Sequence record: SRR22947725_4722
Direction: 5' to 3' (one strand)
Length of the DNA stretch: 36,771 nucleotides
The position numbers were made by a program, and so were the translations under genes. Under the pieces are notes generated by a model. That model saw only the letters and a program-made list of their open reading frames with translations. It had not been told where the DNA came from and did not search any database. Of the stretch, positions 1-36,771 are shown piece by piece (position 1 is the stretch's first letter; each line of letters opens with the position of its first letter).

Positions 1-122
1 TTGCCGTCTTCCCACTCCATGGTCTTCTCACTCTTCGCGGTGGAGCGGGTCAGAAAGGTTTCCCCGGAGGTAAGGTCGCGGAAAACAATCGTGTTGTAGT
101 CGGGGTGAATATCTGTCTTCAT
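1..122 (-). CDS. rpmE2: 50S ribosomal protein L31 type B (5' part; runs off window start)
   Basis: Not in the ORF track. Manual translation from ATG at 122 gives [40 protein letters not shown], an L31 N-terminus without the Cys zinc motif. SD-like AAGGA lies upstream. Confidence 0.93.
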
Positions 123-177
123 AGCAAAATCCTTTATCGAACCGATACCAGGTCATCAGAAAACTGGCGAAGCTCCG

Positions 178-183
178 ACTTTA
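178..183 (-). promoter_or_regulatory. Putative -10 box (TAAAGT) for rpmE2
   Basis: TANNNT hexamer in the 70-bp intergenic region, about 55 nt upstream of the start codon. Confidence 0.5.
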
Positions 184-192
184 CCAGGAAAA

Positions 193-975
193 TCACAAAG
201 CTGTGGCCTGAAAACGTCCATTGTTGTGTGTGACGGAAAGGGGTCGGCTGAAGGCGTCTGAAAGCACGGCACCTGTGAGCGTCTCTTCCAACAATCCCTT
301 GGCGACGATTCTGCCATCGGCAATTACAAGAAGGTGCGTGAATCCGCTGGGAATTTCTTCCACGTGGTGAGTCACCATCACCATCGCTGGTGAGGTGGGC
401 TCACCCGCAAAGTGATCGAGCATCTCGATGACGTCCTCTCTGGCGCCCACGTCGAGACTGCCTGCGGGTTCATCCAGCAGCAACATCTCGGGGTCCGTCA
501 TGACAGCCCTGGCAATTTGGACGCGTTTACGTTCACCATCAGAGAGCGTGCGCATCGTGGATTCGGCCAGATTCTCCAGGTTCCATTCGGCGAGCACGCG
601 CTGCGCGCGCCTAATGTCGATTGATTCGTAGTCTTCCTTCCACCGACCGGTGACGCCATAAGCGGCGGTGAGGATGGTGTCGAGAACTGTTTCGTTATAG
701 GGAATCCGGTTGGCCATGCCACTCGAGGCAAATCCCACCCGCGGACGCAGGTCAAAAACATCTGTTTTTCCTAGCGTTTCTCCCAAAACAACGACTGTTC
801 CCGAGCTGGGGTGAGAAAACGATGCCAGAAGGGCCAAAAGGGTGGTTTTTCCTGCGCCGTTAGGGCCAACAATGACCCAGCGCTCGCTTGAATCAATGTC
901 CCAGGAGATGTCTGAGAGGATGCGCGACCCCTCTTTGGTGACGCTGACGGCGTCGAAGGAAGCAACAAGGGACAT
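193..975 (-). CDS. ABC transporter ATP-binding protein (ModF/YlmA-like, no adjacent permease)
   Basis: Walker A GPNGAGKT, signature LSDGE, Walker B LLLDEP, H-loop VTHH; 260 aa. Confidence 0.85.
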
Positions 976-984
976 GGTTCCCCC

Positions 985-1030
985 AGACTACTCCACCGAT
1001 AGGGGGCGTAAATGGGCTATCCACTACGCT
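985..1030. promoter_or_regulatory. Divergent -10 boxes: TAGTCT (minus, 985-990) and TACGCT (plus, 1025-1030)
   Basis: TAGTCT is 9 nt before the ABC ATPase ATG. TACGCT is 6 nt before the glgC GTG, the spacing of a leaderless gene. Confidence 0.6.
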
Positions 1031-1036
1031 TGGAGG

Positions 1037-2274
1037 GTGTCGTCGCCCAAAGCGTTCGGAATTGTCCTCGCAGGAGGCGAGGGCAAGCGACTGATGCCCC
1101 TCACCGCAGATCGCGCCAAGCCCGCCGTTCCCTTTGCCGGTCATTACCGCCTGGTGGATTTCGCGATTTCGAACCTGATCAACTCAAGCCTGCGTCAAGT
1201 AGTGGTGCTCACTCAGTACAAGTCCCATTCGCTCGACCGTCACGTGTCTCAAATGTGGCGTTTAAGCGGGATGCTCAACGCCTACGTCGCCTCGGTTCCT
1301 GCCCAACAAAGGCTCGGAAAACGCTGGTTTGCCGGCTCTGCGGATGCCATCTTCCAAAGCTTGAACCTTATCGGTGATGAGAAGCCCGATCTGGTGGTCG
1401 TGGTGGGTGCGGACCACGTCTATCGGATGGACTTTCAGCAGATGATCGAGGCGCACCTCGCCAGCGGCGCAGGAGTAACAGTGGCGGGCATCCGTCAGCC
1501 CCGGGAAATGTCGGACCAGTTCGGCGTCATCACGACCGGCTCCCAGCACCCAGACAAAATCACCGCTTTTACCGAAAAGCCGAAGAACCCCGAGGGCCTG
1601 CCCGACTCTCCCGACGAAGTGTTGGCGTCAATGGGAAACTACGTTTTCACCACCAAAGCGCTGGTGGATGCTGTCCGCGCCGACGCCAAAGATGTGGAAT
1701 CTGATCATGACATGGGTGGGGACATCATCCCCGCGTTCGTGGAGCGTGGGGACGCGTATGTGTATGACTTGAATCGAAACAAAATTCCTGGTGCGCGCGA
1801 GAACGACCGCTTTTATTGGCGGGATGTCGGGACAATCGATGCCTTTTTTGATGCCCACCAGGACCTTATTTCCATCGACCCGGCGTTCAACCTGTTCAAT
1901 GCTGATTGGCCAATCTATTCCCAGCAGTGGAATTCGCCACCGGCCAAGTTCGTGCAAGACCAGAATGGCAACCCCGGTTCGTTATCTGAGTCCACGGTGT
2001 CGCTGGGGTGTTACGTCGTCGGGGCAAAGGTTTCCCGAAGCGTGTTGGGCCCCTGGGTCAAAATCGATTCTGGAGCGGTGGTCGAGGACTCCATTCTCTT
2101 CGAGAGGGTAGTGGTGGGTGCGGGCGCCCATATCCACCGCGCCATTCTCGACAAAGATGTCGTGCTGGAACCAGGTGCGAAGGTCGGGATTGACCAGGGA
2201 GCAGATAAAGCCCGTGGCTTCACTCGCTCGGAAGGTGGCGTCACGGTTGTGGAGAAGGGAACGGTAGTGACCGC

Positions 2275-2278
<4 letters not shown>
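1037..2278 (+). CDS. glgC: Glucose-1-phosphate adenylyltransferase (ADP-glucose pyrophosphorylase)
   Basis: Motifs [46 protein letters not shown] and a C-terminal beta-helix. Start moved from 842 to GTG 1037 because the 842 start overlaps the divergent gene; 413 aa. Confidence 0.95.
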
Positions 2279-3940
<1,662 letters not shown>

Positions 3941-3944
<4 letters not shown>

Positions 3945-4159
3945 TTATCCCAGGGGCACCTACCGAGGGACTTCGATGTTCCAGGACATCGTGTCGCGAG
4001 ACGCCCCGATGGCAAATCCAGTGGCGAAACCCCAAAATTCATGCGGCGGATCGGACGAAGGTTTGGCTGTCCTGCGAAGCACATAAGGAATACTTTGTCG
4101 GGTATCTCGACCAACGCAGTTTCCCGGTCAGTGCAGTGGCTCTCCCGAGCGAGCAGTAA
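3941..4159 (+). CDS. Conserved small hypothetical protein with CxxxxC...CxxH motif
   Basis: CSRTSC...WRNPKIH...KVWLSCEAH. GTGA overlap with the DUF3099 stop; ends 1 nt before SURF1. Confidence 0.75.
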
Positions 4160-4160
4160 C

Positions 4161-4961
4161 GTGTTTCGCCAGTTTTTTAGCTCCAGGTGGTTGGGCTATT
4201 TCTCCCTGACGGTTGTGTTTGCGATCGTCTCGACACTATTTGGCCTGTGGCAGTGGGACCGGCGAGGCCAGGCGGTGGCAGCCATGGATCGCGTGGAAAA
4301 CAACTGGGACGCTAACTCCCTTAGTGTGGAGGACTTTCTAGAGACCAATCCCCTGCCTTCGGTCGAGGACGAATGGACCCCCCTGGTGCTAGAGGGTCGA
4401 TACGAAAGGGAAGACCAGCTCCTCGTGCGAACAAGACCCCGTGCCGGTCTGGTCGGGTTTGAAGTTCTTGTTCCTTTCGTCTCGGGAGAAAAAGCTGTCT
4501 TGGTCTCCAGGGGCTGGGTGCCCACTGGTGAAGCATCCGACTTCCCCGATGCGATACCGGAAGTCCCCCAAGGAGACGTCACCCTGGTAGCACGGGTCAA
4601 AATGTGGGAGCCACAGCTTCGGGGTCGCGGCGCGCCAGAGGGTCAGGTCGCCACCATCAACGTGGTTGACGTCGTTGCCCAAACCACGACGGCGCTCACC
4701 CAGGAGTTCTATCTCATCGCGGACACCGAAGAACCCGCGCCAGCCTCTCTTCCGCTGCGCACCCTTCGCCCCGTTCTGGATGAAGGTCCCCACTTGAGTT
4801 ACACCTTCCAGTGGTATCTCTTCGCCGTCATGGCCTTCGTGGGCTTTGGCTGGATGTTCCGACAGGAGTGGCGCGTCTCTCGGGGTATTGAAGCCCCCTC
4901 TGCCCCACACCCCTCTGACGCCGAAGAAGAGGATTCTTTGCTGGAGCAGTCCCCGGCTTAG
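4161..4961 (+). CDS. SURF1-family cytochrome oxidase biogenesis protein
   Basis: N-terminal TM followed by GLWQWDR, VLVSRGWVP, GPHLSYTFQWYLFA and a C-terminal TM. Start moved to GTG 4161; 266 aa. Confidence 0.9.
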   Translation: MFRQFFSSRWLGYFSLTVVFAIVSTLFGLWQWDRRGQAVAAMDRVENNWDANSLSVEDFLETNPLPSVEDEWTPLVLEGRYEREDQLLVRTRPRAGLVGFEVLVPFVSGEKAVLVSRGWVPTGEASDFPDAIPEVPQGDVTLVARVKMWEPQLRGRGAPEGQVATINVVDVVAQTTTALTQEFYLIADTEEPAPASLPLRTLRPVLDEGPHLSYTFQWYLFAVMAFVGFGWMFRQEWRVSRGIEAPSAPHPSDAEEEDSLLEQSPA

Positions 4962-6556
4962 GCGAGAGAGACCAGGTCGGCGTATTCGTCGCTCCAGTGG
5001 TCTTCCACCCCATCGGGCATGATGAGCACCCGTTCGGGGTTCAGAGCGAGAACGGCTCCGTCATCGTGGCTGACTAACACCACAGAACCCGAGTAGTGCG
5101 CCAGGGCGTCGAGGATCTCTTCGCGGCTGGCAGGGTCGAGGTTGTTGGTGGGCTCATCAAGCAGCAACACGTTTGCCTTCGACACCACGAGGGTCGCGAG
5201 CGAAAGTCTGGTTTTCTCGCCGCCGGAGAGAACACCGGCAGGCTTCAACACGTCATCCCCGGTAAAGAGAAACGAACCCAGCACCGAGCGGGCTTCGCGC
5301 TCGCCGATGTCAGGGGAAGAGGCGAGCATGTTTTCCAAAACCGTCCGGTCCACGTCCAAAGTTTCGTGTTCCTGGGCGTAGTAGCCGATGCGCAAACCGT
5401 GACCAGCCTCGATCACTCCCGTGTCTGGTGCATCAACGCCGGCGAGGATCCGCAACAGCGTTGTTTTACCCGCTCCGTTGAGACCAACGATGACGACTTT
5501 TGACCCTCGGTCGATCGCCAAGTCAACAGCGGTGAAGATTTCGAGCGACCCGTAGCTCTTGGAAAGATTGTGCCCAAACAGCGGTGTTTTCCCGCAGGCC
5601 GCCGGGTCGGGGAATCGCAGTTTGGCGACACGTTCCGTGCCGCGGACGTCATCGAGGCCCGCGAGCATACGTTCCGCCCGGGCCACCATTTGGTGGGCGG
5701 AGGCGGCTTTACTGGCCTTGGCGCCAAACTTTGCGGCCTGGAGTTGCAGGGCGGTTGCCTTCTTCTCGGTGATGCTGCGTTCCTTACGACGGCGCTCTTC
5801 GTCAGCTTCCCGCTGGCGGAGGTAGTGCTTCCAGGACATGTTGTAGATGTCGATGGTGGAACGCATGGCATCCAAATAGAAAACGCGGTTAACGGTTTCC
5901 TCCACCAGGCCGACATCGTGGGAAATCACGATAACTCCGCCGGGATAGCCTTGAAGGAAGTTGCGCAACCAGACCACAGAATCTGCATCCAGGTGGTTGG
6001 TGGGTTCGTCCAGCACCATCAACGGGGCGTTCTGGAACAAAATACGGGCGAGTTCGATGCGTCGCCGTTGTCCACCAGAAAGCGTGCCAAGCTCCTGATC
6101 CAGCGTGGTGTGGGGCAAGTTCAGGTGCGAAGCGATCGTGGCAGCCTCTGCTTCGGCCTGATAACCGCCGGCTGCCAAGAACTGATCGTTGAGGCGTCCA
6201 TACTTTTTCATCGCAGCGGCAGAGACTGCTTCGTCACCACTTGCCATATCGGTCGTGGCTTTCGACATCCCCTCGATGAGGTGGCCTAAGCCCCTGGCGT
6301 CCAGGATTCTGGTTCTCGCGGACTCGTGGGGGTTAGCGGCCCGCGGGTCCTGGGGCAGGTAACCGACTTCACCCGTGACCTTCGCGTACCCTTCGGTCGC
6401 AGCGAAGTCCCCTGCGATCACCTTGGTCAGCGTTGTCTTTCCCGCTCCGTTGCGGCCTACCAAGCCCACTTTGTCACCAGTGTCAACACGAAAGGACACG
6501 CCGTCGAGGAGCACGCGCGCGCCAATACGTATTTGAAGGTCTTTAACCTCAAGCAT
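4958..6556 (-). CDS. ABC-F family ATPase (two NBDs, no TM domain)
   Basis: Two Walker A motifs (GRNGAGKT, GLNGAGKT), signatures LSGGQ and LSGGE, LDEPTNHLD and LDEPTNNLD, charged inter-domain linker; 532 aa. Confidence 0.92.
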   Translation of the reverse strand: MLEVKDLQIRIGARVLLDGVSFRVDTGDKVGLVGRNGAGKTTLTKVIAGDFAATEGYAKVTGEVGYLPQDPRAANPHESARTRILDARGLGHLIEGMSKATTDMASGDEAVSAAAMKKYGRLNDQFLAAGGYQAEAEAATIASHLNLPHTTLDQELGTLSGGQRRRIELARILFQNAPLMVLDEPTNHLDADSVVWLRNFLQGYPGGVIVISHDVGLVEETVNRVFYLDAMRSTIDIYNMSWKHYLRQREADEERRRKERSITEKKATALQLQAAKFGAKASKAASAHQMVARAERMLAGLDDVRGTERVAKLRFPDPAACGKTPLFGHNLSKSYGSLEIFTAVDLAIDRGSKVVIVGLNGAGKTTLLRILAGVDAPDTGVIEAGHGLRIGYYAQEHETLDVDRTVLENMLASSPDIGEREARSVLGSFLFTGDDVLKPAGVLSGGEKTRLSLATLVVSKANVLLLDEPTNNLDPASREEILDALAHYSGSVVLVSHDDGAVLALNPERVLIMPDGVEDHWSDEYADLVSLA

Positions 6557-6571
6557 GCAAAACCACCAGGT

Positions 6572-6590
6572 CAGGCAAGAAGATCGCCTG
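6572..6590 (-). terminator. Hairpin between sufT and ABC-F (possible terminator or processing stem)
   Basis: Minus-strand RNA CAGGCGA-UCUUC-UUGCCUG; no immediate U-tract. Confidence 0.35.
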
Positions 6591-6595
6591 CGTTG

Positions 6596-6928
6596 TTAGA
6601 TAGAGAATCCGAGAGCTCTCATCATGTCACGACCATCGGCAGTAATGCGCTCTTGACCCCAGGGGGGCATCCATACCCAATTGATGCGAAAACGCTCCAC
6701 AATTCCATCGAGATTGTTGGTGATCTCTTCTTCGATGACATCGGTCAGCGGGCAACCAGCAGAAGTGAGAGTCATGCTGACGATAAGGGCGTCTTCCTCG
6801 TCGTCCCAGGAGAGGTCATAAATCAGACCCAAGTCAACGATGTTGACCCCTAGTTCCGGGTCAATGACGTCCTTCAAGCCCTCTTCGACCTGGTCGAACT
6901 TCTCCGCAGTCAGCGCAACGGTGGCCAT
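6596..6928 (-). CDS. sufT: Metal-sulfur cluster assembly factor (DUF59/SufT)
   Basis: DVIDPELGVNIVDLGLIY, MTLTSAGCPL and WVWMPPW; last gene of the suf operon. Confidence 0.9.
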   Translation of the reverse strand: MATVALTAEKFDQVEEGLKDVIDPELGVNIVDLGLIYDLSWDDEEDALIVSMTLTSAGCPLTDVIEEEITNNLDGIVERFRINWVWMPPWGQERITADGRDMMRALGFSI

Positions 6929-6930
6929 GG

Positions 6931-7701
6931 CTAGCCCGCCGCCATCTTCGTATTCGGCACGTAGCGGTCATACCCTTCGTCCTCGAGCTTCACTGCGAGC
7001 TCAGGACCTCCGGATTCAGCAATCTGACCATCGACCATGACGTGGACAAAGTCAGGCTTGATGTATTTCAAAATGCGGGTGTAGTGGGTGATCAACAAAA
7101 CGCCTAACCCGGTGTTGGCTTTGGCCCGGTTGACACCCTTGCCTACGATCTTCAGCGCATCCACGTCCAAACCGGAATCCGTCTCGTCCAAGACGGCAAA
7201 CTTAGGCTTCAACAGCTCGAGTTGCATGATTTCATGGCGCTTCTTCTCGCCACCAGAGAATCCTTCATTCACGTTGCGCTGGGCAAACCCTGGTTCCATG
7301 CTGAGGTCTTCCATCGCGCTTTTGAGCTGCTTGACCCATTCCCGCAAGGCAGGAGCACTTCCATCGATGGCGGTCTTCGCGGTGCGGAGGAAGTTTGTGA
7401 CGGTGACTCCTGGAATCTCGACGGGGTACTGCATCGCCAAGAAAAGCCCGGCGCGGGCGCGTTCGTCCGGTGCCATGGCCAAAACGTCGACGCCATCAAG
7501 AGTGATGCTGCCTTGTGTGACCGAGTATCGAGGGTGGCCGGCAATCGTGTAGGCAAGAGTGGACTTTCCCGACCCGTTGGGTCCCATGATCGCGTGGGTT
7601 GAGTCCTGGTCAAGGCTCAGTGTTACACCTTTCAAGATCTCAATTGCCCCGCCCTCTGTTTCGATGGAAACGTGAAGGTCTTTGATGTCCAATGTGCTCA
7701 T
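6931..7701 (-). CDS. sufC: Fe-S cluster assembly ATPase SufC
   Basis: MGPNGSGKST, FLAMQYPVEIPGV, RNVNEGFSGGEKKR, LDETDSGLDVDAL. Confidence 0.97.
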   Translation of the reverse strand: MSTLDIKDLHVSIETEGGAIEILKGVTLSLDQDSTHAIMGPNGSGKSTLAYTIAGHPRYSVTQGSITLDGVDVLAMAPDERARAGLFLAMQYPVEIPGVTVTNFLRTAKTAIDGSAPALREWVKQLKSAMEDLSMEPGFAQRNVNEGFSGGEKKRHEIMQLELLKPKFAVLDETDSGLDVDALKIVGKGVNRAKANTGLGVLLITHYTRILKYIKPDFVHVMVDGQIAESGGPELAVKLEDEGYDRYVPNTKMAAG

Positions 7702-8036
7702 GATGCTGCGCTTTCTGGGCTCTGGGGGGTGGGATCGACATACACGTCGCCGTCGGTGACGGTTACGCGGTAAACGGGCACCGGCTCAAAGGCCGGAAAG
7801 TTGAGGGGTTTGCCGGTGTCAAGATTGAACTTTGAACCGTGGGCCCAGCATTCCAGGGTGTTGTCTTCCACGAAACCCTCCGCGAGAGAAATCTCGCCAT
7901 GGCTACAGGTGTCGCCGATGGCATGAAGGTCTCCTGCAGAGTCCTTCACCAACGCGATCGGCACCCCGTCGATAGTCACTTTTACTGCGGCGGAGACGCT
8001 GACGTCATTCACTGCGCATACTTTCACCGCACTCAT
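7698..8036 (-). CDS. Rieske-type [2Fe-2S] ferredoxin
   Basis: CSH...CWAH ligand pattern; 4-nt overlaps with both sufD and sufC. Confidence 0.9.
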   Translation of the reverse strand: MSAVKVCAVNDVSVSAAVKVTIDGVPIALVKDSAGDLHAIGDTCSHGEISLAEGFVEDNTLECWAHGSKFNLDTGKPLNFPAFEPVPVYRVTVTDGDVYVDPTPQSPESAAS

Positions 8037-9208
8037 GTGGCTTTCTCCGTCTGCGTTAGCTTTTCCTGCATCACGATGGTGAGCTCTCCGGAAAGTTCCG
8101 TGTCGTCAATCTTCTGGATGATTTCGATAAGGAACCCCAGAACGACGAGACGTCGGGCTTCGAGCTCCTCAATCCCCCGTGACTGAAGATAGAAAAGTTG
8201 TTCGTCATCGAAGCGACCGGTCGCGCTTGCGTGGCCAGCTCCCTTGATATCACCGGTCTTAATCTCAAGGTTGGGGATGGAGTCCGCTCTGGTTCCTTCA
8301 CTCAGGACGAGGTTTCGATTTTGTTCATACGAATCGGTGCCCACTGCATCAGGTCCGATCAAGACATCGCCCACCCAGACGGTCCGCGCACCCTTGCCAT
8401 GGAGCGCACCCTTGTAATTCACGCGAGACACAGTCTGCGCCCCCACATGATTGACATACACACGGTGTTCTTGGTGTTGCGTGGCATCGGCAAAGTAGCC
8501 GCCAAAAAGGTGGCCTTCGGAACGCTCTCCGACCAAATGGACGCTGGGATTGAGGATCACAACATCGCCACCCACATCGACAACGATATGGGTGAAGGAC
8601 GCGTCCTTACCTATCTGGGCGAAATGACTCGCATAGTGGATGCTCCCGCTATCCCACTGGCCCACGAAGACTGCTTGGAGGCTCGAGCCTTCGCCCAGAT
8701 CAAACTCGACCGTTTCTGCGAGAGTCGCGAGGCCCTTGGATACCATCACCAACGTGGCCTTAGCGCCCGGCTTGACGGTCACGATCGTGTGACCAGACTT
8801 GGCGTCATCCCCGAGATTGTCCCGCAGTATTCGCAGAGGCTCTGGATGCTGACCCTCGATGGTGACCAGTAAAACTTCCTGGTTCTGCTCCCACGCATTG
8901 GCGGTCAAACGGTCTTCGGGAAGCCCTGCGACACCACGTTTCACCAGCGTTGTGGAATTCCACTCCACGCTGAAGCCGGTGGATGGGGTGGAATCAACCA
9001 GATAGCGATGGCCGTCCAAGACTCCCTCAATGAGGGGACGAAGCTTCTCCACGGGACTCAGTTTCCACTGTGCCTCTCTACCGGTGACGGCAGGGAAAAG
9101 CGCGACCTGATCGGAGCTGAAGAATTCGGACCGGCTTTGGACAGGAATCACGCTTGGCGCGACCGTATCCGGGTCCGCCGTGGTGGTGACGGGAGAGGGT
9201 GTGCTCAT
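8033..9208 (-). CDS. sufD: Fe-S cluster assembly protein SufD
   Basis: SufBD beta-helix with ADSIPNLEI...[24 protein letters not shown]; follows sufB. Confidence 0.94.
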   Translation of the reverse strand: MSTPSPVTTTADPDTVAPSVIPVQSRSEFFSSDQVALFPAVTGREAQWKLSPVEKLRPLIEGVLDGHRYLVDSTPSTGFSVEWNSTTLVKRGVAGLPEDRLTANAWEQNQEVLLVTIEGQHPEPLRILRDNLGDDAKSGHTIVTVKPGAKATLVMVSKGLATLAETVEFDLGEGSSLQAVFVGQWDSGSIHYASHFAQIGKDASFTHIVVDVGGDVVILNPSVHLVGERSEGHLFGGYFADATQHQEHRVYVNHVGAQTVSRVNYKGALHGKGARTVWVGDVLIGPDAVGTDSYEQNRNLVLSEGTRADSIPNLEIKTGDIKGAGHASATGRFDDEQLFYLQSRGIEELEARRLVVLGFLIEIIQKIDDTELSGELTIVMQEKLTQTEKAT

Positions 9209-10627
9209 TTAGCCGACAGACCCTTCCATGTTCATTTCAATCAGCTTGTTGAGTTCAAGGGCGTATTCCATGGGGAGCTCTCTGGCAATCGGCTCGATGA
9301 AGCCGCGGACAATCATCGCCATGGCTTCATCTTCGGGCATGCCCCTGCTCTGCAGGTAGAAAAGCTGTTCTTCGCTGACCCTCGACACGGTCGCTTCGTG
9401 CCCAAGCTGAACATCGTCCACGCGAATGTCGATGGCTGGATAGGTGTCGCTTCGCGAAATGGTATCCACTAGGAGAGCATCACACCGCACGGTGTTAGCG
9501 GAGCGGTGGGCATTTTCATCCATCCGCACCTCACCGCGGTATCCGGCTCGTCCCCCGCCACGGGCGATGGACTTGGACACAATCGAAGAGGTCGTATAGG
9601 GGGCCATGTGAACCATTTTTGCTCCGGCGTCTTGGTGCTGACCGGGGCCGGCGAAAGCAACCGAGAGGGTTTCGCCTTTAGCTCGCTCGCCCACCAGGAA
9701 GACGGAGGGGTACTTCATCGTGACCTTGGAACCCAGGTTTCCATCGATCCACTCCATGGTGGCACCTTCGTGAGCGATAGCACGCTTGGTGACCAGGTTG
9801 TAGACGTTGGTGGACCAGTTCTGAATAGTGGTGTATCGAACACGGGCGTTCTTCTTGACGATGATTTCCACGACAGCCGAATGAAGCGAGTCGCTGGAAT
9901 AGATCGGAGCCGTGCAACCCTCGATGTAGTGAACGTAACTGCCCTCGTCAGCGATAATCAGGGTTCGCTCAAATTGACCCATGTTTTCCGTGTTAATCCG
10001 AAAATACGCCTGCAGGGGTATCTCTACGTGGACTCCCGGTGGGACGTAAACGAACGAGCCCCCTGACCACACGGCCGCGTTCAAAGCGGAGAACTTGTTA
10101 TCCCCGGCCGGAATTACGGTGCCAAAGTACTCGGTGAAGAACTCGGGGTGCTCCCGCAATGCAGTGTCCGTGTCGAGGAACAACACGCCCTGTTCCTCCA
10201 GATCTTCTCGAATCTGGTGGTACACCACTTCGGATTCGTACTGGGCGGCCACGCCAGCGACCAGGCGAGAACGTTCTGCTTCGGGAATTCCTAGGCGTTC
10301 GTAGGTGTTGCGGATGTCCTCGGGGAGGTCTTCCCACGTTTGGGCCTGACGCTCAGTGGAGCGGACAAAATACTTGATGTTGTCGAAGTGAATGCCGGAG
10401 AGATCGGCGCCAAATTGTGGCATGGGCTTCTTGTAGAAAAGGGCGAGTGCCTTCAGGCGAAGCTTCAGCATCCATTCCGGTTCATTCTTGAGCGCAGAAA
10501 TTTCGCGCACCACTTGCTCGGAGAGCCCGCGCTTAGCGATCGCACCCGCATTGTCTTTGTCGTGCCAACCAAATTCGTATTGCCCAAGACCCTCAAGGTC
10601 GGGACGGTCGAGGAGTACATCAGACAT
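9209..10627 (-). CDS. sufB: Fe-S cluster assembly protein SufB (no intein)
   Basis: [44 protein letters not shown]; 472 aa, uninterrupted. Confidence 0.97.
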
Positions 10628-10690
10628 GGTCGCTCTTTCTGGTGCGGGGGTTACGGGAAAAACTTCCAGGATTCTCCAGCACTTGCCTTC

Positions 10691-10757
10691 TAGACTCTCA
10701 GAAACGAGCTGAATAAGCCGTGTGAAGGACCTCTGGAGCGTGGATTACCCCACTCTA
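10691..10757. promoter_or_regulatory. Face-to-face -10 boxes: TAGACT (plus, 10691-10696, for ctaA) and TAGAGT (minus, 10752-10757, for suf)
   Basis: Both match the TANNNT pattern seen throughout the window. Confidence 0.45.
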
Positions 10758-10791
10758 GAGCGTTCGGGCCCTTTTGTCAGAGGATATTTTT

Positions 10792-11742
10792 TTGAAAACA
10801 CTGTGGAACATGCTCCCCGGAACCGTTGATGTGCGCGTGAAGGTTTTCGCTTGGGCATCACTGGTCAGCCAAATACTCATTATCGGCACCGGCGGTGCGG
10901 TGCGGCTGACCGGTTCGGGGTTGGGTTGTCCAACCTGGCCGCGGTGCACCGAAGACTCTTTTGTTACCACCCCGGAGATGGGCTTTCACGGCATCATTGA
11001 GTTTGGAAACCGGCTGCTGACTTTCATCTTGGCCATCATCGCCGTTGTTCTGTTTGTCCTGGTATTGCGGCTGCGGAAAGAGCGTCCCGAGTTGTTTCGG
11101 CTCTCCATCGTGTTGGGTCTGGGAATCCCAGGTCAGGCCGTGATTGGGGGCATTACGGTTCTCACGAACCTTAACCCCTGGATTGTCGGTCTGCACTATG
11201 TCTTATCGCTCGTTTTGGTCGCACTCGCTGCCGTATTGCTCTATCGGGTAAGGACAGGCCGCAAGGTTGGGAGTTGGGCGGTCAGCTCCCCCGTTCGCGC
11301 GCTGGGGCTTGGACTCGTAAGTACTCTCGGTGTTTCTCTGGCGGTCGGGGTCATCACCACCGGTTCAGGACCGCATTCTGGTGACGGCGGTAGCGCCAGA
11401 AACGGCCTTGATTCGTGGCTTCTTCAACACTTTCATGCCTGGCCCTCCTATGTCGTCCTTGGTCTGCTGGTCACCCTTGCCGTGGTTTCCCGCCTCCCCG
11501 GGGTGGCACCTGCCCGCTACCAACGGGCCATCACCGGCGCGTTAGGTGTGGCTCTTGTGCAGGTGGGGATCGGTCTCTACCAGGCCAACAATGGCCTCCC
11601 GGAGCTCGCGGTAGGTATCCACATGGTGCTCGCAGCAGTGCTGCTAGCACTGGTCACTACGTCCCTGCTGTCGCAGCGCGGTGTCACCAGGGAAGAAGCG
11701 GATCAATCCCGACCGAGACAAACAGCAACGTCAAGTACGTAA
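10792..11742 (+). CDS. ctaA: Heme A synthase (COX15/CtaA family)
   Basis: GGAVRLTGSGLGCPTWPRC, IEFGNR, VGLHY, QHFH and GIHM; about 8 TM segments. Start placed at TTG 10792, which has GAGGA 7 nt upstream. Confidence 0.92.
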   Translation: MKTLWNMLPGTVDVRVKVFAWASLVSQILIIGTGGAVRLTGSGLGCPTWPRCTEDSFVTTPEMGFHGIIEFGNRLLTFILAIIAVVLFVLVLRLRKERPELFRLSIVLGLGIPGQAVIGGITVLTNLNPWIVGLHYVLSLVLVALAAVLLYRVRTGRKVGSWAVSSPVRALGLGLVSTLGVSLAVGVITTGSGPHSGDGGSARNGLDSWLLQHFHAWPSYVVLGLLVTLAVVSRLPGVAPARYQRAITGALGVALVQVGIGLYQANNGLPELAVGIHMVLAAVLLALVTTSLLSQRGVTREEADQSRPRQTATSST

Positions 11743-12589
11743 TACTCGCTCCAAACACCCGCATGGGCTGGGTTTCCACACCGGCAAGGGCCCGCGCATA
11801 CAGGCGGTGGGATTCGAGAATGAACCAGCCTCCTGTGCTGAGGGCAACAGCGGAGTAAAGAATTCCCATCGGAGCGAGGGGAATGAGCAGTAGCGAGGAA
11901 ACCACGGTGGCCCAGGCGTAGAGAATGACCTGGAGACCGACAACAGGGGCTTCCCGCACGACGGCCAACATAGGAACCTGGGCGTTGGCATAGTCATCCC
12001 TGTATTTCATAGACAGTGGCCAGTAGTGCGGCGGGGTCCAGAGGAATACCACCAGGAATAAAATCCACGCCTCAACACTCAAGCTTCCCGTGACGGCTGC
12101 CCAGCCAATCAAAACCGGAAAGCACCCCGCAATACCGCCCCAAATAATGTTCTGTTCGCTCCGACGCTTCAACCACATCGTGTAGATGAAAACATAAAAG
12201 GCGATGGCTGCCGCTGAGAGCACCGCCGCCAAAGGTGAGGTCAACCACCATAGAAGCCCGATCGAGGAAGCGGCGAGAACGCTGGCGAAAACTAATGCTG
12301 CGCGGGGCGAAATGTCCCCGGTCACCAGTGGGCGAGCCTGGGTTCTTCCCATCACGGTGTCGATGTCGCGGTCAATCACCATGTTGTAAGCATTGGCGCT
12401 TCCAGCGCTGAGGGTACCCCCTGCAACAGTGGCCAGCACCAGCCAGAAGTTCGGTAACCCACCCTCGGCCAACACCATTACCGGCACGGTTGTGACGAGG
12501 AGAAGCTCGATCACCCTCGGTTTAGTGAGCGCGATATAGCCGCGAAGAGTCCCCGCGCGAGGGGATGAGAGTGTGGAAGTGGGCGACAT
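11684..12589 (-). CDS. ctaB: Protoheme IX farnesyltransferase (heme O synthase)
   Basis: YIALTKPRVIELLL, NMVIDRDIDTVMGRTQARPL, WTPPHYWPL, DDYANAQVPML. Start moved to ATG 12589 (AAGGAA upstream); 301 aa. Confidence 0.95.
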   Translation of the reverse strand: MSPTSTLSSPRAGTLRGYIALTKPRVIELLLVTTVPVMVLAEGGLPNFWLVLATVAGGTLSAGSANAYNMVIDRDIDTVMGRTQARPLVTGDISPRAALVFASVLAASSIGLLWWLTSPLAAVLSAAAIAFYVFIYTMWLKRRSEQNIIWGGIAGCFPVLIGWAAVTGSLSVEAWILFLVVFLWTPPHYWPLSMKYRDDYANAQVPMLAVVREAPVVGLQVILYAWATVVSSLLLIPLAPMGILYSAVALSTGGWFILESHRLYARALAGVETQPMRVFGASITYLTLLFVSVGIDPLLPW

Positions 12590-12612
12590 GGGTTCCTTTA
12601 CAGCCACCCAGC

Positions 12613-12683
12613 AGTCTAGAAGAGGGGAAGTAGTGGGAGCTGAGAGTGTTGGCGAGCTCCAGCTGGCGCCCTCTCGGTACAAT
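12613..12683. promoter_or_regulatory. Divergent -10 boxes: TAGACT (minus, 12613-12618, ctaB) and TACAAT (plus, 12678-12683, tkt operon)
   Basis: TANNNT hexamers in the ctaB-tkt intergenic region. Confidence 0.55.
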
Positions 12684-12754
12684 GCGGATGCTGCTACCTG
12701 CAACTCGGACGTGCGCGTCCAAGACACCGGCTTAGGAAAAGGTTCTTCATCACT

Positions 12755-14854
12755 ATGGGTTCAGTCTTCAACGACCACGACAAAAGAGCTGTCGATATCG
12801 CGAAGGCCCTCTCGGCTGATGCCGTTGAGAAAGTCGGCAACGGTCACCCGGGGACAGCCATCAGTCTTGCCCCTCTGGCCTATCTGCTCTATCAGAAGGT
12901 GATGTCGTTAGACCCCGCGGATCCGACATGGCTGGGGCGCGACCGATTCATTTTGTCCGTGGGTCACTCCTCCTTGACCCAGTACGTTCAGCTGTTCCTT
13001 GGCGGGTTAGGACTCGAACTCGAAGACCTTAAAGCGCTGCGCACCTGGGATTCTTTGACACCGGGCCACCCGGAATATGGCCACACAGACCACGTAGAGA
13101 TTACGACGGGACCTCTGGGTCAGGGCGTCGCTTCAGCGACTGGTTTCGCGTATGCGCAGCGATTCGAACGTGGTCTCTTCGACCCCGATGCCCCGCAGGG
13201 TGAATCTCCCTTCGACCACTTCACCTATGTCATCGCCGGCGATGGAGATCTGCAGGAGGGCGTGTCCGCTGAGGCAGCATCTCTGGCGGGACATCAGGAA
13301 CTCGGCAACCTCATTGTCTTTTATGACGCCAACCAGATTTCGATTGAAGACGATGTGGACATCGCGTTTTCCGAGGATGTCTCCGCCCGCTACGAGGCGT
13401 ATGGCTGGGACGTTCATACCGTGGACTTTGGCTCAGGAGACAACTACTCCGAAGACACGGATGCCCTGATGGAAGCCATTGAACTATCCAAAAAGGAAAC
13501 CGGTAGGCCGTCTCTGATAACGCTCAAGACCATTATTGGTTGGCCCTCTCCCACCAAACAGAACACGGGGGGAATTCACGGGTCTGCGCTCGGTGCGGAT
13601 GAGGTCGCCGGGCTCAAGAAGACACTCGGCCTCCGCGAGGACGAGTCGTTCGTTGTGCCAGCAGAAGTTCTGGAGCACACCCGAGCCCTTCGGGAGCGCT
13701 CAGCCCTCGCCCGAAAACGCTGGGATGTTCGCTTCGACACGTGGGCCGCGGCGAACCCCGAGCGCAAAGCGCTGTTGGAGCGACTTCTCGCTGGCGAGAT
13801 GCCAGATCTCGAGCAGCAGCTGCCCGTTTTCGAGTCTGGATCATCGATTGCCACCAGGCAGGCGTCAGGAACCGTCCTCAACGCTCTCGCTGCCGTCTTA
13901 CCCGAACTGTGGGGAGGCTCCGCCGACCTGGCGGGCTCAAACCTCACCACTATTAAAGGGGCGAAGTCTTTCGCCCCGACCCACCACTCCACCTCTGAAT
14001 GGAGCGCCGACCCCTATGGGCGGGTGCTGCACTTTGGCATCCGCGAGCATGCAATGGGAGCCATCGTCAACGGCATCGTTCTCCACGGTCCCACCCGTGC
14101 TTTTGCTGGCACGTTCCTCATTTTTAGCGAATACATGAGGCCCGCCGTTCGCCTGGCCGCACTCATGAAGGTGCCGGCGCTCTATGTGTGGACTCACGAC
14201 TCCATCGGAGTCGGTGAGGACGGTCCCACTCACCAGCCCGTCGAGCAGCTCGCAAGTTTGCGCGCGATCCCAGGCCTCGACGTTGTGCGCCCTGGCGATG
14301 CCAACGAGACAGCCTGGGCGTGGAAAACCATTCTGGAAAAACGCGATGGGCCCGCGGGGCTCGCGCTCACTCGTCAGGGTCTACCCACGCCTGCCAGGGG
14401 TGTTGGCGAAGCTACCGCAGAGACTCTCGCGCACCCGAGATTTACCGCCCGCGGCGGGTATGTCCTGCAGGATGCTTCGAGCAGTACGGAGGTTATTCTG
14501 ATCGCCACGGGCTCAGAAGTGTCCCTGGCGCTTGAGGCGCGTTCGACCCTCGAAGCAGCCGGGCACCCAACGCGCGTCGTGTCGATGCCGTGCGTGGAAT
14601 GGTTTGACCAGCAGGATGGCGCCTATCGCGAATCCGTGTTGCCGCCGAGTGTGAAAGCCCGTGTCAGTGTAGAAGCCGGTATTGCGCAGAGTTGGTATCG
14701 CTTCCTCGGTGATCACGGACGCGCAGTGTCACTCGAGCACTTCGGGGCCTCAGCGGACGCTGCCACCCTGTTTCGCAAATTTGGTCTGACGGCCGAAGCA
14801 GTGGTCGAGGCAGCGAAGTCCAGCCTCGATTCGATCCGAAAGGCATCATCATGA
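12755..14854 (+). CDS. tkt: Transketolase
   Basis: GNGHPG, RDRFILSVGH, TTGPLGQG, GDGDLQEG, HFGIREHAM, THDSIGVGEDGPTHQP. Confidence 0.98.
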   Translation: MGSVFNDHDKRAVDIAKALSADAVEKVGNGHPGTAISLAPLAYLLYQKVMSLDPADPTWLGRDRFILSVGHSSLTQYVQLFLGGLGLELEDLKALRTWDSLTPGHPEYGHTDHVEITTGPLGQGVASATGFAYAQRFERGLFDPDAPQGESPFDHFTYVIAGDGDLQEGVSAEAASLAGHQELGNLIVFYDANQISIEDDVDIAFSEDVSARYEAYGWDVHTVDFGSGDNYSEDTDALMEAIELSKKETGRPSLITLKTIIGWPSPTKQNTGGIHGSALGADEVAGLKKTLGLREDESFVVPAEVLEHTRALRERSALARKRWDVRFDTWAAANPERKALLERLLAGEMPDLEQQLPVFESGSSIATRQASGTVLNALAAVLPELWGGSADLAGSNLTTIKGAKSFAPTHHSTSEWSADPYGRVLHFGIREHAMGAIVNGIVLHGPTRAFAGTFLIFSEYMRPAVRLAALMKVPALYVWTHDSIGVGEDGPTHQPVEQLASLRAIPGLDVVRPGDANETAWAWKTILEKRDGPAGLALTRQGLPTPARGVGEATAETLAHPRFTARGGYVLQDASSSTEVILIATGSEVSLALEARSTLEAAGHPTRVVSMPCVEWFDQQDGAYRESVLPPSVKARVSVEAGIAQSWYRFLGDHGRAVSLEHFGASADAATLFRKFGLTAEAVVEAAKSSLDSIRKASS

Positions 14855-15954
14855 CTACCTCCACCCAACAGCTAGCGGACATCGGCGTCAGTATTTGGCT
14901 CGATGACCTCTCCAAAGACCGGTTGACCTCTGGCTCCCTTCAGGGCTTGATGGACAACCACACGGTGGTCGGTGTCACCAGCAACCCCACTATTTTTGCC
15001 GGGTCGCTTGCGGGAAGTGATTCTTACCGCGAAGACATTCGGGCCATGGCCCTAGACGGTCTGTCGGCCGAAGAAGCAGCCTTTGCGATTATGGTGGCCG
15101 ATGTTCAAGGTGCTTGTGATGTGTTGCGCGCGAGGTATGACACCACTGGCGGCATCGATGGACGCGTGTCGTTGGAAGTCTCGCCCACTCTTGCTCACGA
15201 CACCGATGCCACCGTGGCTCAAGCCATCGAATTGTCGAAGAAGGTTGATCGACCGAACCTGATGGTCAAGATTCCCGCAACCCTGGCAGGGATTCCTGCA
15301 ATCACCCAGGTGTTGGGGCAGGGAATTTCGGTAAATGTGACCCTTATTTTCAGTCTGGACCGGTACCGGGCGGTCATTGATGCCTACCTCAAAGGCATTG
15401 CCGCGGCGGTAGATAACGGCCACGACATTTCCACCATCCACTCGGTTGCCTCGTTCTTCGTCTCCCGCGTTGACGCCGCCATCGACCCTCAGCTGGAGGG
15501 AATCGGCACCCCCGAGGCTCTGAGCCTTAAATCCCAGGCTGCCATCGCCAACGCCAGGCTGGCCTACGAAGTTTTCGAGCATCTCCACGGAAGCCCTGAG
15601 GCTCTGCGCCTTGTTGCCGCGGGAATGAACCCCCAGAGGCCACTCTGGGCCTCCACCGGGGTGAAGGACCCCACCTTGCCAGAGGCGCTGTATGTGACCG
15701 AGCTCGCGGCGGCCCACACCGTCAACACGATGCCGGAAAAAACACTGCTGGCCACGGCCCGCGATGGTGGAGTGAATGGTGATCGTGTTCACGGATATTT
15801 CAATGGCGCGCGGGCAACGATGGCTGCTCTGGCTGAGCTCGGAATCTCGATGGACGGAGTGACCGATGAACTCGAGCGCGACGGGGTAGCGAAATTCATC
15901 GCTTCCTGGCACGAGCTACTCGACACCGTGACCAAGGCCATGCAGGGCTCCTAG
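14851..15954 (+). CDS. tal: Transaldolase (long actinobacterial type)
   Basis: SIWLDDLS, GVTSNPTIF, MVKIPAT (Schiff-base Lys), ASFFVSRVD, RPLWASTGVK. Confidence 0.97.
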   Translation: MTTSTQQLADIGVSIWLDDLSKDRLTSGSLQGLMDNHTVVGVTSNPTIFAGSLAGSDSYREDIRAMALDGLSAEEAAFAIMVADVQGACDVLRARYDTTGGIDGRVSLEVSPTLAHDTDATVAQAIELSKKVDRPNLMVKIPATLAGIPAITQVLGQGISVNVTLIFSLDRYRAVIDAYLKGIAAAVDNGHDISTIHSVASFFVSRVDAAIDPQLEGIGTPEALSLKSQAAIANARLAYEVFEHLHGSPEALRLVAAGMNPQRPLWASTGVKDPTLPEALYVTELAAAHTVNTMPEKTLLATARDGGVNGDRVHGYFNGARATMAALAELGISMDGVTDELERDGVAKFIASWHELLDTVTKAMQGS

Positions 15955-15956
15955 CA

Positions 15957-17504
15957 ATGAAGATTGGCCTGAGTTCTCAGCTCGATGCAGTAGCACAACG
16001 CTGGATTGAGGGTGCGGTCACCGATCACTTTGCCTCCCGCCTCTTTGAAAAAGACGCGCGCCTGTGGGGCAAGGCCGCTGAGGCCGAGGCCACCCACCGT
16101 TTGGGTTGGGTGGACAACCCGTCGCGATGGCTTCCTCTGGTTGAGGAATTAGAGACATTCCGGGCGGAGCTTGCCCAACAAGGCGTCAGCTCGGTCATCC
16201 TGTGTGGAATGGGGGGGTCATCGCTTGCCCCAGAGGTCATGGCCAAACAGGCGGGTGTGGACCTGCAGATCGTCGATTCGACCCATCCCGATCAACTCTC
16301 GCCTGTGGTGGGCGGGGATCTCTCCCACACCGTGGTGGTGGTGTCATCCAAGTCCGGTGGCACATTGGAAACAGACTCACAGCGTCGCCTCTTCGAATCC
16401 GCTTTAACATCCCAAGGGCTCAACCCCGCAGAACGCATAGTGATTGTCACCGACCCGGACTCCCCTCTGCACCAGGAGGCGGTGAGTGCCGGGTATCGGG
16501 TCTTTACCGGGGATGCGAGCATTGGCGGTCGATTCTCCGCCCTCAGCCCTTTTGGTCTTGTTCCGGCGTGCCTGGCCGGCATTGATGTGCGAAGAATTCT
16601 CGCTGATGCTACTGATGCCTGGGAAGCTTGCCGCCTCGATCGTTCCGACAACCCCGGCGTCGTCCTTGGCGCTGCGCTCGCAGCCGGCTACCCCGAACAC
16701 AACAAGCTTCTCCTTAAGCCGCATAACGGATTGCCCGGGTTGGGCGACTGGATCGAGCAATTAGTGGCCGAGTCCACCGGCAAAGAAGGCCAGGGCCTCT
16801 TGCCGGTGGTGGACTCAAGTCTGTCGGACATTAGTGATGCCATCACGGTGGGCGATGGCCAGAACCTTTCAGAGGTGGCCCTGGAGGCAACGCTCGGAGA
16901 ACATTTTCTGATCTGGGAGGTGGCAACCGCTCTTGCCTGCCAGATGTTGGGCGTCAACCCCTTCGATCAGCCCAACGTCGAGAGCGCCAAAGCTGCGGCG
17001 AAAGGACTCCTAGAATCCTCCACACAGGGCCTGCGAGTGGAAACGGTGCTGGAGGGTGTGTCGCTGTGGTCACCTGGTGGCATTCCCCCGGAGGTTGCGA
17101 CGGTTCACGGTCTGATGTCGTGGTGGCGCTCTCTCCTCCAGGAGCGCTCCTACGGGGCGTTCTGCGTATTCGGTGACCACGGACTCATCGGGCCCTGGAA
17201 CGACGCCCGACGGAGCGTGGAAAGCGCCACAGGTCGACCTATCACTGTGGGCTTTGGCCCTCGGTTCCTCCATTCCACCGGCCAGCTCCACAAAGGTGGA
17301 CCGGGCGAGGGTGTCTTTCTCCAGGTGATTCAAACCCCGGATTCTTCTTTGAGTATCCCGGGAAGAGAGTTTGACCTTGGCACCCTGCTCTTGGCGCAAG
17401 CCCACGGAGATGCTCAGGTGCTCGCAGACGCCGGTTTAGCGGTGCTGAGCATCACAGCGACGAGCCAACAGCTCCCTCAGCTGTGGGAGGCCCTGAAGGG
17501 CTAG
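15957..17504 (+). CDS. pgi: Glucose-6-phosphate isomerase (type resembling the Pgi half of Tal-Pgi fusions)
   Basis: GMGGSSL, SSKSGGTLET, GGRFSALS, EQLVAESTGKEG, NPFDQPNVESAK, HSTGQLHKGG. Confidence 0.92.
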   Translation: MKIGLSSQLDAVAQRWIEGAVTDHFASRLFEKDARLWGKAAEAEATHRLGWVDNPSRWLPLVEELETFRAELAQQGVSSVILCGMGGSSLAPEVMAKQAGVDLQIVDSTHPDQLSPVVGGDLSHTVVVVSSKSGGTLETDSQRRLFESALTSQGLNPAERIVIVTDPDSPLHQEAVSAGYRVFTGDASIGGRFSALSPFGLVPACLAGIDVRRILADATDAWEACRLDRSDNPGVVLGAALAAGYPEHNKLLLKPHNGLPGLGDWIEQLVAESTGKEGQGLLPVVDSSLSDISDAITVGDGQNLSEVALEATLGEHFLIWEVATALACQMLGVNPFDQPNVESAKAAAKGLLESSTQGLRVETVLEGVSLWSPGGIPPEVATVHGLMSWWRSLLQERSYGAFCVFGDHGLIGPWNDARRSVESATGRPITVGFGPRFLHSTGQLHKGGPGEGVFLQVIQTPDSSLSIPGREFDLGTLLLAQAHGDAQVLADAGLAVLSITATSQQLPQLWEALKG

Positions 17505-17857
17505 CGACGACCCTTTTTGACGCGCAGGTTTTCGAGCGCGTCATCGAGAATCTGCTTCGCTTCTTTTTCTGTCCTGCGTTCTTTCACATACGCCAAGTGC
17601 GTCTTGTAGGGCTCGTTGGAAGCAAGAACGGGAGGATTTGCCTTATCGCGACCGGCGGGAAGCCCGGTGGTGGGGGAATCGATCAGTTCGGGAATGTCTT
17701 CCGGGGCGACTTCTGCTGAAAAGTGGCGCACGGTTTCGTTTCCCATGGCGTCCCAATACGACACGGTGATGCGGGCCGCCTGGATTCCGCGGTCCTGCTC
17801 CCCCATAGGGCCAGAACCGACACGGGTTCCCCTGATTGCACTTCCGCCTGATGCCAC
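17501..17857 (-). CDS. rbpA: RNA polymerase-binding protein RbpA family
   Basis: AIRGTRVGSGPMGE...KTHLAYVKERRT...ILDDAL; AGGAG SD before GTG; conserved position after secG. Confidence 0.85.
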   Translation of the reverse strand: MASGGSAIRGTRVGSGPMGEQDRGIQAARITVSYWDAMGNETVRHFSAEVAPEDIPELIDSPTTGLPAGRDKANPPVLASNEPYKTHLAYVKERRTEKEAKQILDDALENLRVKKGRR

Positions 17858-17866
17858 CTGTTACTC

Positions 17867-18112
17867 CTAAACGTCGAACCGGGTAAAGAGACCGAGAGTC
17901 ACGATGCTCGAGACCCAAATGAGGGCCACGATCACGGTGATGCGGTTAAGATTTCGTTCGGCAACACCCGAAGAGCCCAGGTTCGAGGTTACGCCCCCGC
18001 CAAACATGTCGGAGAGACCGCCCCCGCGTCCACGGTGCAGCAGGATCATCAGCGTCAACACGATGCTGGTCAAGCCAAGCACCACTTGCAACACCACGCG
18101 CAGAATTTCCAC
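17867..18112 (-). CDS. secG: Preprotein translocase subunit SecG
   Basis: ILLHRGRGGGLSDMFGGG...VAERNLNRIT with two TMs. Start moved to GTG 18112 (AGGAGG SD); -10 TATGAT at 18136-18141. Confidence 0.95.
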   Translation of the reverse strand: MEILRVVLQVVLGLTSIVLTLMILLHRGRGGGLSDMFGGGVTSNLGSSGVAERNLNRITVIVALIWVSSIVTLGLFTRFDV

Positions 18113-18156
18113 TGATACCTCCTGGGTAAACACCCATCATAAACGCTTGGGCGAAA

Positions 18157-18951
18157 TTACGAGTCTAGCGTGACGTGTTTGGGGAACTGAATGATGGAGC
18201 TGAATTCAGCGACATCCAGGCTGGCCCCTCCCACGAGCGCCCCATCAACATCGGGGCGTTTCATGAACGAAGCGATATTCGCTACTTTGACTGAACCTCC
18301 GTAGAGAATTCTAGCTGCCTCGGCTCGTTCGGAACCATGGACCGCGGCGATCGTGGCACGGAGCGCAGCTGCGACGTCATTGGCCTGGTCAGGTGTGGCC
18401 GCCTGGCCAGACCCGATAGCCCAGACAGGTTCGTAGGCGATCACGTACTCGTCCTGTGCATCGAGCACTTCTAAGACGGCCCGAAGCTGGTCCACAGGTA
18501 TCTTTGCGGCCCCGTGGGTCTCGAGGTCTTCCGCTGTCTCTCCCACACAGATGATGGGAACCACGGAGTTTCGGATGGCCGCTTGAGCTTTAGCGGCCAC
18601 GATGGCGTCGTTCTCGCTGTGGTCCGCCCGGCGCTCGGAGTGACCCACAATCACATAGCTGCATTCCAAGGCCTTGAGGAACACCCCGGAAATGTCTCCG
18701 GTGTGGGCGCCATCATCGAACATCGAGAGGTCCTGGGCACCGAAGGTAAAGGGCAGCGAATCCGCGTTGATGAGGGTTTGGACCGAACGCAAGTCGGTGA
18801 AGGGTGGAAACAGCGCCACCTCGACATCGGATTCGACATACTTAGCGTCTTTTAGTGCCCACCCGAGTTTTTGAACGAAGGCGATGGACTGTAGGTGGTC
18901 CAAGTTCATTTTCCAGTTACCCGCTATCAACGGCCGTCTCATCGCACCCAT
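18157..18951 (-). CDS. tpiA: Triosephosphate isomerase
   Basis: IAGNWKMN, VGHSERR, AYEPVWAIGSG, ILYGGSV, DGALVGGASL. Alternative start at ATG 18942. Confidence 0.97.
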   Translation of the reverse strand: MGAMRRPLIAGNWKMNLDHLQSIAFVQKLGWALKDAKYVESDVEVALFPPFTDLRSVQTLINADSLPFTFGAQDLSMFDDGAHTGDISGVFLKALECSYVIVGHSERRADHSENDAIVAAKAQAAIRNSVVPIICVGETAEDLETHGAAKIPVDQLRAVLEVLDAQDEYVIAYEPVWAIGSGQAATPDQANDVAAALRATIAAVHGSERAEAARILYGGSVKVANIASFMKRPDVDGALVGGASLDVAEFSSIIQFPKHVTLDS

Positions 18952-20153
18952 CCCAATATCTCCAATCCCGGTAATACGGACCCTTCCAAAAACTCGAGAC
19001 TCGCTCCGCCTCCGGTGGAGATGTGTCCGAAGGCAGCATCGTCAAAGCCCAACGAACGCACTGCGGCGGCAGAGTCTCCCCCGCCCACAACAGACAAGCC
19101 ATCGACTTTCGTGAGAGCGGAAGCTAAGACCCTCGTGCCGCCAGAAAATGCCTCGTACTCGAAGACCCCCATGGGGCCGTTCCAAAACACTGTTTTCGAG
19201 CCGGACACGACATCTGCGAAAGCTTGTGCGGTCTGTGGACCAATGTCGAGTCCCATTGCCCCAGAACCGGCAGCGCCAGATTCCAAACCTGCCACATCCA
19301 AGACTTCATGGGAGGCTGTTGGGGAAAAGCCTTCAGTCATCACGACGTCCGTCGGGAGATGAATGGTCACGTTGTGCTCCGACGCCTGAGCGAGGAAGCG
19401 CTTCGAGGTTTCCACCATGTCATCTTCCAAGAGACTCGCGCCCACCGCGTAACCCTGTGCCTTCAGGATGGTGAACACCATTCCCCCGCCGATCACAATG
19501 TGGTCGACAGAAGGCAGAAGCGCCTCAATGACGCCTAGCTTGTCGGACACCTTAGAACCGCCCAGAACGACCGTGTAGGGCCGTTCTGGCGCACTGGTGA
19601 GAGTCGTGAGGACCTCCACCTCCTTCGCCACAAGGAAACCGGCGTAGCTGGTGGTGAGGCTCGGCAGTTCGTACACGCTCGATTGCTTGCGGTGAACGAC
19701 TCCGAACCCATCAATGACGGTCGCGTCCACGTGGTCGGCCCATTCCATCGCCAACTCAAGTCGCTCTGCCGCGTCACGGGAGGTTTCCCTCGGGTCAAAA
19801 CGAAGATTTTCGACCATGCAGACCTGACCAGGGAGTAACGTGTCAACGCTCGACCACACCAGCTGTCCGCTGACGCCAGGAATAAGCGCTACCGGAGTGT
19901 CCAGCAGCTCGGCCAAGCGCTCAGCGACCGGAGCCAGACTCAGACCGGTGTTTTCTGGACCGCTAGGGCGTCCCAGATGGCTCGCCACGACGACAGCCGC
20001 GCCTTTGTTGAGTAACCATTCCAACGTCGGGAGGAAAGCTTTGATCCGACCGTCATCGGTAATGACTCCCCCATCAAGGGGAACATTGGCGTCGACGCGC
20101 AAGAAAACGACCTGACCGTCGAAGTCAGAGTCCTCGGTGAGGGTGCGCAGCAC
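18939..20153 (-). CDS. pgk: Phosphoglycerate kinase
   Basis: RVDANVPL, SHLGRP, ENLRF, LGGSKVSDK, WNGPMGVFE, HISTGGGASLEFLEG. Confidence 0.97.
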   Translation of the reverse strand: MLRTLTEDSDFDGQVVFLRVDANVPLDGGVITDDGRIKAFLPTLEWLLNKGAAVVVASHLGRPSGPENTGLSLAPVAERLAELLDTPVALIPGVSGQLVWSSVDTLLPGQVCMVENLRFDPRETSRDAAERLELAMEWADHVDATVIDGFGVVHRKQSSVYELPSLTTSYAGFLVAKEVEVLTTLTSAPERPYTVVLGGSKVSDKLGVIEALLPSVDHIVIGGGMVFTILKAQGYAVGASLLEDDMVETSKRFLAQASEHNVTIHLPTDVVMTEGFSPTASHEVLDVAGLESGAAGSGAMGLDIGPQTAQAFADVVSGSKTVFWNGPMGVFEYEAFSGGTRVLASALTKVDGLSVVGGGDSAAAVRSLGFDDAAFGHISTGGGASLEFLEGSVLPGLEILGWVR

Positions 20154-20156
20154 TTG

Positions 20157-21227
<1,071 letters not shown>

Positions 21228-21851
21228 CTAAGAGATTAGCAGTGATGCAGCAGCCGAGGCGCGGGCGGCTTCGAAGCGTTGGCCTACGTTTTCCCAGTTC
21301 ACAATGTTCCAAAAAGCCTTCACATAGTCGGCTTTGACGTTCACGTAGTCGAGATAGAAGGCGTGCTCCCACATATCGAGTTGAAGGAGGGGGATCGTGC
21401 CCTGCGCGGTGTTGCCCTGCTGGTCAAACAATTGCTGGATGATGAGCTGCGCTCCCACAGGGTCCCAAGACAAGACGCCCCAGCCGGATCCTTGGATACC
21501 CATGGAAGCCGCAGTGAAGTGGGCTTGGAAGGCGTCAAAGGAACCAAAGAACTCGCCAATGGCTGCGGCAACTTCACCCTCGGGTGATCCCCCGCCATCG
21601 GGGTGCAGGTTGGTCCAGAAAATGCTGTGGTTGACGTGACCACCAAGGTGGAATGCGAGATCTTTCTCGAGGCGGTTAACGTTGGCAAATACGCCGGTCT
21701 CGCGGGCTTCGGCCAGCCCCTTGAGGGCGTTGTTGGCTCCATCGACATAGGCCTGATGGTGCTTCGAGTGGTGCAATTCCATGATGCGAGCTGAGATGTG
21801 GGGCTCAAGGGCCTGGTAGTCGTAGCTGAGTTCAGGTAGTGAATATGTCAT
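21228..21851 (-). CDS. sodA: Superoxide dismutase, Mn/Fe family (probably Mn or cambialistic)
   Basis: HHSKHH, GGHVNH, GSGW, DQQGN, DMWEHAFY; AGGAGG SD; -10 TACACT at 21877-21882. Confidence 0.96.
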   Translation of the reverse strand: MTYSLPELSYDYQALEPHISARIMELHHSKHHQAYVDGANNALKGLAEARETGVFANVNRLEKDLAFHLGGHVNHSIFWTNLHPDGGGSPEGEVAAAIGEFFGSFDAFQAHFTAASMGIQGSGWGVLSWDPVGAQLIIQQLFDQQGNTAQGTIPLLQLDMWEHAFYLDYVNVKADYVKAFWNIVNWENVGQRFEAARASAAASLLIS

Positions 21852-21881
21852 CCGTGGACCTCCTGTTGTTGTGTGCAGTGT

Positions 21882-21904
21882 AAAAGCTCCAAGTGAGTGG
21901 AGCC
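21882..21904 (-). terminator. Intrinsic terminator after whiA
   Basis: Minus-strand RNA GGCUCCA-CUCACU-UGGAGCU followed by UUU, 5 nt after the whiA stop. Confidence 0.55.
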
Positions 21905-21909
21905 TGGGA

Positions 21910-22887
21910 CTAGTCGATCTCGTCGGGAACGCTATCGAGGGTGTTCGGTACTCCCATGTCTTCGGCCTTCTTGTCTGCCATAGCTAGCAGCCTTCGAATG
22001 CGGCCCGCCACGGCGTCTTTGGTCAGCGGGGGGTCAGCATGGTGGCCCAGTTCATCCAAACTCGCATCGCGGTGCGCAAGCCGCAGATTTCCCGCATACA
22101 GGAGATGGTCGGGAATGCCTGTTCCCAGGAGCTCCATCGCACGCTCGACCCGCGCGCACGCGGCGACGGCCGCCTGCGTGGACCGTCGTAGGTTGGCATC
22201 GTCAAAGTTCACCAGCCGATTGGCAGTCGCTCTGACTTCGCGTCGTTCGCGCAGTTTTTCCCATTCACCCACAGCTCCGGGGGCACCCATTCGCACCAGG
22301 AGGTCGGAAATGGCGTCGCCATCTCGCACCATGACGCGGTGGGCCATGCGGACCTCGCGGGCTTTGGCGGCAACACCGATGCGTGCACCGATGCCGACGA
22401 TGGCCATGGCGGCCTCCCCCGTGGGAGCAACAATCTCAATGGCCGCGGACCGACCGGGTTCGCTGATCGACCCTGTGGCGAGAAAAGCACCCCGCCAAAT
22501 CGCCGGCAAATCTCCAACCGGTGAGGTGGTCAGCTTGTTGGGAAGACCGCGCACAGGGCGCTTTCGGGAATCAAGGAGACCTGTTTGACGGGCGAGGGTC
22601 TCGCCGCCCTGGCGCACGCGAACTACGTAGAGGGGGTGGGTCCGGTTTCCCGAAGGCTGCATGACAGCGGCGTCAGTGGCCATACCAAACACGTCTCTGA
22701 TGTCGCGACGCACGCGTTTCGCCGCCTCCATATGATCGAGTTCAACTTCCACGGCGAGGTTGCCCCCGATGACGTGGAGACCGCCGGCAAAACGGAGGAT
22801 GGTGGCAAGCTCGGCGACCCTCTGGCTGGTGGTCAAGGACGTCGCGGAGACCAGCTCGTCCTTCACTGCAACGGTCAGAGAGTGCAT
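21910..22887 (-). CDS. whiA: DNA-binding protein WhiA
   Basis: [51 protein letters not shown]. Confidence 0.96.
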
Positions 22888-22896
22888 AAAGGGAAC

Positions 22897-23772
22897 CTAT
22901 TCGCGACCCAAGTCTCGGTGCTTGACCGAAACTTGGATGTCTTGTCGGGAGCCCAATCGGGCCACGATTTCTTCTGCCACCGCTACCGAGCGATGCCTAC
23001 CACCGGTACACCCTATCGCAAGCGTTGCATAGGTTTTATTCTCGCTCACATACCCCGCCAGCACCGTATCGAGCGCCTTCAGATAGTGCTCCAGAAACTC
23101 CTCTGCAGCGGGGTTGGTGGTGACGTAGTCGCTCACCGGGCCGTCCGTGCCGGAAGAACGCCGCAGACCTTCCTCCCAATAAGGATTGGGAAGAAAACGC
23201 ATATCGGCAATCATGTCCACGTCACTGGGAACACCATATTTGAAGCCAAAGCTCATCACCGTGAGCCTTGTCTTTGCTTCACCCGGTTCGCCGTAGGCGC
23301 TCTTAATGGCCAAGGTGAGCTGGTGAATGTTCATCTCGGACGTATCGATCAGCAGATCGCTGTCCTCCCGAATTGCGTGCATCACACCGCGCTCCCTGAT
23401 GATGCCATCCAGCAGCGTCCCCTCCTCTTGGAGCGGGTGGGGGCGCCTCACCTGTTCGAAGCGTCGGACCAGAATGTCATCGGTCGAGTCGAGGAAGACG
23501 ACCTGAATGTCGGGGTCTTGCGCGAGGCGAGACACCACGTCGGTCGCGTCAGTAAATAGTGCGCCGCCGCGGACGTCAACGACAGCAGCAAGCAGAGGCA
23601 TCGAAGAGTCGGGTTCCCGCGCAAGTTGCACCAGGGGGGGCAGCATCTGGGGAGGCAGATTATCCACCACGTACCATCCCAGGTCTTCCAGCGCGTTGGC
23701 TGCCGTAGAGCGCCCGGCACCCGACATGCCGGTCACGATCAGAACGCGATTGGTGGGTGGGGTGTGAGGCAT
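22897..23772 (-). CDS. rapZ: RNase adapter RapZ / YvcJ P-loop NTPase
   Basis: VTGMSGAGRS, VVDNLPP, RRPHPL, SFGFKYG, RFLPNPYW, IGCTGGRHRSV; -10 TAGAAT at 23795-23800. Confidence 0.95.
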   Translation of the reverse strand: MPHTPPTNRVLIVTGMSGAGRSTAANALEDLGWYVVDNLPPQMLPPLVQLAREPDSSMPLLAAVVDVRGGALFTDATDVVSRLAQDPDIQVVFLDSTDDILVRRFEQVRRPHPLQEEGTLLDGIIRERGVMHAIREDSDLLIDTSEMNIHQLTLAIKSAYGEPGEAKTRLTVMSFGFKYGVPSDVDMIADMRFLPNPYWEEGLRRSSGTDGPVSDYVTTNPAAEEFLEHYLKALDTVLAGYVSENKTYATLAIGCTGGRHRSVAVAEEIVARLGSRQDIQVSVKHRDLGRE

Positions 23773-23808
23773 GGGCTCTTTCCGGTTCTACCCCATTCTA
23801 CGCCGTGG

Positions 23809-25668
23809 TCAGCTGGGGGGAGCAAGAAAAGAATGGATCTTCTCCGCCAGCTTCGGTCCGACCTTCGGGACCTCCCCAATCGCTTGAATGCTGGCCGACC
23901 TCACCTTGGACACCGAACCAAAATGGCGGAGAATGGCTTTCGCCATTTCTTCCCCCACACCCGGAATATCCCGCAGTTCAGAGGTCAACGATCGCTTCCT
24001 GGTGGAGCGCTGGTAACTAATGGCCACCCGGTGGGATTCATCACGAATGCGTTGCAGCAAGAACAGTGCCTCGCTGTTCCGGGGGAAAATAAGGGGGTAG
24101 GACTCCCCCGGCCGCCACACTTCTTCAAGCTTCTTGGCGAGTCCGCAGACAGGAATGTCAATACCCGCGTCGGTGAGGGCGCGTCTTGCGGCATTCACCT
24201 GCGGTAGTCCCCCGTCCACGACGATCAGTCCCGGCGGATAGCGAAAACCGCGAGCAGACTCGGAACCGTCATCACTGGCAACCATCCGGGCCACCCTGCG
24301 CGAAATTACTTCATGAATCGCATCCGTGTCATCTCGGGCGTCGCGGATGGCGAAGCGACGGTAGTACTCCTTTCGGGGTAAGCCATCTTCAAACACCACC
24401 ATGGATGCGACTTGGTTTTCTCCACCGAGGTGGGACACATCGAAACACTCCATGCGCAGCGGAGCCTCAGCGAGCCCCATCGTGGTTTGAATCTCCGAGA
24501 GCGCCCTCGACCGGGTATTGGGGTCACTGGTGCGCTTGGAGAGATAGCCCTGGAGGGTGTGAGAGGCGTTCATCGTCACGGTTGCTTGGAGTGTGGCGAG
24601 TTCGCCTCGCGAGGCCTTCTTGAGCTTCACAGAGCCACTCTCGCCGGCATCGCGGCGCAGCTGCCCCAGCTGCTCCTGCCATGCGGCAGCGTTGGCAGGA
24701 AGGGTGGGGACGATGACTGTGCGAGCCGGGGCCTCGCCTTCGAACCCATCCCGCAGAATTAGCTCACTGAGTCCCTCGTCGTCCTCTTCAGAGGGGACCT
24801 CCACGATGAAGCCTTTGGCGCTGCGGATGCGACCACCCCGCACCCGGAAAAGGTGGGCGGCGGCAACCAGAGAATCTGACGCGAGTCCGAAGATGTCGAC
24901 ATCGATATCTTCGGACAGCACCATCGTGTTGCCTTGAAGAATCGTATTAATGGCCTCCAGGCGGTCGCGGAGCCTCGCGGCGCGTTCAAACTCGAGGTCG
25001 CGGGCAGCGAGTTCCATGCTCTGGTGCAAAACGGTCGTGACTTCGCCGTCTTTGCCGGCCATAAACGACGCCAGCGATAGCGCCAGAGCCTTGTGTTCGG
25101 CGGGGCTGACTCGTCCCACACACGGGGCTGCGCATTTTCCGATATCACCCAGTAGGCACGGTCGCCCCTGTTGTTCGGCCCTCTGATAGGTGCTCTGCGA
25201 ACAGGATCGAACCGGGAACGCCTTCAAAACCGTGGAGAGCGTCTCCCGCAGGGCGTAGGCGGTGGGGAAAGGACCGAAATAGCGGGCTCCTTTGATCCCA
25301 CGTTTCCGGGCCAAAAAAACGCGCGGAATATCTTCCTCCAGCGTCACCACCAGGTAGGGATAAGACTTGTCATCGCGGAATCGAACATTGAATTCTGGCT
25401 GATACTGCTTGATCCACAGGTATTCCAGGTGAAGCGCTTGGCGCTCGGAAGGAACGAGCGTCCAATCGACACCACGGGCCAGGCCCACCATGCGTCTTGT
25501 TCGTTCGTGCAGCGACGCGGGTTTTTGAAAATAGTTCGTAAGGCGAGAGCGAAGATTCTTGGCCTTACCGACATATAGGACCCGACCGGCATCATCCATA
25601 AACCGATACACCCCCGGTGTGGTGGGGATGGCAGCGGTGTCTGGTTGCCAGTCGTGCCGCTTGGCCAT
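23809..25668 (-). CDS. uvrC: Excinuclease ABC subunit C
   Basis: GIY-YIG domain PGVYRF...LYVGKAKNLR, Cys cluster, RMECFDVSH, VDGGLPQ, QRIRDESHR and an HhH tail. Confidence 0.97.
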   Translation of the reverse strand: MAKRHDWQPDTAAIPTTPGVYRFMDDAGRVLYVGKAKNLRSRLTNYFQKPASLHERTRRMVGLARGVDWTLVPSERQALHLEYLWIKQYQPEFNVRFRDDKSYPYLVVTLEEDIPRVFLARKRGIKGARYFGPFPTAYALRETLSTVLKAFPVRSCSQSTYQRAEQQGRPCLLGDIGKCAAPCVGRVSPAEHKALALSLASFMAGKDGEVTTVLHQSMELAARDLEFERAARLRDRLEAINTILQGNTMVLSEDIDVDIFGLASDSLVAAAHLFRVRGGRIRSAKGFIVEVPSEEDDEGLSELILRDGFEGEAPARTVIVPTLPANAAAWQEQLGQLRRDAGESGSVKLKKASRGELATLQATVTMNASHTLQGYLSKRTSDPNTRSRALSEIQTTMGLAEAPLRMECFDVSHLGGENQVASMVVFEDGLPRKEYYRRFAIRDARDDTDAIHEVISRRVARMVASDDGSESARGFRYPPGLIVVDGGLPQVNAARRALTDAGIDIPVCGLAKKLEEVWRPGESYPLIFPRNSEALFLLQRIRDESHRVAISYQRSTRKRSLTSELRDIPGVGEEMAKAILRHFGSVSKVRSASIQAIGEVPKVGPKLAEKIHSFLAPPS

Positions 25669-25671
25669 GAC

Positions 25672-28524
25672 CTAAGGAAGAACCTCGGCGAGGAACGAAC
25701 CGGTGTAGGAGCCCTTGTGTGCGGCGATGGTCTCGGGGGTTCCGGTGGCGACAACCGTGCCTCCGCCGGCCCCTCCTTCGGGCCCGAGATCGATAACCCA
25801 ATCTGAGGCCCCGATGACATCCAGATTGTGTTCGATTATGACAACCGTGTTCCCCTTGTCCCCCAGGCTTTGCAGGACATCGAGCAGCTTCTTCACGTCG
25901 TGGAAGTGAAGGCCCGTGGTGGGTTCATCCAGCACGTAGATAGTTCTGCCTGTGGAGCGCTTCTGAAGCTCCGTCGCAAGCTTCACACGCTGCGCTTCGC
26001 CACCCGAGAGCGTGGTGGCAGCTTGCCCCAGGCGCACATATCCCAATCCGACATCGACCAGGGTTTTCAGGAACCTGTGGATCGTGGAAATAGGTTCGAA
26101 AAACGTGGTTGCTTCCTCTATCGGCATGTTCAACACATCCGCGATGGTTTTGCCCTTGTAGTGGACCTGCAAAGTCTCTCTGTTGTAGCGCGCCCCGTGG
26201 CACACTTCGCAATCGACATACACATCAGGAAGAAAGTTCATTTCGATGGTGATGGTCCCATCGCCAGAGCAGTTCTCGCATCGGCCACCTTTGACGTTGA
26301 AACTAAACCGACCGGGTTGGTAACCCCGCATTTTTGCTTCGGCAGTTTCCGCAAAAAGGGCCCGGATTTTGTCAAACACTCCGGTGTAGGTGGCGGGATT
26401 ACTTCGGGGTGTGCGTCCGATGGGGGCCTGGTCGACGTGAACAATCTTGTCCAGCTGCTCCACGCCTTTGATTCGGGTGTGGAGGCCTGGGACGTGCCTC
26501 GCGCCATTGAGGGTGTTCGCCAGAGAGCGGTACAAAATATCGTTCACCAGCGAGGACTTGCCCGATCCGCTGACCCCGGTGATTGCCACAATTACCCCCA
26601 GAGGGATGTCGACAGAAACGTCTTGAAGGTTATTGGCTTTGGCGCCCTCGATACGAATGACGCGGTCATGGTCCACCGCCCGGCGGGGACGCGCCTCAAC
26701 CACGGAAGACGTTTTTGCCAGGTACCCGGCGGTGATGGACCTCTTTTCCTTCAGTAGCGAGGCCAGGGACCCTGAGTGCACGACTTCGCCACCGTATTCG
26801 CCAGCTCCTGGGCCAATATCGACAATCCAATCCGCCATATGGATGGTTTCCTCGTCGTGCTCCACCACAATCAACGTGTTTCCGAGGTCTCTGAGCTTGA
26901 CCAACGTGTCAATCAAGCGCCGGTTATCCCGCTGGTGGAGTCCGATACTTGGCTCGTCCAGGACATACAACACACCGGTCAACCCGGACCCAATCTGGGT
27001 TGCCAAACGGATGCGCTGGGCTTCGCCACCGGAGAGCGAGCCCGCTGCTCGAGCCATACTGAGGTAGCTCAAGCCCACCTCGAGCAAAAACTCCAAACGC
27101 GCGCGGATTTCTCGAAGAATCGGTTCTGCGATAGCGGAATCGCGCTCCGAGAGAGAAAGCCCGGACATGAAGGTGAACGCGTCCTGCAGGCTCATATCCG
27201 CCACATCAGAAATCGATGCATCGTTGACGGTAACGGCGAGAATGTCGGGCCGCAGGCGCTTGCCCGAGCATTCCCGGCACTGAATTTCGCGCAAGTAGTC
27301 GGCAAAACGCTGTTTTGACCACTCGGAATCCGTCTCGTGGAACTTCCGCTCAATGTAGGGAATGACACCCTCGAAACCGCTGGAATACTTGACGTCCCGC
27401 CCAAAGCGGTTGCGGTATCGAACGACAAGTTCGAATTTGTTGCCGCGCAGAACAGACTCTTGGATACTTTCGGGAAGCTGGTTCCACGGGGTATCCATGT
27501 CAAAATCGAGCTCTTCGGCCAAGCTGTTCAGCAGGTTCTTGAAATATCCGTACAGGCCTTTACCTGCTTGAGTCCATGGCCTGATGGCCCCCTGGGCGAT
27601 GCTCAATTCGGCGTCACCAATCACCATGTTGGGGTCCACCGCCATGGTGTACCCCAAACCCGAACAGCCAGGACACGCACCAAAGGGTGAATTGAAGGAG
27701 AACGTTCTCGGTTCCACTTCGGTCAACGACACCGCGTGGCCGTTAGGGCAACTGAGTTTTTCGCTGAAGCTCTCCTGGCTGTCGTCGTCGACGCTGTGGA
27801 GGATGACAGTGCCATCTGCAAGCTTCAATGCTGTCTCCAGCGAGTCGGTGAGGCGGCCGAGGATCTCCTCGTCCATGACTAACCGGTCGACCACGACATC
27901 GATGTCGTGTTTCTTTGTCTTGGCAAGAGAGGGGGCTTCGGTCAGCGTGACAGTTTGTCCGTCGATACGCGCCCTGGCGTAACCCTGGGAGTTTAGACTG
28001 CGTAATAGGTCAGCAAACTCCCCTTTTCGGCCAGCCACGATCGGGGCCAAGATTTGAAAGCGCCAACCCGCTTCCTTCTTCATGATGGTGTCTGCGATGC
28101 TCTGCACGCTCTGCCTGGCAATGGGGGCTCCGCACTCGACGCAGTGCGGAACTCCCGTGCGCGCCCACAGTAGGCGAAGGTAGTCATAGATTTCGGTAAT
28201 GGTGCCCACTGTGGATCGGGGATTACGATTCGTGGACTTTTGATCGATGGAGACCGCTGGACTCAAACCCTCGATCACGTCAACGTCGGGTCGATCCACT
28301 TGACCGAGGAACTGCCGGGCATACGCGGAAAGAGATTCGACATAGCGACGCTGGCCCTCGGCAAAAATGGTGTCGAAGGCTAGTGAAGACTTTCCAGAAC
28401 CCGAAAGTCCGGTGAATACCACGAGGGAATCCCTGGGAATGGTGACGTCCACATTCTTAAGATTGTGAACCCTCGCGCCTTTAACGTGGAGGATGGAATC
28501 CGTCTTCGGCATTTCGATAGGCAC
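25672..28524 (-). CDS. uvrA: Excinuclease ABC subunit A
   Basis: [32 protein letters not shown], two ABC modules and Zn-binding motifs. Start placed at GTG 28524, 6 nt after -10 TAGACT (28531-28536); 950 aa. Confidence 0.97.
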
Positions 28525-28563
28525 CAGCACAGTCTAGACAGCGGACCCTGGGCGAGCTCGGGC

Positions 28564-30615
28564 TCACGCGCTAGCAGAGATCATCTCTCGCAACTCTTTT
28601 TTCAACTCGCGCACTTCGTCGCGCAGTTTTCCGGCCAACTCAAACTTGAGTTCACCCGATGCCTGCATCATCTGGTCTGTGAGCGTGGAGATGAGAGACT
28701 GCAAAGCTTCAGGTCCGTCCTTCAAGCCCCTCGATCGTGAATAGCCTTCGCCAGCACTATTAGTGACACCAGTCAGAAGGTCTTCCGAGTCTGCCTTTTC
28801 TCTGGCCAGTACCGAGGTGATATCCGCGATCTTTTTCCGCAGGGGCGTGGGGTCAATGTTGTGTTCGGTGTTGTAGGCCACCTGCATCTCGCGGCGTCGT
28901 TCCGTTTCCGAAATGGCTTGCTCCATGGAGCGGGTTATCCGGGAGGCATACATATGCACCTCGCCGGATACGTTTCTCGCTGCCCGACCAATGGTCTGAA
29001 TCAAAGAGGTAGCCGACCGGAGGAACCCTTCCTTGTCCGCATCAAGAATGGCCACCAGGGACACTTCGGGCAAGTCGAGCCCCTCACGCAGCAGGTTGAT
29101 GCCGACCAATACGTCGAACACACCGGCTCTCAGTTCGGTGAGCAACTCGATCCGCCGAAGGGTGTCGACATCAGAGTGCAGGTAGCGAACCTTCACCCCC
29201 GCGTCATCGAGATAATCCGTTAAGTCCTCTGACATCTTTTTGGTTAGCGTGGTGACGAGAACGCGTTCATTCTTCTCGACCCGCTGACGAATCTGTTCCA
29301 AAAGATCATCAATTTGACCCTCAACGGGCTTCACCACGATGTGGGGGTCGATCAAGCCCGTAGGTCGAATAATTTGCTCGACCACACCATCGGCCACCCC
29401 TAGCTCGTATTTCCCTGGTGTCGCTGAAAGATACAGGGTTTGCCCGGTGCGGGCGAGGAACTCATCCCACCTAAGCGGGCGGTTATCCATCGCGCTGGGC
29501 AGTCGGAAACCGTGTTCCACCAGGGTCCGCTTTCTGGACGCATCCCCTTCATACATTCCACCGATTTGCGGGACGGTCACGTGGGATTCGTCGATCACGG
29601 TCAGGAAGTCTTCGGGGAAGTAGTCCAACAGACAGTTGGGGGCTTCACCCGGTTGGCGGCCATCGATATGGCGTGAATAGTTCTCGATCCCGGAGCAGAA
29701 CCCCAGCTGCTCCATCATCTCTAGGTCATAGGTGGTCCGCATCCGGATGCGTTGGGCTTCCAGCAGCTTTCCTGCTTTTTCGAGTTCCCCGCTCCGAACC
29801 TCGAGCTCTTCCCGGATCGCCAGCACTGCGCGCTTCATTGTTTCAGGTGATGCCGCGTAGTGGGTGGCCGGGAAAACACTCATCGTTTCCTCCATCGAGA
29901 GTGTCTCACCGGTCAAGGGATGCAAGGAACTGAGTGAATCAATTTCGTCTCCAAACATTTCGATGCGCAAAGCGAGCTCTTCATAGACCGGGATGATCTC
30001 AATCGTGTCCCCCCGCACCCGAAAGGTGCCTCGTTCAAACGCGATGTCGTTACGTTCGTACTGCATCTGAACAAAGGCCTTAATGAGCGCCTCACGCGAA
30101 ATCTTTTGCCCCACCTGCAAAGACACCATGGCTTCGAAGTAGTCTTCCGGCGCACCCAACCCGTAGATACAAGACACCGTGGACACCACCACCACATCCC
30201 GCCTGCTCAGCAGGGAATTCGTCGTGGAGTGGCGCAGCCTCTCCACCTCAGCATTCACCGAAGAATCCTTTTCGATAAAGGTGTCCGTTTGAGGGACATA
30301 CGCTTCAGGCTGGTAATAGTCGTAGTAGGAAACGAAATATTCAACCGCGTTGTGGGGCAACATATCCCGCAGCTCGGTGGCCAGCTGCGCTGCCAGAGTC
30401 TTATTGTGGGCGAGTACCAACGCGGGTCGCTGAAGACGTTCGATCAACCACGCGGTGGTGGCAGATTTGCCTGTGCCTGTGGCGCCCAACAGGACCACAT
30501 CAGATTCACCCGCCAGAAGCCGGGTTTCCAGCTGGTCGAGGGCCCGGGGTTGGTCGCCACTGGGGGTGTAGTCGCTCACCACCTCGAAGGGTCGAAAAGC
30601 GCGGGTGGCATCCAT
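28564..30615 (-). CDS. uvrB: Excinuclease ABC subunit B
   Basis: [42 protein letters not shown] and a C-terminal UVR domain. Start moved to ATG 30615; 683 aa. Confidence 0.97.
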
Positions 30616-30622
30616 CGGGAAG

Positions 30623-30628
30623 AGCCTA
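30623..30628 (-). promoter_or_regulatory. -10 box TAGGCT for leaderless uvrB, overlapping the coaE stop codon
   Basis: TAG(stop)GCT, then 7 nt, then ATG. Confidence 0.65.
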
Positions 30629-31276
30629 GAGCGCCACGCTGGGGAACCGCGGAGGAACGCTGGACAATCGAGCGGGCCAGGCGCTGCGCAAAGCCTGGTA
30701 GAGCTCTGCAGCAGCGTGCTGGGTCTGCTCGAGGGACTGGGACGAGTCGAGCACAACATTTGCCAGAGCAAGGCGTTCTTCATCGGTCGCCTGAGCGGCA
30801 ACGATGGCTTCGGCCTGCACCTGAGTCAACCCGCGCGCTTCACGCAGACGCGCCGTGCGGGTTGCTGCAGGGGCATCGACAACGACGATCAAATCAAACT
30901 CTCCAGGGTCTCTCGCTTCGGCCAGCAGAGGGACGTCATAAACCAACACCGTGTCAGGGTGCTCCGCACTGGCTTGGGTAATAGCCCTTCCAGATAGGCG
31001 CCTAACTTCGGGGTGAAGAATCGAATTAAGGGTGGCTCTGGCGTTGTCGTCGCTAAAGACGAGAGCGCCCAGAGCGGTGCGGTCGAGTTCCCCGGATGGC
31101 AGGATGACTCCGGTTCCAAACGCTTCAGTAATAGCGTGGAGCCCGGCTGAACCTGCAGCCACCGCGTTCCTGGCGAACACGTCTGCATCTAAGACAATGG
31201 CTCCCTGTTCGCGGAGGATTGCCGAAACCGTCGACTTCCCGGCTGCTACCCCTCCGGTGAGTGCAATCACGCCCAT
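30626..31276 (-). CDS. coaE: Dephospho-CoA kinase
   Basis: [41 protein letters not shown]; -10 TAGAGT (31283-31288) 6 nt upstream of the ATG. Confidence 0.94.
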
Positions 31277-31301
31277 ACCTCAACTCTAACGAGGCTTAAC
31301 C

Positions 31302-31336
31302 TCGTGTGGCCCCGCCCAAAGGACGGGGCCACACGA
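31302..31336 (-). terminator. Strong hairpin after rpsA (terminator-like)
   Basis: Perfect 13-bp inverted repeat TCGTGTGGCCCCG (31302-31314) / CGGGGCCACACGA (31324-31336), 6 nt after the rpsA stop; no U-tract. Confidence 0.75.
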
Positions 31337-31342
31337 AAGGTT

Positions 31343-32821
31343 CTATTCTGCGGAACCGACGAGCTTGTCCCGCAAAGCGGACAAAGCTTCGTCGTCAGCG
31401 AGTGTGCCCGCTTGTTCCTCTGGTGCCTGCGACACAGAACCGGCATCGGCATCGGCATCATCATCCGTGGCTTCCACGGGGACGATAACCATGGCCGCCA
31501 TGTGTGCAACCTGAATCTTGTGCGACTCCCAGCGAGCCTGGGCATCGGCGTATTGGCCTTCCCATACCTTGCGTTGGTCATCAAAGCCCTCGGACCATTC
31601 GCCCGTGTCGATATTGAAGCCTTCGGGGTATGCGTAGTTGCCCTTGGCGTCGTATTCGGTCGGCATTCCATAGAGTGCTGGGTCGAATTCTTTGCCTTCG
31701 GGGTCAACACCCTCATTGGCCTGCTTAATAGACAGCGAGATCCGTCGGCGTTCGAGGTCGATGTCGATGATCTTGACAAACACCTGGTCTCCGGTGGAAA
31801 CAACTTGCTCGGCCAGTTCGATGTGCTTGTCCGAAAGCTCGGAGATATGGACCAAGCCTTCGATGCCATCGGCGACACGAACAAACGCGCCGAAAGGAAC
31901 AAGCTTTGTGACAGCACCCGGAGCGATCTGACCAATGGCGTGAGTCCTCGCGAATACCTGCCAGGGGTCTTCCTGGGTCGCCTTCAGGGAAAGCGAAACG
32001 CGCTCGCGTTCCATATCGACTTCGAGAACTTCCACGGTCACTTCCTGGCCCACTTCGACAACCTCGCTGGCATGCTCGATGTGCTTCCAGCTCAGTTCCG
32101 AAACGTGGACGAGACCATCTACGCCACCCAGGTCCACGAAGGCACCGAAGTTAACGATCGAGGAGACAACACCCTTGCGTACTTGTCCCTTGACAAGGCC
32201 CTCGAGGAAGCTTGAGCGGTTCTGGCTCTGGCTTTCCTCCAGGAGGGCGCGACGGGACAGCACCACGTTGTTGCGATTCTTGTCGAGCTCGAGAATTTTC
32301 GCTTCCACTTCCTGACCCAGGTACGGGGTCAGGTCACGAACGCGACGCAATTCGATGAGCGACGCGGGGAGGAAGCCGCGTAGTCCGATATCGACAATCA
32401 GACCACCCTTCACAACCTCGATCACGGTACCGGTGACGACACCATCGGTTTCCTTGATCTTTTCCACATCGCCCCAGGCGCGCTCGTACTGGGCACGCTT
32501 CTTGGAAAGAATCAGCCGGCCTTCTTTGTCTTCTTTCTGAAGAACGAGGGCTTCGATAGCGTCTCCCACAGACACGACCTCTGAAGGGTCAATGTCGTGC
32601 TTGATAGAGAGTTCGCGAGAGGGGATAACACCCTCGGTTTTGTATCCCACGTCGAGGAGAACCTCGTCGCGGTCGATCTTGACGACGGTACCTTCAATGA
32701 GGTCTCCATCGTTGAAGAACTTGAGTGTTTTCTCAACCTCGGCCAAGAAGTCTTCGGCACTGCCGATGTCGTTGATAGCGATTTGCTGGGGGCCAGAAGT
32801 TGTTGCAGATGTCTGAGAGAT
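31343..32821 (-). CDS. rpsA: 30S ribosomal protein S1 (4 S1 domains), probable non-canonical ATC start
   Basis: S1 repeats are clear. The frame stays open upstream of the track's TTG (32746) through ISQTSATTSGPQQIAINDIGSAEDFL up to an in-frame TAG at 32837-32839. The exact start is inferred. Confidence 0.95.
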   Translation of the reverse strand: MSQTSATTSGPQQIAINDIGSAEDFLAEVEKTLKFFNDGDLIEGTVVKIDRDEVLLDVGYKTEGVIPSRELSIKHDIDPSEVVSVGDAIEALVLQKEDKEGRLILSKKRAQYERAWGDVEKIKETDGVVTGTVIEVVKGGLIVDIGLRGFLPASLIELRRVRDLTPYLGQEVEAKILELDKNRNNVVLSRRALLEESQSQNRSSFLEGLVKGQVRKGVVSSIVNFGAFVDLGGVDGLVHVSELSWKHIEHASEVVEVGQEVTVEVLEVDMERERVSLSLKATQEDPWQVFARTHAIGQIAPGAVTKLVPFGAFVRVADGIEGLVHISELSDKHIELAEQVVSTGDQVFVKIIDIDLERRRISLSIKQANEGVDPEGKEFDPALYGMPTEYDAKGNYAYPEGFNIDTGEWSEGFDDQRKVWEGQYADAQARWESHKIQVAHMAAMVIVPVEATDDDADADAGSVSQAPEEQAGTLADDEALSALRDKLVGSAE

Positions 32822-32912
32822 AGTGGTTGGGCGTTTCTACTAGGGCCACCACACGGGTGTCTGGCGGCACGTGGACAGGACAAAAAGCCCCTGAGGGCAA
32901 GTATTCAGTCTA
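32822..32912 (-). promoter_or_regulatory. rpsA promoter (-10 TAGACT, 32907-32912) and structured, SD-less 5' leader
   Basis: Hairpin GCCC-UCAG-GGGC plus U5 (32882-32898) and stem GCCGCCA/UGGUGGC (32845-32868); no GGAG before the ATC. Confidence 0.55.
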
Positions 32913-32939
32913 ACCCTGGCGGAAGCAGTAACACAAACT

Positions 32940-35588
32940 CTAGTGAGCGGCTTCGTCCCATTGCGAACCCCAACCCACCTGAACGTCCAGCGGCACCGCT
33001 AACGTCGCGGCACCACCCATTTCCTCAACCACAATGAGCTCGAGGGCTTCGCGCTCGCCCGCGAGAACGTCAAAAACTAGCTCGTCGTGGACCTGCAGAA
33101 CCATGGTCGAACCTAAGCCCTGGGAGGCAATCCTCAACTCAATGCCGATCATTGCCCGCTTGATAATGTCGGCTGCTGTTCCCTGGATAGGTGCATTCAA
33201 TGCTGCCCGCTCTGCCCCTTCCCTCACCATACGGTTCGGGGAAGCTAGCTCGGGAAACGGACGGCGGCGGCCGAAAATCGTTTCGGTGTAACCATCCTTT
33301 TGTGCCTGTTCCACGACGCTGCGCAAGTAGTCGCGTACTTTCCCAAATCGGCGGAAGTACTCCGTCATGAGCTCTTTGGCTTCTCCCGTCGGAATCGAGA
33401 GCTGTTTGGCAAGGCCAAAAGCGGAGAGCCCATAGGCCAATCCGTAACTCATCGCCTTCACCTTGGTCCGCATCTCTGCGCTCACCGCGTCTGGCTTCAC
33501 TGCGAAAATGCGAGCCCCCACGAAGCGGTGGAGGTCCTCGCCCGCGTGGAAGGCCTCAATCAGGCCCTCATCGCCGGAGAGGTGGGCCATGATGCGCATT
33601 TCGATCTGCGAATAATCTGCCGTCAGCAGGCCTTCCGCGGGCGGCTTGGCGACAAAGGTCGCCCGAATCTTGTGGCCCATCTCTGTACGGATCGGGATGT
33701 TCTGCAAATTGGGATCGGAAGAGGACAGCCGGCCGGTGCTGGTGCCCGTTTGGTCGAAAGTAGTGTGTAGCCGACCATCAGCAGCGACGGAGCTCTTCAG
33801 GCCCTCGACAATTTGCCGCAGCTTGGTTGCGTCCCGGTGTCGCAGTAACGAGTCAAGGAAAGGGTGGGGATTGGTGAGCTGCAACTCGCCGAGGGCTTGA
33901 GCGTCGGTGGTGTATCCGGTCTTTGTAGCCCGGGTTTTGGGCATGTTCAACTCGTCAAACAACACGGTTTGCAGTTGTTTAGGTGACCCCAGGTTCACAA
34001 CGTGTCCTAGTGCGGCGAAAGCTGCGGCTTCATGGGCGGACACATCTGTAGCGAGAGATTTTTCCAACTCCTCCAATTCCGCTTTGTCGCTGCCGATCCC
34101 CCGCCGCTCCATTCCTGCGAGCACGGAAACCAGCGGCAATTCCATCGATTCCAGAATCCCTCGAGACCCGGCATCAAGGGACGCCTCTAGTTGCGTCCAC
34201 AACCCCAGTGCACACCACGCCTCCCCTCCCACACCGGCGGCATTGTCTTCCGGTAGCAGTTGGTCGGCTCGAGGGGTGGGGAGTTCGACTCCCACGAATT
34301 CTTGCACCAGTTCTGCAAAGCCCCTGGTTTTGCCGGCGGGTTTCTGCAGCCAGGCCGCCAGATGCCCGTCCCCCGAAGGGGAGACTGCTGCCACCCCAAC
34401 ATCCGCAAGAGCGCCCAGTTGTGGTTTGGCGTGAAAATAGACCCACCGGTGGTCATGACGGGTCAGAGCGTCGGCGAGAGGGAGATGATCTTGGCCACCC
34501 CGAATCCAGGGAACCCGAAGGGCGGAATCGCCGTGGGCCAGTCCAATCTCGGAAACGACTCCCCCGCTGTGGCGGACGGTGACACCGATGGCTTCCCCCT
34601 CACGGGAGGACAGCCACTTGGTGAGCTCCTGGTCCACGGTGGTCTGATCTAAGGGTAGAGACACCGTTGCCGGCGAATGCGCTGGAGCCTCGGGGATGTT
34701 ATCGGCGCCCGCCAGTGTCAAAACCCGGTCTTTAAGGGTTCTAAACGCGAGCTTGGTGAAGACCTCGGTCACCGCGGACGCGTCGATCTCGCCGCGGACC
34801 AAATCAGAGAGCTGGACCCCCAAATCAACATCGGTCAGGAGGTGGTTGAGCTGCCGGTTCAAAACCGCTCGCTCTCTTTGCTCCCGAAGGTTGTTTCCGA
34901 CGACACCGGGAATGTCCTCGGCCGCCGCTAAAACGGCGTCCAAAGACCCGTACTGGGTGATCCATTTCACCGCGGTCTTCTCGCCCACCTTGTCGATCCC
35001 GATGAGATTGTCACTGGTTTCACCGACCAGGGCGGCAATTTCAGGGTATTGGTGGGGCTTCACGCCGTAGCGCTCCACCACGGCGGCGGGGGTGTATCGC
35101 TTGAGCTCGGCCACACCACGAGAACTGGGATACAGGACCGTAACCTGGTCGTTGACCAGCTGGAAGGTGTCCCGATCCCCCGAGACCACAAGAACCTCGA
35201 ACCCTGCGTTCGCGCCGGTTGTGGCAAGGGTTGCGAGGATGTCGTCTGCTTCATAGTCTTCCTTCGTCAACGTGACAACACCCATGGCGTGGAGCGCTTC
35301 TTCCAGGAGCGGTACCTGTCCGATGAACTCGGCGGGGGTTTCTCCCCGAGTGCCCTTGTATTCGGGATAGATCCGTGTTCGGAAGGAAAACCTGGAGAGA
35401 TCGAAAGCAACCGCAAGGTGGGTGGGGTTCTCTTTTTTCAGGAGCCCCAACAGCATCGAAATGAACCCGTGAATGGCATTGGTGTGCTGGCCGGCAGGAG
35501 TCACAAAACTATCCACGGGGAGCGCGTAAAAAGCCCGGAAAGCAAGGGAGTGCCCGTCGATAACCATCAAGGTAGGCTTGTCGCTCAC
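32940..35588 (-). CDS. polA: DNA polymerase I
   Basis: IDGHSLAFRAFYAL, YEADD, TGRLSSSDPNLQNIP, ADYSQIEMR, NAPIQGTAADI, LQVHDELV; -10 TAGGCT (35595-35600) 6 nt before the GTG. Confidence 0.98.
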   Translation of the reverse strand: MSDKPTLMVIDGHSLAFRAFYALPVDSFVTPAGQHTNAIHGFISMLLGLLKKENPTHLAVAFDLSRFSFRTRIYPEYKGTRGETPAEFIGQVPLLEEALHAMGVVTLTKEDYEADDILATLATTGANAGFEVLVVSGDRDTFQLVNDQVTVLYPSSRGVAELKRYTPAAVVERYGVKPHQYPEIAALVGETSDNLIGIDKVGEKTAVKWITQYGSLDAVLAAAEDIPGVVGNNLREQRERAVLNRQLNHLLTDVDLGVQLSDLVRGEIDASAVTEVFTKLAFRTLKDRVLTLAGADNIPEAPAHSPATVSLPLDQTTVDQELTKWLSSREGEAIGVTVRHSGGVVSEIGLAHGDSALRVPWIRGGQDHLPLADALTRHDHRWVYFHAKPQLGALADVGVAAVSPSGDGHLAAWLQKPAGKTRGFAELVQEFVGVELPTPRADQLLPEDNAAGVGGEAWCALGLWTQLEASLDAGSRGILESMELPLVSVLAGMERRGIGSDKAELEELEKSLATDVSAHEAAAFAALGHVVNLGSPKQLQTVLFDELNMPKTRATKTGYTTDAQALGELQLTNPHPFLDSLLRHRDATKLRQIVEGLKSSVAADGRLHTTFDQTGTSTGRLSSSDPNLQNIPIRTEMGHKIRATFVAKPPAEGLLTADYSQIEMRIMAHLSGDEGLIEAFHAGEDLHRFVGARIFAVKPDAVSAEMRTKVKAMSYGLAYGLSAFGLAKQLSIPTGEAKELMTEYFRRFGKVRDYLRSVVEQAQKDGYTETIFGRRRPFPELASPNRMVREGAERAALNAPIQGTAADIIKRAMIGIELRIASQGLGSTMVLQVHDELVFDVLAGEREALELIVVEEMGGAATLAVPLDVQVGWGSQWDEAAH

Positions 35589-35630
35589 AGGCTCAGCCTA
35601 TCGGGCTGACCGAAACGGCTAGGAGCCTCG

Positions 35631-36062
35631 ATGTCTCTCTTCCCTCCGAATATGGACCCCGAACTGGTGGCCCGACTCATCGAAACCGGTGGCGGCCAAC
35701 TGGCCAAGAAGATGGGTATTGAATTTCTCGAACTCGGAGCAGAGCGGTCCGTGGCGACGATGCCGGTGGAAGGCAATCGCCAAGTGATCGGCCTCCTCCA
35801 CGGCGGCGCCCACGTGGTCCTAGCCGAATCTCTCGGTTCGATGTCCTCCGCCATTCATGCAGGACCTGGTCGGATCGCGGTGGGAATCGAAATCAATGCG
35901 ACCCACTCCAAGGCCGCCACTGAGGGCCTCGTCACCGCGACCTGCGAAGCACTTTCACTCGGTCGAAGCCTCGCCACTCACCAAATCACCGTGCGCGACG
36001 AAGCGGGCAGCCGACTTTCGACGGTCCGAATGACGAACTTCCTGAAGGATCAGCGGGTCTAA
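35631..36062 (+). CDS. PaaI/hotdog-fold thioesterase (MenI/ComA2-like)
   Basis: MPVEGNRQVIGLLHGGAHVVLAESLGS, GIEINATH; AGGAG SD. Confidence 0.88.
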   Translation: MSLFPPNMDPELVARLIETGGGQLAKKMGIEFLELGAERSVATMPVEGNRQVIGLLHGGAHVVLAESLGSMSSAIHAGPGRIAVGIEINATHSKAATEGLVTATCEALSLGRSLATHQITVRDEAGSRLSTVRMTNFLKDQRV

Positions 36063-36679
36063 ATGTCAGGGTTGTCGGATTTATCCGCCAGCTGCCCGAT
36101 CACCGTCTCCGCGACCTCGCGCATTGTTAGCCGGCGGTCCATCGATGCTTTCTGAATCCAGCGGAAGGCTTCCGGTTCGGGCAAACCCATCGTGTTATTA
36201 AGAATGCCTTTGGCCCGGTCCAGGATTTTTCTCGTCTCGAGCCTTTCGGCCAGGTCGCTCACTTCATCCTCGAGAGCTTCAATCTGCTGGTAGCGCGAAA
36301 GAGCGACTTCGATCGCCGGGATGAGATCGTTAGGCCCGAAAGGTTTAACCACATAGGCGAGCGCCCCGGCTTCGGCCGCGCGCTCCACGAGTTCTCGCTG
36401 GGAAAAGGCAGTCAGGAGGACGACGGGCGCCAATTTCTTACGATTGATAATCTCCGCAGCAGAAATCCCATCAAGGAGCGGCATTTTCACGTCCATCACC
36501 ACCAGATCTGGTTTCAACTCTTCAACCAGCGCGACAGCTTTTTCACCGTCTGCGGCTTCTGCAACCACCTCGAATCCGTTGTCCTGCAGTGTTTCGACAA
36601 TGTCGATACGGATCAACGACTCGTCTTCGGCCACCACAACACGCCGTCTGGGGGGACCTGGGCTCTCGTTTTCACTCAC
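36059..36679 (-). CDS. pdtaR: ANTAR-domain response regulator (PdtaR/Rv1626-like)
   Basis: Receiver domain VVAEDE...MDVKMP...LTAF...VKP plus ANTAR domain RKILDRAKGIL...EAFRWIQKASMDRR; same neighbourhood as Rv1626 (polA, tRNA-Leu). -10 TAGGCT (36686-36691) 6 nt before the GTG. Confidence 0.9.
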   Translation of the reverse strand: MSENESPGPPRRRVVVAEDESLIRIDIVETLQDNGFEVVAEAADGEKAVALVEELKPDLVVMDVKMPLLDGISAAEIINRKKLAPVVLLTAFSQRELVERAAEAGALAYVVKPFGPNDLIPAIEVALSRYQQIEALEDEVSDLAERLETRKILDRAKGILNNTMGLPEPEAFRWIQKASMDRRLTMREVAETVIGQLADKSDNPDI

Positions 36680-36725
36680 CCTGCAAGCCTAGGGTATGGT
36701 CTAGTAGCGCACCTTGGTGCGACTG

Positions 36726-36771
36726 GCCGGATTGGCGGAATGGCAGACGCGGAGCACTCAAAATGCTTTGT
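36726..36771 (+). tRNA. tRNA-Leu(CAA), 5' part (truncated by window end)
   Basis: Acceptor strand GCCGGAT, D-arm TGGCGGAATGGCAGACGC, anticodon stem GAGCA/TGCTT around loop CT-CAA-AA (anticodon 36759-36761). Confidence 0.92.

Follow-up and report, generated by a model that had tools for sequence, protein, structure and literature searches.

Near-Cognate Start Codons in Known Systems

The gene infC, encoding the initiation factor IF3, starts with AUU, AUC, or AUA and is subject to autoregulation by IF3; this codon is conserved across bacteria, with a good Shine–Dalgarno (SD) sequence upstream. To our knowledge, near-cognate starts are nearly always encountered in low-abundance or feedback-controlled genes possessing a good SD. 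The rpsA gene of E. coli, studied by Boni et al. in 2001, reportedly has a structured leader devoid of an SD and involved in autoregulation by S1.

According to PMC5499595, AUH near-cognate starts are discriminated against by IF3; an earlier figure of 5% for AUC is also cited there. In Hecht et al. (bioRxiv 10.1101/063800), AUC in E. coli reporters yielded 0.02–3% of AUG, with a value of 1–2% of AUG accompanied by mass-spectrometric confirmation of N-terminal Met. These reporters show that AUC initiates with Met, but they are artificial and have a strong SD, whereas the rpsA considered here lacks one. Given this 0.02–3% of AUG in the reporters, one would not expect an abundant protein to start naturally at AUC. 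An AUC start, poor in E. coli reporters, is at odds with the demand for S1, expected in amounts matching the ribosome.

At the same time, N-terminomics documented natural starts at ATC (dnaA) and CTG (rpsL) in Deinococcus (Baudet et al. 2010, PMC2830850). The ATC of dnaA had been invoked as a precedent in a reading of the present locus made from its letters alone (the sequence-only reading), correctly so.

The locus in question is the rpsA (ribosomal protein bS1) gene in a window of 36,771 nucleotides (the whole stretch of DNA analysed, record SRR22947725_4722) from an uncultured actinobacterial species of salt lakes and the sea belonging to a small-genome lineage of Microbacteriaceae. In the genus, infC displays AAGGAG or AAAGGAG followed, after 6 nt, by ATC, and appears to start at this codon; AUC would therefore seem to be in use as a start in this organism already. 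Like infC, rpsA is a gene of the translation apparatus with an AUH near-cognate candidate start. Unlike in infC, any use of the ATC of rpsA is limited to one species, lacks the help of an SD, and arose from the loss of a neighbouring ATG; no compensating SD at a working distance was found, in contrast to AAGGAG and the 6-nt spacing of infC. The feedback logic belongs to infC, and a counterpart for rpsA has only been proposed.

Similarly to dnaA and rpsL of Deinococcus, it is an essential conserved gene with a (putative) near-cognate start, rpsL being a ribosomal protein gene as well, and the dnaA product has Ser as its first residue after the removal of Met, as is predicted for S1 here. However, peptides prove the Deinococcus starts, which are conserved throughout the genus or phylum, whereas the ATC of rpsA is a candidate start confined to one species. 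The leader resembles that of E. coli rpsA in having no functional SD and in that hairpins precede an initiation region predicted to be unpaired; it differs in that the E. coli gene has AUG, and neither sequence nor Rfam similarity connects the two. Overall, near-cognate starts are a known kind, to which rpsA of this species adds a new case; no report of a non-canonical rpsA start was found in the literature searched, supplements aside.

The rpsA Frame and Its Product

In its proposed form, rpsA occupies positions 31343–32821 on the minus strand (492 codons from ATC; stop at 31345–31343). Its upstream neighbour is polA (32940–35588, minus strand), found just upstream of rpsA in this stretch and across the genus, and its downstream neighbour is a putative coaE-like gene (30626–31276, minus strand), named from its Walker-type N-terminus and the gene order; the polA–rpsA–(putative) coaE neighbourhood matches that seen in relatives. 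The product comprises tandem S1 domains and an N-terminal anchor segment, as expected of bS1. Its residues 1–110 match mycobacterial bS1 (8wi7_b) with an E of 3e-62, including weaker extra stretches from the other S1 domains of that chain, and PF00575 is a precomputed domain on related proteins. An S1 match is present in 41 of 41 genomes, and a collection of 15 billion proteins held no exact match to either the 492-aa or the 467-aa form discussed below.

Upstream, the frame is closed by two in-frame stops, TAG TAG (32837–32842, minus strand; 32842–32840 and 32839–32837), the second of which sits within the conserved leader motif GTAGAAA (32840–32834). Starting from these stops, the frame reads TAG TAG AAA CGC CCA ACC ACT ATC TCT CAG ACA TCT GCA ACA ACT and continues TCT GGC CCC CAG CAA ATC GCT ATC AAC GAC ATC GGC AGT GCC GAA GAC TTC TTG. 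The sequence-only reading had reported no ATG, GTG, or TTG between the in-frame stop and the TTG at 32746; re-reading of the frame between TAG TAG (32842–32837) and TTG 32746–32744 bore this out and revealed the absence of CTG as well. Reading on from the stops, one first meets a codon one base off ATG at 32819–32821 (minus strand): this ATC is a candidate near-cognate start and is counted here as codon 1. If only ATG, GTG, and TTG are admitted as starts, the longest ORF is that of 467 aa from TTG; with the start codons of NCBI table 11, it comprises 492 aa from ATC, thus reproducing the length given earlier.

The TTG itself (32744–32746, minus strand) is the first and sole canonical start-type codon in the frame, read here as Leu26; a start there would leave S1 with 467 residues and no N-terminal segment. 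Such a start is very unlikely. The relatives carry CTG or CTC in its column, so TTG is a Leu codon; it is not preceded by an SD either. As had been anticipated, initiation there would delete the conserved N-terminal motif, which is encoded by the 14 preceding codons and was found in every relative examined. It would also drop Phe25, which aligns with Phe5 of E. coli bS1 (ribosome anchor); in E. coli, the F5A mutant of S1 fails to bind S2 and likewise the ribosome (PMC4288201). The differences among relatives in the QIAINDIGSAEDF codons are nearly all synonymous, upholding the view that the region upstream of TTG belongs to S1.

Loss of the Ancestral ATG

The relatives align to the rpsA start region without gaps (alignment A1). 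In this alignment, the column of CAG 32815–32813 (32813–32815, minus strand) is ATG in 32 of 32 other rows. All 33 other species of the genus in which the region was recovered have an ATG start two codons downstream of the ATC column, and so do all 80 additional loci of Microbacteriaceae type on genome contigs; nine of nine metagenome contigs that are not of this stretch's type also carry ATG at the CAG column. A homologue search with residues 1–120 scored 7,997 proteins, the best 120 of which were listed; the six of those inspected all begin with Met at the CAG column, with no CAG-type entry among them.

The comparison indicates that two neighbouring base substitutions turned the ancestral ATG of rpsA into CAG. 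Judging from the same alignment, the ATC at 32821–32819, which precedes the ancestral start position by 6 nt (2 codons), is neither a damaged ATG nor the orthologue of the relatives' start; several relatives (e.g., G024, G045, G051, G009, G003, G044, G048) likewise carry ATC at this place, where it is part of the 5'UTR. Hence, the earlier assignment of the start to ATC 32819–32821 stands in part: it is the best candidate and the first near-cognate codon after the stop, but it is not the start column of the relatives.

The conservation of ATC, ATT, or CTG at the start codon of close relatives, proposed earlier as a check, was not observed, the 33 species and 80 loci all using ATG. The CAG/ATC state is fixed solely within this species (seven of seven sequences). 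The confinement of the non-canonical start to one species speaks for a loss that became fixed and is tolerated, and against a regulatory device evolved in the manner of infC, which the sequence-only reading had entertained.

The relatives also bear on three further in-frame ATC codons downstream (32765–32782, minus strand), i.e., Ile14 (32782–32780), Ile16 (32776–32774), and Ile19 (32767–32765). These are likewise near-cognate, and a start at any of them would make S1 13–18 residues shorter and retain the DIGSAEDFL anchor. The Thr/Ser-rich tail ahead of them is variable among relatives and, therefore, may be dispensable. Still, initiation at these codons seems rather unlikely: they are situated further downstream, 33–48 nt from where the ribosome sat ancestrally, and their use would cut Q-[IV]-A-[IV]-N, conserved in all relatives. 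It is solely the position relative to the ancestral start that distinguishes ATC 32821 from these three codons.

By inspection, an open alternative frame with GTG GTG (approximately 32853–32848) spans the region, so one could imagine a canonical start in another frame followed by a frameshift into that of S1. At the same time, the codons of the conserved N-terminal motif are those of the S1 frame, no frameshift signal is evident, and the relatives, aligning gap-free, need no shift, making this scenario extremely improbable.

Reality of the Sequence and Selection on the Gene

The triplets ATC TCT CAG are identical in seven DNA sequences, i.e., this stretch, the nearest genome (L001), and five metagenome contigs, whose polA–rpsA spacers differ from one another. 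L001 and this stretch, both with ATC TCT CAG, display 96.2% identity over 4.47 kb (162 mismatched positions). No other letter was encountered at 32813–32821 in contigs from one DNA run and three metatranscriptome runs, the RNA contigs being indicative of the presence of the sequence in RNA libraries only; hence, the letters at ATC 32819–32821 are real. The sequence-only reading had named a single G>C assembly error as its main alternative; what was found is a two-base change, ATG>CAG, at another codon, in seven DNA sequences and three RNA assemblies. Editing of the RNA to AUG was considered and rejected, since the contigs of the three RNA runs read CAG; rare variants do not survive in contigs, which leaves room for editing at a low level.

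The seven CAG-carrying sequences fall into two haplotype groups ca. 2.8% apart (1,618 bases aligned, comprising rpsA and 139 bases upstream). Within rpsA, they differ by 39 synonymous and 4 nonsynonymous changes, and the single indel among them is in frame, which signifies that the gene has been under purifying selection since the loss of ATG. Overall, rpsA is still functional and under strong purifying selection. The missing start as a sequencing or assembly error, or rpsA as a decaying pseudogene, retains a negligible probability stemming from the general prior alone. An error is contradicted by the agreement of seven independent DNA sequences with three RNA assemblies and by the change of two adjacent bases rather than one; decay is contradicted by the 39:4 ratio and the intact frame, and a pseudogene by the single full-length S1 match in the nearest genome. 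On these grounds, both were ruled out.

Lacking ATG, yet strongly selected, the gene is therefore probably translated from the weak ATC upstream. The conservation within the species carries no signal specific to ATC 32821, because the 186 bases at 32715–32900, ATC included, are invariant among the seven sequences.

Probable Initiation at AUC

The AUC at 32821–32819, which lies 6 nt ahead of the former ATG, is favoured as the start codon in use, with a rough probability of 0.55. The initiation region around it is predicted to be unpaired. Unlike in infC, no GGAG-like SD occurs within 12 nt upstream of ATC; in general, neither this species nor its relatives have an SD near the rpsA start. The region is G-poor and unpaired and follows two leader hairpins; with no SD, the ribosome is therefore probably placed by the leader context.

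The following sequence of events can be envisioned. The ancestral ATG turned into CAG via two adjacent substitutions in a gene that remained essential and functional, and an AUC already sitting in the 5'UTR of the ancestor would have taken over initiation. The ribosome, positioned by the leader context and not by SD pairing, would pick the nearest codon capable of pairing with the initiator tRNA, so that the initiator fMet-tRNA would read AUC with a third-position mismatch. The expected product is a 492-residue S1, with SQTSATTSGPQQIAINDIG... as its mature N-terminus after Met removal. The N-terminal peptide predicted for the start at ATC 32821 is SQTSATTSGPQQIAINDIGSAEDFLAEVEK, with or without Met; a downstream ATC start would yield peptides of the (M)AINDIGSAEDFLAEVEK type. 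Nothing odd suggestive of an unusual initiator tRNA was noticed among the 26 tRNA genes recovered from the nearest genome, an incomplete set from a MAG with one each of Met-CAT, Ile-GAT, Gln-CTG, and Gln-TTG.

The leader and its spacing to the ancestral site are unchanged, so the ribosome might still be placed there and start at CAG itself or at a neighbouring ACT, ACC, or ACA, none of them near-cognate. Hecht et al. (bioRxiv 10.1101/063800) placed the 57 codons that are neither canonical nor near-cognate at 0.1–1% of AUG in their first E. coli reporter, and protein started from CAU and GGA bore N-terminal Met. However, codons such as CAG are, in the same paper, several-fold weaker than AUC; CAG is mismatched with the initiator anticodon at two positions, and AUC is on offer 6 nt away. 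Such initiation is distinctly unlikely.

A tiny in-frame uORF, GTG TGG TGG CCC TAG TAG (32854–32837), is present in this species, ending 15 nt before ATC, and could feed reinitiating ribosomes to it (G025 has GTT in place of the GTG). This mini-ORF was recognized by sequence inspection; it is missing in the relatives, which translate rpsA without it, and its GTG, lacking an SD, is located at the loop–stem junction of hairpin 2 (see below). Reinitiation, which would still require ATC, is hardly probable.

Direct initiation at AUC, if it takes place, is expected to make rpsA sensitive to IF3, with the discrimination by IF3 arising as a by-product. A link between rpsA and IF3 would be mechanistically coherent, since infC of the genus also appears to start at ATC. 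A stronger proposition, which we regard as doubtful, is that an essential S1 has long been translated without a canonical start or an SD (in rpsA, 39 synonymous changes separate the two clades sharing the loss), that AUC is efficient here, that start-codon identity counts for much less in this SD-less, S1-dependent leader than the reporters suggest, and that S1 supply is coupled to IF3 fidelity, the last because both rpsA and infC would start at AUC.

The gene represents a natural, population-wide case of a core ribosomal protein gene without ATG that is still strongly constrained, and a natural setting to gauge the role of start-codon identity in SD-less, leader-driven initiation. In evolutionary terms, it suggests that a pre-existing UTR codon can replace a destroyed original start. 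For annotation, starts limited to ATG, GTG, and TTG lead to a 467-residue S1 lacking the ribosome anchor.

Leader Elements Upstream of rpsA

Hairpin 2 of the leader (32845–32868, minus strand) consists of GCCGCCA, a 10-nt loop, and TGGTGGC, and appears in both the MFE and centroid folds; each of the 33 species folded singly shows a hairpin at the corresponding location, though of differing sequence. Further upstream lies the conserved motif TGTCCAC (32871–32877, minus strand; TGTCC[AG] genus-wide), followed by hairpin 1 (32882–32898, minus strand), built of GCCC, a TCAG loop, and GGGC, then a T run. A G+C-rich hairpin occurs at this position in 29 of 29 folds keeping the segment whole; in this stretch, G025, G045, and G051, where the segment was cut too early for folding, it was read by eye. 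Hairpin 1 is either the terminator of polA or the 5' stem-loop of the rpsA mRNA. RNAalifold applied to the MAFFT alignment of the leader gave no useful consensus structure and recovered neither hairpin, and an Rfam scan of 31000–33300 returned no matches at E up to 1. The leader hairpins differ in length from species to species and do not line up in register.

The hexamer TAGACT (32907–32912, minus strand), conserved as TA[CG]ACT in most species, is a candidate −10 box of a promoter. A scan of 32650–33050 for E. coli-type promoters and a strict terminator scan of the same region found nothing, so it is conservation only that speaks for the −10-like box and the terminator-like hairpin. RNA contigs from two metatranscriptome studies (X15 and X16) end at 32864–32865 (minus strand), a weak hint at an RNA 5' end; the contig of a third RNA run (X19) extends past this point to 32921.

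Start Codon of rpsA in the Window and in Its Relatives

On the minus strand of the window, rpsA is situated between polA (32940-35588, its upstream neighbour) and a downstream coaE-like ORF, a putative name given on our own reading of the ORF listing. The sequence-only reading held that rpsA lacks a canonical start upstream of the TTG at 32746-32744, and the minus-strand sequence of 32600-33100 and its translation bear this out. The S1 frame is shut upstream by TAG TAG (32842-32837) and then reads AAA CGC CCA ACC ACT ATC TCT CAG ACA ... CAA ATC GCT ATC AAC GAC ATC GGC AGT GCC GAA GAC TTC TTG, with no ATG, GTG, TTG or CTG between the stops and the TTG at 32746-32744. The ORF comprises 467 aa with canonical starts and 492 aa from the ATC at 32821-32819 with the start codons of table 11.

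The rpsA 5' end was taken from every genome of the genus having that region; four genus genomes with a completeness of 53-83% yielded no rpsA 5'-end match. The start is ATG in 20 species (L002-L021) and in 13 more (L045-L057), and this ATG aligns not with the ATC of the window but two codons downstream of it, e.g., ATC TCT ATG ACA TCT in G024 vs. ATC TCT CAG ACA TCT in the window. In the ungapped part of the genus-wide alignment of the leader and start region, columns 101-103 are ATG in 32/32 non-window rows and CAG in the window (G009, where part of the leader is N, and G001, identical to the window there, were left out). A scan of genome_contigs added 80 further loci, mostly named Microbacteriaceae and a few overlapping the genus set, all with an ATG placed 11-18 codons upstream of NDIG (75 found by regular expression, the other five read by eye). 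Hence, no ATC, ATT or CTG is kept at the start in the relatives: ATG stands there in all 33 other genus species and the 80 further loci. Since ATG occupies the CAG column in all relatives, the ancestral start is placed at 32815-32813, where, as judged from the alignment, ATG turned into CAG via two adjacent substitutions. The codon at position -2 is also ATC in G009, G024, G003, G044, G045, G051, G048 and a Rhodoluna MAG; by the same comparison, the window ATC (32821-32819) is older UTR sequence.

Authenticity of the Start Region and Selection on S1

A single G>C assembly error, initially considered the main alternative, is rejected by the recurrence of ATC TCT CAG in independent material. It is the same in the locus of G001, the nearest genome found (39% of sampled 31-mers common with the window), even though that locus is 96.2% identical to the window over 4.47 kb, with 162 mismatches and two gap openings. 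Of 14 metagenome contigs found by a pattern scan, five (L032, L035, L038, L042, L044) belong to the window type and have ATC TCT CAG; the remaining nine, which come from other species, have ATG. The polA-rpsA spacer differs among the window-type sequences, so these represent separate strains. All sampled words of 32500-33000 were present in fourteen DNA runs, which may include the source and hence are not counted as independent, and 48-75% of them in six metatranscriptome runs. In the Logan contigs of one DNA and three RNA runs, no letters other than the window's were found at 32813-32821, and thus no ATG at 32819-32821; a contig of the RNA run X19, spanning 32400-32921, represents the G001-like haplotype with nine other letters across the start region. 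An error of one assembly is excluded as the source of the missing ATG, as is high-level RNA editing to AUG.

In the seven sequences of this species that have CAG (two of them partial), rpsA displays 39 synonymous and 4 nonsynonymous polymorphisms, together with a single in-frame indel of 6 nt where S1 has its acidic C-terminal tail. Because both haplotype groups have CAG, these polymorphisms postdate the ATG loss; with 39 vs. 4, the S1 protein has therefore remained under selection. In G001, a single full-length match to S1 was found. The seven sequences show no variation over 32715-32900 (186 bases), a stretch that takes in the leader and codons 1-36 and so offers no polymorphisms for a direct test of post-loss coding constraint upstream of the TTG. 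By comparison, 43 substitution sites fall in the remaining ~1,370 nt of the rpsA coding sequence, and six polymorphic sites in the 23 nt that immediately precede the leader (32901-32923). The 6-nt indel of the tail (31454-31460), which has a substitution beside it, separates the window from all conspecific sequences reaching that far.

Candidate Initiation Codons

A start at the TTG (32746-32744), one of the main rivals, would make use of the first canonical codon of the frame. As anticipated from the sequence alone, it would delete the conserved N-terminal motif: variation within the genus in the codons for QIAINDIGSAEDF is almost purely synonymous, and many relatives have CTG or CTC in place of the TTG, which marks it as a Leu codon. 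In HMMER alignments, window residues 9-110 matched the mycobacterial bS1 of a solved ribosome (8wi7_b, E 3e-62), and F25 (counted from the ATC) aligned with Phe5 of E. coli bS1. According to Byrgazov et al. (PMC4288201), Phe5 and Phe9 of the S1 N-terminal segment stack on S2 Phe32, and binding to both S2 and the ribosome is lost in the F5A and F9A mutants. Initiation at L26 would eliminate F25 and, if the anchoring role carries over to the window organism, the contact with S2 and the ribosome.

The in-frame codons that differ from ATG by a single base, from the stops down to the conserved core, are ATC 32821 and Ile codons 14, 16 and 19. A start at one of these downstream ATC codons is another main rival; ATC 32821 is the nearest of the near-cognates to the ancestral ribosome position (6 nt). 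At the ancestral site itself, initiation would have to proceed from a non-near-cognate codon, the remaining main rival. Thus, ATC 32821, although not in the start column of the relatives as the sequence-only reading implied, is the most likely start codon, with a probability of about 0.55. Its precedent in Deinococcus is sound, as natural ATC (dnaA) and CTG (rpsL) starts were proved there by N-terminomics (PMC2830850). In an E. coli reporter, AUC initiates with Met at 1-2% of AUG, and the four near-cognates in another gave 0.02-3% (both in bioRxiv 10.1101/063800); an older report of 5% for AUC is cited in PMC5499595.

The rpsA Leader

From GTAGAAA (32840-32834) to beyond the start, the RNA contains few G and is unpaired in the predicted fold. 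No SD was found near the rpsA start in the window species or its closest relatives; placement of the 30S subunit thus probably depends on the leader and not on SD pairing. The leader architecture is conserved across the genus (window 32822-32912 and its counterparts in L001-L021 and L045-L057). Beyond the polA stop come, in order, a conserved TA[CG]ACT box, a G+C-rich hairpin with a T run behind it, the motif TGTCC[AG], another hairpin with species-specific sequence and preserved pairing, CC[CT][GTA]AGTAGAAA (in the window's subclade), ~18 unpaired nt and the ATG. There was no Rfam match for the leader, and neither RNAalifold nor consensus scans support this architecture alone. The leader may serve S1 autoregulation or mRNA stabilisation.

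RNA contigs of two different metatranscriptome studies end at 32864-32865, inside the 5' arm of hairpin 2 (32845-32868), and that of a third study continues to 32921; the former may mark a processed or alternative RNA 5' end. Hairpin 2 of the window species also holds a tiny in-frame upstream ORF, GTG TGG TGG CCC TAG TAG (32837-32854), and the same place is taken in G045 and G051 by ATG GAG CCA GCC TAA, which is out of frame. These mini-ORFs are probably due to chance.

Possible Link to IF3

In three genomes of the genus (G015, G025, G001), infC displays AAGGAG or AAAGGAG, 6 nt, and ATC AGC GAT CC. In-frame canonical codons upstream of this ATC occupy different positions in each genome, so infC appears to start at ATC. 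Since IF3 rejects AUH starts, a shortage of IF3 would be expected to raise S1 synthesis from AUC, which makes the IF3 link a coherent idea. Autorepression of S1 is known for E. coli, and its relief would be a natural buffer for S1 supply. The rpsA start codon is a candidate that would function as do the near-cognate starts already known from infC and from dnaA and rpsL of Deinococcus; unlike those of the infC type, it has neither cross-species conservation nor a helping SD. As only one species has this state, its ATC pre-existed and no compensating SD has arisen, we favour a tolerated accident over an evolved device. No earlier report of a non-canonical rpsA start was found in the literature searched, supplements aside; the case stands out as a core ribosomal protein gene with no SD.

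Three S1-related database proteins (P0002, P0040, P0100) are much longer (675-735 aa), one of them also having a CoaE domain (PF01121); either genuine fusions or merged gene calls may account for them.
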